Virus record (IMG/VR): IMGVR_UViG_3300046454_000714
Location: 1 to 64,000 of that record
Strand: one strand, 5' to 3'
Length of the DNA stretch: 64,000 bases
Source: a virus
Shown here: positions 1 to 64,000 of the stretch, in pieces
Numbering within the stretch: position 1 is the first letter of the stretch
Layout: the number at the start of each line of letters is the position of its first letter
Translations under genes and position numbers: made by a program
Notes under the pieces: model-generated
The model's database searches: none
What the model was told of the DNA's origin: nothing
The model's input: the letters and a program-made list of their open reading frames with translations, nothing else

Positions 1-264
1 TGCGGCGCCACTCCAGTGCAGGGGTTGCGGCGGCACCGCCGGCCCGTTCGTCACCAAGGACGGCCACTGCGAGGACTGCGCCGACGCCGAGGCTGCACTG
101 CGCAGCGCGCTGGAAGACGGTGGCTGGCTCGACGCCAAGGCCGACCGCCTCATGGGCGCCTACGCCGCCGTCATCCTCGGCCGGACCGCCAGCACGCTCC
201 GCACCGTCCCCGGCTGCGAGAGCGCCGCCCGCATCGTCGACAACACGGCGCGGGGGATGCGCCG

Positions 265-1101
265 ATGACCACCACAGTTGAAGCGCCGGCCGAGGTCGAG
301 CCCGGGATGTACGACATCCCCGCCGCGCTCTACCACAGTGACCCGGTGCCCGGCGGAAGCCTCTCCTCGACCGGCGCCCGGAAGCTGGCCACCGAATGCC
401 CGGCCGCGTTCAAGCACTGGCTCGACAACCCGGAGCCGGCCAAGAAGGAGTTCGACTTCGGCACCGCCGCGCACAAGGTCGTCCTCGATGACGGGCCCGA
501 GCTGGTGCTCGTCGACAAGGAGATCTGGAACACCAACGAGGTCAAAGCGCGCGTCGCCGAGATCCGGGCCGCAGGCAACATCCCGCTCAAGCAGCGCGAC
601 CTCGACAAGGTCCACGCCATGGCCAAGGTGCTGCGCGAACACCCCGAGGCCGCCGAGCTGCTGGAGCCGGGCAGCGGCGTCGCCGAACAGTCCCTGTTCT
701 GGAACGACCACGGCATCTGGCGCCGGGCCCGCATCGACTGGCTGCGCCACGACGGAACGATCGTCGACTACAAGTCGGCGCGGTCGGCGAACCCGTCGAA
801 GCTGGCCAACCACCTCTTCGAAAACGGTTACCACCAGCAGCAGGAGTACTACCGCGACGGCGCCCTGGAACTCGGACTCACCGAGCTCGTCTGCTCGTTC
901 AAGTTCATCTTCCAGGAGAAGGAAGAGCCGTTCCTCGTCTCCGTGATTGAGCTGGACGCTGCCGCCTGCGCCATCGGCCGCCACCTCAACGAGGTCGCCC
1001 TCAACGCCTACGCCCTCTGCCGCCAGTCCGGCGAGTGGCCCGGATATCTGCAGACCCCTCTCATCTCGCCGCCCGCCTGGCTTGAGCGCCAGTACCGCTA
1101 G
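265..1101 (+). CDS. RecE/Exo VIII-like PD-(D/E)XK exonuclease (DUF3799-like)
   Basis: LSSTGARKL, FDFGTAAH, RARIDW..IVDYK, GYHQQQEYY, FIFQEKEEPF motifs; start trimmed to MTTTVE. Confidence 0.85.
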   Translation: MTTTVEAPAEVEPGMYDIPAALYHSDPVPGGSLSSTGARKLATECPAAFKHWLDNPEPAKKEFDFGTAAHKVVLDDGPELVLVDKEIWNTNEVKARVAEIRAAGNIPLKQRDLDKVHAMAKVLREHPEAAELLEPGSGVAEQSLFWNDHGIWRRARIDWLRHDGTIVDYKSARSANPSKLANHLFENGYHQQQEYYRDGALELGLTELVCSFKFIFQEKEEPFLVSVIELDAAACAIGRHLNEVALNAYALCRQSGEWPGYLQTPLISPPAWLERQYR

Positions 1102-1113
1102 GAGATCACCACC

Positions 1114-2088
1114 ATGAACCAGCCCCTCGGCCAGCCCGTCCGTACCGGACGCCAGCAGCCGCAGACCGACGAGTACGACGACGGTCCGTTCACCTTCCGG
1201 CCCGCCACCCGCGACCGCGTGAAGGCCCGCATGTCCATCCAGGGAGTCGCCGGCTGCGGCAAGACCTGGACGGCCCTCAACGTCGCCCACGGCCTCAACG
1301 GTGGTGAGCGGTTCGCTGTCATCGACACCGAGCGCGAGTCCGCCTCGCTGTACCTCGGCGTCAACGGCATCCACTTCGACTCGCTGAACATGCACCGCTA
1401 CGACCCGCGCGACCTCGTCAAGGCGCTCGCCTCCGCCGCACAGGCCGGCTTCGGAACGATCGTCGTCGACTCCCTCTCCCACTTCTGGAAGGGCACCGAC
1501 GGCACCCTCGACCAGGTCGAGAAGGCCAAGTCGAAGTACGGCGGCAACAGCTTCGCGGGGTGGAAGGACGGCACCCCGATGCAGAACGAAATGATCGACG
1601 CCCTCCTGTCGTACCCGGGGCACGTCATCGCGACGATGCGCTCCCACACCGAGTGGGTGCTTCAGGAGAACGACCGCGGGCGTAAGGAGCCCGTCGCGGT
1701 CGGGATGCGCGCCGAGCAGCGCAAGGGCGTCGAGTACGAGTTCAGCATCGTCGCCGAGATGGACATCACCAACCGGATGCGGTTCCTCAAGTCCCGCTGC
1801 CCGGTCTTCCACCAGCAGGTACTGGAGAAGCCGGACGGCATCCAGGACATCGCCAAGCCGCTCCTCGACTGGCTGAACGACGGCACCGAGACCGTCGACT
1901 CGGCCACCTACGTCGACGACGCGCAGGCACAGGACGCCACCGCCGACAGCCTCCTCGCCCTGTACCGCGAGGTCGAGAACCGCGGACTCCTCGCGACGCC
2001 GCTCATGCACCCGGACACCGCCAAGCCGACCAACCTCGGCGCCTACATCAAGGAGCGCGGCATCGCGCTCAAGAACGCCCAGCAGTAG
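1114..2088 (+). CDS. AAA ATPase, Sak4/AAA_24-like recombination protein
   Basis: Walker A GVAGCGKT, IDTE, IVVDSLSH; follows exonuclease. Confidence 0.85.
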   Translation: MNQPLGQPVRTGRQQPQTDEYDDGPFTFRPATRDRVKARMSIQGVAGCGKTWTALNVAHGLNGGERFAVIDTERESASLYLGVNGIHFDSLNMHRYDPRDLVKALASAAQAGFGTIVVDSLSHFWKGTDGTLDQVEKAKSKYGGNSFAGWKDGTPMQNEMIDALLSYPGHVIATMRSHTEWVLQENDRGRKEPVAVGMRAEQRKGVEYEFSIVAEMDITNRMRFLKSRCPVFHQQVLEKPDGIQDIAKPLLDWLNDGTETVDSATYVDDAQAQDATADSLLALYREVENRGLLATPLMHPDTAKPTNLGAYIKERGIALKNAQQ

Positions 2089-2158
2089 CCCGCACATACC
2101 GGAGGCCGGCCCGCGGGCATTGCGGGCCGGCCCCTCGATCCGACAAGGAAACCACGTC

Positions 2159-2449
2159 ATGACCAACCTCTGGCGCCGCGTCCTCGCGGGCCTCACCCAC
2201 ACCGGCCCCGGCTACGACCCCATCCACGACGAGGCCGTCGAGATGCAGACCGCGCTCGGCCTGCTCTCCGACCGCTATCTGCAAATCGCCGACCAGGCCA
2301 GCAGCGAGGCCGCCCGGGCGCGGGCCGTGCAGATCCGGCAGGCCGGCAACGACATCCGGCACACCCTCATCCACGGCCGCATCCCCAGCTACCTGATGGC
2401 CGACGCCGAGCTGGAGCAGTACGGCGCACCCGAGGAGGCGACCCGATGA
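2159..2449 (+). CDS. hypothetical phage protein
   Basis: AAGGA RBS, high GC3, stop overlaps next start. Confidence 0.7.
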   Translation: MTNLWRRVLAGLTHTGPGYDPIHDEAVEMQTALGLLSDRYLQIADQASSEAARARAVQIRQAGNDIRHTLIHGRIPSYLMADAELEQYGAPEEATR

Positions 2450-2841
2450 AGGCGCTCACCGTCAGGCAGCCCTGGAGCGGTGCGATCGCCCATCAGAACA
2501 AGAGGGTCGAGAACCGCACCTGGCCGCTCCCGTCGAAGTACTGGGGCGCCCGCATCCTCATCCACGCCGGAGCCCAGCGGGACCGGTTCGCGGTCGTCTA
2601 CGGAGACCACCTCGACGTGTACTCGGCGATCGTCGCGGTCGCCACCGTGACCGGCTGCCACTACTCGGAGGACGGCCGCTGCTGCGGGCCGTGGGGCGAG
2701 GAGAACGTCTACCACTGGGAGCTGGCCGACGTCACCGCACTGCCCGAGCCGGTCCCGGCCAAGGGGGCGCTCGGGTTCTGGACGCCCGACGAGGAGACCG
2801 TCAACGCCGCACTCCGGCAGGAGACGGGGGTGGCGTGGTGA
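2446..2841 (+). CDS. ASCH domain protein
   Basis: MKALTVRQPW..I....KRVENRTW, ILIHAG, PVPAKGALGFW. Confidence 0.85.
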   Translation: MKALTVRQPWSGAIAHQNKRVENRTWPLPSKYWGARILIHAGAQRDRFAVVYGDHLDVYSAIVAVATVTGCHYSEDGRCCGPWGEENVYHWELADVTALPEPVPAKGALGFWTPDEETVNAALRQETGVAW

Positions 2842-3596
2842 AGCGCTGGTACGTGGGCCAGCCCACGAAACGCGGCGGCGTTCACCCGCCCCGCACCTCC
2901 GTCAACCGGATCGGCGGGCCCTCCTCCGCGATGCGCCGTCAAGGCCAGCGCATCGACGACAAGCAGATCCTCGCCGGTTACGTCCAGCTCAAGCCGGGCG
3001 TCCTCGTCGTCTGGGAGCGCCAGCCCTGGCGCATCCTCTCCGTCGACGAACGGCCCGACGACCTGTGGGGTGACGGGCACGAGGAGCGTTTCGCCAACGA
3101 GGTCGCCACCTGGGAGCGCTGGCGGCGCGGCGACAAGCCGGAACGCGCCACCTGGCGCGAGCGGCCCTTCGTCATCCAGCTCGTACCCGTCGCCGACCCG
3201 AAAGCCACGCCGCGCCACCTCATCGCGCCCGGCGGCCACTCCTGGGACGTGCTGCCCGAGCACTACTCGGTGTGCGTCGCCTGCGGGGAACTCCCGCCCT
3301 GCGCACACGAGGAAGCCGACCGGGAAGCCGACCGGATTGCGGCCCGAAACGACGCACTGATGGACATCCCAGCTGGTCACTGCCTCGGCTGCGGCGAATA
3401 CATCACCGCCCGCCAGAACGCGGCCCGCTTCCCCGGCCCCAACCTGTGGCGCCCCGACCTCCCCGAAAACTCCGCGGTGTTCCACGCCCGACAGGAGTGC
3501 TCCGGCGAAGTCGACCGGTACCGGCGTCAGTGGGAAGCCCGCGGCAACACCGACACCCAGCCCGCGCTGTTCGCCGACGAGGAGAACGCCTCATGA
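2838..3596 (+). CDS. hypothetical protein with Cys/His clusters
   Basis: GTG overlapping upstream stop; CVACGELPPC and CLGCG motifs. Confidence 0.7.
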   Translation: MKRWYVGQPTKRGGVHPPRTSVNRIGGPSSAMRRQGQRIDDKQILAGYVQLKPGVLVVWERQPWRILSVDERPDDLWGDGHEERFANEVATWERWRRGDKPERATWRERPFVIQLVPVADPKATPRHLIAPGGHSWDVLPEHYSVCVACGELPPCAHEEADREADRIAARNDALMDIPAGHCLGCGEYITARQNAARFPGPNLWRPDLPENSAVFHARQECSGEVDRYRRQWEARGNTDTQPALFADEENAS

Positions 3597-3931
3597 CGCA
3601 CATCCAACCCGCCTTCGACGGCCCGCACCTCGCCGCCTCAGCCCCGCCCGCCACCCGCCGCGTCATGGACGACTACGAGGCGTGGGAGTCGATCGTCCGC
3701 CCGCACTACGTGGCCGCCGCCAAAACCGGCGACTCCTTCCTCTTCTGGAAGATCGCCCAAGCCAACGACCTCCCCGAGCCGCCCAACCAGCGCCTCGACT
3801 GGGCACGCCTCGCATCCGCGCTCCACCGCGACCACATCACCCGGCCCGACGGCTTCGGCCTCGCCCGCGATAAGAGCGCCTGCCGTCGCTGGCGGGGGAC
3901 CGTCGAAGCCATGCAGGGGAGGGCGGCATGA
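3593..3931 (+). CDS. hypothetical phage protein
   Basis: ATGA coupling at both ends, GGAG RBS. Confidence 0.7.
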   Translation: MTHIQPAFDGPHLAASAPPATRRVMDDYEAWESIVRPHYVAAAKTGDSFLFWKIAQANDLPEPPNQRLDWARLASALHRDHITRPDGFGLARDKSACRRWRGTVEAMQGRAA

Positions 3932-5451
3932 ACGCCTTCTACGAGGACGATGCCGTCCAGCTGCACCTCGGTGACTGCCTCGACATCCTGCCGACCCTCG
4001 CCGACGCATCCGTCGACGCCGTGGTGACTGACGCGCCCTACGAGATTTCGATGATGAACCGCGCCTGGGACTCGACGGGCATCGCCTACAACGTCGACGT
4101 CTGGCGCCACTGCTGGCGCGTACTGAAGCCCGGCGGCCACCTGCTCGCCTTCGGCGGCACCCGCACCTACCACCGCATGACCGTCGCCATCGAAGACGCC
4201 GGATTCGAGATCCGCGACAGCCTCCACTGGATCTACGGAAGCGGCTTCCCCAAGGGGCAGGACATCGCCAAGTCCATCGACCGGCGCCGCGACGACCGAC
4301 AGCAGGTGCTGCAGGTCACGGCATGGCTGGCTGAGGTCATAGCCGCCACTGGATGGACGACCCGCCAGATGAACGAACTGTTCGGCTTTCAGAGCCAAGC
4401 AGGCCACTGGGTGACACAGGGCGTTGCTGCCGCAGTCCCCACGCCAGAGCAGTGGGTTCGGCTCCGTACCGAGATCGGCTTCGACGACGCCGAGATCCTT
4501 CCCCTGGTCGAGGCGCTGACGGGACGCAAGGGCGAGTTGGGCGAGGCATGGGCCCAGCGCGAGGTGATCGGACGGCGACACGCGGCCGAGCGCAAGAGCG
4601 ATCACCTGTACGGCGACTACAGCGGCGACGACCGGATCACCGCCCCCGCGACCGACGCCGCCCGGAAGTGGCAGGGCTGGAACACAGCGCTGAAACCGGC
4701 GCACGAGCCGATCGTCCTCGCCCGTAAGACAACCGGCTTCAACACGACCGCCGCCAACGTCCTGGAGCACGGCACGGGCGCCCTCCACGTCGACGTCTGC
4801 CGGACCATGGCCGGGCAGGACTACCGCGAGAAGTGCGCGTCCGTCGTCGGCATCGACAGCCCCCGCAACGGCGACACCCTCGGCGAGTGGACCGGGGCCC
4901 GCGAGGACTCCGCACATGCGGCCGGACGGTGGCCGACAAACGTGCTCCTCGGTCACGGGTCCGACTGCGTCGACGGCGGAGACTGTCAGCCCGGATGCCC
5001 CGTCGCGGAGATGGACGCACAGAGCGGCGTCAGCACGAGCCCGACCGGCTCCGTGAAGGGGCAGCGGCGCAGTGGCGGAATCATGGGACAGGCGGCCGGA
5101 AGCAAGATCAGCAACAGTGGCCACGGCGACACTGGAGGCGCATCCCGGTATTTCCCGATCTTCCGGTATGAGGCGAAAGCCCCGAAGGTCGAACGCCCCC
5201 GCCTCGCCGACGGCACCGCGCACACCACGGTCAAGCCGCTCACCCTCATGCGCTGGCTGGTCCGCCTCGTCACCCCGCCCGGCGGAACTGTCCTCGACCC
5301 GTTCGCGGGCTCCGGCACCACGTTGGAGGCCTGCCGACTGGAGAGCTTCCAATCCATCGGCATCGAGAAGGACCCGGCGCACGCCGAACTGTGCAAGATC
5401 CGCCTCGCCAAGCCGTACATGACGGACCTCTTCAGCGGGGGTGCGGCGTGA
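3928..5451 (+). CDS. DNA amino-methyltransferase (m6A/m4C, beta class) with HTH-like insertion
   Basis: GDCLDIL, motif IV variant DAPY, LKPAHEPI, HTTVKP, motif I DPFAGSGTT. Confidence 0.9.
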   Translation: MNAFYEDDAVQLHLGDCLDILPTLADASVDAVVTDAPYEISMMNRAWDSTGIAYNVDVWRHCWRVLKPGGHLLAFGGTRTYHRMTVAIEDAGFEIRDSLHWIYGSGFPKGQDIAKSIDRRRDDRQQVLQVTAWLAEVIAATGWTTRQMNELFGFQSQAGHWVTQGVAAAVPTPEQWVRLRTEIGFDDAEILPLVEALTGRKGELGEAWAQREVIGRRHAAERKSDHLYGDYSGDDRITAPATDAARKWQGWNTALKPAHEPIVLARKTTGFNTTAANVLEHGTGALHVDVCRTMAGQDYREKCASVVGIDSPRNGDTLGEWTGAREDSAHAAGRWPTNVLLGHGSDCVDGGDCQPGCPVAEMDAQSGVSTSPTGSVKGQRRSGGIMGQAAGSKISNSGHGDTGGASRYFPIFRYEAKAPKVERPRLADGTAHTTVKPLTLMRWLVRLVTPPGGTVLDPFAGSGTTLEACRLESFQSIGIEKDPAHAELCKIRLAKPYMTDLFSGGAA

Positions 5452-5582
5452 TGCACACGGTCTTCTCGAACCTGTGGTGGGTGTGGCCCGCCCTGATCTT
5501 CGCCGGTGCGCTCGGCGTCATCGTCGGCGCTGTGCTCAACCGGCGCGCCACCACCCGCCACAACCGCGGGAGGCGGACGTGA
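5451..5582 (+). CDS. small membrane protein
   Basis: Single hydrophobic helix, coupled to neighbours. Confidence 0.55.
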   Translation: MHTVFSNLWWVWPALIFAGALGVIVGAVLNRRATTRHNRGRRT

Positions 5583-5734
5583 ACCCCGAACGCGCCACCG
5601 GCCTCAACGCGCCCGCCAACTGGTACATCAACCAGCTCGCCACCTACGGCTGGCCCGTCCTCGCCATCACCGCCATCGTGCTCATCGCCGCCTGGTGCGG
5701 CCTCGTCGCCTACCTCAACCGGGGGCGGTCATGA
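5579..5734 (+). CDS. small membrane protein
   Basis: GGAGG RBS, GTG start, one TM helix. Confidence 0.6.
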   Translation: MNPERATGLNAPANWYINQLATYGWPVLAITAIVLIAAWCGLVAYLNRGRS

Positions 5735-6039
5735 ACCCCGACCTGTACGCGGCGTGGTTGACCGCCGGCAGCAACCTGCAGCCCGTCGGGGCGTGGCTCG
5801 GCCGGAACTGGATCTGGCTCGGCGCCGCAGTGGTGGCCGCCGGATTCGCCTGGTGGGCGCTGCGGCGGGAACTCCGGGGCGCCGGCGACCAGGTCGCCGC
5901 CATCCTCGCCGACCAGCCCCAGCCCCAGCCCGGCACTGACGCGGGGCTGTACCTCGACTGCGTCGCCATCTACGACGACTGCGACGAACTCGACCGCCTC
6001 CGCGACCTCATCGACCAGCACCGGAAGGAGAAGCCGTGA
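5731..6039 (+). CDS. membrane protein
   Basis: Coupled ATGA start, one TM helix. Confidence 0.65.
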   Translation: MNPDLYAAWLTAGSNLQPVGAWLGRNWIWLGAAVVAAGFAWWALRRELRGAGDQVAAILADQPQPQPGTDAGLYLDCVAIYDDCDELDRLRDLIDQHRKEKP

Positions 6040-6914
6040 CCACCGCCACCGATACCATCCCCGCACACGGCACCGACGCCCGCTACAAGGGCAACCGCAC
6101 CGGCACCCGGCCGCCCTGCCGGTGCAAGCTGTGCCAGCGCGGCCACCGGCGCGCCGACCTGGAACGGGAACTCCGCCGCCAACGCGGCGAACGCAGCCTC
6201 GTTCCCGTCGCCGAAGTCCTGCCGCACATCCTGATGCTGCGAGCGACCGGCATGAGCCAAACCATGATCGCCCGAGAGGCCGGCGTCGCCCAGTCCGCCA
6301 TCTCCTACGTCACCACCGGCCGCAACAAAACCTGCCAGGCGGACGTGGCCCGCCGGATCCTCACCGTCCGGCCGCACCGCTTCGACGGCAACGCCGAACG
6401 CCCCGCCATCGGATCCATCCGACGCGTCCGCGCCCTCTACAGCCTCGGCCACGGGCGCGCCGACATCTCCACACGCAGCGGCCTCAGCATCGCCAGCATC
6501 AGCCTCCTCGCCGAAGCCCGCTGGAACGTCATCGACAACAAGGCGGCCACCGCCCTCGCCGAGACCTACCGGCAACTCGTCCACCAGCGCGGCACCAACT
6601 GGAAGAACGAACGACGGGCCGCCCGCGAAGGCTGGGCGCCACCCGGCGCCTGGGACGACATCGACAACCCCGACTGTGAGCCAGACGCACCAGCCGTCCA
6701 GCTCAACTTCCACGAGCGCGCCCAGCTCCGCCGCGAAGAGATCATCCACTTCGCCTGGCACGGCGACACCCCCGAACAGATCCTCACCCGGCTCGACCAC
6801 GAGGTGTCTATCTCCACCGTCCGCCAGATCGTCCAGGAATGGCGCAGCGGCGAGAAGCGCGTGCGGCCCCAGCAGGAGAAGACGGCCAAGGCCGGGCTGG
6901 GGGCTGCGGCGTGA
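6036..6914 (+). CDS. HTH DNA-binding protein with N-terminal Zn-binding motif
   Basis: HGT..RY...CRCKLC; GMSQTMIAREAGVAQSAIS HTH; GWAPPGAWDDID. Confidence 0.8.
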   Translation: MTTATDTIPAHGTDARYKGNRTGTRPPCRCKLCQRGHRRADLERELRRQRGERSLVPVAEVLPHILMLRATGMSQTMIAREAGVAQSAISYVTTGRNKTCQADVARRILTVRPHRFDGNAERPAIGSIRRVRALYSLGHGRADISTRSGLSIASISLLAEARWNVIDNKAATALAETYRQLVHQRGTNWKNERRAAREGWAPPGAWDDIDNPDCEPDAPAVQLNFHERAQLRREEIIHFAWHGDTPEQILTRLDHEVSISTVRQIVQEWRSGEKRVRPQQEKTAKAGLGAAA

Positions 6915-8458
6915 CGCTCCGCATCGGCTCCCTGTTCACCGGCACCGGCGCCCTCGACCTGGCCGTCATGGACGCCTACGACGCCGACGTCCTCTGGCAC
7001 TCGCAATACGAGCCGCCGGACAAGAAGGGCAAGGAAGACGCCAACCAGTACGCCGCCCGCATCCTCGCCCGCCACTGGCCGACCATCCCCAACCTCGGCG
7101 ACATCACCAAAGTCGACTGGCCGGCCGTCCTCGACGAGCACGGGCCCATCGACATCCTCACCGGCGGCTTTCCCTGCCAAGACGTCTCATCCGCCGGCAA
7201 GCGCGTCGGCCTCGTACCTGATTCCCGCTCCGGACTGTGGAACCACATGGCCCGCGCCATCGCAGTCCTCCAACCACGATTGGTGATCATCGAAAATGTC
7301 GAAGGGCTCCTCTCAGCACCGGCTGCCAGCGACATGGAACCCTGCCCGAACTGTGTGGGAGACCGACACCCTGGGCCTCTACTGCGGGCATGCGGAGCCG
7401 TACTTGGAGACCTGGCCGGCCTCGGGTTCCATGCGGAATGGGCGCGCGTCGCAGCGTCGGAGGTCGGCGCTCCCCACCAGCGCAAACGGGTCTTCGTCTA
7501 CGCCTGGCCCGCTGATGTCGACCCCAGTGGCCTCGGACGGTGGGACCGATCGGGGCTCCTCGGCGGGTTGGGGACTTCGGGACGAGGCGCGGAAGCTGAT
7601 GCCCACCCCGCGGACCTCGGACACGAACGGGATCGGGACGCACGGCGCCGGGGGCATGGACCTGCGGACCGCAGTGTCGATGCTTCCGACGCCCAGAGCG
7701 CGGGATGGGAAGGGTGCGGGCTACGAGGACGATCTGCCGTCAACAGTGAACCGGCTGCTCCCGACGCCCACGGCGTCGAATCCCAACGACGGGGAGTCAT
7801 TGGAGTCCTGGGAGGCCAGGCGGCAGCGGAACCTGGCGAAGGGGATCAACGGGAACGGGCAGGGCACACCGCTCGCGATAGCGGTACGGCAACTGCCGAA
7901 CCCGACTGCCCCACCTGCGGGTGCCCCGAGTCCATCCACGACGCCGGAGGATTCTGCGCTGGCTGCCACGGCTGCACCGATCCCGAACTCGGACGGCCCG
8001 ATGAAGTTGCTGCCAACCCCGGCCGCATCGTTCCCCGGCACGACGGCGAACTTCCGGCCGGACGGGACGCCGTACAGCGAGGGCTACGGGATGACGCTCC
8101 TCGATGCGGTGCGGCTTCTTCCGACGCCCAGGGCGTCGGACAGCGAGAGGACGTCCTCAACCTACGGCCGGGGCAACCCGACCTTGACTGGGGCGATTAC
8201 GGACCCGCCATCCGCCGATGGGAAACAGTCCTCGGACGACGAGCCCCCTGGCCAACCGACGCTCTGGGGCGACTGAGCCCCGTCTTCACCGAATGGCTCA
8301 TGGGCCTCCCTGACGGCTGGGTCACCGACACCCCCGGACTCACCCGCGCCGCCATGCTCCGCGCCCTCGGCAACGGGGTCGTCCGTAGGCAAGCCGTCGC
8401 CGCCATCCGGCTCCTGCACGAGCGGGCCGTCAGTGACGACCAACGGGCCGCCGCATGA
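6911..8458 (+). CDS. DNA cytosine-C5 methyltransferase
   Basis: Motif I SLFTGTG, IV GGFPCQD, VI ENV, VIII PHQRKRVF, C-terminal EWLMGLP and LGNGVV. Confidence 0.92.
   Translation: MTLRIGSLFTGTGALDLAVMDAYDADVLWHSQYEPPDKKGKEDANQYAARILARHWPTIPNLGDITKVDWPAVLDEHGPIDILTGGFPCQDVSSAGKRVGLVPDSRSGLWNHMARAIAVLQPRLVIIENVEGLLSAPAASDMEPCPNCVGDRHPGPLLRACGAVLGDLAGLGFHAEWARVAASEVGAPHQRKRVFVYAWPADVDPSGLGRWDRSGLLGGLGTSGRGAEADAHPADLGHERDRDARRRGHGPADRSVDASDAQSAGWEGCGLRGRSAVNSEPAAPDAHGVESQRRGVIGVLGGQAAAEPGEGDQRERAGHTARDSGTATAEPDCPTCGCPESIHDAGGFCAGCHGCTDPELGRPDEVAANPGRIVPRHDGELPAGRDAVQRGLRDDAPRCGAASSDAQGVGQREDVLNLRPGQPDLDWGDYGPAIRRWETVLGRRAPWPTDALGRLSPVFTEWLMGLPDGWVTDTPGLTRAAMLRALGNGVVRRQAVAAIRLLHERAVSDDQRAAA
7296..8276 (+). 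CDS. nested +1-frame ORF inside the C5-MTase gene (candidate second subunit, LPTP-repeat protein)
   Basis: ATG inside the ENV codons (GAA AAT GTC), GGTGA upstream, high GC3 in this frame over about 7510-7890, seven LPTP-type repeats. Confidence 0.65.
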   Translation: MSKGSSQHRLPATWNPARTVWETDTLGLYCGHAEPYLETWPASGSMRNGRASQRRRSALPTSANGSSSTPGPLMSTPVASDGGTDRGSSAGWGLRDEARKLMPTPRTSDTNGIGTHGAGGMDLRTAVSMLPTPRARDGKGAGYEDDLPSTVNRLLPTPTASNPNDGESLESWEARRQRNLAKGINGNGQGTPLAIAVRQLPNPTAPPAGAPSPSTTPEDSALAATAAPIPNSDGPMKLLPTPAASFPGTTANFRPDGTPYSEGYGMTLLDAVRLLPTPRASDSERTSSTYGRGNPTLTGAITDPPSADGKQSSDDEPPGQPTLWGD

Positions 8459-8540
8459 CCGCCCACCCCCGTCCGCGTGCCGGGCCCTGACACCCATCCC
8501 GCACATCGGCCGGACATGCACCCCAAGGCAGGACATAGCG

Positions 8541-8562
8541 AAGCCCCGCCGTGGCGGGGCTG
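8541..8562. terminator. hairpin between convergent genes
   Basis: AGCCCCGCC-GT-GGCGGGGCT inverted repeat. Confidence 0.5.
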
Positions 8563-8580
8563 GGAGGAGACGAGGTGACG

Positions 8581-9060
8581 TCAGTCGGACTTGACCACGA
8601 GCTCGCGCGTCTCGCCAAGGGCGGCCAGGGCGCGCTCGTAGAAGTCCAGCGACACGATCATGGCGTAGCGCTGCCCGTGGTTGAGCAGAGCAGTCGGCTG
8701 ATCGCGGTGCGCAACAGTGCAGACCACGCTGGTCAGCTTGGGGCGCGCGAGGGACAGCGAAATCTCCCTGACGCCATCCTCTGTCACGACATCTCGGATG
8801 TTCCGTCGGTCCACGCGCGGCGAGTAGATGCGGTTGAACTCGGGGTCTTCCGCACGCACGGCCTCTTCCTCGGTTTTGGCCGCGGTCGGCCGATCGTCGA
8901 ACCACTCCACCTCGCGGCGGGCAACCCGCGGCCACCACTCCTTCAGTTTGGAGTGCTGCTCGAAGCGCACCTCGGGCTGATGGCTGATGCCTATGTACAG
9001 CAAAACGCCGCCCTCGTCGAAGAGTCGGTACAGGGCGGTGCGGTGGTCATCGAGCCACAT
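8581..9060 (-). CDS. GIY-YIG-like domain fused to Phd/YefM-like antitoxin domain
   Basis: ALYRLFD..LLYIGIS...RF.QH N-terminus; EISLSLARPKLTSVV...TALLNHGQRYAMIVSLDFYE C-terminus. Confidence 0.7.
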   Translation of the reverse strand: MWLDDHRTALYRLFDEGGVLLYIGISHQPEVRFEQHSKLKEWWPRVARREVEWFDDRPTAAKTEEEAVRAEDPEFNRIYSPRVDRRNIRDVVTEDGVREISLSLARPKLTSVVCTVAHRDQPTALLNHGQRYAMIVSLDFYERALAALGETRELVVKSD

Positions 9061-9075
9061 GGGCGGTCTCCTCGG

Positions 9076-9339
9076 TCAGGCCGGGGATTCGGCTCCCGGC
9101 TCGGCTTTCTTCCTGCTGGTGACGGTCGGCTCGCGCAGCGGCGCAAGGTCGTACTTGCGGGCAATGCGGCGGATCGTTTCGTAGCTGTAGTCCGTGGCTT
9201 TCGCCACGGCGGCCGGCTTCATGCCGCCACGAAGGGCGTCCACTACGGCCGCCTCGAAGTCCTTCGCGGCGGTCTGCTCGGTCGTTCGCTTCGCGGTGGC
9301 TGCCTGCTTCAGGCGGGTCACGACTTCCTCCTCGGTCAT
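9076..9339 (-). CDS. small HTH regulator
   Basis: GMKPAAVAKATDYSYETIRRIAR; divergent from rep. Confidence 0.75.
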   Translation of the reverse strand: MTEEEVVTRLKQAATAKRTTEQTAAKDFEAAVVDALRGGMKPAAVAKATDYSYETIRRIARKYDLAPLREPTVTSRKKAEPGAESPA

Positions 9340-9358
9340 GGCGGCATGGTCCCACGGC

Positions 9359-9425
9359 GATGTGGCCACATCCAGTTGCACAACAGTAGCCAACATTCAT
9401 GTGGCCAAGTGTATGTTGGCTACTG
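9359..9425. promoter_or_regulatory. operator array in divergent promoter region
   Basis: Palindrome GATGTGGCCACATC (9359-9372) and inverted repeat CAGTAGCCAACAT/ATGTTGGCTACTG (9384-9396/9413-9425). Confidence 0.6.
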
Positions 9426-9516
9426 CGAGATGCGCCAGTCGCATCACTCGCCTCCATGAGGGCTGTCCCAGCGCGGCAGTCAGAGCCAGAGACACCCCTC
9501 CCGAGAGAAGAGACAG

Positions 9517-10389
9517 ATGGGTTACCACCTCCGCCGTCAGTTGCGCGAAGCGCTTGGGCCAGGCGTCACGGGCCTTCAGCGTGCCGTGGCTCTGGAGATT
9601 GCGGACGATGCCAACGAGGACACCCGGCGTAGCTGGGTCGCCCTTGAGGACTTGGCGCGCTGGACCGGCGCCAAGGACGCGGTGGTGGTGCGCAACGCGC
9701 TCAAGCGGCTCGCCGCAGCCGGCTGGGAGTTCCGTACCCCGATCGGCAAGGGGAAGGACGGCCGCACCCTTTACGCCGTACCCGGCACCCGGATGACTTT
9801 CGTCGTTCCCCACTTCGAAGAGGTAGTCACCGCTACCTCTAAGGGGGAGCCACCGCTACCCCAAGGGGGAGCAGGGGCTACCCCTTCTAGGGGTGAAGGG
9901 GTAGCAGGGGCACCTTCAGAAGGTGCCGGGGCTCACTCAGAAGGTGCCGGGGCTACCCCCTTCTCCTCATACTCCTCAGCTCCTCAAGAAGAAGTAGTAG
10001 CTACGCAAGAGGTAGCCGTGGCTACCCCTTTGCCTGCGGTCCGCGAGATCACCGCCGACGAGAAGCTTGAGTTCGGCCGCTTCTGGACCTATCACCCGAA
10101 AAGCAAGGACTACGACAAAACCCTTGAGGCCTGGACCGCTGCCGTCCTCGACGGAGCGGACCCCGTCGCCATCTCTGCTGCCGCCCTCGCCTACGCCCGC
10201 GAGATGGCGAGTGAGCCCTTCCAGTACGTCAAGCACTCCGCCAACTGGCTCAAGCAGCGCCGCTACGCGGACAAGCACGCTCCCGAGCCGGACGCCAACG
10301 GCAGGCCCCAACTCCGCGCCGTCTCCGGCGGCTGGCGCCCCTTCCAGAACCCCGAAGACCAAGACGTCTACGACGCACCCCTCATCTAA
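9517..10389 (+). CDS. phage replication initiator (N-terminal HTH, internal iterons)
   Basis: ALEIADDAN..TRRSW wHTH-type start, FGRFWTYHPK and ANWLKQRRY C-terminal motifs, directly upstream of DnaC-like gene. Confidence 0.8.
   Translation: MGYHLRRQLREALGPGVTGLQRAVALEIADDANEDTRRSWVALEDLARWTGAKDAVVVRNALKRLAAAGWEFRTPIGKGKDGRTLYAVPGTRMTFVVPHFEEVVTATSKGEPPLPQGGAGATPSRGEGVAGAPSEGAGAHSEGAGATPFSSYSSAPQEEVVATQEVAVATPLPAVREITADEKLEFGRFWTYHPKSKDYDKTLEAWTAAVLDGADPVAISAAALAYAREMASEPFQYVKHSANWLKQRRYADKHAPEPDANGRPQLRAVSGGWRPFQNPEDQDVYDAPLI
9819..10031. repeat. iteron-like palindromic repeats (putative phage ori)
   Basis: About 7-8 degenerate copies of AAGGGGTAGC-N4-GCTACCCC at roughly 21-bp spacing inside rep. 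Confidence 0.7.
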
Positions 10390-10397
10390 GGAGCCTC

Positions 10398-11183
10398 ATG
10401 TCCGACGAATGGAGTCCACCTAGCCAGCGCCGCCGCGGCCTCGATCTTGCCGCGCTCGGCGTACCACCCGGCCGCTACGTGCACCCGGAGGTGTCCGAGT
10501 TCCTCGACTTCCCCGGAGGTGACCGCGACGGTGCCGCCCGCATCGAGGCCTACCTTCACCGGGAGGCCGGCCTGGATTCCCTACAGACCGCCGAGGTCGA
10601 GTTCGTTCGCCAGCACTTCCTCAAGTGCGCCGAGGAGCAGCGGCAGAAGTGCATCGCCCACTTCGAAACCAAGGTGCCCCGCCGCTACGCCTCCGCCCAG
10701 CCCAACCCGATCGCCCGCGCCTGGGCGCAGTCCATAGTCACCAACCCCGAGGAGACGCGCTCGCTGCTGGTCGTCGGCCCCACCGGCACCGGCAAGACGC
10801 ACTACGCCTACTCGGTACTCCGTGCAATCGCCGAGACGGGCCGGCCTACCGGATGGGACGCACTCACCGCAGCCGACCTGTACGCCGGCCTCCGGCCCCG
10901 CGCCGGTCGGGACAGCGAGGCCACCTTCGAGTCGATCGCCGGCACGGACGTCCTGTTCGTTGACGACCTCGGGGCGGCGAAGCTCTCCGAGTGGACCGAA
11001 GAGGTCACCTACCGGCTGATCAACCACCGGTACGAGCAGTGCCGCCCCAGCATCTTCACCAGCAACGTCCCCCCGACGCAACTGCGTGACGTCCTCGGTG
11101 AGCGCATTGCCTCCCGCCTCACCGAGATGTGCGAGCGGGTCGCACTCAAGGGTGACGACCGCCGGAAGGGGATGGCGGCGTGA
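10398..11183 (+). CDS. DnaC/IstB-like ATPase (helicase loader)
   Basis: GPTGTGKTH, LFVDDLGA, RYEQCRPSIFTSN, GERIASRL, GDDRR. Confidence 0.9.
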   Translation: MSDEWSPPSQRRRGLDLAALGVPPGRYVHPEVSEFLDFPGGDRDGAARIEAYLHREAGLDSLQTAEVEFVRQHFLKCAEEQRQKCIAHFETKVPRRYASAQPNPIARAWAQSIVTNPEETRSLLVVGPTGTGKTHYAYSVLRAIAETGRPTGWDALTAADLYAGLRPRAGRDSEATFESIAGTDVLFVDDLGAAKLSEWTEEVTYRLINHRYEQCRPSIFTSNVPPTQLRDVLGERIASRLTEMCERVALKGDDRRKGMAA

Positions 11184-11518
11184 ATGCTCCCCTGACCTAC
11201 GACGATGTCCGCGGCCTCAAGCAGGACGGCGAGCTCGGCAAGTTCATCAAGTTCCACATGGGTGAAGCCCAGCGTGCCGCCGCCTACCGCCGCGGTCTGG
11301 TGCTGCGCTACCCGGAACTCGCCGCGAAGCTCGCCCAGCCGCCGATCGGCTTCTCGTCGCCCGAAAAGTGGAACGGCTACATCCCGCCGGCGACCGACTG
11401 CACCGGTGCCATGAACACCGCCCGCTGCCGCCCCGCCCTCATCGCGCTCGTTGCGGAAGCCGAACGGCGCCGCGACCAGCCGAAGGAGACCGCGGCGGAA
11501 CTTGAGGAGGCGGCGTGA
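11180..11518 (+). CDS. hypothetical phage protein
   Basis: GTGA coupling, codon bias. Confidence 0.65.
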   Translation: MNAPLTYDDVRGLKQDGELGKFIKFHMGEAQRAAAYRRGLVLRYPELAAKLAQPPIGFSSPEKWNGYIPPATDCTGAMNTARCRPALIALVAEAERRRDQPKETAAELEEAA

Positions 11519-11697
11519 ACGCCAACCGGCCGCCAGCCCAGCGCCTGCGAGAACTCCGCACCTGGGCTCGCACCGCCGCCTGCTGCCCCACCTGCCAGGT
11601 TGCACCAGGAACGCCCTGCCACCGCGGCGGCACAGCCCTCCCGGGCGGAGCCGTCCACGCCCGCCGCTACCAGGAAGCCGAGGTCACCGCCGCATGA
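11515..11697 (+). CDS. small zinc-finger protein
   Basis: CPTC...PGTPC...VHARR. Confidence 0.65.
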   Translation: MNANRPPAQRLRELRTWARTAACCPTCQVAPGTPCHRGGTALPGGAVHARRYQEAEVTAA

Positions 11698-12029
11698 ACG
11701 CCTATGAGCGCCTGATGGCGGAGGCGGTCCCGACCGGCAGCTTCGGTCGCGCCCGGCCCCCCAAGCGGCAGTGCACCGAACCGGCTCCCCGTTGGACGCC
11801 CGCGGAGCAGGCCGCCCACCGCGCCACCCTCGACGCCGCCCTGGACGGCTTCGAACTGGTCGACGACTACGCCAGCAACAAGCGCGACCGCTACCGCGAG
11901 CAGCGCACACACCTGCGGCTAGTCGCCCCCGCCCCGACCCCGCCGCCCGACACGTGCACCTGCGCCAAGTGCGGCGGCAACCCCGCCAGCCGCGTTGAGC
12001 ACCGACCCCAGGAAGGAACCGCCGCATGA
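11694..12029 (+). CDS. hypothetical phage protein
   Basis: ATGA coupling, MNAYERLMAE start. Confidence 0.6.
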   Translation: MNAYERLMAEAVPTGSFGRARPPKRQCTEPAPRWTPAEQAAHRATLDAALDGFELVDDYASNKRDRYREQRTHLRLVAPAPTPPPDTCTCAKCGGNPASRVEHRPQEGTAA

Positions 12030-12517
12030 CCACCTATCGCCCGACCCGAAGCTGCCCCCACCCCCTGTGTCGCCCGCTCCACCTGATCGCCGCCGCAGGG
12101 GCACTCCTTGCCGTCGCCGCCGTCGCCCCGTACAGCCCGTGGATCCTCGGCCTGCTCGCGGTCGGCGCCCTCTTCTCGGTCGGCATTTACCAGCTCGTGC
12201 ACCGCCAGACCATGGTCGCCAGCGTCAAGGAGGAGCTGAACCAGTCGGTCACGATCACGACCCGTCCGGCGTGGGTGCGCGCTGCGGTCGCCATGGACGT
12301 GATCTGGACTGTGCTCGTTCTGGCGACGCTCGCGTCCGTGCTCACCGACCGTTCGGCCTCCGGCCTGGGGGAGCCGAGCCGCCCCGCGCTGCTGGCGGCT
12401 GTGGCGGTCGGCGTCGCCCTCACCGTGACCGCGGAGGGCCTGCACCGGCGGGCGGTGCGTATCCAGCGGGTTCAGCCCGCCACCCCCGCCCCGCACCGCG
12501 ACAGCACCGCCGCCTAG
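12026..12517 (+). CDS. membrane protein (about 4 TM)
   Basis: Four hydrophobic segments, AAGGA RBS. Confidence 0.65.
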   Translation: MTTYRPTRSCPHPLCRPLHLIAAAGALLAVAAVAPYSPWILGLLAVGALFSVGIYQLVHRQTMVASVKEELNQSVTITTRPAWVRAAVAMDVIWTVLVLATLASVLTDRSASGLGEPSRPALLAAVAVGVALTVTAEGLHRRAVRIQRVQPATPAPHRDSTAA

Positions 12518-12539
12518 CCACCCACCGAAGGAGATCCGC

Positions 12540-12950
12540 ATGAGCAGCCCCGCCACCCAACAGCCCGACACCTTCGACCAGTTCGAGCCGCCCGAGGTTC
12601 GCATCGCCCGCTGGGAGGCCGCCGCGCTTGCTGCTGGCCGCGAGGTCGACCGCAATGCCCTGCGTGCCTACATGGCCGTTGCGGATGCCGAGTTGAAGGC
12701 GCTCGCCGACAACTGGGCCCAGTCCGTTGCCAGCTCCGACATGGAGATCCGTCGGCTGAGGGCCCGCATCTGGTGGTTGGAGCGGCCGATGGTCGAGGCG
12801 AAGCGCAACGAGGTCCGCAGCAGCTACACAGCGCTGATTGCGCAGGCCGAGCAGGACCGCGATCCCGAGGGCAAGTTCGACGTCGAGTGCCGGCTGCGTG
12901 AGCGCGAGGAGCAGTGGGCGGCCGAGGACGCCTCCGCCCCGACCCCGTGA
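12540..12950 (+). CDS. hypothetical coiled-coil protein
   Basis: AAGGAG RBS, codon bias. Confidence 0.7.
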   Translation: MSSPATQQPDTFDQFEPPEVRIARWEAAALAAGREVDRNALRAYMAVADAELKALADNWAQSVASSDMEIRRLRARIWWLERPMVEAKRNEVRSSYTALIAQAEQDRDPEGKFDVECRLREREEQWAAEDASAPTP

Positions 12951-13022
12951 ACGCCGCGACCCGGGCGGGGTGTAGCCGCCCGGGTCTGCCCCGAACCCTA
13001 TCCAGCCGCAAGGGAGCACCTG

Positions 13023-13316
13023 ATGCCTGACCGCACCTCCCGTACCCCGCCTCCCCGCCGCCGCCCGTCGACGCGCAAGTACCTGACCGCCGATGCCGAG
13101 CGGATCATCGCCGACTGCTACCCCGGGCAGGTGCTGGCGGCGGTCATCGAGCGGGCGGTGCGTGCGATGGCGGTGCGGGACGGGCTGCTGACGGCGAAGA
13201 CGGGCAAGCCGCGGGCGGCCGCGAAGGCCCCGTCCGCCGCCCCCAGTTCGCCTCTGGCGGCCTCAGGGCCCGTCGAGGCCCCCCGCGCCCTCCCGGACGC
13301 TCCCGACGGCTCCTAG
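13023..13316 (+). CDS. hypothetical protein
   Basis: GGGAG RBS, codon bias. Confidence 0.55.
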   Translation: MPDRTSRTPPPRRRPSTRKYLTADAERIIADCYPGQVLAAVIERAVRAMAVRDGLLTAKTGKPRAAAKAPSAAPSSPLAASGPVEAPRALPDAPDGS

Positions 13317-13376
13317 GGCCGTTTACGGCTTCCGACTCGATCCACCCCCAACCAACCACCGATCAAGGAGCAGGAC

Positions 13377-13673
13377 ATGACCGTCAACCCGAGCATCACC
13401 ACCGACCGAGTCCTCCAGGAAGTCCTCGCCGAGCGCATCCGGCAGGACGGCCTCTGGGGTGAGCAGAACTGGCACGACTTCGAAGGCATCTCGGTCCTCA
13501 CCGAAGAAGTCGGCGAAGCCGCCAAGGCCGCGAACGAGGCCAACTTCAAGTCGGGCAAGACCCCCGGCGACTACAGCCACCTGCGCGAAGAGCTGATTCA
13601 GGTGGCCGCCGTCGCGGTCAACCACGTCGAGATCATCGACCGCCGGACCGCAGCGAAGGCCGAGGCCGCCTGA
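13377..13673 (+). CDS. MazG-like nucleotide pyrophosphohydrolase
   Basis: LTEEVGEAAKA...LREELIQVAAVA. Confidence 0.8.
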   Translation: MTVNPSITTDRVLQEVLAERIRQDGLWGEQNWHDFEGISVLTEEVGEAAKAANEANFKSGKTPGDYSHLREELIQVAAVAVNHVEIIDRRTAAKAEAA

Positions 13674-13766
13674 TGCCGCGCCACATCCGCGCCACCGCCT
13701 GACTCCCGCCCCGCCCCTGGCCGTCGTCTTCCCGGCGGCGGCCGGCCTCACCCGAAGGAGCACCGT

Positions 13767-15416
13767 GTGACCACCGACCCGCAGACCGCCCGCTACCGCC
13801 ACCGCACCACCGAAGTCGAAGCCGTCCAGTGGACCGGCAGCAACGCCGACGTCCTGCGCGCTTTCTGCGGGCCGGACTTCGACGAGATCGCCCCCGAGGA
13901 CCGCACCGAGAACCCGGACGCTTCCGCCGCCGTGCGGGAGTCGAAGCACGGCACTTGGCGCGGCCTGGAGCCGGGCTACTGGGTGGTGAAGATCGGCGAG
14001 GAGTTCTACGAGGAGTCGCCCGCCGACTTCGCCGCACAGTTCGAGCCCGTCCCGGCGCCCGCCGCCGACCGGGCCGTAGGCGTGGCCGACGCGATCCGCA
14101 CCTTCCCGTTCGACAACTTCGGCATGGACGACGTGTCGTTCGCCCTCGAAGACGACCCCGAGGCGCAGGAGTGGGTGCCTGCGCTCGCCGATGCGGTCCT
14201 TGCCACGCTGCCCGCGACCACCGCGCAGGCAGTCGAGTTGCGGGACTACTGGCATGCGGAGGCGATGAGCGCGACCACCCGCATCATCGAACTGGAAGGC
14301 CAGCTGGAGGAGTCGCGCCGCGCTGCTGCCGAGCCCGCCGCCGACCGGCCCGCCGGGGAGGCGTACCGCCTCGCCGTCTCGGCTGCGCTCCGTCTCGGCA
14401 CGGGGGCTACCTGGGAGGCGATCCGCGACCGGGCCGAAGACCTGACGGCCGAGGTCGCGGAACTGACCGAAGCTCGGCGCCGAGTCCTCGACCGGCCCGC
14501 CGACGAACTACCCGCCACGCCGGATGCAGGCTTCGTGCTGTGGCTGGACGCGTCGGACGGATCAGTTCCCACACACGACGGCATCCGCTGGCCCGACGGC
14601 ACCGCCACGCTGCACCACCGCCACTTCGGGTACACGACCACGCACCCGGACCCCGAGGCTGCCCGGCAGTCGGCGCACGGCAAGCAGGGGCGCCTCGCCT
14701 GGCCCGCGCCCGCCGCCGCGTCTGTCGGGCAGGCAGCACACACCACACGAAGCGCTGGGTGGCGTGCCGTCGTCAGCCCCCGCACCCTGCACGCAATCGC
14801 CGTACACCTGGACGCCCGCGCAGTTTCGATCCTGCGGCCGGAGAGCGACGTGTACGCCGAGTGGCAGGCCGTCGCCGCCGAGCTGCGTCGCATGGCCGAC
14901 GAGACGCAGCAGCAGACCGAGACGCCGTGCGGGCCCGCACCCGACCAGTGCGACCCGGAGACGGGCGAGCCGTGCGACGTCCACGAGGTCGAGCGAGCCC
15001 ACGCCGAAGGCGATCACGAGCACTGCGGCAAGGAGTGCGAGGTCGCGATGCCGTCCGAGCAGCTCCGTAACGCGATCCTCTGCCGCGCCATCCCCGGGTC
15101 GGCCGGGATGCTCGACGAGTTGCTGCGCCGGGCCGCCGTTGTCCCGGCTGGGGCTGGCGAGGACCCGGCACACGAGACGCGCGAGGCCGAGGCGCACCCG
15201 CCGACCCGCACGTGGAAGGTCGAGTCCCCCCGCCGCGACAAATGGGCCAGCTGGGGCGCCACGCACGACGAACGCGTCTGGGCTGCCGCGAGCTACGACG
15301 ACGTCATCGAGATTGCACCCCAGCGTCCGTTCCGCCTCGTCCGCGCCACCACCACCTACGCCGTCGAGGCCGAACACCAGCCCGCCGCCGTGTCCCAGCC
15401 CGGCAAGGAGCACTGA
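13767..15416 (+). CDS. mosaic multi-domain hypothetical phage protein
   Basis: AAGGAG RBS; RYRHR..EVEAVQWTG N-domain plus several short modules. Confidence 0.75.
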   Translation: MTTDPQTARYRHRTTEVEAVQWTGSNADVLRAFCGPDFDEIAPEDRTENPDASAAVRESKHGTWRGLEPGYWVVKIGEEFYEESPADFAAQFEPVPAPAADRAVGVADAIRTFPFDNFGMDDVSFALEDDPEAQEWVPALADAVLATLPATTAQAVELRDYWHAEAMSATTRIIELEGQLEESRRAAAEPAADRPAGEAYRLAVSAALRLGTGATWEAIRDRAEDLTAEVAELTEARRRVLDRPADELPATPDAGFVLWLDASDGSVPTHDGIRWPDGTATLHHRHFGYTTTHPDPEAARQSAHGKQGRLAWPAPAAASVGQAAHTTRSAGWRAVVSPRTLHAIAVHLDARAVSILRPESDVYAEWQAVAAELRRMADETQQQTETPCGPAPDQCDPETGEPCDVHEVERAHAEGDHEHCGKECEVAMPSEQLRNAILCRAIPGSAGMLDELLRRAAVVPAGAGEDPAHETREAEAHPPTRTWKVESPRRDKWASWGATHDERVWAAASYDDVIEIAPQRPFRLVRATTTYAVEAEHQPAAVSQPGKEH

Positions 15417-15417
15417 C

Positions 15418-15645
15418 ATGGCCTGGGCCCACGACCAGCGGAAGCATCCACTCGACGTCGAGTGGATGCTCCAGATCCAGCACAAGCCCGGCGACTGGTG
15501 GCACGACCACACCCGCAACCTCTACTCGCGCCAGAAGGCCTACGCGTTCATGGCCGAGCGGCAGGCCGCCAACCCGACATGCAAGTACCGGCTCATCCGG
15601 ATGACGACCACCTACAAGATCGAACCTAAGACGGTGCGCCCGTGA
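15418..15645 (+). CDS. hypothetical protein
   Basis: AAGGAG RBS; resembles C-terminal module of the upstream gene. Confidence 0.65.
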   Translation: MAWAHDQRKHPLDVEWMLQIQHKPGDWWHDHTRNLYSRQKAYAFMAERQAANPTCKYRLIRMTTTYKIEPKTVRP

Positions 15646-15926
15646 CCGGCGTCGCCGCCTACGTCGCCCTTGTGTTCGTGCTGCCTGCGCTCGCCCTGGG
15701 CCACCACATGGAGGACTTTCCGCCGCTGCTGTGGTGGCGGTGGGCGCGGGCAGCGCGGGGCCGTGGGGGCTGCTGTGCGCCCGCTGGAGCGCTTCAGGGG
15801 GCGTTTCGGCTCCCGGGCGACCTCCGGGCGGCTCCTGGGCCCGCAGAGACGCCCACAGGGCGTCCAGGGCCGAGCTGGGCGCGCGGCGACACCGACCACC
15901 GAACCGACATTGGAGAAGCCGCATGA
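15642..15926 (+). CDS. hypothetical membrane-anchored protein
   Basis: Coupled at both ends. Confidence 0.45.
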   Translation: MTGVAAYVALVFVLPALALGHHMEDFPPLLWWRWARAARGRGGCCAPAGALQGAFRLPGDLRAAPGPAETPTGRPGPSWARGDTDHRTDIGEAA

Positions 15927-16513
15927 CGATCGCAGTCGACTTTGATGGAGTGATCCACGCCTACAGCAAGGGCTGGCAGGACGGCAGCATCTACGACAAG
16001 CCGCTCCCCGACGCGCTCGCCGCTCTCGAACTCCTCATGGAGCGCGACGCCGTGTTCATCCACACCACCCGCAACCCGCGTCAGGTCGCCCGCTGGATCG
16101 AGCGCGAATCCTGGCACGACATCGACTGCACCACCCACCTACCGCGCACCTGGTACGGCCGCCGTAAGCCGTTCTGGAACACGCGCGGCCTGCTACTGGT
16201 CACCAACTGGAAGCTCGCCGCCAACGTCTACATCGATGACCGGGCGCACCGCTTCGAGGCGTGGCCCAAGACCATGGTCGCCCTCGGCGAACCCGCCGAA
16301 CTCTGGCCCGGCCCCCAGGCCGACGTGTGCGACGTCGTATCGGTCGGTGGGGACCGGTGCACCCGCGACGCAGACCACCGGCAGCACTCCTTCGAGATCG
16401 GCGACCCGGTACGCGAGGCCATCCGGCAGGCGCGCGGCGACGACTGGGCGCCACAGACACCGATCACATTCGGGCCGTGCAACGACGAGTTGGACGGCGG
16501 TGAGCAGCGATGA
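15923..16513 (+). CDS. HAD-superfamily hydrolase
   Basis: TIAVDFDGVIH, IHTTR, K.AANVYIDDRA. Confidence 0.85.
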   Translation: MTIAVDFDGVIHAYSKGWQDGSIYDKPLPDALAALELLMERDAVFIHTTRNPRQVARWIERESWHDIDCTTHLPRTWYGRRKPFWNTRGLLLVTNWKLAANVYIDDRAHRFEAWPKTMVALGEPAELWPGPQADVCDVVSVGGDRCTRDADHRQHSFEIGDPVREAIRQARGDDWAPQTPITFGPCNDELDGGEQR

Positions 16514-16992
16514 TCGCCACCGTCATCCTCCTCGCCGGAGGCCGCGAACTCACCGAACCCGGTGTCGTGCCCGGCGCCCTCGCCGACATCGCCTTCAACA
16601 TCGCCGACGGTCCGATCATCGTCCGCCACGGCGCCTGTCCCGGCGAGAACTCCGCCGACCAAGCCGCATCCGACTGGATCAACGAGGTCGGCCACCGGCA
16701 CGGCGTCACCGAAGACCCCATGCCCGCCGACTGGGACCTCTGCGCGCCCAACTGCCCGACCGACCCGGGGCATCGGCGGCGGAAGAAGCCCGGCGACACC
16801 GCACACCCCGGCCTCCTCGACGACTACTGCCCCGGCGCCGGACCCCGCCGCAACGCCGCCATGGTCGCCAAGCTGCCGCGACCCGAGTGGATGGTCGCCT
16901 TCCCGGAGCCCGGCCAGCCCAACTACGGCACCAACGGCTGCATCCGCCTCGCCCAACAAGCGGGCATCACCGTCCGGAGGATCACCACCTGA
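16510..16992 (+). CDS. SLOG/YspA-like (DUF2493) protein
   Basis: LLAGGR, IVRHGAC, ADQAA, AGPRRNAAMV, AFP....GT..CI..A..AGI. Confidence 0.75.
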   Translation: MIATVILLAGGRELTEPGVVPGALADIAFNIADGPIIVRHGACPGENSADQAASDWINEVGHRHGVTEDPMPADWDLCAPNCPTDPGHRRRKKPGDTAHPGLLDDYCPGAGPRRNAAMVAKLPRPEWMVAFPEPGQPNYGTNGCIRLAQQAGITVRRITT

Positions 16993-17324
16993 TGCCGCCC
17001 CGCCTAGCCCAAGACCTCCCCGTCTCCCGCATCGTCGGCGCCCACATCCACGCCCTCCGCACCGCACGCGGCTGGCCCCTCCGCGAAGTCGCGCGACAGA
17101 CCGCGGCAGCAGGGAAGCCGATCGGCTACAGCACCATCGGCCGCATCGAAAACGGCCGCGACCAGCACGAGCCAGCCGTCGCCGTCATCGTCGACGACCT
17201 CGTCGCACTCGCCGCCGTCTTCGGACTCCGACCCGAACAACTCCTCACCGCACCCGACTGCTTCGTTTGCATGGACAACCCGCCGCCCGGGTTCGCCTGC
17301 CGCACCTGCCAAGCCGAAGCGTGA
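16992..17324 (+). CDS. XRE-family HTH regulator
   Basis: LRTARGWPLREVA...YSTIGRIENG. Confidence 0.8.
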   Translation: MPPRLAQDLPVSRIVGAHIHALRTARGWPLREVARQTAAAGKPIGYSTIGRIENGRDQHEPAVAVIVDDLVALAAVFGLRPEQLLTAPDCFVCMDNPPPGFACRTCQAEA

Positions 17325-17373
17325 CCGCCGTCCTCCCGCCCGCCTGCACGACCACACACCACCGGAGACACAC

Positions 17374-17913
17374 ATGACCGCCGCACCCCGCCACTTCCAA
17401 CTCCACCGCGACGCCGACGTCTCAGGCGTCAGCGGCCTCGGCCACGTCGCCGACGGCGTCATCTTCAGCGACGGACACGCCGCCGTCCACTGGCTCGGCC
17501 GCTGGCCCACCACCACCCCGCACCCCGACGGCATCGTCTCCGTCAAGGGCGTCCACGGCCACGGCGGCGCCACCCGCATCGTCCTGCTCGACAGCCCCGA
17601 AGCACGGCTCGCCCGCATTGCCGAAGCCCACAGCGAGCACCTCGGCGACGGCGGCTTCACCTTCGGCGACTGCAACGAATGCGGCCACGTCTGGCCGTGC
17701 CCGACCTACGCATGGGCCACCGCCGAGCGCGACCCGCTCGCCACCTGGGACCCCGCCGACGACGAACCGCAGCTCGAACCGTGCACCGCCTGCCTCCTAC
17801 CGAAAGGCGACGCGCCCGTCGAACGCTGCATCGTCGAAGGCCCGCACGACACGCACGTCACCGCGATGGGGCGGCGTTGGACCGATGCGCACCTGACCAG
17901 CGACCAGCCGTGA
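17374..17913 (+). CDS. hypothetical phage protein
   Basis: GGAG RBS; DVSGVSG.G.VADGV.FSDG motif. Confidence 0.75.
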   Translation: MTAAPRHFQLHRDADVSGVSGLGHVADGVIFSDGHAAVHWLGRWPTTTPHPDGIVSVKGVHGHGGATRIVLLDSPEARLARIAEAHSEHLGDGGFTFGDCNECGHVWPCPTYAWATAERDPLATWDPADDEPQLEPCTACLLPKGDAPVERCIVEGPHDTHVTAMGRRWTDAHLTSDQP

Positions 17914-18080
17914 CCGGCCCGTCCAACCCCCGCCGCGAACACGCCGGCAAGCGAGGCCGCAACTGGGAGACCGTCATCGTCCGCCCCAGCGAAACCGTGG
18001 TCGAAGACGACGATGAGGAACTCGCCCCACCACCGCTCGCCAACCGGGAGACACGACGCGCAGCACGGAGGAAGACATGA
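17910..18080 (+). CDS. small hypothetical protein
   Basis: Coupled at both ends. Confidence 0.5.
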   Translation: MTGPSNPRREHAGKRGRNWETVIVRPSETVVEDDDEELAPPPLANRETRRAARRKT

Positions 18081-18331
18081 CCGAGCAACCCGCATCCACA
18101 GCACCGCCCGTCGAGCAGCGGCTGGCCACACTCCGGGCCGCCTGCATCAGCCTCACCGCCCGCGGCTTCGACAGCCTGTCCGCGACCTGGGTCCTCCAAC
18201 TCCTCGACGGCCCGACCGAAGCAGCCGCCACCCGCGCCACCCCGTGCCCGGCCTGCTCGCGCGCCGACCAGGCCGGACTTGCACCCGCCGAACAGCACCC
18301 CGCCTGCGTCGATGAGGAGCACGGCCCATGA
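18077..18331 (+). CDS. hypothetical protein
   Basis: GGAGG RBS, coupling. Confidence 0.6.
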   Translation: MTEQPASTAPPVEQRLATLRAACISLTARGFDSLSATWVLQLLDGPTEAAATRATPCPACSRADQAGLAPAEQHPACVDEEHGP

Positions 18332-18696
18332 CCTTCCCACCCGTCCCCGTCGACACCCACCGGTGGGACGGCACCCGCAACCTCCCCGCCTGGCTCGACC
18401 GGCACCATCACTGGGACGGCCCCCGGCTCGTCATCCACACCCTCGACGGTGATGCCCGCCCCCAGCCTGGGTGGACGTTCATTCACTGGTCGGACGATGC
18501 TGTCGCCGTCTGCACACCGCGGATCGCCGACCGCGAGTACGGGCCCGACGGGCCGTGGGTGCGGGCGGAGCGCGCCGAGGCCGTCATCGGCCGGGTGCAG
18601 GACGCGGCAGCCCTCCACCGGCAGCGGCCGTTCAGCACCGCAGAGCTGTATGCCGTGATCGAAGGCGCCCTCGCCGCACCTCAGGAGACCCCGTGA
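18328..18696 (+). CDS. hypothetical protein
   Basis: GAGGAG RBS, coupling. Confidence 0.65.
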   Translation: MTFPPVPVDTHRWDGTRNLPAWLDRHHHWDGPRLVIHTLDGDARPQPGWTFIHWSDDAVAVCTPRIADREYGPDGPWVRAERAEAVIGRVQDAAALHRQRPFSTAELYAVIEGALAAPQETP

Positions 18697-18971
18697 CCTA
18701 CATCGACACCGCCCGCACCGCCCTCGAAGCCCGATGCCCCGGCCAGGACCCCGCCATCCTCGACCTGTACCTGCTCCTCGCCCTGATCAAAGGCGCCGAG
18801 GTGACACTCCGGGATGTTCACGACGCGTGGGCTGTGTGGCGGTCACGGAGCCGGCCCGGCCACCCGTTGATCGTTCCCTTCGAGCAGCTCACCCCAGACG
18901 TACAAGACCTTGACCGGCCCTTCGCCGACGCCATCGCATCCGCCGCACCCGACGAGGAGTACGCACGATGA
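18693..18971 (+). CDS. hypothetical protein
   Basis: AGGAG RBS; LYLLLAL.KG...DVHDAW motif. Confidence 0.7.
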   Translation: MTYIDTARTALEARCPGQDPAILDLYLLLALIKGAEVTLRDVHDAWAVWRSRSRPGHPLIVPFEQLTPDVQDLDRPFADAIASAAPDEEYAR

Positions 18972-19399
18972 CCGACATCCAGCAGATCCGCCCGCAGACC
19001 ACCGACGAGCAGCTCAAGGAGTTGTTCAGCCGCACCGCGAAGCTCAACGACGCGATGTCCGCACTTCTCGACCCCAGGTGGGGCGCCAACGTCGGCATCC
19101 TCCCCAAGGATCACCCGCTGTACCCGAAGGCGCTGGAGCCCCTCCCGAGCGCCTTCGGCCACAAGGTGAGCAAGCAGGAGCAGGCCGCGCCCGTCGACTG
19201 GCAGGCCGTCGTCCAGCGGCGCGAGCGCGAGCTGAAGGAGGTCGGCGAGGCGCGGCATCGAGCCGAGGCCGCCATCGCTCGCGTGCGCCAGCTGGCCGCC
19301 GAGCAGCAAACCGAGGGCACGAACGGCGAACCGTGCGACGCCGACACGCTCTGGCCGTCCGAAATCCTCGCCGCCCTCGACCAGCGCAAGGAGGGCTGA
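18968..19399 (+). CDS. hypothetical protein
   Basis: GAGGAG RBS, coupling. Confidence 0.65.
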   Translation: MTDIQQIRPQTTDEQLKELFSRTAKLNDAMSALLDPRWGANVGILPKDHPLYPKALEPLPSAFGHKVSKQEQAAPVDWQAVVQRRERELKEVGEARHRAEAAIARVRQLAAEQQTEGTNGEPCDADTLWPSEILAALDQRKEG

Positions 19400-19401
19400 C
19401 A

Positions 19402-20244
19402 ATGCCCACACCCGACGAGCGGCGGGAAGCAGCCGAACGCGACATGCTCGCCGTCTACCCGCCGGACGCCGAACGCAGTGACATCGGCACCGAGTTCGTC
19501 CGGCAGATCGACCACCCGAACGAGGAAGGCGTTGCAGCCTGGGAGACGGACCTCGCCGGAGAGAACACCGCGCTGTGGAACGAACTCCACCGCCGCGACA
19601 CCGAGTCCGACACTCCCGAGCTGACCGCCGAGGAGGCCCGCGATCTCGCCGACGACCTCGGTCTCCAGCTCTACCGGGCGCAGGATGCCCTCGCGTTCAT
19701 CGAGGAGTGCTGCGTGATCGCCGAGCGGTCGGGGCGCACGATCACCGTGGCCGATGTGCGGACGTGGCTGAAGGGTGCGCAGTGCGGGCGGCAGCTGGCG
19801 ACCGACGGGCTCGACGTCGACCCCGCCGCGCCGCCGGTGCACCTCGTCACCTGGACCGGGGCCGCGAACAACGGCGAAGAATGTCCGCGAACAACCCCGG
19901 ACAACTCCGTCGCCAGGAGCGATGCGGCGGACAACTCGGCGCTGCGGGAGCAGTTGATCACGGCCATTCGCAGCGAGACGCACTCCGGCAAGGGCCCGTT
20001 CGCTGAAGTGCCGCGCATCGCCGACGCCGTACTCGCCGTCATTCGCCCCCTCGGCAAGTTCCTCGGCGACATGCACCGTGACGCCGAAGCCGACCTGTCC
20101 CGCGTCATCGACCTGTATGAACAGTGGTGCAAGGACGGGCCGCCACCCCTCGGCACATCCGTCAGCCGGTGGTGGGATCGGCGACTCGTCGAACTGCGGC
20201 ACGCGATCGTTGAGCCCGTCGACCCGCCCAAGGCTCAGCAGTGA
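19402..20244 (+). CDS. hypothetical protein
   Basis: AAGGAGG RBS, codon bias. Confidence 0.7.
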   Translation: MPTPDERREAAERDMLAVYPPDAERSDIGTEFVRQIDHPNEEGVAAWETDLAGENTALWNELHRRDTESDTPELTAEEARDLADDLGLQLYRAQDALAFIEECCVIAERSGRTITVADVRTWLKGAQCGRQLATDGLDVDPAAPPVHLVTWTGAANNGEECPRTTPDNSVARSDAADNSALREQLITAIRSETHSGKGPFAEVPRIADAVLAVIRPLGKFLGDMHRDAEADLSRVIDLYEQWCKDGPPPLGTSVSRWWDRRLVELRHAIVEPVDPPKAQQ

Positions 20245-20396
20245 GTGACCGCCCGCACTGGCTGGCCGAGGAGATCCGCGTCCAACGCGGCGCCGCCCTC
20301 ATCTGCATCGCGCTCGCGGGGCTGACACTCCTCAACTGGACGCTCACCGCCCTGCTCTGGATCCTCCACCACACCCTCTGACCGACAGGAGATCTG

Positions 20397-20675
20397 ATGA
20401 GCCGCAACGTCCGCCTCAGCAAGGAACTCGCCGCCCAGATCCGTGCCGCCGCCGCCAAACTCGACGTCACCGACCTGCCCGCGGACGCCGACAGCGCGCA
20501 GGAGATCATCCTGGACCTTCACGACGCTGTCGTCGAACTCCGGGCACCGATCCGCGCCCTCCTCGAAGCAGCCACCGCAGACGGCGACGAAGACATGCGC
20601 GAGGTGCCCGCCAACGCGGACCGGGCGCTGCGACGGCTCGCCAACGAACTGGCGCACGCGGCGGAAGAGGACTGA
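20397..20675 (+). CDS. hypothetical protein
   Basis: AGGAG RBS, codon bias. Confidence 0.7.
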   Translation: MSRNVRLSKELAAQIRAAAAKLDVTDLPADADSAQEIILDLHDAVVELRAPIRALLEAATADGDEDMREVPANADRALRRLANELAHAAEED

Positions 20676-20696
20676 GGCGGGACCGAGAGACGGCGA

Positions 20697-20727
20697 AGCC
20701 CCGCACCATCAGGTGCGGGGCTCTTTT
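20697..20727 (+). terminator. intrinsic terminator ending the early operon
   Basis: AGCCCCGCACC-ATCA-GGTGCGGGGCT followed by CTTTT. Confidence 0.75.
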
Positions 20728-20818
20728 GCGTGCACGCAGCCTTGGCCACTCTTGGCCATTCGTGGCCAGCGTTCCGCTAGCCTCGTGTACAAGTCGTGTA
20801 CAGACCCGGGAGGCGACG

Positions 20819-21103
20819 ATGAGCGACCAGCCGTGGACCATCGAGCGGATCTGCGACGCGCTCGGCAACCCGACGCTCGCCCAACGGTTCCTGGGGGAGA
20901 TCAACCGGGCGCCGGCCTACGACCTCCTCGGCGTCTTCGCCAAGTGGCAGGGCATCGCCGAACGCACCCTCGCCGCCGTCGCCCGCGGCAAGGAGATCGC
21001 CGAACACGAGGCCCGCGGCGAAGAGCCCCCCGGCGAGTGGATCGACGTCACCGACCGCGTTCTCGCGGACGCTGCCCGAAACCGGGCCCAAGGCGCCGCC
21101 TGA
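20819..21103 (+). CDS. putative antitoxin (DUF6247-like)
   Basis: GGAGG RBS; small helical protein upstream of a RelE-like ORF. Confidence 0.55.
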   Translation: MSDQPWTIERICDALGNPTLAQRFLGEINRAPAYDLLGVFAKWQGIAERTLAAVARGKEIAEHEARGEEPPGEWIDVTDRVLADAARNRAQGAA

Positions 21104-21121
21104 CCTGCTTGGGTAGAAGCC

Positions 21122-21364
21122 GTGTACCGGCTTCTCTGCGATGAACCCCTCCTGGCCATCTGGGACAGCCTCCCCGACGACGCCAGTCGGCAGCTCACCG
21201 CCGCACTCTCCGACGTCTGCCACGAGCCGTACATCGAGACGGAACCCTGGGGCGTCGACGACGGCATCAACCGCATCCTCGAACGGCCACTGATCGCAGT
21301 CCGGCTCGCCGTCAACGAGCAAGCCCGCACCGTGCGCATCTACGCCATCGAATACCGGCACTGA
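21122..21364 (+). CDS. putative RelE/ParE-fold toxin
   Basis: 80 aa; YRL...WDSLP...L...L..V..EP...V.L.V.EQARTVRIYAI pattern. Confidence 0.55.
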   Translation: MYRLLCDEPLLAIWDSLPDDASRQLTAALSDVCHEPYIETEPWGVDDGINRILERPLIAVRLAVNEQARTVRIYAIEYRH

Positions 21365-21368
21365 ACAA

Positions 21369-21407
21369 CGAAGGGCCCTGCTGCGGACGGCGCAGCAGGG
21401 CCCTTCG
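21369..21407. terminator. bidirectional terminator hairpin
   Basis: CGAAGGGCCCTGCTGCG...CGCAGCAGGGCCCTTCG between convergent genes. Confidence 0.75.
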
Positions 21408-21417
21408 TCATGTTCGG

Positions 21418-21660
21418 CTACGCGGCTTCCTCCACTGCCGGCTTCTTCCCGGCGAGCACTTGCCGGACCCAGCCTTCCGACAGGCCGAGTCGTGCGGCCA
21501 GCTCCTCGACGGTCACCCCGCGCTGGTGCGCCCCGCGCAGGGCTGCGTTCCGTCGGGCTTTCAGCCGCTCGGCTGCTGCTTCACCGGCCAGCGTGTGCTC
21601 CAGCATGACCGCCAGTCGCAGCAGTAGTCGGCCCGCCGCGTTGTCCCACCTACGCCTCAC
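21418..21660 (-). CDS. small HTH protein
   Basis: GVTVEELAARLGLSEGWVRQVL. Confidence 0.7.
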   Translation of the reverse strand: MRRRWDNAAGRLLLRLAVMLEHTLAGEAAAERLKARRNAALRGAHQRGVTVEELAARLGLSEGWVRQVLAGKKPAVEEAA

Positions 21661-21783
21661 GCATGCCCCCTGTCATGATCGCGCCACCCCGCATGTAGGC
21701 CACGGTCGGGGGAGTGCGCAGCTGCCGCAAGGGCGCAAACGGCGCCACCCCGCCCGTGCTTTACGGCCGGGGCGGGAGGGGCG

Positions 21784-22086
21784 TCAGGTGGGAGATCCGC
21801 CGTCCTCGAACAGCATCGGGTCCGCGACCGGCCGGCCCGTGCCGAGATAGGTCGCCTCCCCGCCGTCGTACCGGCCGCCATGCTGTTCGACGATCGCCGC
21901 GACCTCCCGGTGGCGCGCTATGAGGTGGTCGATGCTGACGTCCCGGCCCGCCAGCAGCAGCCAGTCGGTGCTGTCCGGCAGCGGCTCACGGACGCGGGTC
22001 ACGAAGTCGGGCAGCTCCTGGGCGCAGCGGCGCGCGGTGGCCTCATCGGGGAAGTAGGCCCAGTGGGTGTACGGGATGTTGCTCAT
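21784..22086 (-). CDS. RraB-like (RNase E inhibitor fold) protein
   Basis: HWAYFPDEATARR...GGRYDG motifs; AAGGA RBS. Confidence 0.6.
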   Translation of the reverse strand: MSNIPYTHWAYFPDEATARRCAQELPDFVTRVREPLPDSTDWLLLAGRDVSIDHLIARHREVAAIVEQHGGRYDGGEATYLGTGRPVADPMLFEDGGSPT

Positions 22087-22108
22087 GCGTCGTTGATCCT
22101 TTCGTTGG

Positions 22109-22897
22109 TCATCGAGGGAACCTGATCAACCAGGCAGGCAGCGGCTTGTCGTCGCTGTGGTAGTGCTGAAGCGCGTACTTGAAGCTGAGGAGATCCACCT
22201 CGCGCACCGAGCGCAGAGCCTCTGGATCCTCCCGGCCCAACTGGGCGAGCGCTCGCTGCCGCTTATCCCGGTACACCTGCGGGCGCTTCCGCTCGAACTG
22301 CAGCAGCAGGCGGCGCACCTTGTCGTCGTTGAGCTTGTTCGCCGCCGCGTACAGCTGCTCCAAATCCGGCGGCAATTCGATCTCGCGCGCGACCTCGCCC
22401 GCGCGAGCGGCAGCGAGTGCGGTGGAGGATTTGCCTGCTTCTTCTTGCTGCTGGTTCGTCTTGTTAAACCCCGTGTTGTTAAAGAGTTCCTGGTCTTCGG
22501 GACTACTGAAGTCTGGAGGTTCTGAATCCTGGAACTCCTGGGAATCCGTACCTCCAGGCCGACCTGCATAGATGGGCTGATCGCAGATGTACGTCTCCGT
22601 CCGCCACCTCTGCCCACCCGGCGCCGGATCCTTCACCTCGATCCGCTCATGCTTCAGGTAGCCCTTCCGCTCCAGCTCCTGCATCGCCTTCCGCATCGCG
22701 TCCCGGCCCTCGACATCCGGATCGCCGGCACGCTTGGCCGCGTCCATCAGCATCTTGAACGTCATGTGGTAGCCGTCGGGGTAGCTGAGCAGGTCGACGA
22801 GCAGGCCCTTGGCGCGCCAACTCAGGCGCTGGCCCTGCGCGGTGGTGTTCGCCACCGGCACCCAGCCGCCGTCCGGCATCGTCCGTATCGTCCTCAC
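22109..22897 (-). CDS. second replication initiator-like wHTH protein
   Basis: N....RLSWRAKGLLVDLLS.PDG...AMQELERKGYL; central low-complexity repeats then AT-rich tract. Confidence 0.7.
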   Translation of the reverse strand: MRTIRTMPDGGWVPVANTTAQGQRLSWRAKGLLVDLLSYPDGYHMTFKMLMDAAKRAGDPDVEGRDAMRKAMQELERKGYLKHERIEVKDPAPGGQRWRTETYICDQPIYAGRPGGTDSQEFQDSEPPDFSSPEDQELFNNTGFNKTNQQQEEAGKSSTALAAARAGEVAREIELPPDLEQLYAAANKLNDDKVRRLLLQFERKRPQVYRDKRQRALAQLGREDPEALRSVREVDLLSFKYALQHYHSDDKPLPAWLIRFPR

Positions 22898-23033
22898 TGG
22901 ACCCCACCCGCCTGATGGCGGATGCGAGCACAGCCGTGTAGCTTCAAAGGGAACCTCAAGGGATCTGGCGGGCCACCGACCCGCTGATTCAGAAACGGCC
23001 GGGCCTCCACAGCCCGGCCGTTCGCATGTCCGG

Positions 23034-23315
23034 CTACGCCTTCGGCAGCGTGATGTACTCGGCGGCTTCCAGCTCGGCCAGCAACTCGTCGAGATCCTCG
23101 GGTTCGCCCCCGCGAGCGCGGCGCTTCGACTCCGCCGCCTTCGCCGCGTCGAGATCGAAGTCGCCGTTCCTGGCGATCAATTCCATCAGGAGAGCGCGGC
23201 TCGCCATCGACAGGGAGTGGTTCCACACGATGGCATTCGGAATGCCGACATGCCCCTCCTCAACCTCGTCCTGCTCCACACCCTCGAAGCAGGCGGGACT
23301 CAATGTGATCTGCAC
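23034..23315 (-). CDS. small wHTH-like protein
   Basis: IPNAIVWNHSLSMASRALL...LAELEAAEYI; GAGG RBS. Confidence 0.6.
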   Translation of the reverse strand: MQITLSPACFEGVEQDEVEEGHVGIPNAIVWNHSLSMASRALLMELIARNGDFDLDAAKAAESKRRARGGEPEDLDELLAELEAAEYITLPKA

Positions 23316-23394
23316 GAATGCTTCCTCTCGGTTGGCACTATGAGAACGACCGGGCGGGGTGAATCCCGCCCGGTCGCTGGTGCTTTCTCGCTGC

Positions 23395-23838
23395 TCAGAC
23401 GGCAGTTGCGATCGCCAGACGCGCGGTACGGGCCATCTCCTTCATCCGCATCGCGAACGCGATCAGCTCATCGGCCGCCTCGTCCGTCATGTCCGGGGTC
23501 AGGTAGGCCTCGCGGGAGCCGTCCGTCACGGTAACGGCCGCGACGCGCAGACGCGGATCGTCGGCCGTCGGGTCCGAGTAGAGCTGCGCATACACCTCGA
23601 ACGCCGAGTACAAGTCGTCGGTCATCGTCGGCACCTGCACGCAGTCCGGGGTGCCGCGGTGACTGATGTCCTCGACCGCGGCGACACGCTCAGCGACGTG
23701 ATCAAGGACGCAGAAGTTCGGGTCCGAGATCTGGACCGTCTGGACGCGGCCCGGCCGGCCGATCGACGCCGGGACGAAACGCGGCGGGGGAGTGGCGGAC
23801 GTCGCGGGGGCAGGGATGGCGCAGCTTGCTACAGTCAT
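23395..23838 (-). CDS. hypothetical protein
   Basis: GAGG RBS, codon bias. Confidence 0.65.
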   Translation of the reverse strand: MTVASCAIPAPATSATPPPRFVPASIGRPGRVQTVQISDPNFCVLDHVAERVAAVEDISHRGTPDCVQVPTMTDDLYSAFEVYAQLYSDPTADDPRLRVAAVTVTDGSREAYLTPDMTDEAADELIAFAMRMKEMARTARLAIATAV

Positions 23839-23932
23839 GTCAGACCTCTCAGGCGTGAGTGGGTTGCTGATCAGCGGCTGGTACCGCTGGTTGAACTGGC
23901 CGGGCGTTGGTAGCGCCCGGCCGTTCGCGTTC

Positions 23933-24511
23933 CTACTGCGGAAGCGATCGGGGCTTCGGTGTCTCGACCGCCTTGTTCGCGGCCCGGACGAGGGCGCCGA
24001 AGGCCTGATGGCTCATCTCCTCTCGAAGGATCTGCACGATCACAGAGGGCTGGTCCAGCGGCACGAGGGCGGCCCTGGGGTCGGGGCTGAACAGCGCCTT
24101 GTTGTACTTCCGCCACCGACGTAGCTCCTCGTGGAGCTGCTCGCGGTCGACGAGGATGTCGACCAGAGGATCCCGCTGATTTCGCATGAACCATGCACGG
24201 TGGAAGTAGCCCCTGAACCAGCCGCCAGGACCGCTACCAAACGGCGGGTGGATGTCAGGGTTTTCCAGCTGCCCAAGAGCGGTGTTGCACCAGCGGCAGA
24301 TCAGACCGCGCACGGCAGCATTGCCGTAGTGGTGGTCATGGTCGATGACGAGTCCCCGACGTGCGCCCTCTTGCGGCGGTTGGCCGCACGCTTCGCAGTT
24401 CCCACCGCTCCGCTCCCAGAGGGCCTCGAAGTCCTCGCACGTGAGCGCGTAAGTCTTGTGCGTATGGCAGTCGATGCCACTCTCGTGCTTCGACTTCCGT
24501 CGCAAATGCAT
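23933..24511 (-). CDS. endonuclease VII family protein
   Basis: Y.LT.EDF......CEACG, IDHDH...VRGLIC..CN..LG; GGAGG RBS. Confidence 0.85.
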   Translation of the reverse strand: MHLRRKSKHESGIDCHTHKTYALTCEDFEALWERSGGNCEACGQPPQEGARRGLVIDHDHHYGNAAVRGLICRWCNTALGQLENPDIHPPFGSGPGGWFRGYFHRAWFMRNQRDPLVDILVDREQLHEELRRWRKYNKALFSPDPRAALVPLDQPSVIVQILREEMSHQAFGALVRAANKAVETPKPRSLPQ

Positions 24512-24532
24512 GCATCCTCCATGATCACCCTC

Positions 24533-24548
24533 ACTTGGATATCCAAGT
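24533..24548. promoter_or_regulatory. palindromic operator ACTTGGATATCCAAGT (putative GntR site)
   Basis: Perfect 16-bp palindrome identical to the core of the site at 25996-26017. Confidence 0.75.
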
Positions 24549-24625
24549 TGGCGCTCCGAAAGTAGCGCGGCTGTCGCGGAGCGTGCAAGTAGTGCGACGA
24601 ACTGGATGGTGGGTACCGTCACGGC

Positions 24626-25045
24626 ATGGGGTTGACGGATCAGGAGTTGCGCTCACGGTTCGCGCAGGCCAAGGTGCTTCGCCTCGGGACCGTCGACGCG
24701 GCCGGCAAGCCACACCTTGTGCCCGCCACCTTCGCCCTCGTCGGCGACGTCGTGGCCATTGCGGTCGACCACAAGCCGAAGCGGCACACCAACCTGAAGC
24801 GTCTTCGTAACGTCGAGGAGAACCCCGCCGTGACGCTCCTCGTTGACCACTTCGAAGAGGACTGGGACCGGCTCTGGTGGGTGCGCGCGGATGGCGATGC
24901 TCGTGTGATCCAAAATGAACTTGCATACGAACTTGTAGATGCATTGGTAGACAAGTACGAGCAGTATCGCGAGCGTCGCCCCTCCGGACCGGTGATTGAA
25001 ATTCACGTAAACCGCTGGTCAGGGTGGGTGGCCAAGCAGGAGTAG
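24626..25045 (+). CDS. PPOX-class (F420-dependent-like) oxidoreductase
   Basis: LGTVDAAGKPHLVP, VDHKPK...LKRLRN..ENP.V.LLVDH..EDW..LWWVRADG. Confidence 0.85.
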   Translation: MGLTDQELRSRFAQAKVLRLGTVDAAGKPHLVPATFALVGDVVAIAVDHKPKRHTNLKRLRNVEENPAVTLLVDHFEEDWDRLWWVRADGDARVIQNELAYELVDALVDKYEQYRERRPSGPVIEIHVNRWSGWVAKQE

Positions 25046-25102
25046 ACGCATCGCGGTGACATCCGGTTACGCTCACTTGCGTAACCATCCGACAGGAGAG
25101 TG

Positions 25103-25879
25103 ATGACACCGAACCCGGCACGAGAGCACCCCTACGAGAGGGTCGCCAACGAATTGCGCGCGGAGATCCTCAGGGGAGACCTCGCGCCCGGCGCGAAGCT
25201 GCCGTCCGAAAATGACCTCAAGGACCGCTTCGGCGTCACGCGGGCCACGGCGCGGAAGGGCATCGCCCTTCTCCGCATGGAAGGCCTCGTCACCTCGTTC
25301 CAGGGGAAAGGCGCGTTCGTCCGCGAGCGCCCGCACGTGAGCATGCGTCAGACCGGCAGCATCTACCGTGCGCGCCGATCGACTGGCGAGGCGAACTACA
25401 ACGCCGAGGCGAAGGCGCAGGGGCAGAGGCCCAAGCAGGTGATTCGCGAGGTCGTCGAGACGGACGCGCCGGAGAAGGTCGCGGACCGTTTCGGCGTCGA
25501 GCCCGGCGCTCCGGTGGTAGTCCGCCGCCTGCTGTTTACGGTCGACGACCAGCCCATGCAGCTCTGCGATAGCTACTACGAGCGCTCCCTTGCGGCTGGC
25601 ACGCCGCTTGCCGAGGCCAGGCTCATCAAGGGTGGCGCCAACTCGTTCATCGAAAACCCGGACGGGCCGATCGGTCGACGCATCGTCCAGTTCATCGAAG
25701 ACCTCGACATCCGGATGCCGTACCCGCACGAGATCGAGCTACTCGACATCCCGGCTGGCGTGCCCGTGGCGAAGGTGATGCGCACCGCTTACGACTCGGC
25801 GGGCGACGTCCTGGAAGTGCTCGACTCGATTGTTCCGTGCGATCGGCACACCTTCCGATACGTGATCGATGTGCCGTAG
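25103..25879 (+). CDS. GntR/HutC-family regulator with UTRA domain (KorSA-like)
   Basis: PY..VA..LR..I..G...PG.KLPSE..L...FGV.R.T.R, GKGAFVR; UTRA C-domain. Confidence 0.92.
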   Translation: MTPNPAREHPYERVANELRAEILRGDLAPGAKLPSENDLKDRFGVTRATARKGIALLRMEGLVTSFQGKGAFVRERPHVSMRQTGSIYRARRSTGEANYNAEAKAQGQRPKQVIREVVETDAPEKVADRFGVEPGAPVVVRRLLFTVDDQPMQLCDSYYERSLAAGTPLAEARLIKGGANSFIENPDGPIGRRIVQFIEDLDIRMPYPHEIELLDIPAGVPVAKVMRTAYDSAGDVLEVLDSIVPCDRHTFRYVIDVP

Positions 25880-25899
25880 TTCCTGCTCACGCTGCTGAT

Positions 25900-25931
25900 G
25901 CCCTCAACCGCCTTGCGGTTGGGGGCTTTTT
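25900..25931 (+). terminator. intrinsic terminator after GntR
   Basis: GCCCTCAACCGC-CTT-GCGGTTGGGGGC followed by TTTTT. Confidence 0.75.
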
Positions 25932-25995
25932 CGTTGCGCCCGGGCTTGTCGCAGCACTTGCATACCCAAGCTGCACTGGCTACGGTTGCACCAGT

Positions 25996-26017
25996 CGAAC
26001 TTGGATATCCAAGTTCG
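25996..26017. promoter_or_regulatory. 22-bp palindromic operator CGAACTTGGATATCCAAGTTCG
   Basis: Perfect palindrome ahead of the transfer operon; degenerate copy ACTTGCATACCCAAG at 25956-25970. Confidence 0.8.
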
Positions 26018-26057
26018 GAAACCAAGTCCTGACCTGCCCAAATGACCGGAGGCCTCT

Positions 26058-26315
26058 GTGCCCACGCCCAACGACGAACTCGCTGAAGAGCTCGCCCTGT
26101 TGCAGGGCGCGCTCAAGCCGGCAGAGGTCGCCAAGCTCCTGAAGGTCCACTCCGCGACCGTCTACCGCCTGATCGCCAGCGGTGAGTTGCCCTCCATCCG
26201 GATCGGCAGCGGCACCAAGCGCCGCACCGGCCTGAAGGTCCCGCAGTCCGCCGTCATCAAGTACCTGCGCAGCTCCCGTACCGCCCCGGCCCTGCCCGCC
26301 ACGGAGGTGGCCTGA
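26058..26315 (+). CDS. excisionase-like HTH_17 protein
   Basis: LKPAEVAKLLKVHSATVYRLIASGELPSIRIG. Confidence 0.85.
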   Translation: MPTPNDELAEELALLQGALKPAEVAKLLKVHSATVYRLIASGELPSIRIGSGTKRRTGLKVPQSAVIKYLRSSRTAPALPATEVA

Positions 26316-26316
26316 C

Positions 26317-26634
26317 ATGCCGATCACCACCGCAACCCCGCCCCGCACCCCGCAGTTCCACTACGCGTCGATGCGCAACGCCGAGCAGTCGGCCCGCAGC
26401 ATCTCGACGCAGTTGTCGGTGCGCGGCTTCCTCACCGGTCTCGCCGATGAGACATCGGCCGCCGAGTTCGCCAAGCTGAAGGCGACCCGCACCAGCTACT
26501 ACTTGCTCGCCCTGGCGCACCGGAACGCGGCCCGCCGCCTGGAGCGCGGCCAGCGCATCCGGTCCCGTGTCGAGCGGATCGTGCGGCCGGTTGTCCGTGG
26601 CGCGCTGCGAGTCGGCCGGGCGGTGACGGCATGA
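26317..26634 (+). CDS. hypothetical protein
   Basis: GGAGG RBS, coupling. Confidence 0.65.
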   Translation: MPITTATPPRTPQFHYASMRNAEQSARSISTQLSVRGFLTGLADETSAAEFAKLKATRTSYYLLALAHRNAARRLERGQRIRSRVERIVRPVVRGALRVGRAVTA

Positions 26635-26846
26635 GCACCGCAACCGCCGCCCCGGCCCTGACCCTCGCCGTGAACGTGTACCGGACTGCGTCGGCTCGTA
26701 CCGCGGAACTGTCGGCGGTCACGGATTCCCGCGACCTGACGCCGGGCGAGTCCGACTACCTGGCCCACGCGCAGGACATGCTGGCCGCCGCCAAGGCGAC
26801 CCTCGTCCGCGCCGGCCGCCTCGACCTCATCGGGGTGGTGGCATGA
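26631..26846 (+). CDS. hypothetical protein
   Basis: Coupled at both ends. Confidence 0.6.
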   Translation: MSTATAAPALTLAVNVYRTASARTAELSAVTDSRDLTPGESDYLAHAQDMLAAAKATLVRAGRLDLIGVVA

Positions 26847-27079
26847 GCCCCGCCGACGTTGCCGCGCACATCGCGGCCCAGGGCCCGGTTCGCACCCGCC
26901 CCGTCGCAACTCCGCAGCGCACGGTCCTGGAGCGTTTCCCGGCTGGCGCCCCGCGGGGCCAGTGGCCGGCGGAGTCCTTCGCCGCGGACCGTCGCCGCGA
27001 GGGTGTTCCGGCCCGCGTGGTCATGGACCTCAACTCGGACGCGTTCCTCGTGATCGTCGAGGCCGGTGATCCCCGATGA
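26843..27079 (+). CDS. hypothetical protein
   Basis: Coupled; RFPAGAPRGQWPAE motif. Confidence 0.65.
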   Translation: MSPADVAAHIAAQGPVRTRPVATPQRTVLERFPAGAPRGQWPAESFAADRRREGVPARVVMDLNSDAFLVIVEAGDPR

Positions 27080-27252
27080 GCTTCCCGATCCCGGACCCGT
27101 CGCCGGAGGAGGAGTTGGCGGCCAGCGTGGACGACATCTTCCTCGGCTGGTGGCCCGACGACTTGATGGCCATCGTCCGCGCCCCGTACACGGGTGGCGC
27201 CCTCGCCGCCTATGCGCACATCGACGGCGGCAAGTACCTGCCGCCGGAGTAG
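27076..27252 (+). CDS. small hypothetical protein
   Basis: ATGA coupling, 58 codons with high GC3 (below ORF-track cut-off). Confidence 0.5.
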   Translation: MSFPIPDPSPEEELAASVDDIFLGWWPDDLMAIVRAPYTGGALAAYAHIDGGKYLPPE

Positions 27253-27356
27253 CGCCCCCAAGACCGCCGCGGGTGGGTCGACAACCCCCCGTCCCCGCCC
27301 GCGGTGCCCAACCCCGCCCCACCCCATCCGCTCCTGCTGACCAGAGAGGCTCCGTC

Positions 27357-27596
27357 ATGTCTTCCACCGCCCACCCCACCGCCCAGTCGGCCCCGGCGAC
27401 GGCCACCGTCGAGCTCTTCTGGGTGATGACCGTACAGACGGCCGACGGTCGCGTGAACACCCGGACCGCCGTGCTCACGGTCCCGGTCGGGTTCACCCGC
27501 GCCGAGGCGTTCGGGTACGTCTTCGCGCAGTTCAAGGAGGCCTACGGCAGCCCACTCACGGTCCTTTTCTTCGACCTCGCCGAGAACAAGATCTAG
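27357..27596 (+). CDS. hypothetical protein
   Basis: GAGG RBS, codon bias. Confidence 0.65.
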   Translation: MSSTAHPTAQSAPATATVELFWVMTVQTADGRVNTRTAVLTVPVGFTRAEAFGYVFAQFKEAYGSPLTVLFFDLAENKI

Positions 27597-27641
27597 CTCC
27601 GCCCCACCCCCACTGCTCCTGCTGATCCGAAAGGGATCCCC

Positions 27642-27875
27642 ATGTCTCCGTTCGTCCTGTCCGACGCCGATCTGGCCGTCACGACCCAGCTGGCCGCGCG
27701 CCGTCGGGAGCGCACCACGGTCGCGGATGCGTTCACCGAGTTGTTCGGCGACGACTTCACCCGCGCCCTGTACCGGGAGACCACGTATGCGGTGCCGGAT
27801 TCGGAGCGGCAGACGTGCCCGGTGCACCAGGACTGGCGGATGGACTGCCAGCACCTGCACCTGAAGGCCGCCTGA
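27642..27875 (+). CDS. hypothetical protein with CPVH..W..DC motif
   Basis: RBS, codon bias. Confidence 0.65.
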   Translation: MSPFVLSDADLAVTTQLAARRRERTTVADAFTELFGDDFTRALYRETTYAVPDSERQTCPVHQDWRMDCQHLHLKAA

Positions 27876-28027
27876 TGTCCGGCCGGAAGCGCGACGACGC
27901 GCCGCCGAAGCCCCCGCCGACGCCCGACCCCGCCGCAGTCGCCCGCGCCAAGCGTGAAGCGGACGCCCTGCGCACGACAGCCCGGGAGCTGCCGGAGATC
28001 GACCCCGCCGACGCCAAGTACTGGTAG
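27875..28027 (+). CDS. small hypothetical protein
   Basis: TGATG coupling. Confidence 0.5.
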   Translation: MSGRKRDDAPPKPPPTPDPAAVARAKREADALRTTARELPEIDPADAKYW

Positions 28028-28053
28028 CCAACCCCGCCCCGAGAGAGGACGCC

Positions 28054-28251
28054 ATGTCTCGCTTCACAGTCACCCGCCGCGGCGCATCCGGCCCCGGCGA
28101 GGGCGGCCAGTACACGTACAGCACCCGCGCCGACAGCCCCGCCGAGGCGGTCGCCAAGACCGCCGCCAAGGCGGAGCGGCTGCATCACCGCATCAACCGG
28201 GGCGGCACCGTCCTCGACCCGGAACCCACCGACATCACCCGCATCGACTAG
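28054..28251 (+). CDS. hypothetical protein
   Basis: GAGGA RBS. Confidence 0.65.
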   Translation: MSRFTVTRRGASGPGEGGQYTYSTRADSPAEAVAKTAAKAERLHHRINRGGTVLDPEPTDITRID

Positions 28252-28261
28252 GGAGCCCGCC

Positions 28262-28528
28262 ATGTCCAAGCCTTCCTGGCTACCGAGCCAGCTCGCCGAC
28301 CGCGCCAGCGCCGCCGACGCCCTTGGTGCCGCAGCCGACCAGTCCAACCTGTGCCGCAGCATCGCCGACGGCCTGCACGCCCAAGGTCGCGACCACTACG
28401 GCGACCCGACCCACACGGCGGCCGTCGTCGAAAGCCACCGGCTCGGCGAGATCGCGGAGGCGCACGGCTTCAACGGCCAGGACGTCATGGACGAAGCCGC
28501 CCGGCGCCGCGGCCTGACCACCACCTAG
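28262..28528 (+). CDS. hypothetical protein
   Basis: GGGAG RBS. Confidence 0.65.
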   Translation: MSKPSWLPSQLADRASAADALGAAADQSNLCRSIADGLHAQGRDHYGDPTHTAAVVESHRLGEIAEAHGFNGQDVMDEAARRRGLTTT

Positions 28529-28643
28529 ACGCCGTGGTGCGGGTCACCATCCCCCGGCCCGCGCCACGGCCTGCACGCCCATCCACCCCACCCGCGGGTG
28601 GGGGCGCGCACCGCACCAACCCTTCAATCCGAGGAGATACCGC

Positions 28644-28811
28644 ATGACAAGCACTGAGTGGGACGCGATGGAACTCGGCGGACAAAACCGGTCCGCGTCG
28701 GGCGTGACCGAAGGCCCCGACGGCGACTTCACGGCCGTCGCCGACTCGGCCGAAGCCGAGCTGAGCGCCCAGTTCGGCGGGCGCTGGGCGGTGCTGGGCG
28801 ACGAGCGCTGA
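28644..28811 (+). CDS. small hypothetical protein
   Basis: GAGGAG RBS, 55 codons. Confidence 0.55.
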   Translation: MTSTEWDAMELGGQNRSASGVTEGPDGDFTAVADSAEAELSAQFGGRWAVLGDER

Positions 28812-28995
28812 ACCCCTGATCGCCGGGCGCGGGTCTCCCCCGTCTCGTGTCCGGCTCGCCGCGCTGGCGGGCGTCAACGGCTCCCCGCCGTTCCGCCAGC
28901 GCGGCCCAAGCCCCGGCCTGGCCGAACGCGGGCCACGCATCAACCGCAGACCGGGGCGCGCACCACCACCGACCGCCAAACCGAGAGGACCCCGC

Positions 28996-29148
28996 ATGAC
29001 ACGCAAGAACGAGGACGTCGACTTGACCACCCCGGAGAACGTCGCCAAGGGCCAGAAAGTCTACGACCGCATCGTCGCAGGCGAAATCCCCGCCGGGAAG
29101 GTCGGCCCGACGCTCGACGCCACCTACGGCCGCAAGCGCAAGGCCTGA
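28996..29148 (+). CDS. small hypothetical protein
   Basis: GAGGA RBS, 50 codons. Confidence 0.55.
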   Translation: MTRKNEDVDLTTPENVAKGQKVYDRIVAGEIPAGKVGPTLDATYGRKRKA

Positions 29149-29152
29149 GCCG

Positions 29153-29299
29153 ATGGCCCGCAAGGAGTGCGCGCAGTGCGTGGAGCACGCCCGCCTGCAC
29201 TCCGGCAACTGGCTCGGCATCGGGCGTGACAACGATCCGTGCCCGCCCTGTGAAGACCACGCCCGCAATGGGTGCGGCCTGGACCGCAAGGAGAAGTAG
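29153..29299 (+). CDS. small Cys/His protein (pRL2-8-like)
   Basis: ECAQC..H...H.......CPPCEDH..NG. Confidence 0.55.
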   Translation: MARKECAQCVEHARLHSGNWLGIGRDNDPCPPCEDHARNGCGLDRKEK

Positions 29300-29925
29300 T
29301 GCCAGGCAAGGCGAAGGACATTACAGGCGTGAAGTTCGGGCGCTTCCTGGTCGTCAAGCGAGACGGAAGCAACAGGGACGGTTCTGCGCGCTGGGAATGC
29401 GTCTGTGACTGCGGCACCCGCAAGACGGTCGGCGGCCGGGAGCTTTGGCGAGGAAGGACCATCTCTTGCGGATGCCTCAACGCGGAGATACTCGCCAACC
29501 GCGCCAGGACGCACGGAATGAGCGGCCATCCGGCGTACCAGTCGTGGGTGGAGATGCGCACCCGGTGCCACAACTCCAGCAGAGACAGCTACCAGGACTA
29601 CGGCGGTCGCGGCATTCGAGTCTGTGACCGCTGGCGCGATTCGTTCGAGAGCTTCTGGGCCGACATGGGGTCCACCTATGAGCCCGGCCTGACGATCGAC
29701 CGGATCGACGTGAACAAGGGCTACGAGCCCGGCAACTGTCAGTGGGCGACCCGTAAGCAGCAGAACCGAAACACCCGCCGCAACATGATGATCCAGTTTC
29801 GCGGTGAAACGCGCTGTCTTGGCGAGTGGTGCGAGCTGCTTGACCTTCCCTACCACTCGATCTACACGCGCCTCAGTCGCGGCTGGCCAGTCGAACGAGC
29901 CCTGACCGAACCGATCCACCGCTGA
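29299..29925 (+). CDS. HNH homing endonuclease
   Basis: DITG.KFG, WECVCDCG, SCGC, THGMS, YGGRGI.VC.RW, TIDRIDVNKGYEPGNCQWAT. Confidence 0.9.
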   Translation: MPGKAKDITGVKFGRFLVVKRDGSNRDGSARWECVCDCGTRKTVGGRELWRGRTISCGCLNAEILANRARTHGMSGHPAYQSWVEMRTRCHNSSRDSYQDYGGRGIRVCDRWRDSFESFWADMGSTYEPGLTIDRIDVNKGYEPGNCQWATRKQQNRNTRRNMMIQFRGETRCLGEWCELLDLPYHSIYTRLSRGWPVERALTEPIHR

Positions 29926-30007
29926 CCAGCTGCCCGATCCGCCCGTCTCGCACGGGCGGTGAGGGGAACCGCGCCAGCGCTTCCCACCCCAACCCGAGAG
30001 GAATCCC

Positions 30008-30178
30008 ATGGCATTCGGACGCAAGGCCGCCGAGAAGCTCGACTCCGCCGCCGCCGCACTCCACAAGGTCGGCGGGAAGGCCGGAGACGCCGTCGCCAAC
30101 ACCATCCTTGCCCCCGCCCGCTCCCGCATCAACGAGTCCTGCACCAACTGCGACAAGGGCAAGTGCAAGACCCACTGA
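30008..30178 (+). CDS. small hypothetical protein
   Basis: GAGGA RBS, C-terminal CxxC..C..H. Confidence 0.55.
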   Translation: MAFGRKAAEKLDSAAAALHKVGGKAGDAVANTILAPARSRINESCTNCDKGKCKTH

Positions 30179-30207
30179 CCGAACCAACCCCCGAGAGGAG
30201 CCCCCCC

Positions 30208-30720
30208 ATGCAGGTCAACACCTACGCCATCGGCCCGGCCCGACGCCCCGTCCTGGACCGGGTGTGCGCCATCGCCGACCAGGCCGCCGCGCTCGTCGAG
30301 AACGAGATGGGCGTGCGCCTGCACGGGGTGGAACTCCTCGTCACCGACACCTACTTCACCCGCCGCCTCGCCGGTGACGACGACGGCCTGTACGGCTGCA
30401 CCTTGTACGGCCTCGACCGGGTCCTCGCCGTCGTCAACGCCCAAGCCCACCTCACCGATCCGGCCGAGGTCGACAAGACCGTCATTCACGAACTCGTGCA
30501 CGCCGCGCAAATGCTGCGACCGGGCGTGCGGCGGGTCGAAAAGTTCCGCACCGACGAAGCCCTGTCCCGGCTCCCGGCCCCAGCCCTGGAGCAGTACGAC
30601 GCGTGGTGGGACGACAGCGAAGCCCAGGCCTGCGAGCTGGAGCGCCTCGCCGCCCACCTCGACCCCACCGCTGGGCCCGTTCGTATGGCCCGGCGCACAC
30701 CCATCCACACCATCGCCTGA
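30208..30720 (+). CDS. putative zinc metallopeptidase
   Basis: TVIHELVHAAQ (HExxH) plus downstream E; GAGGAG RBS. Confidence 0.65.
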   Translation: MQVNTYAIGPARRPVLDRVCAIADQAAALVENEMGVRLHGVELLVTDTYFTRRLAGDDDGLYGCTLYGLDRVLAVVNAQAHLTDPAEVDKTVIHELVHAAQMLRPGVRRVEKFRTDEALSRLPAPALEQYDAWWDDSEAQACELERLAAHLDPTAGPVRMARRTPIHTIA

Positions 30721-30737
30721 CCCGAGAGGAGCCCGTC

Positions 30738-31034
30738 ATGCACGCCTATCTGATCACCGCGAAGCCCGGCCGGCTGCACCTCGCTGCCCGGTTCGCGGGC
30801 CGGTGGGCGCTGCGGGCCCTCGCCCTGACCGTCATGTGCGCGCTGGGGGCGGTCGTGTTCGCGGTCCGCTTCGCACGCCCGGTCATCAACTACGCGGCCA
30901 CCCGCATGGCGTGGCTGGAGCTGTGGGCCGCCTCGGTGACCGGGATCGGGCCGCTCGGGGCCGCTTTCGGCGCTGGGTTCACCGACGAACTCATCAAGGA
31001 ATTCCACCGCGCCCGCACCGGCGCGCCCGCCTGA
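30738..31034 (+). CDS. membrane protein
   Basis: GAGGAG RBS, hydrophobic segments. Confidence 0.65.
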   Translation: MHAYLITAKPGRLHLAARFAGRWALRALALTVMCALGAVVFAVRFARPVINYAATRMAWLELWAASVTGIGPLGAAFGAGFTDELIKEFHRARTGAPA

Positions 31035-31046
31035 GAGGAGCACCGC

Positions 31047-31502
31047 ATGAAGAAGTACAGCGTGACCTGGCCGGTACGCCCGTCCGGCACCTACAGCGTC
31101 TATGCCCACGCCATCGACCCTACCGACGCGGTCCGTGCCGCCGCCGAACGGGACATGCCGACCGCGCCCGGCTACACCCTCGCCTTCGACTATGAGCCGG
31201 AGGTGTGGCGCCTCAAGTGGCCGTACCGGATGCGCTCGCAGCACGTTGCAGGCCCCGAGTTCCAGGACGAGGTGGACGGCGAGGTCGGCTTCACGCCGGA
31301 GCCGCTCGATCTGAACGCGATCGCCGCCGACGTCGTGTCCGTGATCCGCGTCTGCGACGCCCACGACCACTGCAAGGACGTGACCCGAACTGCAGTCGGC
31401 CAGATCGTCGGCAACCTGATCCCGGCCGAGGCTGAGCGAGTCCTGGCCATCGTCGCCGCCGAGACCAGCGAGATCAACGCGTACACGGGCGGGTGGGCCT
31501 GA
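31047..31502 (+). CDS. hypothetical protein
   Basis: GAGGAG RBS. Confidence 0.65.
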   Translation: MKKYSVTWPVRPSGTYSVYAHAIDPTDAVRAAAERDMPTAPGYTLAFDYEPEVWRLKWPYRMRSQHVAGPEFQDEVDGEVGFTPEPLDLNAIAADVVSVIRVCDAHDHCKDVTRTAVGQIVGNLIPAEAERVLAIVAAETSEINAYTGGWA

Positions 31503-31708
31503 TGCCGATCACGTTCCGTAAGAGCTTCCGGATCCTGCCCGGCGTCCGCGTCAACGTCAGCCGGAACAGCCGGTCGATCACGTTCGGCGGCAAGAACACG
31601 CCGCACTACACGCGCAGCAGCACCGGCCGCCGCACCACGTCGTGGAACCTCCCCGGCGGATTCGGCTGGCGCAAGACCACGACCCGACGCAGCCGAGGAG
31701 GCCGCTGA
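31502..31708 (+). CDS. DUF4236-like protein
   Basis: FRKSFRILPGVRVNVS..S.S.T.G. Confidence 0.75.
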   Translation: MPITFRKSFRILPGVRVNVSRNSRSITFGGKNTPHYTRSSTGRRTTSWNLPGGFGWRKTTTRRSRGGR

Positions 31709-31709
31709 C

Positions 31710-31919
31710 ATGCGTTTTCTCGCCGCCCTGAACGGCCGGTACACGCTCCGCCAGTCGGCTCTGATCCTGCTGCCGACCATCGCCATGCTGCTCGTCGCGC
31801 AGTCCATCGCGATGGCGGCCGGTGCCGGTCACTTGCCCGCAGAGGTGATCGCCCTGACTGCCACCTTCGGCACCTTCTTCGCGATGACGACCGTCATCAA
31901 CCGCCGCACCCGCACCTGA
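31710..31919 (+). CDS. small 2-TM membrane protein (Spd-like)
   Basis: GAGGAGG RBS, two TM helices. Confidence 0.65.
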   Translation: MRFLAALNGRYTLRQSALILLPTIAMLLVAQSIAMAAGAGHLPAEVIALTATFGTFFAMTTVINRRTRT

Positions 31920-31941
31920 ACCGAGAGGACACCGAACCGTC

Positions 31942-33291
31942 ATGACCGTCAGCCCGCCCCAGACGAACGGCCACAAGCGGCCGGCCCTGCCCGTAATCGG
32001 GGACTGGCGGCCGGTCACACCCCAGCCCGAGCCCGTCGAGGAACAGCGCAGCCCGGAGCCGGCCCCCGTTGAGACGCCGGAACTGGTCGCCAAGGCGCAG
32101 GCCGAGGCAATCCGCGCCCAAGCGTGGGCCGACGCCGAAGCCAGGCGGATCGCCGCCGAGGCTGAAGCGGACGCGGTGCGCGTCAAGGCGGAGGAGGAGG
32201 CGCGCAAGCTGCGGCTCGTCAACGACCGCGCCGAGCGCCGGGCTCGCGAGGAAGAAGCTGCGTCCGAGGAGCGCATCGCCGAGTCCAACCGGCGCCGCGA
32301 CGAGGCCGAGCGGGCCCGCATCGCCGCCGCCCACCAGGCCCGGATCGACGAGCAGGTTGAGGCCCAGAAGGCGAAGGTCGTCGCCAAGGCGGACAAGAAG
32401 TGGCGCGGCTGGGCCATCGCCTTCTACACCCTGTGCGCCGCCGTCGCCCTACCGGTCCAGATCTCCGCGTTCTGGGACGAGCGCAAGCCGTGGATGGCCG
32501 GCGCCCCTGTCCTTCTGGAGATCGCCGCTCTCGTTGTCGCGTTCGGTACCGCCGCCGCGGTGGCGAACAAGCGCCCGCACTGGCACTTCCGTCTGATCAC
32601 CTGGGTGCTCGCGTTCATCGCGGCCAGCGTCAACCTGTGGCACGGCATGCAGGAGTTCGACCCGGCAACCGCCGTCGGTACCGCGCTCGCCTCCGTGTTC
32701 GGGCCCGGCGTGTGGGACCTGCATGAGCACGGGCGGATCCGTAAGCGCGACGGCGTGCCGACCCGGCGGGAGCGGAAGGCGCAGGAGAGGGCGGCGAAGG
32801 ACGAGGTCAAGCGGGCAGCTGCCGAAGAGGCACAGCGCGCCGCCGAGAAGGAGGCTGCAGCCAAGGCCGCCGAGGAGGCTGCGAGGAAGCTCGCCGATCG
32901 TCGCGCGAAGCTCTTCTCGAAGGTGTGGGAGCACGCCGAGAAGCTCGCCACGGATCTTGGCGAGACAGCCGTGACCGAGGCCATCTGGGAGCGCGCCAAG
33001 CTCGACGTCGAGGGCGCGCGGCCGGGCGAGTCGGCGGAGGTTTTCCGCATGCGTAACGCCGCCGAAGCGAGGGTCTCGGCGGCCCGCGAGAAGCGCTCCG
33101 TGAGCGGATCAACACAGCAGGTCGCTTCGCAAGTGCTCGGCTCCAAGATGCCTCGCGTCTACAACCCGCCCGCACGCCCCGGACGGCGCACCAAGGGCGA
33201 CGTGAAATACGCGCCTGGCGCCAGCCGTCAGGCATCCATCGCGGCCCGTGAAGCCGTCGCCAAGAAGACCGCCCAGAAGGACCCGTCATGA
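31942..33291 (+). CDS. SpdB2/DUF2637-like spread membrane protein
   Basis: Coiled coil, about 4 TM, coiled coil; directly upstream of and coupled to TraB. Confidence 0.65.
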   Translation: MTVSPPQTNGHKRPALPVIGDWRPVTPQPEPVEEQRSPEPAPVETPELVAKAQAEAIRAQAWADAEARRIAAEAEADAVRVKAEEEARKLRLVNDRAERRAREEEAASEERIAESNRRRDEAERARIAAAHQARIDEQVEAQKAKVVAKADKKWRGWAIAFYTLCAAVALPVQISAFWDERKPWMAGAPVLLEIAALVVAFGTAAAVANKRPHWHFRLITWVLAFIAASVNLWHGMQEFDPATAVGTALASVFGPGVWDLHEHGRIRKRDGVPTRRERKAQERAAKDEVKRAAAEEAQRAAEKEAAAKAAEEAARKLADRRAKLFSKVWEHAEKLATDLGETAVTEAIWERAKLDVEGARPGESAEVFRMRNAAEARVSAAREKRSVSGSTQQVASQVLGSKMPRVYNPPARPGRRTKGDVKYAPGASRQASIAAREAVAKKTAQKDPS

Positions 33292-35387
33292 GCCTCGACA
33301 TGAACCCGGAACTCCCGCCCGGCTGGGACCTGACGAAGGTCATTCCCGGTGAGCTCGAAGTCCCCGACGACCTGTCCGGGGAACTCGACGACGACATCGC
33401 GCCCGGCATGCTCCTGCCCTACGAGCCGCGGCTGCCCGTCCTGCGGAAGACCGGGTCGGCGGCCATGGTCGTCGCCGCCACGACCGGGCGCGCGGTCGGA
33501 CTGTCGGCGCGCGGCGGCTGGACGGCGACCCGCTGGTTCGTCGCCGGCGCCCGCGCCGTCTCCTACCTCGGTTGGCGCTATGTCCGCACGCACGACTACC
33601 AGGAGGAGATCGGCGGCGTCACCTCGTCGGCCGACCACCGGCGCAACGTCGACCTCCGACACCGGCGGTGGAAATTCCTCGGGTGGGCGGCCGGCGCGAC
33701 GGCGGCGCTCAATCTGGCCGGCTGGTGGGCGCTCGTTGCCCAGGCCGGGATGGCCGCTTCGGACTCGTGGTGGATCACGCCGGGCGTGCTCGCCCTGTCC
33801 GTGGCCGCCGCCGTCAGCTGGTACGGGCGCTACCGGCTCGGCAACCCAGGCCTCGCGCCCGAGCAGGCGATGGCGGACCAGGACGACCCGGAGTCGGATG
33901 AGCCGTTCCCGCTCGGCGTATGCCAGTCGCCGAGCCAAGTCGAAGAGTGCGTGTCCCGCGCACTCGCCTGGGAAGGCATCGGCACCCGCGCGGTTCGCGT
34001 GCTCGGCTACCGCGGCTGGGGCTGGGAGATCGACGTCATCCTCAAGGGCGCGGCGCCGGAGCAGGTCAACGCCGTGATGAGCAAGCTGGACTCCCACTTC
34101 GGCATCGGCAAGGGGCAGACCCTCTGCGAGCCGGACCCGGAGGACAACTCGCACCTCACGCTGCGTCTCGTGCAGTCGGATCCGTTCGCCGACATGCCCC
34201 GCCCGGCCGTGCACTCGCCGAACAGTCTGTCCGTGAAGGATGCGGTGGTGTACGGCCGCTGCATGGACGGCACTCTCTTCGAGGCGCGCCTGCGCGGAAT
34301 GTTCATGATGATCATCGGTTCGTCCGGGTCGGCGAAGACCAAGGGCGCACTGCGCTGCCTCGCCGAGGTCATCACCGCATGCCGGGACGCCATCGCCATC
34401 GAGATGGACCCGGTCAAGGACGGAATCCGCGAGTTCTCCGAGGTCATGGCGCTGCCGCCGATCCGCGGGCCGAAGGAGTGCACGGAGAAGCTGCGCTGGC
34501 TGCGCGATATCGCGTCGGCCCGCAACCAGGTGAAGTCGGCCAAGGAGATGGGGGACCTGTGGGAGCCCACCCCCGAAGAGCCCGCCATCTTCGGCATCGT
34601 TGACGAGTTCATCTTCCTGCCGCGCGAGGCGAAGGAGCTCGCCATTGAGATCCTCCGCATCGGGCGCGAGACCGGCGTCTACCTCCTCTTCGCCGCCCAG
34701 GAAGCCACGCAGGACTCCCTCGGCGACGCCATCGCCAGCGCCGTCACCTACCGGGTGATGCTCGCCGCGCGCAGCGAGGACATCCCCCTCGTCCTGGGCA
34801 AGGGGGCTTCCGCGATGGGCTACCGCCCGGACCGGTTGCGCCCGGCCGTCGATGACGAGCGGGTGTACGACGCCGGCAAGTTCTACGTCGCCGGCCCCGG
34901 CTTCGACCGGCCGGTGTTGTGGCGGTGGAACCGGTTCGAGCGCGACCAGATCCGGCAGGCGGTCAAGGACCGCAAGGACGCCGGCCGCCCTTGGTTCGAC
35001 CATGCCAGCCTTGCCGCCGCCAACCTGCTGCACGTGATCCGTCGGGACGGGGTGGCGGGTGGGGCCTCTCTGGCTGACCGCCTCGTTGCCCTCGATGAGC
35101 AGGGCGGCGTGGAGGACGCGGCGGTGGTCGCCGTCCTGCTTCGGGCCTTCGGCGGCAAGACGTTCCTGCCGACGACCGAGGAACTGCTTCCCGCGCTTGC
35201 CGACGCAGGCGTCCAGATGGATGCGAATGGTCTTGCCCAGCTCTTCCGGAAGCATGCCCCGTCGGTGACTGCGAGCCGTCAGGAGTGGGATGGCCGGCCG
35301 CAGGTCCGCGGCTGGTCCCGGGAGTCCGTCGAGCAGGCCGCAGCAGGGCTGTTGGACCCGGCTATGGCCCGTCTACGGGCCGCCTAA
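33288..35387 (+). CDS. traB: TraB-like FtsK/SpoIIIE conjugal DNA translocase
   Basis: Two N-terminal TM helices, Walker A variant GSSGSAKT, Walker B GIVDEF, GRETGVYLLFAAQ, C-terminal wHTH ending ..VRGW. Confidence 0.8.
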   Translation: MSLDMNPELPPGWDLTKVIPGELEVPDDLSGELDDDIAPGMLLPYEPRLPVLRKTGSAAMVVAATTGRAVGLSARGGWTATRWFVAGARAVSYLGWRYVRTHDYQEEIGGVTSSADHRRNVDLRHRRWKFLGWAAGATAALNLAGWWALVAQAGMAASDSWWITPGVLALSVAAAVSWYGRYRLGNPGLAPEQAMADQDDPESDEPFPLGVCQSPSQVEECVSRALAWEGIGTRAVRVLGYRGWGWEIDVILKGAAPEQVNAVMSKLDSHFGIGKGQTLCEPDPEDNSHLTLRLVQSDPFADMPRPAVHSPNSLSVKDAVVYGRCMDGTLFEARLRGMFMMIIGSSGSAKTKGALRCLAEVITACRDAIAIEMDPVKDGIREFSEVMALPPIRGPKECTEKLRWLRDIASARNQVKSAKEMGDLWEPTPEEPAIFGIVDEFIFLPREAKELAIEILRIGRETGVYLLFAAQEATQDSLGDAIASAVTYRVMLAARSEDIPLVLGKGASAMGYRPDRLRPAVDDERVYDAGKFYVAGPGFDRPVLWRWNRFERDQIRQAVKDRKDAGRPWFDHASLAAANLLHVIRRDGVAGGASLADRLVALDEQGGVEDAAVVAVLLRAFGGKTFLPTTEELLPALADAGVQMDANGLAQLFRKHAPSVTASRQEWDGRPQVRGWSRESVEQAAAGLLDPAMARLRAA

Positions 35388-35493
35388 CCCCCGTCTTTGC
35401 CCCGTCTATGGCCCGACTAGGCGATCAAGAGAAGCCGCAGGTAGCCGGGCCATAGACGGGTCTTAGTCGGGCCAAAGACGGCCCATAGACACC
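35357..35493. repeat. clt-like array: 6 direct + 5 inverted copies of CCCGTCTATG-like unit, 11-bp period
   Basis: Direct copies start at 35357, 35368, 35379, 35390, 35401, 35412; inverted copies at 35440, 35451, 35462, 35473, 35484. Confidence 0.85.
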
Positions 35494-35537
35494 CTATTGA
35501 TCCACATATGCGAAGTTCTTGAGAGGGAGTCCCGATC

Positions 35538-36173
35538 ATGGCAGCGAAGCGTCCCGCAAGGCGGCAGCCGGCCCGCCGCAAAGCCCCGGCGCGCCGCCGC
35601 ACCACCGCGACCGCCACCCGACGGAAACACCCCGCCCGACGCGTCAAAATCCCCCGCAAAGGACCGCTCACCGCCCGCCTCGGCAACTGGCTCGTCCTGC
35701 GAGTCATCGCCCCCATGGTCGACACCCGGCGGGATGAGATCCGCTCCCGCAAGGACGCCGCGATCCTCCGCGCCACCCACGAGGGCTGCAAGGTCTGCCA
35801 CGGCAACGGACAGATCTTCACCAAGGGCAAGGACGGCTCCTTCACCGGATCGAAGCCCTGCACGGCCAAGCCGACCAAGGAGAAGGTCTCCCGCTGGGAG
35901 GTCAACAAGGCCGCCCGCATGGGGGGCGACCGGCGGACCGGACTCATTGGCTACTCGTGCCCCTGCGGCAAGAAGGAGAAGCCCCGCTACCGCGACGCCA
36001 AGGAAGCCACCAAGGCCCTGCGCGGCCACGAGAAGCAGAAGCACGGCGGCAAGAGCGTCGGCGGCACCTGGTACGCACAGCAGACCGCGGCGGCAGCCCT
36101 CGCCCCCTCGCAGCCCGCACCCGCACCCAAGACCAGCATGCGTAAGGCGCCGGCGAAGGCAGGCACCCCGTGA
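35538..36173 (+). CDS. basic hypothetical protein with Zn-binding motifs
   Basis: GGGAG RBS; C..C.GNG and CPCG...H...H. Confidence 0.7.
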   Translation: MAAKRPARRQPARRKAPARRRTTATATRRKHPARRVKIPRKGPLTARLGNWLVLRVIAPMVDTRRDEIRSRKDAAILRATHEGCKVCHGNGQIFTKGKDGSFTGSKPCTAKPTKEKVSRWEVNKAARMGGDRRTGLIGYSCPCGKKEKPRYRDAKEATKALRGHEKQKHGGKSVGGTWYAQQTAAAALAPSQPAPAPKTSMRKAPAKAGTP

Positions 36174-36373
36174 CCCCGACTCTTCTGTGCCCGCGCGGCT
36201 GCGGAACCGGCTTCGCCTCGATCACCAACGAGTTCGAGCCGCTCCAAGGCCGCGGCAACAACGGCATGGCGATCATGACCGTCACCGGCGAATGCAACGG
36301 CTGCGGACTCCTCTGCGACAACGAGATCGAAGGCCGACTCGAAGAACTCACCATCGTCACCCGAAACGGATAG
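36170..36373 (+). CDS. small Zn-ribbon protein
   Basis: CPRGCG...CNGCG; coupled. Confidence 0.55.
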   Translation: MTPTLLCPRGCGTGFASITNEFEPLQGRGNNGMAIMTVTGECNGCGLLCDNEIEGRLEELTIVTRNG

Positions 36374-36396
36374 CCCACCCGAAGGAGACCCGCACC

Positions 36397-36885
36397 ATGC
36401 TCGACCTGCCCGAGCCGAAGCCCACCGCCACCGCGACCGGGCAGGACCGCAACGCCATCATCGACCAGCGCGCCGACCAGTTCCTCGCCGCCATCAACGA
36501 CGCCGCAGCCACCTACTACCGCGACGACAGCCCGACCCCCACCGTCGGCACCACCCCACCCGTACCCCAGCCCGGCCGGCCGCCGATGAGCCAGAGAGCC
36601 ACCGACGCCAGCGCGTTGATGCTGTCCGGCGGCATCGCCTCCGTGTTCGTCAGCGGCGGCATCAGCCTCATCCTCTGGTCGTCCGGGCACGCCGATTCGA
36701 CCGTCATCGCCTGGATGAGTGCTGGCCCGCCCATGGCCTTCCTGTCGCTGAAAGCCCTCATCAAGGGCGTCAAGCGCGCGACCGTACCCGACATCCACGT
36801 GCACAACTACAGCGGGCCCGTCACCCAGCACCACCGCACCTCGAACAACCGCAGCATCTGGAACAAGAACATCAACAGCCAGTGA
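36397..36885 (+). CDS. SpdD-like 2-TM membrane protein
   Basis: AAGGAG RBS; Pro-rich segment, 2 TM, HVHNYSGPV.Q tail. Confidence 0.65.
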   Translation: MLDLPEPKPTATATGQDRNAIIDQRADQFLAAINDAAATYYRDDSPTPTVGTTPPVPQPGRPPMSQRATDASALMLSGGIASVFVSGGISLILWSSGHADSTVIAWMSAGPPMAFLSLKALIKGVKRATVPDIHVHNYSGPVTQHHRTSNNRSIWNKNINSQ

Positions 36886-36897
36886 AGGAGCCCCGCC

Positions 36898-37143
36898 ATG
36901 TTCCATCCCGAGCTCGGCCCGATCGCCCGCCTGTTCATCGCCGTCGCCGTGTTCGCCCCGTCGCTGTCCGCCGGATACGCCGTGACCGTCGCCCTGATGG
37001 CGGTCGGCGTGCCGGAGATTGTCGCCGCGGTTCCGGCGGCGCTCACCGCCCTCGCCGGGATTCTCGCCCTCACCTACGGCGCCGAGTCCCTCGCCAACTG
37101 GCGGGCCGACGCGGTCGCCACGAAGGGAGCAGCGGGCGCCTGA
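36898..37143 (+). CDS. small membrane protein
   Basis: AAGGAG RBS, two TM helices. Confidence 0.65.
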   Translation: MFHPELGPIARLFIAVAVFAPSLSAGYAVTVALMAVGVPEIVAAVPAALTALAGILALTYGAESLANWRADAVATKGAAGA

Positions 37144-37335
37144 TCAGCCAGCGACAGAGCCCCAGCCTTCCTCGGCCGGGGCTTTCGTCGTATCGGGTAC
37201 GGCGCGCGCCATCCACCGTCCGTCGGTGAGGCATTTCGGCGGCATGTGGGGTGCGAGGCCCAGCGACAGCAGCAGCTGGTAGCCCTCGGCGGTCTCCGCC
37301 TCGTCGTCGCCCTGCACGGTGAAACGTAAGGCCAT
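37144..37335 (-). CDS. small hypothetical protein
   Basis: Open frame, RW.ARA motif. Confidence 0.5.
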   Translation of the reverse strand: MALRFTVQGDDEAETAEGYQLLLSLGLAPHMPPKCLTDGRWMARAVPDTTKAPAEEGWGSVAG

Positions 37336-37388
37336 GACGGCAGTGTGGCGCGGGCGGTGGGGGAGCGGGGCGGGAATCGGGAAGCGGG

Positions 37389-37664
37389 CTACTCGGCTGG
37401 CGGGTCGGCCCGTTTGCCCGTGGTGCGCCCCTTGGCGATCTGGTGGGCGCGGACGCGGTGGACTCCCAGCTCCTTGCCGATCTGGTCGTAGCTGAGCCCG
37501 GTCTCGTGCATCTCCTGAACGGCGCCCTGCCGGATCTCCTGGAGCCAGTGCTGTAGCTCAGGGATCGCTTGGAGCGCAGCCCCGACGCTCTTGGCGCGCT
37601 CGGTCGGATCTCCCTGCTCGGCAAGGTGCTTGAGGTTCTCGAAGGGGCTCGGCGGCGTCGTCAT
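37389..37664 (-). CDS. HTH regulator (probably leaderless)
   Basis: GLSYDQIGKELGVHRVRAHQIAKG; TACAAT box just upstream of ATG. Confidence 0.8.
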   Translation of the reverse strand: MTTPPSPFENLKHLAEQGDPTERAKSVGAALQAIPELQHWLQEIRQGAVQEMHETGLSYDQIGKELGVHRVRAHQIAKGRTTGKRADPPAE

Positions 37665-37670
37665 GGATCG

Positions 37671-37714
37671 ATTGTAAGGGGTGGCTTGACGATTGCAAGG
37701 GGACCCCTTACGAT
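37671..37714. promoter_or_regulatory. overlapping divergent sigma70-type promoters with operator repeats
   Basis: + strand TTGACG-17-TACGAT (37686-37714); - strand TTGCAA-16-TACAAT (37698-37671); repeated AAGGGG..C(C/T)T. Confidence 0.75.
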
Positions 37715-37750
37715 TGAGGCATCGCCAAGGGAACCAGCAGGGGAGACGGC

Positions 37751-38071
37751 ATGAAGACCAAGGCCCGCATCGACTGGACGAATGTCGTCAACTTCGACAA
37801 CTACGGCAGCTTCTGGGGATACGACACCGTCGAAGACGCCGAGATCGGCATCGAGCAGGCCCAGATCATCGGTCAAGACATCGACGAGTGGCATGCCACC
37901 GACCGCAGCGGACTCCTCATGCGGATCGTCCGGATCGCCGACCCCGAGTTCCTCGACACCATCGCCATCTTCCCCGCCGAGTGCACCGACTGCGGCGCCC
38001 CCGTCACGTCGGTCAAGTGGGTCACCGACGAGCACCACGCCAAGTGCCCCCGGCGGGACCCGAACTTCTGA
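37751..38071 (+). CDS. hypothetical protein
   Basis: GGGGAG RBS; C-terminal CxxC..H..C. Confidence 0.7.
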   Translation: MKTKARIDWTNVVNFDNYGSFWGYDTVEDAEIGIEQAQIIGQDIDEWHATDRSGLLMRIVRIADPEFLDTIAIFPAECTDCGAPVTSVKWVTDEHHAKCPRRDPNF

Positions 38072-38135
38072 CCCGCCCCGCCCGGCCTTTCGAGGCCGGG
38101 CCCCACCACCGAACCGCCGCGCTCAAGGAGTTCCG

Positions 38136-38546
38136 TTGACTGTCGCCGACCTGAAGTCGTTTCCCGAGTCCAGCGTCCCCGCCGCCTTCGATCGCGGTCA
38201 CCTGCACAGCCCGGACATGGGCTACATGCAGTACGCCCTGAAAGGGCGCTACGACTACCGGCCCGGCAACGATTTCGAGCCCATGGCGGAGGCCCCGCGC
38301 GGCGACGCTAAGGCGTGGGCCTGGTGGTGGCGCAACACCGCGCGGATCGACGTACCCGACTACCTCGGGCTGCACGTCGGCGACGAGATCACCATCCGCC
38401 ACGTGATTTCCACGGGCCCTGGTGTCGTGATCGAGACCCACCGATGCGGCGCCGTAGTCCGCTACCCGATGCCCAAGGGCGCCAACAAGCCGCACGACGA
38501 GATGTACGTCCGCCGCCGCAACTGCTCCGGCCACTGGTACCCGTAG
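38136..38546 (+). CDS. hypothetical protein
   Basis: AAGGAG RBS, TTG start. Confidence 0.65.
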   Translation: MTVADLKSFPESSVPAAFDRGHLHSPDMGYMQYALKGRYDYRPGNDFEPMAEAPRGDAKAWAWWWRNTARIDVPDYLGLHVGDEITIRHVISTGPGVVIETHRCGAVVRYPMPKGANKPHDEMYVRRRNCSGHWYP

Positions 38547-38555
38547 GAGGTTGCC

Positions 38556-38831
38556 GTGATCGCCCGCCCGCCGTACACCATCCCGGTCCCGGATGCGGTC
38601 GCCGACCTCGCCGCCCGGCAACTCCCCGGCCGGGTGCTCGAAGCCGTCGACGAGGCCGGACTGTGCGGGCGACTGCTCACCGGACGGACGCTGGCCGCCT
38701 GCCCGGCTGTGGTCCGCGCCGAACCCGCGATACGGCTGCACGCCCGACTCGCGTGGGCCAACAAACGACTCGCCGCCCACAACCCGGGGCTCGTACACGG
38801 CTGGGGCGACCTGCCCGGCCTCAACCGATAG
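38556..38831 (+). CDS. hypothetical protein
   Basis: AGGAGG RBS. Confidence 0.6.
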   Translation: MIARPPYTIPVPDAVADLAARQLPGRVLEAVDEAGLCGRLLTGRTLAACPAVVRAEPAIRLHARLAWANKRLAAHNPGLVHGWGDLPGLNR

Positions 38832-38840
38832 GAACGCCTG

Positions 38841-39383
38841 ATGGCCGACGAGAAGACGCCCAAGCAGCTCAAAGCAGAACAACTCCAGCAGCAAGCCGAC
38901 CGACTCTCAGCCGAAGCGCAACAGCGGAGTGAGCGCGCGCACGGCATGTACGGCCGGTTCGCTGGTGGCCAGCCGCTCCTCTCTGGCCATCACTCGTACC
39001 GCAGCGCCCGCCGCGCCAAGGATCGCGCTGACGCCGCCTCCGACCGTGCCATCGACGCTTACAAGGCGGCCGAGAGCGCCCAAGCGAAGGCGAAGTGGGC
39101 GAAGGCGGACGCCGACGCGCGAGCCGAGATAACCGACACCGTCGCCACCCGGTCCCGGCCTTGGGAGCCCACCGACTTCCAGGTCGGCGACATCGTCACC
39201 GTCCGCGTCTTCGAGACGAGCACCAGCACCTACCGCGTCAAGCGGGTCAACAAGAAGACGCTCACCCTCGATGGCGGCGGAGGCGGATGGGACGACCCCA
39301 AGCGCGAATACGACCGCGTACTCTCCCGCACCCGCGACGGTGCCACCATCACCAACCCTGCCGAAACGGAGGACGTTCAGTGA
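38841..39383 (+). CDS. DUF3560-like protein
   Basis: GQPLL.GHHS...ARR; V.RVNKKT. Confidence 0.75.
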   Translation: MADEKTPKQLKAEQLQQQADRLSAEAQQRSERAHGMYGRFAGGQPLLSGHHSYRSARRAKDRADAASDRAIDAYKAAESAQAKAKWAKADADARAEITDTVATRSRPWEPTDFQVGDIVTVRVFETSTSTYRVKRVNKKTLTLDGGGGGWDDPKREYDRVLSRTRDGATITNPAETEDVQ

Positions 39384-39796
39384 TCCGCGAAGACCGATTC
39401 CTGATCAGCCGCAAGCCGTTCGCTATCGACCTGTCCACCGTCACCGGCAGCCAGCACCCACGCGGTGATCTCTACGCCTTCAGCGGCACCGCGAACGCCG
39501 TCTGGTTCCGGCGGCAGGGCGGCGTCACAAAGGCCTGCCTCGGCTTGCTGAAGTTGTGGAGCCACTACCTGCCGGCCCCGCTCAACCTCGACGACCCGCA
39601 CGCGGTCCTGTCCGCCGACCTCGACGGCCGCTACGGCGGTGACTGCCACGGCCGGTGGGACGGCGAACGGTACTGGGGCGCGCAAGAACCCTTCGTGCAG
39701 TCGCTCCACCTGACCCTGCTCGAACCGATGCTCGCCAACTATCCGGCAATCCCCGACGGCCACGACGGCTGGTGGACGTTCCAGGAACCCCGGTGA
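39380..39796 (+). CDS. hypothetical protein
   Basis: GGAGG RBS, coupling. Confidence 0.65.
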   Translation: MIREDRFLISRKPFAIDLSTVTGSQHPRGDLYAFSGTANAVWFRRQGGVTKACLGLLKLWSHYLPAPLNLDDPHAVLSADLDGRYGGDCHGRWDGERYWGAQEPFVQSLHLTLLEPMLANYPAIPDGHDGWWTFQEPR

Positions 39797-40197
39797 CCGC
39801 CCCGACCGAGCCTGCCCCGGCGCCCATACCGGAGCCGCCCGCTTCGACCGCTGGTGGGGCGACCGCGACATCAACCGAGACGAGAACTGACGTGCAGACC
39901 ATCCGCGACATCCAGGCCGCAGCCTGGGAAAACAAGCTCGCGAAAGGCTTCAACATCAGCGACGTGGCCTTGGAGTTCGGCCTCCTAACCGCCGAAATCG
40001 GCGAAGCCTTCACCGCCTGGCGCAAAGACCTCCCCGACTACGGGGAAGAACTCGCCGACATCTTCCTCTACCTCGTCGCCGTAGCGGAAATGACCGGCAT
40101 CGACCTCGCCGACGCCGTCACGCACAAGATGGCGATCAACGCCGCCCGCACCTACCGGGCCAACCACAACGGTGTACCCATCCGAGACGAGGACTGA
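39793..40197 (+). CDS. MazG-like nucleotide pyrophosphohydrolase (start may be 39892)
   Basis: LLTAEIGEAF...GEELADIFLYL...K..IN..R.Y. Confidence 0.8.
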   Translation: MTAPTEPAPAPIPEPPASTAGGATATSTETRTDVQTIRDIQAAAWENKLAKGFNISDVALEFGLLTAEIGEAFTAWRKDLPDYGEELADIFLYLVAVAEMTGIDLADAVTHKMAINAARTYRANHNGVPIRDED

Positions 40198-40199
40198 GC

Positions 40200-40412
40200 A
40201 TGCCGATCCCCGAACACGATCTCTACGCCCCGTGTCCCCACGAGAAGCCGCGCACCGAGTGCAGGGAGCAGAGCTGCCGCGACTACCTGCGCGCCGTCGA
40301 GGCCGAGGAATACGTGCGCGCCGACAACTCGGCCGAGGCGTGGGAAGAGGACTGGGACAGCTCGCCGCAACTCGGCGGCATGGGCGAAGAACTGCGACAG
40401 GGGGACCAATGA
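40200..40412 (+). CDS. hypothetical protein
   Basis: GAGGA RBS, coupling. Confidence 0.55.
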   Translation: MPIPEHDLYAPCPHEKPRTECREQSCRDYLRAVEAEEYVRADNSAEAWEEDWDSSPQLGGMGEELRQGDQ

Positions 40413-40651
40413 CCGCCGACCCGTTCAACATCCCGACGGGCCCGATCAACTTCGAGCCCCTCGACTACCGGCCGTCCGCCGAGCAAGAGGCCATCCTCCG
40501 CAGCATCCTCGCCGCTGCCGAAGTCGAGCTGGGCGCCTACGACGAACGGATCCTGCGATGGCTCGCGCAGTTCGCGGACTGGGGGACGTTCGCCGTCATC
40601 GCATCGTGGATCGCGCGGGCGGCAGACCCGACCACGAAGGAGACCTCATGA
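40409..40651 (+). CDS. hypothetical protein
   Basis: Coupled; LGAYDERIL.WL motif. Confidence 0.65.
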   Translation: MTADPFNIPTGPINFEPLDYRPSAEQEAILRSILAAAEVELGAYDERILRWLAQFADWGTFAVIASWIARAADPTTKETS

Positions 40652-41142
40652 CCGCCGCCTGGCCGTTCGGCGACGACGCCGACGAACACGACCCGCTGAC
40701 CAAGCTCCGCATCCCCGTCACCGGCGCCCACCCGATGTGGCGGTACATCGCCACCTTCGACCGCGACTCGGAGGCGCGGCCCACCGACCTCGAAGCGCAG
40801 CAACTCGCCTCCTACATCGAGCAGTACAAGGTCTACTTCTTCGGTGCCGACGGCTGGTACAAGCGCAAGCTGGAAGAGAAGCCGTTGGACGTCGACGCGG
40901 TCACGAGGATCTTCCACAAGTGGGGCGACGGCGACTGGTCCTACCGGATCGACACCTGGCAGTACGGGGCGTTCTGGATTCCGGTCGCGCCACGTCTGCG
41001 GCTCGGCCAGCACGACGACGCCAAGGTCGGACCGCTCACCCTCGTCCAGGTCATGGACCGCGACAAGCGCATGCACACCGAATACCCCAGCAAGGACTGG
41101 GCGGAATGGAAGGCCGCACACCCGGAGGTGTTCCCGACATGA
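40648..41142 (+). CDS. hypothetical protein
   Basis: AAGGAG RBS, coupling. Confidence 0.7.
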   Translation: MTAAWPFGDDADEHDPLTKLRIPVTGAHPMWRYIATFDRDSEARPTDLEAQQLASYIEQYKVYFFGADGWYKRKLEEKPLDVDAVTRIFHKWGDGDWSYRIDTWQYGAFWIPVAPRLRLGQHDDAKVGPLTLVQVMDRDKRMHTEYPSKDWAEWKAAHPEVFPT

Positions 41143-41369
41143 GCAAGATGCTGCCGATCGGCGCGAGGGTCCGCGTCACCCCGATCACCATCACCCACCT
41201 CGACGGAACCTCCAGCACCGACGAGCCGTACAACGCCGTCATCGTCGGCTACGACATGGGCCGCACCAAGTACCGCCTCGACAGGGAAATCTGGGACGGC
41301 CTCTACGCCACCGGCGGCCACACCTGGGCATTCCGAAAGGAAGTCGCTGCAGCGGGAGACGCCCCGTGA
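41139..41369 (+). CDS. hypothetical protein
   Basis: GGAGG RBS, coupling. Confidence 0.65.
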   Translation: MSKMLPIGARVRVTPITITHLDGTSSTDEPYNAVIVGYDMGRTKYRLDREIWDGLYATGGHTWAFRKEVAAAGDAP

Positions 41370-41445
41370 ACCGCCCCCCGTCCGCGAAAGCCGCCGTTGC
41401 CGGGCTGCTCGCCTGGGAACAGCGGGCGACGAGGAAGCCGCGCAC

Positions 41446-41637
41446 ATGACCCTGATCCACACCCACGCCGACGACCTGCGCCTTGGCGATGTCATCGTCC
41501 ACGCTGACGGCGAAACCACCGTCCGCGAACTCGACCGCAGCGCCCCACCCGCCATCGTCGTCAACCCCGGCAGCAGCGACCAGATGAGCGGCTACCTGTG
41601 GGAACGCGTGCAAGTCCGGCGCGAGGAGCAGCCGTGA
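41446..41637 (+). CDS. hypothetical protein
   Basis: GAGGA RBS; ADDLRLGDVI. Confidence 0.6.
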   Translation: MTLIHTHADDLRLGDVIVHADGETTVRELDRSAPPAIVVNPGSSDQMSGYLWERVQVRREEQP

Positions 41638-41855
41638 CTGCCCCCGCCCCGACGCTCGCCGACGAATACCCGATCCCGGGCGTCCGGTTCGAGAACGGCC
41701 GCACCGAACACCACGTCCGCCGGCCCGAGGAGCAGCGGTGGTGGGACCTGCTGCACGCCGCCTGCGGGAAGAGCGGATACCGGGCGACCGGGTACGTCGT
41801 CGGGGCGGTCCGGGACTGCCGGGGATGCGCGCTGGCTGTGGAGTGCGGCACCTGA
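41634..41855 (+). CDS. hypothetical protein
   Basis: GAGGAG RBS, coupling. Confidence 0.55.
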   Translation: MTAPAPTLADEYPIPGVRFENGRTEHHVRRPEEQRWWDLLHAACGKSGYRATGYVVGAVRDCRGCALAVECGT

Positions 41856-41946
41856 CTGCGCCAATGGCCCACCGTGTCAACGGCGTGCAGCATCATTGGC
41901 TCAGTAGTGCCCCCGTTCCCCGCACCACCGCCGGAGGAGCTGCACC

Positions 41947-42654
41947 ATGCACGACCACACCCCCGACGACGACGGCTACATCTGGCCGACATGCGTCACC
42001 CCTCGCTGCGGCCGACAGTTGTGGGCCGACGAGCTTGACCGGTGGGCGTGCCGGCCCTGCGGCGACATCACCTTGACCCGCATCGCTGAACTCCCCGCCC
42101 TGTTCCGGCAGCTCGACACGACGGCCGCCCTGATGCGCGGCGCCCGACGCCCGGGCGGTGGCGGCTCGGGCTCGAAGACGCCGCCGATCCCGCCCCGGCT
42201 CGAAGTCCTCTCCCTGGTCGGCCCTGGCGGTGTGGCGGCCCGCCTGTCGGCGATCGAGGACGCCTGGCGGAAGGTGCTCGACTGGACGGTCTCACCGTGG
42301 CGCGGCTCCCCGGCGCAGGCCGTGCCGCAGCTCGCCAAGTTCGTGGGCGACAACCTGTTGTGGGCGTGCGGTAGTTACGAGGAGGTCGGGCAGGACATCG
42401 ACGACCTGCGCAGGCTGCACGGCGAGATGAAGGCCATCGTCGACGACGAGCGGCGGCCCGGGCGGGTGCAGATCGGCAACTGCCCTGTGCGCCTCGACGA
42501 CGGGCCGTGCTGGACGCCGCTCACCGCCCGCGCCGACAGTCACCGCGTCCACTGCCCGGGCTGCAAGACGAAGTGGGAGACGATCGGGGAGTGGCGGGAA
42601 CTGCGGGCCGCGCAAGAAGCCGTGCTCGCCGAAGCGGCAGGAGTCGCGGCGTGA
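41947..42654 (+). CDS. Zn-binding phage protein (possible late regulator)
   Basis: GGAGGAG RBS; N- and C-terminal Cys pairs (C...C, C..C, CP...C, CPGC..W). Confidence 0.7.
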   Translation: MHDHTPDDDGYIWPTCVTPRCGRQLWADELDRWACRPCGDITLTRIAELPALFRQLDTTAALMRGARRPGGGGSGSKTPPIPPRLEVLSLVGPGGVAARLSAIEDAWRKVLDWTVSPWRGSPAQAVPQLAKFVGDNLLWACGSYEEVGQDIDDLRRLHGEMKAIVDDERRPGRVQIGNCPVRLDDGPCWTPLTARADSHRVHCPGCKTKWETIGEWRELRAAQEAVLAEAAGVAA

Positions 42655-42884
42655 CGGATCGCAATGAGGCTCGGCAGCGACTGATCGAGACTCTCAACGA
42701 AGAGCACAACCCCTCCTACTTCGGCGACGATTCACGCGATGCCGAGCGGCTCGTCAACGACTTCGCCCACGAACTCGCCGAGCAGATCCGCAACGCACCC
42801 GAGCCCTCCCAGGCATGGGACGACCACTACTTCAAGGGCGAGGAAAACGCAGCGAATCTGATCGACCCAGAGGTGCAGCCATGA
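42651..42884 (+). CDS. hypothetical protein
   Basis: AGGAG RBS, coupling. Confidence 0.65.
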   Translation: MTDRNEARQRLIETLNEEHNPSYFGDDSRDAERLVNDFAHELAEQIRNAPEPSQAWDDHYFKGEENAANLIDPEVQP

Positions 42885-43078
42885 GTGAGCGATCCGAGAA
42901 CTTCATCTGGACCAGCGGCATCCTGGCCCTCGGCCTCGCTGGCTTGGGCACCGGGGCGTGGGTGACTACAGTCGGAGGCAGGTACATCGCCCCGGGCGCA
43001 CTGGCCGTACTCTGTGGAATCTTCCTGGTCTTCATGGCCTTCGCGGGGCGGCGACACGAAGACGGTGTTGGATCGTGA
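42881..43078 (+). CDS. small 2-TM membrane protein
   Basis: GAGGTG RBS, hydrophobic. Confidence 0.6.
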   Translation: MSERSENFIWTSGILALGLAGLGTGAWVTTVGGRYIAPGALAVLCGIFLVFMAFAGRRHEDGVGS

Positions 43079-43302
43079 GCGACGACTTCGTAGCCCGCTA
43101 CTACCAGTACCACCGGCTCCACGAAATGCCCTGCGAGGACATCGAGGACGCGATCGGCTTCCTCGCCGCAGGAGTCGACAATGGGAAATGCGTTCCGGAG
43201 GACGTCACCCAGCCAGACGGGACCGTGGTCCTGGACCATGCGCAGACCCTCAGGCGCATCGAGGCGATGCTCGAAGAGTGGCATCAGGAGTCGACCGCAT
43301 GA
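43075..43302 (+). CDS. hypothetical protein
   Basis: Coupled at both ends. Confidence 0.6.
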   Translation: MSDDFVARYYQYHRLHEMPCEDIEDAIGFLAAGVDNGKCVPEDVTQPDGTVVLDHAQTLRRIEAMLEEWHQESTA

Positions 43303-43682
43303 GCCAGATAGCCGATTTCCTCCGCGCCCGCTACGCCGAGGATGCGACTGCGGTCCGGGCGAACTGGAACGGCAAGGGCATCACCTCCGAGCGATACCAC
43401 GGCACACCCATCGACCCGGTACGCCTCCTCGACGACATCGAGGCCAAGGTCGCGCTCGTCGACGACCTGCTTGCCGAGCGGCATGAAGTCGTGGACGGCG
43501 ACTGCTGGTACACATGCGCCGCCGCAACCGAGGAACGGGACGGCGGGACAACCTGCGACGACGATCGGCTCGGCAAGCCCTGCGACTGCGGACGCGACGA
43601 CCGCGTCAACCGACGACTCGCCATCTTGGCCCGGCAGTTCGCCGGGCACCCGGATCACAAGGGGGAGGAGTGGGCGCCGTGA
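43299..43682 (+). CDS. DUF6221-like protein
   Basis: IADFLRAR..ED...DP.RLL.DIEAK...LA..F..HPD....W.P. Confidence 0.7.
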   Translation: MSQIADFLRARYAEDATAVRANWNGKGITSERYHGTPIDPVRLLDDIEAKVALVDDLLAERHEVVDGDCWYTCAAATEERDGGTTCDDDRLGKPCDCGRDDRVNRRLAILARQFAGHPDHKGEEWAP

Positions 43683-43954
43683 CAGCCCCGCCGTGGGGTC
43701 ATAAGCCGCCGCCCGTCGACGACGTCACCACCTACTGGAACAGCGCGCCGCCCAGCATGTCACCACGCTGCGGCTACTGGCTCACACGCCACCACGACGG
43801 CACCTGGCGGGCCAACCGGTGGATCCGGTGCGAGGGATATCACGCGGCAGCCGAACGGCTCGGGGTGTGGATCTGGGAGTACCTGCATGTGCTCCGGCCG
43901 CTCTTCGGCGAGGGCGATGCGGCGTCACTGACCTGCGCAAAGGCCCGCGAATAG
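43679..43954 (+). CDS. hypothetical protein
   Basis: GAGGAG RBS, coupling. Confidence 0.5.
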   Translation: MTAPPWGHKPPPVDDVTTYWNSAPPSMSPRCGYWLTRHHDGTWRANRWIRCEGYHAAAERLGVWIWEYLHVLRPLFGEGDAASLTCAKARE

Positions 43955-44043
43955 ATCCAAAAGCCGGTAGAATTGGGGCAGTTGAGACCCCGGCGACCGT
44001 GCGACCGGTCCCGGGGCGTGGCCGACCTTCAGAGGAGATCGAC

Positions 44044-44865
44044 ATGGGTCAGGGTAACGCCTTCACCCCGCAATCAATCAAAGATCAACACGCAGGGATT
44101 CGCCGCAGCGTCGCCCCGCTGCTAGCGATGATCGACACAGAAGACCCAGCCTTCAAGCACATCGCTGCGGCGCTGGAATCCATGAAGACGGCAGGTGTCG
44201 AACTCGACGAGGCGGCCATCTCGATCGCCGTGAAGCTCGGCAAGCAGAAGTACACCGAGGCGCAGCCGGAGGCGTGGAAGAAGCGGCACAACGAGCCGGA
44301 GCGCAAGTCCATCGTCTACTACATCCGGCGAGGCGACCTCATAAAGATCGGCACAACAGTCGACCCGTTCCGCCGCTTCAGCGGTCTGCGCCCCGACGAA
44401 ATCCTCGCCTTCGAGCCAGGAGGGCCAGAGCTGGAAGCATCGCGGCATCGCCAGTTCAGCGCATGCCGAGTCACCAAGAGGGGCGAGTACTTCCGCCCGA
44501 GCGCTGCCCTGAAAGGCCACATCGAGAGCCTGCGCGAACAGCACGGACCGCCGGACCCTGCGTGGCCCACCGTCGCAACCCTCGGCTCGGGAAGCATTCG
44601 CAAGAAGCAGCCAGTTGAGCTTCCGGAACCCACGACAGGCGAGATGGCCACCGCCCCCCAAGCGGCCAAGCTGCTCAACATGAGCGTCAGCACCATCCAC
44701 GGCTGGGCACATCGAGGCGTCATCAAGGCCGCCGGTAAGGACGTTCACGGCCGCCCCAAGTACTTCGTCGAGCAGATGAGGTTCCTGATCGACAAGAACC
44801 GATCCTGGATGAACCACCGACCCCGCCGGGCGGCCGGTGACCAGGAAGTTCAGTCAGTGGCTTGA
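44044..44865 (+). CDS. T5orf172/MUG113-type GIY-YIG domain plus C-terminal MerR-like HTH
   Basis: VYYI..GDLIKIG.T...RR, E...HRQF...R...GEYF; TAPQAAKLLNMS.STI.GW. Confidence 0.8.
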   Translation: MGQGNAFTPQSIKDQHAGIRRSVAPLLAMIDTEDPAFKHIAAALESMKTAGVELDEAAISIAVKLGKQKYTEAQPEAWKKRHNEPERKSIVYYIRRGDLIKIGTTVDPFRRFSGLRPDEILAFEPGGPELEASRHRQFSACRVTKRGEYFRPSAALKGHIESLREQHGPPDPAWPTVATLGSGSIRKKQPVELPEPTTGEMATAPQAAKLLNMSVSTIHGWAHRGVIKAAGKDVHGRPKYFVEQMRFLIDKNRSWMNHRPRRAAGDQEVQSVA

Positions 44866-44923
44866 CAAGCCGGACTGTAAGTCCAATTCTTGATCGTGGA
44901 ACACGAGTCACATCACGCTTCTG

Positions 44924-44953
44924 GAGCCCCCGCCGAATCAATGGCGGGGGCTC
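44924..44953 (+). terminator. hairpin downstream of a TTGACA box (possible late promoter-terminator)
   Basis: GAGCCCCCGCC-N8-GGCGGGGGCTC; TTGACA at 44862. Confidence 0.5.
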
Positions 44954-44975
44954 TCGCGTTGCCTGGGGAGGTGAC

Positions 44976-45257
44976 GTGGTCGCCTACCCGAACCCTGACC
45001 GGCTTGAGATTCACTTCGCTCAGCTCACAGGCAGCCGCGAACTCGGAGACCTCTGGGAAGCGGCCCGCGTCGCCGAGGTGAAGCCGGGAACGATTCGCGT
45101 CTGGGTCACGCGCGGAAAGATCGCGCCAGTCCTCGACGGTGAGGCAGGACAGTACTTCCACCTCCCCACCGTGCGACAGGCAGCAGAAGGCGGAGCCAAG
45201 CACCGGCCCGCCGACCCCGCAGCCAACAGTCGCGGCCCCCACGCCCACGCCGCCTGA
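44976..45257 (+). CDS. MerR-like HTH DNA-binding protein
   Basis: EAARVAEVKPGTIRVWVTRGKI; GGAGG RBS. Confidence 0.75.
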   Translation: MVAYPNPDRLEIHFAQLTGSRELGDLWEAARVAEVKPGTIRVWVTRGKIAPVLDGEAGQYFHLPTVRQAAEGGAKHRPADPAANSRGPHAHAA

Positions 45258-45477
45258 CGGCCCCCAACTCCTGCGCGGCGGTGCGCAGGCCGGGCCTTGA
45301 AGCGCTCAGCGCTCGGCCCACACGTCCGCCCCGGCCCTCAGCGGGAAGCCGGGGCGGACGAAGACCACAGACCGGGGCTGGCCGCTCACTCCGAGCCCCG
45401 AACGTCCCGCCGTCCACCCCTACGCCGGGCGGCGGGACTTGACCACCACCACCAACACCACAACTGCAGGAGTCGGA

Positions 45478-45699
45478 ATGACCATCCAGACCAACACATA
45501 CGAAGCCCGCATCGACGAGCCCGGTAATGGCGTCAAGACCAAGAAGGTCGACGCCGCGTACTTCGCCCTCGAAGACCGGCTCATCGAGTTCAAGGACACC
45601 GACCACAAGACCGTGTACGCCGTCCGCTGGGACCTCTTGCTCTCCGTCGAACGTGTAGAACTCACAGGCGGCCCGGTTCTGGCCGACTCCACGAACTAG
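45478..45699 (+). CDS. hypothetical protein
   Basis: AGGAG RBS, codon bias. Confidence 0.65.
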   Translation: MTIQTNTYEARIDEPGNGVKTKKVDAAYFALEDRLIEFKDTDHKTVYAVRWDLLLSVERVELTGGPVLADSTN

Positions 45700-46014
45700 G
45701 CGCGGGGCGCCCGTCGCTCGGAACCCATGCTCCGGGCGACGGGCCCCACCAGCCCTGAGGGACGCCATGCGCCGGACTGTCATCACCGCCCTGTTCGTCC
45801 TCGCCTGGATGGTCGGCCCCGTCGTCCACATCGCCGACGGGCCCGTCGCGCCCCGGCCGGTACTCGACGCGCCACACGGCGCCCGCCCGTAAGGAGACCG
45901 CCGTGGCCGACGAACACGTCCTCACCGTCACCGTCGAAGCATCCGGCGAAGTCACCCCCGCACCCCAGAAGCCCGACGCCGTCGAGCCCACCACGGAAGA
46001 CGAGGAACTGACCG

Positions 46015-46413
46015 ATGGCTGAAGGACTCTCCACCACCCTGGTCTCCAACTGGCTCAACACCCTGCGCGCCGCAGGTGCGGCCTTCGGCCCGGTCGCCGC
46101 CGAGTACGCACAGCTCCACACCGCCAACCCGGGGGCGGCCGGCACGACGGCGATCAGCGCTGGCTCCGCGACCCGCGTCATCTTCACGCACGCCGCGTCG
46201 TCCGCCGGCTCCGCGCTCGCGCTCACCGGCACCAACCCGGCGTGGACCAACGGCGGGACGAGCGAGACCCTCACGGACATCTCCGTGTGGACCGCGGTGA
46301 CCGGCGGAACGTTCCTGTACTCGGTGGCGCTCACCGCGAGTAAAGCTTGGGCGTCTGCGGACACCTTCACTTTGCAATCTTTGGGCGTCAGCCTCGCCGC
46401 TCAAGCTTCATGA
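46015..46413 (+). CDS. putative virion structural protein
   Basis: YAQLHTANPG..GT, ISVWTA.TGGTFL motifs typical of small tail/fibre proteins. Confidence 0.7.
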   Translation: MAEGLSTTLVSNWLNTLRAAGAAFGPVAAEYAQLHTANPGAAGTTAISAGSATRVIFTHAASSAGSALALTGTNPAWTNGGTSETLTDISVWTAVTGGTFLYSVALTASKAWASADTFTLQSLGVSLAAQAS

Positions 46414-46451
46414 TCCTTAAGGTGGCATAGCGGCGGATCGGAGACGTCGCC

Positions 46452-47951
46452 ATGACGACCTTCACCGACGACTTCAACAGGGCCGACGGAAGCCCAGGCG
46501 CCAACTGGACTGCCGTGTCCGGCACCTGGTCGATCGTCTCCAACCAGCTCTCCTCGGGGTCCGCAGGCGGCACCATCGTCATCCGCGCGACCGGCGCAAT
46601 GGCCACCAACGACAACAGCACACAGATCACGATCGCTGCGACCGCAGCGCTCAGTCACGGCGTGTTCTGCCGCGGTAACACGGGCTTCACGCAGGGCTAT
46701 CTGTGGCGCAACGACGGCACGAGCTGGAACCTCTTCTCGAACGTGGGCGGCAGCTTCACCTCCATCGGCTCCTTCGCCGGAGCAGCCGTCGCAGGCGACA
46801 TCGCCAAGGTCCAGGCGATCGGATCGACGATCACCGGCTACGTCAACGGCGTCGCCCGCGTCACCGTCACCAACACGGCCGTCACCACCGGTACGACCGT
46901 CGGCATTCGCGCCGAGTCGAGCAACTCGCTGAGGTTCGACAACTTCACCGGCGCTGACGCCACCTCCGGAGTCTCCGGCGATGCGGCACTGGCTGCCACC
47001 GCCACGCTCTCCGCAACCGGCACCCGCTCCACCAGTGGTGACGCGGCCCTGGCCTCCACCGCAGCCTTCACCGCGGCGGGCGTGCGGTCCACCACTGCCG
47101 ACGCAGCCCTCAACACGACGGCCACCCTGGCCGCTTCGGGAATCCGTACCACAGCAGGCGATGCGGCACTCACGGCCACAGCCAGCCTCACCGCATCCGG
47201 GGTGCGCACCACCAGTGGCGACAGCGGACTGACCGCCACGGCCAGCCTCACCGCCAGCGGAACCCGCTCGACATCCACCGGCGCGGCCCTCGCCGCAACG
47301 GCAGCCCTGACTGCGAGCGGAGCCGTAACCACCAACGGCGACGCCGCCCTTGCAGCGACGGCAACCCTGACCGCCGCCGGGCAGCGGACGACGGCCGGCG
47401 ATACCGCCCTCACCGCCACCGCATCGTTCACGGCGGACGGGCAGCGCACCACTACCGCCGACGCGGGCCTCGCAGCCACCGCCTCCCTATCCGCGAGTGG
47501 CACCCGCAGCGCCGCGGCCGACGCCAGCCTCGCCGCAACGGCAGACCTGACCGCGCAGGGACAGGTCACCCACAATGCTGCCGCCGCCCTCGCAGCCACA
47601 GCCACCTTCACGGCCGACGGAAGCATCGGCGCGGCGCCAGTCGCCGGGGACGCCGCCCTGAACGCGGCGGCCACCTTCACTGCGGCCGGTATCCGGACGG
47701 CATCTGCGGCAGCCAGCCTCACCGTGACCGCGGCACTCACCGCAGCAGGCACCACGACGCTCGCAGGCACGGCAGGCATTGCCGTCACGGCCACGCTCAC
47801 AGCGAGCGGGACAGTGCAGTCCGCCCACGACGACATCGACGTCACCGTTGGCGCTCCCTACAGCCCGTGGTCCGTCGGTGCTCCGCAGCGTGAGGCGTGG
47901 CCCGTGGCCGAACCGCAGCACGCACCCTGGCTCGTCGGCCAACCCCAGTGA
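46452..47951 (+). CDS. putative virion fibre: lectin-like head plus Ala/Thr repeat shaft
   Basis: FTDDFNRAD...W....G.W.I, YVNG, FDNF domain followed by about 14 20-aa repeats. Confidence 0.7.
   Translation: MTTFTDDFNRADGSPGANWTAVSGTWSIVSNQLSSGSAGGTIVIRATGAMATNDNSTQITIAATAALSHGVFCRGNTGFTQGYLWRNDGTSWNLFSNVGGSFTSIGSFAGAAVAGDIAKVQAIGSTITGYVNGVARVTVTNTAVTTGTTVGIRAESSNSLRFDNFTGADATSGVSGDAALAATATLSATGTRSTSGDAALASTAAFTAAGVRSTTADAALNTTATLAASGIRTTAGDAALTATASLTASGVRTTSGDSGLTATASLTASGTRSTSTGAALAATAALTASGAVTTNGDAALAATATLTAAGQRTTAGDTALTATASFTADGQRTTTADAGLAATASLSASGTRSAAADASLAATADLTAQGQVTHNAAAALAATATFTADGSIGAAPVAGDAALNAAATFTAAGIRTASAAASLTVTAALTAAGTTTLAGTAGIAVTATLTASGTVQSAHDDIDVTVGAPYSPWSVGAPQREAWPVAEPQHAPWLVGQPQ
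46977..47822 (+). repeat. about 14 x 60-bp degenerate coding tandem repeat
   Basis: Unit GDAALAATATLTA.G.RTT. Confidence 0.8.
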
Positions 47952-47962
47952 AGGCGGTGGAC

Positions 47963-48262
47963 ATGCAACTCCCCGCCACCACCACCGAGTTCATCCACGT
48001 CCCCGTCACCCCACCGGTCGGAGTCGACGTCACCGGCACCCCGCCCAAGCTGGCAATCCTGCCCGTGTCCAATCGGGCCAACCCGGCGGCCGGCGACTGG
48101 ATGACCGGGACGTGGGGCGCCGGACCGGAAGCGTTGCTCCTCGTCGGACCCGACGGTGGGGCGGTCGCGCTCACCGTCGGCGACTACCGGGTCTACGTGT
48201 CCTTCGATCCGCCCGGCAGCGAAAACATCGTCCGCCAGTCCGGCTACCTCAGCATCACCTGA
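47963..48262 (+). CDS. putative Ig-like virion protein
   Basis: LLVGPDGG...L..GDY.VYV......E. Confidence 0.65.
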   Translation: MQLPATTTEFIHVPVTPPVGVDVTGTPPKLAILPVSNRANPAAGDWMTGTWGAGPEALLLVGPDGGAVALTVGDYRVYVSFDPPGSENIVRQSGYLSIT

Positions 48263-48279
48263 ACGCCCACCCCATCACG

Positions 48280-48354
48280 CCTGCGGCCAGCTACCGCAGG
48301 AAGGAAACCCCGGCGTTCCTGGCGCCGGGGTTTCCGCACACCCAGGAGACGAAC
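48280..48354 (+). promoter_or_regulatory. structured leader element, copy 1
   Basis: Hairpin CTGCGG-CCAGCTA-CCGCAG then 13-bp hairpin with loop TTCCTGG complementary to CCAGGAG (SD). Confidence 0.6.
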
Positions 48355-48957
48355 ATGGCCCGCATGCAGATCCTCCAACTCCCCGCAGGTGCCGGAGACG
48401 ACCGGCCGCCCTTCGTGCTCGTCGTCGACGAGTACCAGCCCCGGCGCTACGTTCTCGGCACCGGCCAGACCGAGCAGATCGTCGGCGAGTTCGACGGCAT
48501 TGCCGAACGCATCGGCGCCCGCGCTGTGCTCACCTTCGTCGAAACCGTCGACATCCCTGCCAGCGAGAACGCCGTACAGGCCGAACCCCTGTCGCACGTC
48601 GACGACTTCACGGACCTCAGCGAAGCCAAGCAGCTGATCGTTGCGTGCGACGAGGCCCGCATGTGGGCGCGTCACGGCTACGAGATCGGCCAACGCCACT
48701 GCGGCTGGTCAGACCACGGCGTCGCACCCGACTGGCTCACCGAAGGCTGGCCGTACAGCTTCGACTCCTGCGAACACCTCAAGCAGGCTGCGGAGTTGGA
48801 TGAAGCCGTCACCCGCGTGCGTGCCGTGTCGACCGAGCCGGAGGCCATGAACGCCCATCAGGAGCGGGCCGACGTCTGGAGGAACGGCTACGAACTCGGT
48901 GTCCTCGCGGCGAAGTCCGCCCTTCGACCGCGCAACGAGCCGACGGCGAAGCCGTGA
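48355..48957 (+). CDS. hypothetical protein
   Basis: AGGAG RBS; MARMQILQLP..PFVLVVD. Confidence 0.7.
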   Translation: MARMQILQLPAGAGDDRPPFVLVVDEYQPRRYVLGTGQTEQIVGEFDGIAERIGARAVLTFVETVDIPASENAVQAEPLSHVDDFTDLSEAKQLIVACDEARMWARHGYEIGQRHCGWSDHGVAPDWLTEGWPYSFDSCEHLKQAAELDEAVTRVRAVSTEPEAMNAHQERADVWRNGYELGVLAAKSALRPRNEPTAKP

Positions 48958-49403
48958 GAAACGGCATGATGCCGTCCACCGCAGCACTCGCAGCCACCTT
49001 CTGGGCGCTCGTCGGCTGGGCGCTCGTCGCCCTAGCGGTCGCCTCGCAGTTCAGCGGGAACCCAATCGCCGTCAGCGACACCGTCGGCGCAGGCGCAGGG
49101 GCGCTGGTCTTCAACTGTTTCGCATGGATCGCATGGACCAGTCGAACGAGGCCTACTCCCGCGCTGCCGCCGCGCCCGAACTACACGACGATCGCCGTCC
49201 TCGAACACGACCTGCTCGGCATCCCGCCCGAGCCCGGAACGGTGGCAGCCGCCGTCATCGGGTTGCGCAAGGCGGTCGCGAACTGCACGGCACACCAGCC
49301 CGTCGACCTCACCACGCTCGGCCAGGTCGGACGGCGAGGCGTGTGCACGCGCTGCGGATGCGACATGGTGCAGAACGGCGACGGCGAATGGGCCAAGACG
49401 TGA
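48954..49403 (+). CDS. membrane protein
   Basis: Two TM helices, coupling. Confidence 0.6.
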   Translation: MRNGMMPSTAALAATFWALVGWALVALAVASQFSGNPIAVSDTVGAGAGALVFNCFAWIAWTSRTRPTPALPPRPNYTTIAVLEHDLLGIPPEPGTVAAAVIGLRKAVANCTAHQPVDLTTLGQVGRRGVCTRCGCDMVQNGDGEWAKT

Positions 49404-49651
49404 AGAAGCGCAAGGCGCCCAACCGGCAGCTCCGCGGACCGCGCGCCACACTGCCCCGCACCGAGACGCCCGAGCCACCGCCATGCGGACCCAACCCGTA
49501 CCCCGAAGTCAGCAGCGACCCATGGTGGGCGCACAACAGCCACGCCTGCACCTGCTGGCACCAGCACGACGAATGCCCATGCAGCCTCGCAGCCCACGAA
49601 GCGAGCCACCTCGCAGCCGACTGCCCCTGCAAGTTCTACGGAGAACGATGA
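49400..49651 (+). CDS. Cys/His-rich hypothetical protein
   Basis: Coupled at both ends. Confidence 0.5.
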   Translation: MKKRKAPNRQLRGPRATLPRTETPEPPPCGPNPYPEVSSDPWWAHNSHACTCWHQHDECPCSLAAHEASHLAADCPCKFYGER

Positions 49652-49953
49652 CCGCCAACCCGGCAGGCCTCACCTACACCCTCCACGTCGCCACGACAGA
49701 CGGACGCCTCGCCATGGTCGACATCACCGACGCCGTCACCCGCGCCCACTTCGTAGTCACCCAGCCCGACGGCACACTCGGCATCACCGGCATCCACGAC
49801 GCACTACCCGGAGACGCCGACGCCAGCGCCGCCCACCGCATCATGCTCGTCACCTGCCAGAACCCGGCAGGCAACGGCCAAGTCCCCATCGCCGTCGACC
49901 CCGAAGCCGCGCGAGTGCTCGACGTCATCGAGGCGCAGCGGGCCAACGCCTGA
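49648..49953 (+). CDS. hypothetical protein
   Basis: GGAG RBS, coupling. Confidence 0.6.
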   Translation: MTANPAGLTYTLHVATTDGRLAMVDITDAVTRAHFVVTQPDGTLGITGIHDALPGDADASAAHRIMLVTCQNPAGNGQVPIAVDPEAARVLDVIEAQRANA

Positions 49954-50029
49954 CGCTGACCTGATCAGTCACCTCACGTCGGCCAACCACTAACCCCCAA
50001 GCCGGACAGACTGCGGACGGGGGAGCGCG

Positions 50030-50212
50030 ATGGATACCGAGACGCGAGTGTGCACGTTCCTCGCTGCCGCCTCCTGGCTTGTGGCCGTAGTCGCTCTCAT
50101 CGATTGGGCTCTGGGCAACTCGACCGCTCCCGCAGGGATCGTCACCTTCGCTCTCGTGGGCGCAGTCCTGACCCTTGTAGCGGTGACGCTGCGGAAGCAG
50201 GACGGGCGCTGA
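50030..50212 (+). CDS. small 2-TM membrane protein
   Basis: GGGGAG RBS, two hydrophobic helices. Confidence 0.55.
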   Translation: MDTETRVCTFLAAASWLVAVVALIDWALGNSTAPAGIVTFALVGAVLTLVAVTLRKQDGR

Positions 50213-50601
50213 TGCCCAGACGAACCGGATGGCGCGTCTGCTCAACACCCGACTGCCCCGAGTTCAGTGACAAGGGCGGACGCTGCGACGACCACCGTCG
50301 CGAAGCTGAACAACGGCGAGGCACCGCACGACAGCGCGGCTACACCGGCGAACACGAGACCAGGTTCCGGCCCGCAGTCCTAGCCCGCGACCCCATCTGC
50401 GTCTGCCCCGGCTGCAACCAGTGCACCATCCCCGGCGAATGCTGCGACCGCGCCAGCATCCACGCAGACCACTGGCCCATCGACCGACGCGACCTCGTCG
50501 CACAAGGCCTCGACGCCAACGACCCCAAGCACGGCCGCGGCCTCTGCCCCCACTGCCACGGCAGCGCCACCGCCCAACACCAAGGGCCCTGGTTCACCTA
50601 G
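50212..50601 (+). CDS. HNH endonuclease (terminase-associated type)
   Basis: C....C......RC..H, TARQRGY, VL.RDP.C, ADH, GLC..CH..T. Confidence 0.85.
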   Translation: MPRRTGWRVCSTPDCPEFSDKGGRCDDHRREAEQRRGTARQRGYTGEHETRFRPAVLARDPICVCPGCNQCTIPGECCDRASIHADHWPIDRRDLVAQGLDANDPKHGRGLCPHCHGSATAQHQGPWFT

Positions 50602-50604
50602 CAC

Positions 50605-50677
50605 CCTGCGGCCAGCTACCGCAGACAGGACGCCCCGAGCCTCCCGGCCCGGGGCGTCCGCCATTCCGGGAGACGGC
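50605..50677 (+). promoter_or_regulatory. structured leader element, copy 2
   Basis: Identical 20-mer CCTGCGGCCAGCTACCGCAG, second hairpin with loop CTCCCGG complementary to CCGGGAG. Confidence 0.6.
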
Positions 50678-51202
50678 ATGACCAGCACAACGCGTGCGCG
50701 CATCACCACCTGTACCAAGCCCGGATGCGGCCGACCTCATCGGGCCCGAGGCCTGTGCTCCACCTGCTACAACCGCACGTACCAACCCAACCGGCACGCT
50801 GCCGTGCCCACCACGTGCACCGCATGCGGCGCCTCGATGCGGCGGCCACGCAAGGCCGACCGCCGGCCCACCTGCTCCATAGCCTGCCGCCGCATCGTGC
50901 AGTTCGGACCAGCAGCCGCACGGACAGGCAGCTACGACTGGAGCACTGATGCGGCGAAGCGGGCAGAGCTTGCCGGCGCCGCGGTCATCGACCGGTTCGA
51001 CCGACTCCAGGTCTTCGAGCGCGACGGCTGGGTCTGCTACCGGTGCGAGCGGTCGACCGACCCGGACGCCTCCCCGTTCGACGTGACGAGCCCGACCGTC
51101 GACCATGTCGTGCCGCTATCGAAGGGCGGCGAGCACACCCTGGCCAACGTCCGCTGCTGCTGCCTGGGCTGCAACAGCTCCAAGCAGGACCACGCAGCGT
51201 AG
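50678..51202 (+). CDS. HNH endonuclease
   Basis: ARGLC..CY, VFERDGWVC..C, TVDHVVPLSKGGEHT..NV...C..CN..K. Confidence 0.9.
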   Translation: MTSTTRARITTCTKPGCGRPHRARGLCSTCYNRTYQPNRHAAVPTTCTACGASMRRPRKADRRPTCSIACRRIVQFGPAAARTGSYDWSTDAAKRAELAGAAVIDRFDRLQVFERDGWVCYRCERSTDPDASPFDVTSPTVDHVVPLSKGGEHTLANVRCCCLGCNSSKQDHAA

Positions 51203-51403
51203 CCAAAGCCGTGGCTGAGGGTGGGGGGTTGGGGTATCGATCCGGACAAATCCGGACCTTCGGGGAGGGACCTCGGAATCCATACGGGTCGCCAAATTCA
51301 AACGATCTTCGACGTGATCTTCAAGTGTGACCCTCTGTGACATTCGCCGTGCCGCAACGGCAGGCGTGAGTGCGTGCCGCAACGGCACTGAGGAGTGATC
51401 GAT

Positions 51404-51859
51404 ATGCCCGCCAATGGACCACTGCCGAAGGACCCCGGTCAGCGACGCCGGCGCAACGCCGACTTCGTAGCACCGACGACCCTTCCGGCCGACGGGCCTG
51501 ACGGACCGACCCCTGAACTGCCAGGCGGCCACGACTACGACAGTCGCACGCTCGCCTGGTACGAGACGTGGCGGAACAGCCCGCAGGCTGCAACGTTCCT
51601 GATGACGGACTGGCAGCGGCTGCACATGCTGGCCGAGCTGGTTCAGCAGTACTGGGAGGAACCCAGGAAGGATCTGCTCTCGGAGATCCGGCTGAATGAG
51701 GCTTCCCTCGGAGGCACGGCCGCAGACCGCATTCGGCTTCGCTGGACCGTTGCCGAGCCGGACATCGAGCCCGCTGTACGCCGTTCTGCCGGCGCCCGCG
51801 GTGGGGCTTCTCGCCGTGACCGGGTTCTGAAGGTCGTCGATGGCCAGGCGGATAGCTGA
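51404..51859 (+). CDS. terS: terminase small subunit
   Basis: GP.PK....RRRN, WYETWR.SPQA, EIRL.E..LG.T..DR.RLR; position. Confidence 0.85.
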   Translation: MPANGPLPKDPGQRRRRNADFVAPTTLPADGPDGPTPELPGGHDYDSRTLAWYETWRNSPQAATFLMTDWQRLHMLAELVQQYWEEPRKDLLSEIRLNEASLGGTAADRIRLRWTVAEPDIEPAVRRSAGARGGASRRDRVLKVVDGQADS

Positions 51860-53459
51860 CCCGGACCGCTTCACCTCGCTCGGCTTCGAGGCCATCGACT
51901 GGATCGAGCACTACCTCTGCCACGGGCCCGGCGACGTACAGGGCGAGCCGTTGCTCATCGACGACGAGATGGCCGCCTTCATCGCCAAGGCTTACCAGCT
52001 CGACCCGGTGACGGGCCGCCGCAAGGTCAACCGTGCGTTCCTGTCCCGACCGAAGGGCCGGGCCAAGAGCGAACTCGCCGGCGCGCTGGTGTGTTTTGAG
52101 GCCCTGGGGCCGTGCCGCTTCGACGGCTGGGATGCCGAGAGCGACCCGGTAGGCCGCGCACAGGTGTACCCGTTCATCCGCTGCCTCGCGACGGAAGAGA
52201 ACCAGGCGGGCAACACCTACGACAACGTCACCGCGATGCTGGAGCACCTCGTCGAGAACTTCGGCGACGAGTTCCCAGGCATCGACTTGGGTCGTTCGGC
52301 GCAGACATCGAGCCGCATCTTCATCGAGGGCGGCGGCGAGATCGTGCCGTCGACATCGTCGGGCGCGGCCAAGGATGGTGGCAAGGAGACGTTCGCCGTC
52401 TTCGATGAGATCCACCTCTACGTCCATCCCGAGTTGCGGGCGATGCACAAGACGGTGCGCCGCAACCTGGTGAAGCGGCGCAGGGCCGAGCCGTGGTCGC
52501 TGGAGACATCGACGATGTATGCGGTCGGCGAGAACTCGGTAGCTGAGGCGACGCACGAGTACCACAAGGCGGTCGTCTCGGGCCGGGTGCGCGACGGCGG
52601 CCTGCTCTTCGACCACCGCGAGGCCCCGCACGTCGAGGATCTGCACGACGACGACCAGCTCATGCCCGCGCTGGAGTTCGTGTACGGCGACGCGGCGAAG
52701 TGGATGGACCTGGAGCGGATCGCCAGCGACATGCGCGAGCCCGACACCGATCCGGCAGACGCCCGGCGCTACTTCCTCAACCAGCCCGGCACTGCCTCGG
52801 CGAAGGCCTTCGACCCGGGCCGCTGGCGGGAGTTGGCGGACTCGCGCTTCATCGTTCCGGCGAAGGAAGCGATCTCGATCGGCTTCGACGGCTCGAAGTG
52901 GAGCGACTCAACGGGCTTTGTGGCAACCCAGCTGGATACGGGCCACCAATGGGTGCTCGGCGTCTGGGAGTCGCCGGCGAACAAGCAGGAAGCCGAGTCG
53001 TGGGAAGTCCCTGAGGTCGAGGTCAACGCCGTCCTGGATGACGCGATGAACACGTGGCGGGTCGTGCGCCTGTACGCGGACCCGGCGTACTACGAGGAGA
53101 CGATCGCGGGCTGGGCCGGCAAGTACGGCCCGAAGGTGGTCACCGAGTGGTGGACGCACCGGCGCCGGCAGATGGCGTTCGCCCTGCGCGCGTACAAGAC
53201 GGCGATGACGGGCGGCGAGCTGTCGCACGACGGCAGTGACGCCTTCGCACGGCACATCGCCCAGGCGGTGAAGCGGAACGCGGGTGTGAAGGACGACGAG
53301 GGCAAGCCGATGTGGGTGATCCAGAAGGATCGCCACGATTCGCCCCGAAAGATCGACCTCGCGATGGCGGGCTGCCTGTCCTGGGAGGCCAGGCGGGACG
53401 CGATCAAGGCGGGCGGCAACGAGCCGCCGCGCTCCCGGAAAACAACTGTGATGCGCTGA
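51840..53459 (+). CDS. terL: terminase large subunit
   Basis: RPKGRAKSE, Walker B VFDE.H, RRYFLNQ, IGFDGS..SDST, KIDLAMA. Confidence 0.95.
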   Translation: MARRIADPDRFTSLGFEAIDWIEHYLCHGPGDVQGEPLLIDDEMAAFIAKAYQLDPVTGRRKVNRAFLSRPKGRAKSELAGALVCFEALGPCRFDGWDAESDPVGRAQVYPFIRCLATEENQAGNTYDNVTAMLEHLVENFGDEFPGIDLGRSAQTSSRIFIEGGGEIVPSTSSGAAKDGGKETFAVFDEIHLYVHPELRAMHKTVRRNLVKRRRAEPWSLETSTMYAVGENSVAEATHEYHKAVVSGRVRDGGLLFDHREAPHVEDLHDDDQLMPALEFVYGDAAKWMDLERIASDMREPDTDPADARRYFLNQPGTASAKAFDPGRWRELADSRFIVPAKEAISIGFDGSKWSDSTGFVATQLDTGHQWVLGVWESPANKQEAESWEVPEVEVNAVLDDAMNTWRVVRLYADPAYYEETIAGWAGKYGPKVVTEWWTHRRRQMAFALRAYKTAMTGGELSHDGSDAFARHIAQAVKRNAGVKDDEGKPMWVIQKDRHDSPRKIDLAMAGCLSWEARRDAIKAGGNEPPRSRKTTVMR

Positions 53460-53474
53460 CGACGGGGGTGACCT

Positions 53475-54860
53475 ATGGCCCTCGATCTGGAACCGGATGC
53501 CTGGTTGAAGCGGCTGATCCACTGCCATGACGGTGACCTGCCGCAGTTGAGGCTGATGGACAGCTACTACGAGGGCACGCAGCCTCTGTCGTATTTGGCT
53601 CCGGAGATTCAGTCGGAACTCTCGGACCGGATGCGCCAACTGGTCATCAACTGGCCGCAGTTGGTCGTGGATGCCTTGGATGAGCGTCTGGACGTCGAGG
53701 GCTTCCGGTACGCGGACTCCGAGACGACCGCGGCGGATCTGTGGGACGTGTGGCAGGCCTCCGACATGGACGAGGGTTCGCAGCAGGCCCACGTGGATGC
53801 TCTGGCCCTGAAACGCTCCTACGTGATCATCGGCGCGAATGAGGACGACGAGGCGAACCCGATCGTGACCGCGGAGTCGGCGCTGGAGGTGTTCGCGGAG
53901 AGGGATCCGCGGACTCGCCAGGTGGTGGCGGCGGTGAAGCGTTGGGATGAGCCGTCGGCGGCCGGGTCGGCGCCGGTGAAGTGGGCGACGCTGTATCTGC
54001 CGAATGCGCGGATGACGTTCGAGCAGCAGAAGGGCGCTTGGGTCGAGGTCGACCGGGATGAGCACAACCTCGGCGAGGTGCTGGTTGTTCCGTTGGCGAA
54101 CCGGCCGCGACTGCGGCACCTGGATGGCACGTCCGAACTCCGCTCGGTCATCCCGATCTCGGACGCGGCCTGCAAGATCGCCTCGGACATGATGGTCAGC
54201 GCGGAGTATCACGCGATGCCGCGCCGGTGGGCGACGGGCATGTCGCGTGACGACTTCGCCGACGAGAACGGGCAACCGCTGGGCGCGATGTCGGCGCTGG
54301 CAGGCCGCATGTGGACGAACGAGAGCAACGAGGTGAAGTTCGGGCAGTTCCAGGAGGCCCAGCTCTCCAACTTCCACGAAACGATCAACGTTCTCGCCCG
54401 CCTGGTGGCCGCGATCACGGGCCTGCCTCCCGCATTCCTCGGCCTGGCGACGGATCAGCCTCCGTCTGCGGATGCGATCCGCGCGTCGGAGGCCCGCCTG
54501 GTGAAGCGCGCGGAGCGCCGTCAGCGTGCGTTCGGCGAAGCCTGGGAGCGGGTCATGCGCCTCGTTCTCCTGGTGCGGGACGGCGAGTTGGACCCGCGGA
54601 CCCGCAAGCTCGAAACCGTGTGGCGGGATCCGTCGACGCCGACGTTCGCGCAGAAGGCCGACGCGGTCGTCAAGCTGCACGCCTCCGGCATTCTGCCGAC
54701 GGAGCAGGCGTGGGAGGACTTGGGCTACAGCGCAGTGCAGCGGGCCCGGATGCGGGGCATGCAGGACGATGCCCTGACCCGGATGACGGCCATGGACCTG
54801 CACCAGATGTCGACAGCCCAGGATCCGGCGCCCGTTGAGGCGCCTCCCGTCGGCGGCTGA
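53475..54860 (+). CDS. portal protein (SPP1 gp6-like)
   Basis: YYEG.QPL, NWP.LVVDA..ERL, SADAIRA.E..LV. Confidence 0.92.
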   Translation: MALDLEPDAWLKRLIHCHDGDLPQLRLMDSYYEGTQPLSYLAPEIQSELSDRMRQLVINWPQLVVDALDERLDVEGFRYADSETTAADLWDVWQASDMDEGSQQAHVDALALKRSYVIIGANEDDEANPIVTAESALEVFAERDPRTRQVVAAVKRWDEPSAAGSAPVKWATLYLPNARMTFEQQKGAWVEVDRDEHNLGEVLVVPLANRPRLRHLDGTSELRSVIPISDAACKIASDMMVSAEYHAMPRRWATGMSRDDFADENGQPLGAMSALAGRMWTNESNEVKFGQFQEAQLSNFHETINVLARLVAAITGLPPAFLGLATDQPPSADAIRASEARLVKRAERRQRAFGEAWERVMRLVLLVRDGELDPRTRKLETVWRDPSTPTFAQKADAVVKLHASGILPTEQAWEDLGYSAVQRARMRGMQDDALTRMTAMDLHQMSTAQDPAPVEAPPVGG

Positions 54861-54862
54861 TC

Positions 54863-56854
54863 GTGGCCGTCGAGACGCAGGCGCACCAGGACATCATCGA
54901 CGCCTATGGCCGGTCTCAGCAGCGGGCTGTCATCCAGACGACGGTGACGCTGCAGCGGCTGTGGAAGGAGCTTGCGGCCACGGATCTCTCACGGTCGTGG
55001 CTCGGGGGTCTGGGTGCGGCGATGGTGCGGGCCGTGTCGGCCGGCCAGTTGGTGGCGGCGTCGACGGGCCAGAAGTACATCGAGGCGATGGTCCGCGGGG
55101 ATGGGCTGGGCAACAACTACATGGAGCAGGCGTCGCATGTCGACGCCCGCTCGTTCTCGGGTGCCGCGTCGGACGGCCGGGCGCTGGACAGCCTGCTGTA
55201 TCTGCCGGTGATTCGCACGAAGACGCTGATCGGTAACGGGCTGACGTTGCAGGAGGCGATGCTCGGCGGCAGGGCCCAGCTCTTGCAGGTGGCCGCTTCG
55301 GAGGTCGCGGATGCGGGCCGTGGTGCGGCCAGTGTGTCGATGATCGCGAACCGGTCGGTGACGGGCTACGTGCGGACTGTCCGCTCGGGGGCCTGTGCGC
55401 GGTGCGCGATTCTCGCTGGCCGCTGGTACCGGTGGAATGCCGACTTCGAACGGCACAAGAGGTGCTTCCCCGCCGGTGTCGTCGTGTCAGGCCCGCGCAC
55501 GCTGGCGGCCACGCGGCGGCGGTATGAGGGGGAACTCGTCATCCTCACGACGGCGAGTGGCCAGGAGCTCCCCGCCACCGGCAATCACCCGATACTGACG
55601 CGACGCGGCTGGGTCGCTGCCAATCTCATCCAGGAAGGCGACGAGGTAGTCCGCAGCCTCCGGCCGGAGGGCGCTGCGCCCCTCGTAGTCCCAGATCATC
55701 AGCAGATGCCATCCCGCATCGAGGATGTATGGGCTACGGAGAGCGTGGCGGGCGTGCTTCGCGGCGTGCCAACCACCGCCGAGGATTTCCACGGCGACGG
55801 AGGCCACGGCGAAGTCGACGTTGTAGGGCCCAACCGCTTTCTGTGGGGTGAAGTCGAGGCAGCGCTCGCGCAGCATCTGGGCGAAGAGGTCCTCACCGTC
55901 GGAGCGTTGGGCTCGATCGGCATTCCGCTCTCGGCTCAGCGCGGCCACTTTGAGCGTGTCACCGGAGATCGGTTTGCCGCGGACGGCGTCATGGGCGGCC
56001 TGCGTGATCCTGGCCCGCTCCTCGGGGCTGGCCTTGGACATGCGCAGGGCATTGGCTTCAGCGCGGTCGCGGAGATGCGTCCCGGCCTGCTTGAGGTGGC
56101 GCCGCACGACGCCTCGCATGACGCCATAGCGGATGGATATGGACTGTTCGCTCTCTCCGCTCTCGTAGGCGGCAACGAGTTCAGCGGTGGGGAGATCTAT
56201 GGCGCAGGGCCGCGGTGGGATGCCGCGGGCCTGGCGGGCTCGATGGAAGACGCTGAGCGAGATGCCCGAGTTGGCCGCGAGCTCCTTGAGCGGCTCGCCG
56301 GACAGGTAGAGCTCGATCGCGTGGTCGAGGCGCGCAGGGTCAGTTGGTCCGGGCATGTGTATGACCTCAATTCGACAGAGGGCTGGTTCAACGCGAACGG
56401 CCTAATCGTATCTAACTGTCAGTGCTACGGGGTGCCAGCTACAGAGGCTCGCCCGGGCCGTCACACGAACCCGATGTCGTTCTTTCAGGGTCTGTCGCGC
56501 GCGGAGCAGGATCGCCGGTTCACGATCGGCGGCGCGGAGGCGATCCGGAACGGCGCCGACATCTACTCGGTGGTGAACGCGGGCCGTTCGACGATCACGC
56601 TGGACGCCTACGGCAAGAAGGTCGTGGCGACGCTCGAAGGCACGACGAAGCGCGGCGCGTTCTACCAGCAGATGCTGCGTGAGGCCGAGCAGCGCACCGG
56701 GCAGAGGTTCGCCCGGAACGGCTACGACCTGGAGCGTGGCCTGCCCCGCTTTCACCTGCGGACGCCACGGCTCACGCCCGGCGAGATCCTGCGTCTCTCG
56801 GATGACCGTAACGAGCTGATCCGCCTGCTACGGCGTTTCGGCTACCTGTCGTAG
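54863..56854 (+). CDS. MuF/gp7-like minor head protein containing an intein
   Basis: After portal; C.RC.ILAGR.Y and F.RH.R|CQC motif split by a Hint insertion. Confidence 0.85.
   Translation: MAVETQAHQDIIDAYGRSQQRAVIQTTVTLQRLWKELAATDLSRSWLGGLGAAMVRAVSAGQLVAASTGQKYIEAMVRGDGLGNNYMEQASHVDARSFSGAASDGRALDSLLYLPVIRTKTLIGNGLTLQEAMLGGRAQLLQVAASEVADAGRGAASVSMIANRSVTGYVRTVRSGACARCAILAGRWYRWNADFERHKRCFPAGVVVSGPRTLAATRRRYEGELVILTTASGQELPATGNHPILTRRGWVAANLIQEGDEVVRSLRPEGAAPLVVPDHQQMPSRIEDVWATESVAGVLRGVPTTAEDFHGDGGHGEVDVVGPNRFLWGEVEAALAQHLGEEVLTVGALGSIGIPLSAQRGHFERVTGDRFAADGVMGGLRDPGPLLGAGLGHAQGIGFSAVAEMRPGLLEVAPHDASHDAIADGYGLFALSALVGGNEFSGGEIYGAGPRWDAAGLAGSMEDAERDARVGRELLERLAGQVELDRVVEARRVSWSGHVYDLNSTEGWFNANGLIVSNCQCYGVPATEARPGRHTNPMSFFQGLSRAEQDRRFTIGGAEAIRNGADIYSVVNAGRSTITLDAYGKKVVATLEGTTKRGAFYQQMLREAEQRTGQRFARNGYDLERGLPRFHLRTPRLTPGEILRLSDDRNELIRLLRRFGYLS
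55463..56416 (+). mobile_element. intein (318 aa)
   Basis: Block A CFPAG, block B TGNHPILT..GW...L..GD.V, block F HVYDL, block G ANGLIVSN followed by +1 Cys. Confidence 0.9.
55487..56356 (-). CDS. antisense-encoded HTH + DUF559/Vsr-like endonuclease inside the intein
   Basis: GAGGT SD 7 nt before ATG; two HTH repeats; S.GE..F...L...F.PQ..VGPY.VDFA...VAVEI.GGGWH...L..GW..L.IW; GC3 bias on this strand. Confidence 0.8.
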   Translation of the reverse strand: MPGPTDPARLDHAIELYLSGEPLKELAANSGISLSVFHRARQARGIPPRPCAIDLPTAELVAAYESGESEQSISIRYGVMRGVVRRHLKQAGTHLRDRAEANALRMSKASPEERARITQAAHDAVRGKPISGDTLKVAALSRERNADRAQRSDGEDLFAQMLRERCLDFTPQKAVGPYNVDFAVASVAVEILGGGWHAAKHARHALRSPYILDAGWHLLMIWDYEGRSALRPEAADYLVAFLDEIGSDPAASRQYRVIAGGGELLATRRREDDEFPLIPPPRGRQRARA

Positions 56855-56933
56855 CCCGCAGGCCGCCGCATCACGACCCAAGTTTGGCCGCGCGCAAGGC
56901 GCGGTCTCTGATCCCGCAATGGGAGTTCCATCC

Positions 56934-57674
56934 ATGAGTGCGACTCGTACCCGCTGGCTGCCCGCTGCTCAGAGCGTGGGCTGGTTCCGGCTCAACCGTC
57001 ACGAAGACCCCGACCCCGCCGACCCGGAGCCTGCTCCGGACCCGGCAGCCGATCCGGCAGATCCGGATCCCGAGCCTGACCCGGCAGGCGACCCGGCGGA
57101 CCCCGAGCCTGATCCGGAGCCTGAAGGCGCGGACAAACTCGGCGATGAGGGCAAGAAGGCTCTCGACCGGATGAAGGCCGAGCGTGCCGCGGCCAAGAAG
57201 ACTGCCGCTGCCGAGAAGAAGCGCGCCGACGACCTTGCACGCAAGGTGCAGGAGTTCGAGGACGCGCAGAAGTCTGAGGCGGAAAAGCTCGCGGCGAAGG
57301 TCGAACGGTCTGCCCAGCGGGAGGCCAAGGCGACCGCGCGTGCCGTGGCGGCCGAAGTGCGGGCCGCGGCCGGCGAGTTCGCCGACCCGGGCGACGCCGT
57401 GGATGTGCTGATGCGCGACCCCAGCCAGTACGTCGACGCGGACGGCGAGATCGACATGGACGCCATCGAGACGGCCCTGACGGATCTGCTGGGCCGGAAG
57501 CCGCACTGGAAGAAGCCTGAGCCGGCCGCCCCGGTGGTTGAGCCGAAGCAGAAGCTGAAGCCGGATCCGGGCCAGGGCTCGCGTGGCGCTCCGGCTCCCG
57601 TGGACTACCGCACCGCCTCGAAGGAAGAGGTCGCTGCGGAGCTCGGCAAATTCGGCTACCGGCAGCGCGTGTGA
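56934..57674 (+). CDS. capsid scaffolding protein
   Basis: Asp/Pro-rich N-terminus, LG..GKKAL..MK.ER coiled coil, KPH, PDP.QG. Confidence 0.85.
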   Translation: MSATRTRWLPAAQSVGWFRLNRHEDPDPADPEPAPDPAADPADPDPEPDPAGDPADPEPDPEPEGADKLGDEGKKALDRMKAERAAAKKTAAAEKKRADDLARKVQEFEDAQKSEAEKLAAKVERSAQREAKATARAVAAEVRAAAGEFADPGDAVDVLMRDPSQYVDADGEIDMDAIETALTDLLGRKPHWKKPEPAAPVVEPKQKLKPDPGQGSRGAPAPVDYRTASKEEVAAELGKFGYRQRV

Positions 57675-57862
57675 TCACGGTCCGGGCCCGGTTGGGCGGC
57701 GGACGCACCTCGATTGAGGTGTCCGGTCACGACGAGCCTGCTGCTGGGGGTCGCGTCTGCGCCGCCGTGACGGCCATCACCCAAACCGCGCTGCTGGGCC
57801 TGGATCAGTACGCCCAGCAGTACCCGGACCAAGTGTCCATAGAGATCATCACTGAGGAGTGA
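57671..57862 (+). CDS. Prp-like (DUF464) cysteine protease
   Basis: IEVSGH.......VCAAV.AI.QT..LGL; coupled between scaffold and capsid. Confidence 0.75.
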   Translation: MITVRARLGGGRTSIEVSGHDEPAAGGRVCAAVTAITQTALLGLDQYAQQYPDQVSIEIITEE

Positions 57863-57864
57863 GA

Positions 57865-59196
57865 ATGACCCCCACCATGTCCGCGGTTCGCCCGCGGCTC
57901 CACCGCGCCCCGCGGCCGTGGTTCAAGCTGGACCGGCACGCCGGTGTCCGGCCGTCCCTGCCCGCCGGCATCCAGGCGATGCTGCAGAACGGCATCCTCG
58001 ACCGTGTCTTCCGCGACGCGCTGGTGCCGAACTTCCTGTTCCCTCAGATCGCAGACGCTGAGCCGTGGATGGGCGGGCTGGGCGACACGAAGACGTTCAC
58101 CCGCAAGGGTCTGCTCGCCCCGGTGACGACTCCGGTGACGGGTTCGGACCCGTCGGCGGCGACGTACAGCATCGAGCAGTGGTCCGTGACGATGGACCAG
58201 TACGCGAACTCGATGGACACCAACATGCTCGGCTCGGCGATGGCGCTGGCCAGCAAGTTCCTGGCGGACGTCGAGAACCTGGGCATCAACGCCGGGCAGA
58301 CCATCAACCAGGTGGCCCGCAACAAGCTGTACAAGGCGTATGCGGGCGGCCGGACCTGGGTGACCACGGCCGGCTCCTCGGACACGTCGATGATCGTCAA
58401 CTCGACGGACGGCTTCACCACCGTCATGGTCAACGGCGTCCCGACCGCCGTGTCCGCGTCGAACCCGCTGACCGTGTCGGTCGCGGGTGTCGCGAACACG
58501 GTGACCGGCGTCAACACCGGCACCAGCACGCTGACCCTGGGCACCGCCCGGGTGGATGTCGCCGGTGACTACGTGACCGCGGCGAACGCCCCGGTCTCGG
58601 TCCGGGCGACCGGTAACTCGCCCTACGACCTGTCGTCGTCGAACGTCGTGACGTTCGCGAACTTCCGGGCCGCGGTGGCGCGTCTGCGGAAGATGGCGGT
58701 TCCGACGGTGGGCGGCTACTACGTCGCCCACATCGACCCGGACACGGAGGCGCAGCTTTTCGCGGACGCCGACTTCAAGCAGGCCCTTCAGGGCCGCGTG
58801 GACTCGCCGATCTACACGGAGCTGTCCATTGGCCGGTTCGCGGGCATCGACTGGGTGCGCAACCTGGAGGCGCCGACCATCACCAACGGCGGCTCTGCGG
58901 GCACCCTGACGGTGCACCGGCCGATCGTGCTGGGTGCGAACGCGCTGATGTCGGCGCCGTTCGAGGGCACCAACACCCTTCTCGCCGGTACCGGCGTCGA
59001 GGACGTGCCGGAGATCCGCACCATCAACGCCGCCCCCGGTGTGGACGTCACCCTGCTGGTGCGCCCGGCGCAGGACCGGCTGCAGCAGGTCATCGCCTCG
59101 ACCTGGTCGTGGGTCGGCGACTACGGCGTTCCGTCGGACGCGGGCACGGGCGACGCGGCGCTGTACAAGCGCGGCGTCGTCATCGAGCACGCCTGA
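57865..59196 (+). CDS. major capsid protein
   Basis: Position after scaffold, size, central Thr/Val-rich insertion; GAGGAG RBS. Confidence 0.85.
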   Translation: MTPTMSAVRPRLHRAPRPWFKLDRHAGVRPSLPAGIQAMLQNGILDRVFRDALVPNFLFPQIADAEPWMGGLGDTKTFTRKGLLAPVTTPVTGSDPSAATYSIEQWSVTMDQYANSMDTNMLGSAMALASKFLADVENLGINAGQTINQVARNKLYKAYAGGRTWVTTAGSSDTSMIVNSTDGFTTVMVNGVPTAVSASNPLTVSVAGVANTVTGVNTGTSTLTLGTARVDVAGDYVTAANAPVSVRATGNSPYDLSSSNVVTFANFRAAVARLRKMAVPTVGGYYVAHIDPDTEAQLFADADFKQALQGRVDSPIYTELSIGRFAGIDWVRNLEAPTITNGGSAGTLTVHRPIVLGANALMSAPFEGTNTLLAGTGVEDVPEIRTINAAPGVDVTLLVRPAQDRLQQVIASTWSWVGDYGVPSDAGTGDAALYKRGVVIEHA

Positions 59197-59268
59197 CCCC
59201 GTCTCCCTCCGGCGTGGACAACCCTGTCCGTCCGCGCCGGAGGGCCTTCAGGAAGGAAGGAGAGCAGC

Positions 59269-59637
59269 ATGCGCGTGCGCGTACTGCAGCCGACGCGGTC
59301 GTATTGGAACTACGAGGTCCGCGAGTTCGGCGAGGGCGACGAGCTGGAGGGCGACCTCGCCCGCCATCTCGCCGCGAATGCCCCGGAGGGGGCTGTGAAG
59401 GTTACCGAGGCAGATCCGGAGCCCGAGCCGGAGCCGGAGGCGCCCGCCGAACCGCCCGAGGTGTCGGACCCGGGCGGCGATGAGCCGCCGGTGGACGGCA
59501 CCATCGACGACCTCATGGCCTGGGTGAACGACGACCGTGAGCGTGCCGTGCAGGCGCTGGCGGCGGAGCAGGCGAAGGACAAGCCGCGCAGCACCGTGGT
59601 GAAGCGGTTGACGGCGATGGCCGGCACCGAGGAGTAG
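59269..59637 (+). CDS. head-associated protein
   Basis: TIDDLMAWV..D..RA..AL.AE.....PRST. Confidence 0.7.
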   Translation: MRVRVLQPTRSYWNYEVREFGEGDELEGDLARHLAANAPEGAVKVTEADPEPEPEPEAPAEPPEVSDPGGDEPPVDGTIDDLMAWVNDDRERAVQALAAEQAKDKPRSTVVKRLTAMAGTEE

Positions 59638-59649
59638 AGGGGGCCCGTC

Positions 59650-60279
59650 ATGTCCCCGACTCCTCTCGCCACGCAGACGGACCTTGAGGCCGCACTGCAG
59701 CGGACGTTGGACCCGGCGCAGGCGGCGATGGCTCTGCGTCGGGCGTCGGCGCGGGTGCGGAAGTACTGCCGCCAGGACTTCACGCTCGTCGAGAACCAGA
59801 CCATCACCCTGCCGGGTGGCGGGCGGGTGCTGCGGATTCCCCAACGGCCTCTGGTCGTTGATGACACGCATCCGCTGACGGTGGTCGAGCTGTTCGGGAT
59901 CTCCAATCAGGAGTACACGGCGCTGGAGGGCCGGGACTTCACGCGCATCGGCAGCGAGCTGACCCGCGGCGAAGCCTGGTGGGCGCCAACCAGACTGATG
60001 GGCTGGCCATTCATGCGACCCATGGGGATCTGGGCGCAACGCGTCCGGGTCACCCACAGCCACGGCGACGGCGAGGTCCCGGACGACGTCCTCGATGTCG
60101 TGCTCGATCTGGCGCAGATGAACATGACCAACCCGCAGGGCCTGCGCTCGGAGTCGATCGACGACTACCAGCGCACGTTCGCCTCCGAGACCATCGGCGG
60201 CGCACTGCTGACCGCGGACCACAAAGAGGCGCTGCGGCAGTACCGCGGCGGCTCGTTCTCCGTGGCGCCGGTGACCTGA
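59650..60279 (+). CDS. head-to-tail adaptor
   Basis: LAT..DL...L, AS..VR.YC, NP.GL.SE.IDDY. Confidence 0.8.
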   Translation: MSPTPLATQTDLEAALQRTLDPAQAAMALRRASARVRKYCRQDFTLVENQTITLPGGGRVLRIPQRPLVVDDTHPLTVVELFGISNQEYTALEGRDFTRIGSELTRGEAWWAPTRLMGWPFMRPMGIWAQRVRVTHSHGDGEVPDDVLDVVLDLAQMNMTNPQGLRSESIDDYQRTFASETIGGALLTADHKEALRQYRGGSFSVAPVT

Positions 60280-60686
60280 TGACGGCCATCGACATCCAGC
60301 CTCTGCTCGCTGCGGGCCGCAACGCCCACAATCAGCTGCTGGTGGATACCTGCACCATCAGCCGGCCGGGGGCGCCGACGCTCAACCGCACCACAAGCGT
60401 TCTCACTCCGGGTTCGCCGACGGTCCTGTATTCGGGTGCCTGCCGGCTGAAGCCCCAGCGCGTCCCGAGGAACGAGGAGGCGGGGGAGCGGCTGACGGTG
60501 GTGGCCCGCTACGAGGTGGCTCTGCCGTTCGCGTCACTGGCCACCGACTCACTGCAGACCGGCGACACGGTGACGATCACGGCGTCCGGGGACACCAGGC
60601 TTGTCGGCGAGGTGTTCGCGGTGATGGCTGTCGACTTCAGCAGCACCGCGACGGCCTGGCGGATCACTGTCGAAGCGGCCACGTGA
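60279..60686 (+). CDS. head closure protein (DUF6093-like)
   Basis: DTCTI.R, YSG.CRL, GD.VTIT. Confidence 0.75.
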   Translation: MTAIDIQPLLAAGRNAHNQLLVDTCTISRPGAPTLNRTTSVLTPGSPTVLYSGACRLKPQRVPRNEEAGERLTVVARYEVALPFASLATDSLQTGDTVTITASGDTRLVGEVFAVMAVDFSSTATAWRITVEAAT

Positions 60687-60699
60687 CAGGGGGCGGCCG

Positions 60700-61110
60700 A
60701 TGACGACTCCTGCCGTCCTGCCGCACGTCGACGCGGTCACGGCCGCGCTCGAAACGGCTGGCCTGGTGGTCTACGTCGGCGGGGCACCCCCCGGCGTCTC
60801 CCCGACCGCCACCACCCCGTATGTCGTCCTCTACCCCGAGCCGGGCCGCGCGATGACTGCGTCGCTCGGCGACAACCGGACCGATTTCTCTGCTGTCGTC
60901 CAGCTGACGTGTGTGGGTCTGACGGCGGCGCAGGCCATGTCGGTGTCCGACCGGGCCATCGCCGCGCTGTCTGTCGTCCTGGCGGTCGCCGGGCGCGCGT
61001 CCTGGAAGCCGGAGTCCCTCGACGGGCAGCCGGTGCAGCGGGATGACGACGTAGTCCCGCCCAACTACTACGCACCCAGCCGGTACCGGCTGCGCTCAAT
61101 CCCCCTGTAG
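60700..61110 (+). CDS. tail terminator
   Basis: PYVVLYP, QLTCVG, V.RDDDV.PP. Confidence 0.75.
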   Translation: MTTPAVLPHVDAVTAALETAGLVVYVGGAPPGVSPTATTPYVVLYPEPGRAMTASLGDNRTDFSAVVQLTCVGLTAAQAMSVSDRAIAALSVVLAVAGRASWKPESLDGQPVQRDDDVVPPNYYAPSRYRLRSIPL

Positions 61111-61122
61111 AGGAGTTCCTCC

Positions 61123-61452
61123 ATGGCAACCCTGACCACTCAGGTCATCAGCCTCGCGGGCCTCGGCGTGACTTACGGTGCCGCCGCCGCCTCGACGAAG
61201 GTCATCTGTGACGAGCGGACGTTCTTGCACGTCAAGAACGCCGCCGGTTCCAGCATGACCGTCACCCTGTCGTCGACCGCGAAGGTCCGCAGCCAGGCGG
61301 CGGCGGATGTCGTCGTCACCGTCCCGGCCACCACCGGCGACATGATGATCGGCCCCATCACGAAGGATCTGTTCGCCGGCGTCTCGGACGGCCTGGCCGC
61401 GGTCGCCTACTCGTCGACGACGTCGGTCACTGTCGCTGCCGTGCGCATCTGA
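61123..61452 (+). CDS. small structural protein
   Basis: FLHVKN, V.VPA.....IGP, YS.TTSVTVA. Confidence 0.7.
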   Translation: MATLTTQVISLAGLGVTYGAAAASTKVICDERTFLHVKNAAGSSMTVTLSSTAKVRSQAAADVVVTVPATTGDMMIGPITKDLFAGVSDGLAAVAYSSTTSVTVAAVRI

Positions 61453-61475
61453 CCCTCACCCGCCCCGTCTCGCCC

Positions 61476-61498
61476 GCCCCGCTGCCCGGGGCTTTTTT
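61476..61498 (+). terminator. intrinsic terminator-like hairpin
   Basis: GCCCC-GCTGCCC-GGGGC followed by TTTTTT. Confidence 0.55.
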
Positions 61499-61517
61499 CA
61501 TGCCCTGAGGAGGGTTC

Positions 61518-61997
61518 ATGTCTGACCTGATCAGCGATGGCAACACGAAGGTTTCGTGGGTGGGGTCCATCGCGAACATCAACGCGCCCACGACCACGGA
61601 GTTGAACGGCGGCTCCGACTGGACGCTGCGGATCACCCCGGACGGCCTGAAGGCCGACCCGGCGACCGCGGACGTCGACACCAGCTCACTCGGCTCGACG
61701 TTCACGACCAACCAGCCCGGCCGCCGCTCCTACACGGTGGAGGTCACGTTCAAGCGCGGCTCGACCACGATCGAAGACCAGCCGTACACGACGCTGACGT
61801 ACAACACCTCCGGCTACCTGGTGGTCCGCCGCGGTTCCGCGTTCGCGACCGCCTACGCTTCCGCGGACAAGGTCGAGGTGTACCCGGTGACCGCGGGTGA
61901 GGCGCAGAACATCGCCCCGGCCGCCAACGAGGTCTCGAAGTTCATGAGTCCGCTCAAGGTCACCTCGGACCCGGCGACGAGGGCCATCGTCGCCTGA
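61518..61997 (+). CDS. major tail protein
   Basis: DG.TKV.WV..IA...APT..ELN.G, GYLVVRRG, VEVYPV. Confidence 0.85.
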   Translation: MSDLISDGNTKVSWVGSIANINAPTTTELNGGSDWTLRITPDGLKADPATADVDTSSLGSTFTTNQPGRRSYTVEVTFKRGSTTIEDQPYTTLTYNTSGYLVVRRGSAFATAYASADKVEVYPVTAGEAQNIAPAANEVSKFMSPLKVTSDPATRAIVA

Positions 61998-62473
61998 TGC
62001 CTGACATCTCGGAGCTCTTGGCAGGGGCGTCGCCGCGCGAGGTCACCGTGCAGGTGTGTCTTGCGGGCGACGTGGGCGCCGAACTTCAGGCGCTGGAAGC
62101 AGAGTTGGGCGAGTTGGGGGAGTGGCATTCGACGTCGCTGGGTGAAGTAAACCCGGCCTACGAGCTGCAGGAGCGCCTCACGGTGGCGCGCGAGCGGGCG
62201 CGGGAGGCTGCGGTCGAGTTCCGGTTCCGGGCGCTCGGGCATCGCGCCTACAGCAACCTACTGGCCGCCCATCCGGCGCCGGAGGGCTCGAAGGAGCCGT
62301 ATGACGCGGGGACGTTTCTGCCCGCAGTCCTGGCAGTCTGCTGTGTGGAGCCGTCGCTGACTCCGGCGCAGGTGGACCGGTTGCTGGACGTCGTCAACGA
62401 CGGCACCGCGCGGACCCTGTTCGCCGCGGCGCTCGCGGTGAACGAGGAGCCGAGCCCTGTCCCTTTCTCGTAG
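61997..62473 (+). CDS. tail assembly chaperone (short form)
   Basis: After major tail; ends PVPFS* at a slippery site. Confidence 0.85.
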   Translation: MPDISELLAGASPREVTVQVCLAGDVGAELQALEAELGELGEWHSTSLGEVNPAYELQERLTVARERAREAAVEFRFRALGHRAYSNLLAAHPAPEGSKEPYDAGTFLPAVLAVCCVEPSLTPAQVDRLLDVVNDGTARTLFAAALAVNEEPSPVPFS

Positions 62474-62826
62474 CCCGCCTGCGGGATCACCGGTTCCCGT
62501 ACCGGCGGGAAGTCGAGGCGGCCCGGGCGTGGAGTATCCCGCGCAGCATCCTCCTCGGCCGCCCGCAGCCGAGTCCCGGTGAGCCGTTGTGGCTGCCGGA
62601 AGACCGCTGGTGGGCGATGGCTCTGATGGAGGCCGAGTCGGGGCTGTGCGGGGACTGCGGGCATTCGCTCGCGGAGTCGACGCATGCCGACAACGAGTAC
62701 GCCTACGACGCGTCGATCACGAAATGCCATGCCTGTCTGGCCGGTGCACGCCGGGTGGCGGCGCATCAGGAAGACGGCGGCAAGACCGAGGGCCTGAAGG
62801 TCTCCGTATTTCGAAGGGAGTCGTGA
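62461..62826 (+). CDS. tail assembly chaperone -1 frameshift extension
   Basis: C CCT TTC heptamer at 62461-62467; -1 frame open to 62826 with W...DR..A.A....CG.CG and C.AC. Confidence 0.8.
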   Translation, partial: PFLVARLRDHRFPYRREVEAARAWSIPRSILLGRPQPSPGEPLWLPEDRWWAMALMEAESGLCGDCGHSLAESTHADNEYAYDASITKCHACLAGARRVAAHQEDGGKTEGLKVSVFRRES

Positions 62827-63203
62827 TGGCGGGTATCGACGTGATCGGCCTCACCGTGGTCGTGGACGACCTGGGGACCTTCGCGGAGCGACTGAGGGTG
62901 AACGTGGGGAAGGCCGTCACGGTCACCAGCCGGAAGGTGCGGGATGACGCGCGCAGCCGGATCCGGGGCCGCAAGTACTTGCCCGCCTACCCGTATTCGA
63001 TCACCTACGACGTCAAGGTCACGCCTGTGGGTGTCGAGGGCGAGATCGGCCCGGACAAGGGCCGGTCACAGGGCCCTCTCGGCAACATCATCGAGTACGG
63101 CACCAGCAAGAACGCACCCATTCCACACCTCGGCCCCGCACTGGATGCGAACGCCGAAGACCTGGTCACCGGCATCGAAATCGCCGTGCACCAGGCCATG
63201 TAA
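62826..63203 (+). CDS. HK97 gp10-like tail completion protein
   Basis: SITYD, GEIGPD, EYGTSKN.P.PHLGPA. Confidence 0.8.
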   Translation: MAGIDVIGLTVVVDDLGTFAERLRVNVGKAVTVTSRKVRDDARSRIRGRKYLPAYPYSITYDVKVTPVGVEGEIGPDKGRSQGPLGNIIEYGTSKNAPIPHLGPALDANAEDLVTGIEIAVHQAM

Positions 63204-63227
63204 CAGCACGTGAAGGACAGGGAACCC

Positions 63228-63830
63228 ATGACCACTTCGAGCAGGAAGCCGCCCGCGCGTCGGGCTGCGAAGCCCGCGCTGACGTTTGCCGACGTCCGCG
63301 CCAAGATTCAGCGGCCCCGGCGGGTCGTCGAACTCATCATGGACTCGACGGCCTCCGCAGAGCTCGACGCGTTCGATGCTCTGCTGGAGCGGGCGCAGCG
63401 CCACGACGAGACTCACGGCACGGAGACGGTGCGCGACGTCGCGAAGCAGTTGCAGGAGGTGGAGGCGCGGGCCGAGGAGTCCCGGGTGCGCTTCACCCTC
63501 GAAGCGATCACGCACCGGGCATATCAGGCCCTGCGGGCGGAGCATCCGCCGACGAAGGAGCAGATCGAAAGGGCTGCTGCGGCTGGCGGTGGCGAGGAAC
63601 CGGCATTCGATGGGGACACCTTCGCCCCGGCGCTCGTCGAAGCTCAACTGGTCGAGCCCAAGCCTGCCGACCAGGCGGAGTTCGCCGAGTTCTGGGACCA
63701 CCTGTCTGACGGCCAGCTCCTGCGGCTGTGGAACGCGGCGTTGCAACTCCAGTTCCAGTCCGGTGAGCTCGGGCCGCCGTCGCAGGCCGCCGCCGACATC
63801 CTGCGCTCCTTCGGGATGGCCACCGGCTGA
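63228..63830 (+). CDS. second tail-assembly-chaperone-like protein
   Basis: VRFTLEAITHRAYQALRAEHPP..FDGDTFAPAL resembles the 61997 product. Confidence 0.75.
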   Translation: MTTSSRKPPARRAAKPALTFADVRAKIQRPRRVVELIMDSTASAELDAFDALLERAQRHDETHGTETVRDVAKQLQEVEARAEESRVRFTLEAITHRAYQALRAEHPPTKEQIERAAAAGGGEEPAFDGDTFAPALVEAQLVEPKPADQAEFAEFWDHLSDGQLLRLWNAALQLQFQSGELGPPSQAAADILRSFGMATG

Positions 63831-63860
63831 CAGGACCATGTTCGGCCGGGGTGGGTGTCG

Positions 63861-63998
63861 TTACGGGCGCCACTCCTCGTGGTATCCCGGCCGGTCGGCG
63901 TAGGGCATGGCGAGTAGGCGCACCGTTGCGCAGGGGTACTGCGCTGGGAAGTGGTTGCAGATGTGGCAGTCCATGACGGTGCCGCCGCCGCTACCGGT
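63861..63998 (-). CDS. DUF6221-like protein, 3' end only (truncated by window)
   Basis: Reverse strand reads ..CHIC.....YPCATVRLLAMPYADRPGYHEEWRP*. Confidence 0.65.
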   Translation of the reverse strand, partial: TGSGGGTVMDCHICNHFPAQYPCATVRLLAMPYADRPGYHEEWRP

Positions 63999-64000
63999 TG

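Follow-up and report, generated by a model that had tools for sequence, protein, structure and literature searches.

The window, a stretch of 64,000 nt from the IMG/VR virus record IMGVR_UViG_3300046454_000714, carries a MuF-like minor capsid gene flanked by a portal-like ORF (53475-54860) on one side and a scaffold-like ORF (56919-57674) on the other. An intein lies within the MuF-like gene, and a putative homing endonuclease gene is coded opposite to it (Table 1). The MuF-like precursor gave a weak match to VG15 in Pfam, and its tblastn relatives fell under coding sequences annotated as MuF-like or head morphogenesis. The exteins were mostly modeled at pLDDT 75-98 in the AF2 model of the precursor. 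In an alignment of 65 sequences, residues C178, C181, R197 and H198 of the N-extein were invariant, as were C519 and C521 of the C-extein, and sense-frame pN/pS was 0.18-0.40 for the N-extein (among the window and the relatives L004 and L005) and 0.17-0.20 for the C-extein. The C-extein aligned with the MuF protein of Gordonia phage Phishy downstream of its CDC motif.

Table 1. Positions of the host gene, intein, nuclease gene and candidate expression signals in the window.
Feature	Positions	Strand	Basis or note
MuF-like minor capsid / head morphogenesis gene, 663-aa precursor	54863-56854	+	ORF list
N-extein, 200 aa, ending ...CARC...RHKR	54863-55462	+	Invariant residues; sense pN/pS
Class-1 intein, 318 aa, Cys1...Asn318, then +1 Cys	55463-56416	+	CFPAG...TGNHP...HVYDL...VSN/C
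Hint N-terminal splicing part, blocks A and B	55463-55678	+	pN/pS, sliding windows, pLDDT
Sense-frame intein middle, precursor residues 273-449	55679-56209	+	Open frame; mirrors the nuclease gene
Hint C-terminal splicing part, blocks F and G, ...GHVYDL...LIVSN	56231-56416	+	Invariant residues, selection, tblastn
C-extein, 145 aa and stop, starting CQC	56417-56854	+	Invariant residues; sense pN/pS; Phishy alignment
HTH-HTH-Vsr/DUF559-like nuclease, 289 aa, putative homing endonuclease	55487-56356	-	ORF list, families, fold, pN/pS
Vsr-like nuclease domain, residues ~149-269	55550-55912	-	Structure and profile matches
Tandem helix-turn-helix DNA-binding region, residues ~12-43 and ~58-101	56054-56323	-	HTH_23, HTH_58
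Shine-Dalgarno core GAGG, 9-12 nt upstream of the ATG	56365-56368	-	Spelled by block F Asp-Leu codons
-10-like hexamer TACGAT, -54 to -49 of the ATG	56405-56410	-	Spelled by block G Ile-Val codons

Splicing parts and middle of the intein

A preliminary description of this DNA had placed a 318-aa intein in the MuF-like gene and had predicted that its removal would restore an RHKR-CQC junction. The intein was present where described, and the restored junction was matched by the intein-less MuF of Phishy, in which RHPG and CDC are contiguous. The catalytic residues C201, T239, H242, N518 and C519 were invariant across the 65 sequences, and both the class-1 end and the TxxH motif of block B were found. 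The host gene and intein formed a single uninterrupted ORF, not the separate halves of a fractured gene or split intein. The sole Pfam match of the sense-frame intein was Intein_splicing (PF14890; E 3.2e-7, 30.7 bits, under the cut-off of 35.8), and the score against TIGR01445 was 21.4 bits (cut-off 24.5). Many homologues have a precomputed PF14890 match or the source name "Hint domain-containing protein". A Foldseek search with the AF2 precursor model returned inteins as its top PDB matches, with probabilities of 0.9-1.0 and E-values of 1.6e-3 or weaker.

Selection in the sense frame was concentrated at the two ends of the intein. In the Hint N-terminal part, pN/pS was 0.10-0.13 in the sense frame versus 0.68-1.03 in the antisense frame, sliding windows favored the sense frame up to approximately 55670, and 10-residue block means of pLDDT ranged from 50 to 81 (precursor residues 201-270). 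In the Hint C-terminal part, H498, V499, L502, E506, G507, W508, S517 and N518 were invariant, and sense-favored selection was seen at 56255-56430. The sense-frame middle was modeled from the 65-sequence alignment at pLDDT below 50, with no confident fold, and matched no Pfam family. No LAGLIDADG or HNH family was listed for the sense-frame intein by Pfam or NCBIfam up to an E-value limit of 1, in agreement with what had been said earlier of the intein's center; a sense-frame endonuclease was rejected on this basis. The antisense nuclease gene is located wholly inside a bona fide intein, the sense-frame middle of which has no fold of its own.

The antisense gene and the strand under selection

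The minus-strand ORF was in exact codon register with the plus-strand ORF, with tca at 55487-55489 read as its TGA stop and cat at 56354-56356 as its ATG. It overlapped the N- and C-terminal Hint parts by 64 and 42 codons, respectively, and the total sense/antisense overlap was 870 nt. The encoded protein exceeded the Pfam cut-offs for DUF559 (PF04480; 23.3 bits, cut-off 20.6, residues 148-224) and HTH_58 (24.5 bits, cut-off 23.8), with MTES_1575 and HTH_23 matched below theirs, and its AF2 model had a mean pLDDT of 91.6. Homologues numbered 130 at E<=1e-3, and another search at the same limit returned 2261 cluster representatives. The tandem HTH region gave a profile match to Cbp1 (2LVS; E 1.7e-7, profile positions 9-94) and structural matches to paired-domain, Tc3 and Hin-like proteins (Z approximately 5) and to a cluster A2 phage repressor (Z 5.2). 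The Vsr-like domain matched Vsr (1CW0; Z 10.7, rmsd 2.4, 111 aligned), I-Bth0305I (3R3P; Z 9.6, rmsd 2.3, 92 residues, with a core sequence identity of about 20%) and the DUF559 structure 3HRL (Z 9.4; profile match E 1.3e-5), and the final two beta-strands of the domain are encoded by the strand complementary to block B of the intein. Among homologues, D181 was invariant and E190 and H197 were at least 90% conserved, with Vsr-like spacing; as candidates for the last Asp of the E, D, H, D composite motif, D213 was merely the majority residue and D223 was not conserved. The window's nuclease retained D181, E190, G193, H197 and R207.

In the central 100 codons (55901-56200), a three-way comparison of the window and its two closest relatives gave pN/pS of 0.24-0.31 in the antisense frame versus 1.1-2.2 in the sense frame. 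Between the window and L004, differences at sense codon positions 1, 2 and 3 of this region numbered 41, 14 and 16, with pN/pS of 0.27 (antisense) versus 1.42 (sense). The exteins and Hint ends showed the opposite pattern, with the sense frame constrained, and among close relatives the strand under selection switched within the intein. Base composition by sense codon position was GC3 0.86-0.88 and GC1 0.66 in the exteins, and GC1 0.80 and GC3 0.74 in the overlap. The Hint parts were more highly conserved, which is not taken as a sign of horizontal transfer: functional constraint may account for it, because the nuclease center was as diverged as the exteins between the window and L006.

Both frames stay open because each avoids TTA, CTA and TCA, which are stops on the opposite strand. 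In the window alone, with a GC content of 69%, an open double frame was only marginally unlikely (P ~0.05 per frame); in six loci with GC of 0.42-0.52, the three stop-mirroring codons would all be missing by chance with P of 7e-5 to 3e-11 per frame. Both frames were open and in register at 16/16 related loci and at 80/80 IMG/VR loci (GC 0.42-0.73 across both sets), the latter being the best 80 of 277 hits, and the loci are interrelated, so that these counts do not represent independent events.

It could be argued that the antisense ORF encodes nothing and only shadows an endonuclease or linker domain of the sense frame, GC-rich genes often having shadow frames in register. Such a shadow is very improbable here: selection acted on antisense third positions, the sense middle was modeled at a far lower pLDDT than the antisense protein, Pfam and PDB matches over the nuclease region occurred in the antisense frame only, and the ORF was kept open in AT-rich phages, with P down to 1e-8. 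A shadow-ORF artefact was rejected on stop-mirror codon avoidance, strand-specific pN/pS and the contrast in pLDDT.

The family matches, confident fold, strand-specific purifying selection and conservation in more than 90 loci supported the antisense ORF as a real protein-coding gene for an HTH and Vsr/DUF559-like nuclease. The preliminary description had anticipated this in-register, 289-aa ORF and its two HTH motifs and DUF559/Vsr-like nuclease. It had also proposed profile searches of both frames and a per-strand comparison of selection, and had held that stops in homologues would count against the gene. The ORF list and codon register agreed with it, the nuclease match fell in the antisense frame with no listed endonuclease family matching the sense insert, constraint lay on the antisense strand in the center and on the sense strand elsewhere, and no stops broke the antisense frame in the related loci.

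Candidate expression signals inside the splicing motifs

The Shine-Dalgarno sequence and TACGAT box reported earlier were both found on the minus strand (Table 1), and the His codon of block F, read from the other strand, gives the ATG of the nuclease gene. For the signal count, 77 of 90 loci were kept, the other 13 (L010, L013, L037, L044, L046, L056, L061, L072, L074, L076, L077, L083 and L086) having been lost because the block F/G regular expression and ORF test missed the site. The nuclease start codon was ATG in 54 of these 77 loci and GTG in 23. Against synonymous codon resampling, the Shine-Dalgarno core occurred in 67/77 loci versus 23.9 expected, and a -10 element (TAnnnT, at least 5/6 matches) in 52/77 versus 4.3 expected, with the loci interrelated and the counts not independent. 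The rare codons GTA and CAT were used where the nuclease signals lie, and GTA, which falls in the -10 box, was found at 0/114 Val codons of the window's late genes.

A simple sigma-70 and terminator scan of 55300-56900 returned no promoters, no terminators and no full sigma-70 consensus, so that the argument for the -10 element is a comparative one. The recurrence of both signals at the same places in relatives supports their reading as independent expression signals of the nuclease gene. Most relatives have TACAAT or TATAAT at this place, both better matches than the window's TACGAT.

The weaker -10 box could be taken to suggest that the window phage harbors an inactive or silent endonuclease relic, with an intein that is only vertically inherited and an ORF that stays open through high GC. 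The marginal improbability of the open double frame at 69% GC and the many long spurious ORFs nearby are consistent with such decay, and the VSR-like cases described by Gosselin, Arsenault and Gogarten (bioRxiv 10.1101/2025.01.02.630785, version 2025-10-20), two clusters excepted, appear to be vertically inherited or singletons. However, the constraint on the central antisense codons in the window and the two relatives closest to it, the retention of all five residues listed above, and the intact Shine-Dalgarno core and ATG make decay improbable and favor a nuclease gene that is still maintained.

The sequencing runs compared formed 24 entries, mostly of rhizosphere DNA, with a 0.05 share in two RNA-library runs. 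RNA-library contigs from relatives approximately 90% alike covered 55019-55851 and 56235-56390; these are strandless, may represent DNA carry-over and are uninformative on expression. No joint that skips the intein was seen in contigs from the sequencing runs.

Distribution, known systems and proposed function

By tblastn with the Hint parts of the window, HintN and HintC flanked a nuclease on the other strand in 74/80 of the interrelated IMG/VR loci. Six loci gave no HintC match: in L044, L083 and L086 the nuclease match started less than 100 nt from the end of the locus sequence, and HintC may have been cut off, while L061, L072 and L076 have room for a HintC that is probably too divergent for tblastn. 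Carriers of the same cassette included phages of Salmonella, E. coli, Klebsiella, Vibrio and Aggregatibacter, and the nuclease gene was unannotated in 8/8 intein-carrying GenBank phage records inspected. Cultured carriers include Gordonia phages Vivi2 and Malisha, E. coli phage Snoke and Salmonella phage PST-H1. The MuF gene of PST-H1 was matched by 407 phage records, 58 of which aligned at a single location over 80% or more of its length. In phage S106, of the enteric branch, exactly 272 codons were absent between ...AHPN and CRS..., a presence/absence polymorphism of Jerseyvirus that removes intein and nuclease together and precisely. The nuclease was single-copy in the window's own virus record, with no free-standing paralogue there, and a nuclease scan of genome contigs yielded 208 pattern matches, of which 0 were confirmed.

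These distributions bear on whether a functional antisense gene serves mainly in homing. It could instead encode a nuclease or DNA-binding protein directed against competing phages or host DNA, or act through its transcript as an antisense regulator of MuF. The tandem HTH does resemble repeat-binding and repressor proteins (Cbp1 and the cluster A2 repressor), and an independent promoter opposing the late operon would create convergent transcription. Such a role is unlikely given that in every scorable locus the nuclease was placed between Hint halves, always at one MuF site, that no free-standing copy occurred among the loci examined, and that the polymorphism took out intein and nuclease together, exactly. 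The nearest characterized architecture, an N-terminal HTH with a C-terminal Vsr-like domain, belongs to I-Bth0305I, a proven homing endonuclease. Homing remains the preferred role for the nuclease.

I-Bth0305I, after which the EDxHD family of homing endonucleases is modeled (Taylor et al. 2011, PMC3239194; PDB 3R3P), shares with the window's nuclease an N-terminal HTH/NUMOD-like pair ahead of a C-terminal Vsr-like catalytic domain. Its gene lies within a phage recA, in a group I intron, and is neither antisense nor in an intein (PMC3239194). The window's protein is DUF559 by Pfam. In "fractured genes", a free-standing Vsr-like or GIY-YIG endonuclease gene lies between the halves of a split intein (Dassa et al. 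2009, PMC2677866), and, as in the window, a Vsr-like nuclease is tied to an intein as a separate gene and not as a fused domain. The conserved residues of that nuclease correspond to Vsr Asp51 and His69, with an invariant Glu at the Phe62 position (PMC2677866); the window equivalents are D181, H197 and E190, with spacings of 9 and 7 versus 11 and 7. Host gene and intein are divided between two ORFs in fractured genes, where the 3' end of the endonuclease gene shortly overlaps the downstream gene (PMC2677866); the window, in contrast, has a contiguous intein, an antisense endonuclease and the 870-nt overlap. The preprint (bioRxiv 10.1101/2025.01.02.630785) cites Gorbalenya 1998 and Gogarten et al. 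2002 for anti-sense LAGLIDADG intein endonucleases, which occur in dnaX of Synechocystis and in a SpoVR-like protein of Chloroflexus. Like the window's nuclease they lie opposite intein and host gene, but their hosts are cellular and their family is LAGLIDADG instead of Vsr-like. The ShiLan domain is an out-of-frame, "hidden" HNH endonuclease within a phage DNA methylase (Arsenault et al. 2025, PMC11855218); there too the host frame stays open through an inserted endonuclease gene read in another frame, but on the same strand, with an HNH nuclease and no detectable splicing domain.

The closest system is that of the preprint cited above, which describes full inteins with anti-sense VSR-like endonucleases in actinophages, lists minor capsid (MuF-like) proteins among four host protein types of non-canonical endonucleases, and proposes that a free-standing homing endonuclease invaded an intein (bioRxiv 10.1101/2025.01.02.630785). 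A contiguous intein, an opposite-strand endonuclease and an in-frame middle without recognizable structure are common to those inteins and the window. Its endonuclease matches Vsr 1CW0 at Z 10.6 over residues 144-267, compared with 10.7 over residues 149-269 for the window, and is linked to 3R3P by HHpred, the structure that the window's nuclease also matched. The layout, which the preliminary description had implied to be novel, is therefore not new and was already in the 2025 preprint. That survey covered PhagesDB actinophages only; the window derives from an uncultured GC-rich phage of rhizosphere metagenomes, and the same cassette was found in phages of Gammaproteobacteria. A term search of the preprint's main text found no "promoter", "ribosom" or "start codon", whereas in the window these signals lie inside block F and G codons; the expression signals and the Gammaproteobacteria host breadth are absent from that main text.

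The element is most probably a mobile intein and belongs to the "anti-sense VSR-like homing endonuclease" type, at a conserved RHxx/CxC site of the phage MuF-like head protein. On the plus strand, the late operon would be translated straight through the 954-nt insert. The Hint parts, of approximately 72 N-terminal and 62 C-terminal residues, would fold, leaving approximately 177 residues between them as a structureless linker, and protein splicing would yield a 345-aa MuF, as the conserved catalytic residues and the essential nature of the head gene suggest. On the minus strand, the same codons, read in register, would give the 289-aa protein with its two HTH motifs and Vsr-like domain. With a -10 element in block G codons, the conserved signals point to a nuclease that could be produced without relying on the late operon. 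On the model of I-Bth0305I and canonical inteins, the nuclease would, in mixed infections, cleave MuF alleles that lack the intein close to the insertion site, and the repair that follows would copy the whole cassette.

We lean slightly toward a further reading, in which the cassette is a self-contained dual-strand unit: blocks F and G would also supply the nuclease gene with its start codon, its ribosome-binding site and its -10 element, and the last two beta-strands of the nuclease would be coded opposite block B. As splicing motifs and nuclease signals share codons, splicing chemistry and nuclease expression would be locked together, and this would explain the persistence of the cassette at one MuF site across phages of Actinobacteria and Gammaproteobacteria (GC 0.42-0.73). 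The window adds one more member to a type already in the preprint. The element offers a clean natural case in which approximately 870 nt encode two proteins on opposite strands, of which gene callers annotate one, and it bears on two questions, how inteins acquire endonucleases (a free-standing gene invading the intein) and what keeps overlapping genes open.

The MuF-like gene and its intein

The source IMG/VR virus record was 87.5 kb (completeness estimate 93%), the window had a GC content of 69%, and rhizosphere metagenome runs contained DNA almost identical to it. In relatives of the 663-aa ORF, the annotation was MuF-like minor capsid protein or head morphogenesis protein. The 318-aa intein proposed in the preliminary description was confirmed in this ORF: it began with Cys, contained TGNHP and GHVYDL, and ended in VSN, with Cys as the next residue. 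Across 65 aligned precursor sequences, the intein-linked residues C201, T239, H242, N518 and C519 were invariant, as were the extein residues C178, C181, R197, H198 and C521. In Gordonia phage Phishy, whose MuF has no intein, RHPG-CDC was uninterrupted at the point of the window's RHKR-(318 aa)-CQC. On the window precursor alone, the Hint profiles PF14890 (30.7 bits; curated cut-off 35.8) and TIGR01445 (21.4 bits; cut-off 24.5) scored below their cut-offs. A PDB search with the AlphaFold precursor model returned almost only inteins as top matches (probability 0.9-1.0, E 1.6e-3 or weaker). The exteins and both Hint parts were confidently modeled, unlike the sense middle, where pLDDT was <50 despite 65 aligned sequences.

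The intein interrupted an invariant CxxC...H...CxC set (C178, C181, H198, C519, C521) that was unbroken in Phishy and looks like a metal-binding site. This set was the intein's conserved target in every branch seen (RHxx/CxC, AHPN/CRS, DFN/CRC).

The MuF gene of Salmonella phage PST-H1 matched 407 phage records and was at least 80% covered in one place in 58; most of the remaining listed matches were in two pieces with 53-56% coverage. In phage S106, exactly 272 codons were missing between AHPN and CRS, a presence/absence pattern that would be expected of a mobile intein. Among four sequencing runs compared with the window, no contig skipped the intein. Two root RNA-Seq libraries gave contigs from relatives ~90% alike that spanned 55019-55851 and 56235-56390; these contigs do not record the strand and may stem from DNA carry-over.

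Features of the MuF-like region in the window
Feature	Position	Strand	Remark
Minus-strand ORF, 631 aa	52908-54803	-	
Portal-like ORF	53475-54860		ORF list; upstream neighbor of MuF-like ORF
MuF-like ORF, 663 aa	54863-56854	+	ORF list
CxxC...H...CxC set	55394-55405, 55454-55456, 56417-56425	+	
Intein, 318 aa	55463-56416	+	precursor residues 201-518
Sense middle of intein	55679-56209	+	precursor residues 273-449
Antisense ORF, 289 aa	56356 to 55487	-	ORF list; codon register shared with intein
Nuclease ATG	56354-56356	-	
GAGG	56365-56368	-	
TACGAT	56405-56410	-	encoded by Ile-Val codon pair with GTA
Scaffold-like ORF	56919-57674		ORF list; downstream neighbor of MuF-like ORF

The antisense nuclease gene and the strand under selection

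The in-register antisense ORF lay wholly inside the intein, as described earlier, and its predicted HTH and DUF559/Vsr-like nuclease parts were borne out by Pfam DUF559 (23.3 bits; cut-off 20.6) and HTH_58 (24.5 bits; cut-off 23.8), with REase_MTES_1575 and HTH_23 under cut-off. A profile of 59 nuclease homologues matched the tandem-HTH protein 2LVS (E 1.7e-7) and the DUF559 structure 3HRL (E 1.3e-5). In the AlphaFold2 model built from these homologues (mean pLDDT 91.6), the C-terminal domain (149-269) resembled Vsr 1CW0 (Z 10.7, rmsd 2.4, 111 residues), the I-Bth0305I catalytic domain 3R3P (Z 9.6) and 3HRL (Z 9.4). D181 was invariant, E190 and H197 were conserved in at least 90% of aligned sequences, and their spacing of 9 and 7 resembled that of Vsr Asp51, position 62 and His69, a set reported for Vsr-like homing endonucleases with an invariant Glu at position 62 (Dassa et al., PMC2677866). 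Some homologues (P0072, P0075, P0078, P0096) carried a Cys/His-rich C-terminal extension of 40-60 residues, CxCGCG...GHN (columns ~420-480 of the nuclease alignment); as the nuclease C-terminus sits at the intein N-terminus, the N-extein would lie on the strand opposite such an extension.

Selection on each strand was compared in a codon alignment of the window and six IMG/VR relatives, with antisense position 3 corresponding to sense position 1 and conversely. In the N-extein (190 codons, window versus relative L005), differences at sense positions 1, 2 and 3 numbered 24, 11 and 66, with pN/pS of 0.18 (sense) and 1.38 (antisense); in intein codons 1-100 of the three closest pairs, the values were 0.10-0.13 and 0.68-1.03. 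Over the 100 codons at 55901-56200, the differences between the window and relative L004 were 41, 14 and 16, with pN/pS of 1.42 (sense) and 0.27 (antisense), and the three closest pairs gave 1.1-2.2 versus 0.24-0.31. By 15-codon windows, selection switched to the antisense frame at ~55670, this preference stopped near 56165, and a mixed stretch preceded renewed sense-frame preference from ~56255, save for one mixed window (56300-56344). Codon-position GC agreed with this switch, changing from GC3 0.86-0.88 and GC1 0.66 in the exteins to GC1 0.80 and GC3 0.74 (sense frame) in the overlap. The antisense nuclease ORF is a genuine gene, and purifying selection acts on it in the window's lineage.

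In the GC-rich window alone, chance made a double open frame only marginally improbable (~0.05 per frame). Very long stop-free antisense frames crossed neighboring genes in these GC-rich phages, with plus-strand open spans of 820-996 codons in L004, L005 and related locus L008 and the 631-aa minus-strand ORF in the window, so open frames alone mean little here. Unlike those frames, antisense selection was confined to the intein stretch. A search for stops in homologues found both frames open and in register in 16/16 loci (GC 0.42-0.69) and in 80/80 IMG/VR loci (GC 0.44-0.73), the latter being the 80 that ranked highest among 277 confirmed relatives. From Leu and Ser counts and extein codon usage, the estimated chance of a frame lacking TTA, CTA and TCA, the stop-mirror codons, was 7e-5 to 1e-8 (nuclease frame) and 3e-6 to 3e-11 (sense frame) in six loci of GC 0.42-0.52. 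With the window's Hint parts as queries, HintN and HintC bracketed the nuclease core in 74 of the 80 loci, correctly ordered and on the opposite strand; six had HintN without HintC, and in three of these the nuclease match began <100 nt from the locus end. The sense intein matched 309 proteins at E<=1e-3 among 8000 candidates scored, and the nuclease matched 2261 cluster representatives at the protein level.

The element is widespread: by tblastn, the antisense protein matched 115 GenBank phage records (Salmonella 62, Gordonia 15, Klebsiella 8, Escherichia 6, Vibrio 3, Acinetobacter 3, others). In all eight intein-carrying records inspected (Vivi2, Aaphi23, Snoke, Malisha, 1N2-2, PvVp04, KpTDp1, PST-H1), the match lay on the opposite strand within the head gene, and none had a gene annotated there. 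In short metagenome contigs, the antisense ORF was often called in place of the head gene (homologues P0001, P0002, P0011, P0012, P0019, others); JGI labeled several homologues 'very-short-patch-repair endonuclease', and a Streptomyces phaeochromogenes NCBI record entered one as a hypothetical protein. Because some contigs and records do call the ORF, annotation is haphazard rather than absent. Idiomarinaceae phage 1N2-2 also had a free-standing H-N-H endonuclease gene, separately annotated and on the opposite strand (398-916 of its locus), flanked by the capsid gene and ORF 12 in the head module that bears the MuF intein.

Putative expression signals within splicing-block codons

The nuclease start codon was the complement of a block F His codon. 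Signals were counted in the 77 of 90 loci where the site was located (13 dropped), and 25 sense codons were resampled synonymously to obtain expected counts. The start was ATG in 54 loci and GTG in 23; on average, CAT was expected to make up 0.38 of His codons. The GAGGT SD and TACGAT -10-like box of the preliminary description were found in the window, and such signals exceeded resampling across the 77 loci, which are related and not independent events: an SD core at -17 to -5 occurred in 67 (expected 23.9), and a TAnnnT at -60 to -35 that agreed with the -10 consensus at 5/6 or more positions occurred in 52 (expected 4.3). The most frequent -10 forms were TACAAT at -54 (23 loci) and TATAAT at -51 (14 loci), and E. 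coli phage Snoke had TG one base upstream of the box. GTA accounted for 0/114 Val codons in late genes adjoining the MuF region. A simple sigma-70 consensus scan of 55300-56900 detected no promoter, and a -35 was not evident. As sequence evidence, the start codon, SD and -10 statistics point to independent nuclease expression.

Relation to known antisense intein endonucleases

This kind of element, an intein with an antisense VSR-like endonuclease, is already described. Gosselin, Arsenault and Gogarten (bioRxiv 10.1101/2025.01.02.630785, version 2025-10-20) reported 63 actinophage inteins with non-canonical endonucleases. They stated that the in-frame middle had no recognizable structure and that a VSR-like model matched 1CW0 (Z 10.6, residues 144-267), with 3R3P found by HHpred. 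These structural results are essentially equal to the window's, with its Vsr match and unstructured sense middle. The preprint proposed that a free-standing endonuclease gene invaded an intein, and cited Gorbalenya 1998 and Gogarten et al. 2002 for antisense LAGLIDADG intein endonucleases. Related arrangements include fractured genes, where a free-standing Vsr-like endonuclease separates the halves of a split intein (PMC2677866); I-Bth0305I (PMC3239194); and the ShiLan insertion, whose HNH is read out of frame (PMC11855218).

The preprint described such antisense ORFs as typically outside the splicing domain, whereas the window's nuclease ORF overlapped the splicing parts by 64 and 42 codons, and block B lay opposite the codons for the final two strands of its nuclease fold. 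A term search of the preprint's main text returned no 'promoter', 'ribosom', 'start codon' or 'Salmonella'. Beyond that main text, our study adds the same cassette at the same MuF site in Gammaproteobacteria phages, statistics on stop-mirror codon avoidance and selection's strand switch, the location of the start codon, SD and -10 within splicing-block codons, and the overlap of the ORF with the splicing parts, including nuclease strands opposite block B.

The original observation was confirmed, and its interpretation as a bidirectionally coded selfish element was supported. We infer that the nuclease would be expressed, the precursor spliced, and cleavage and homing carried out.
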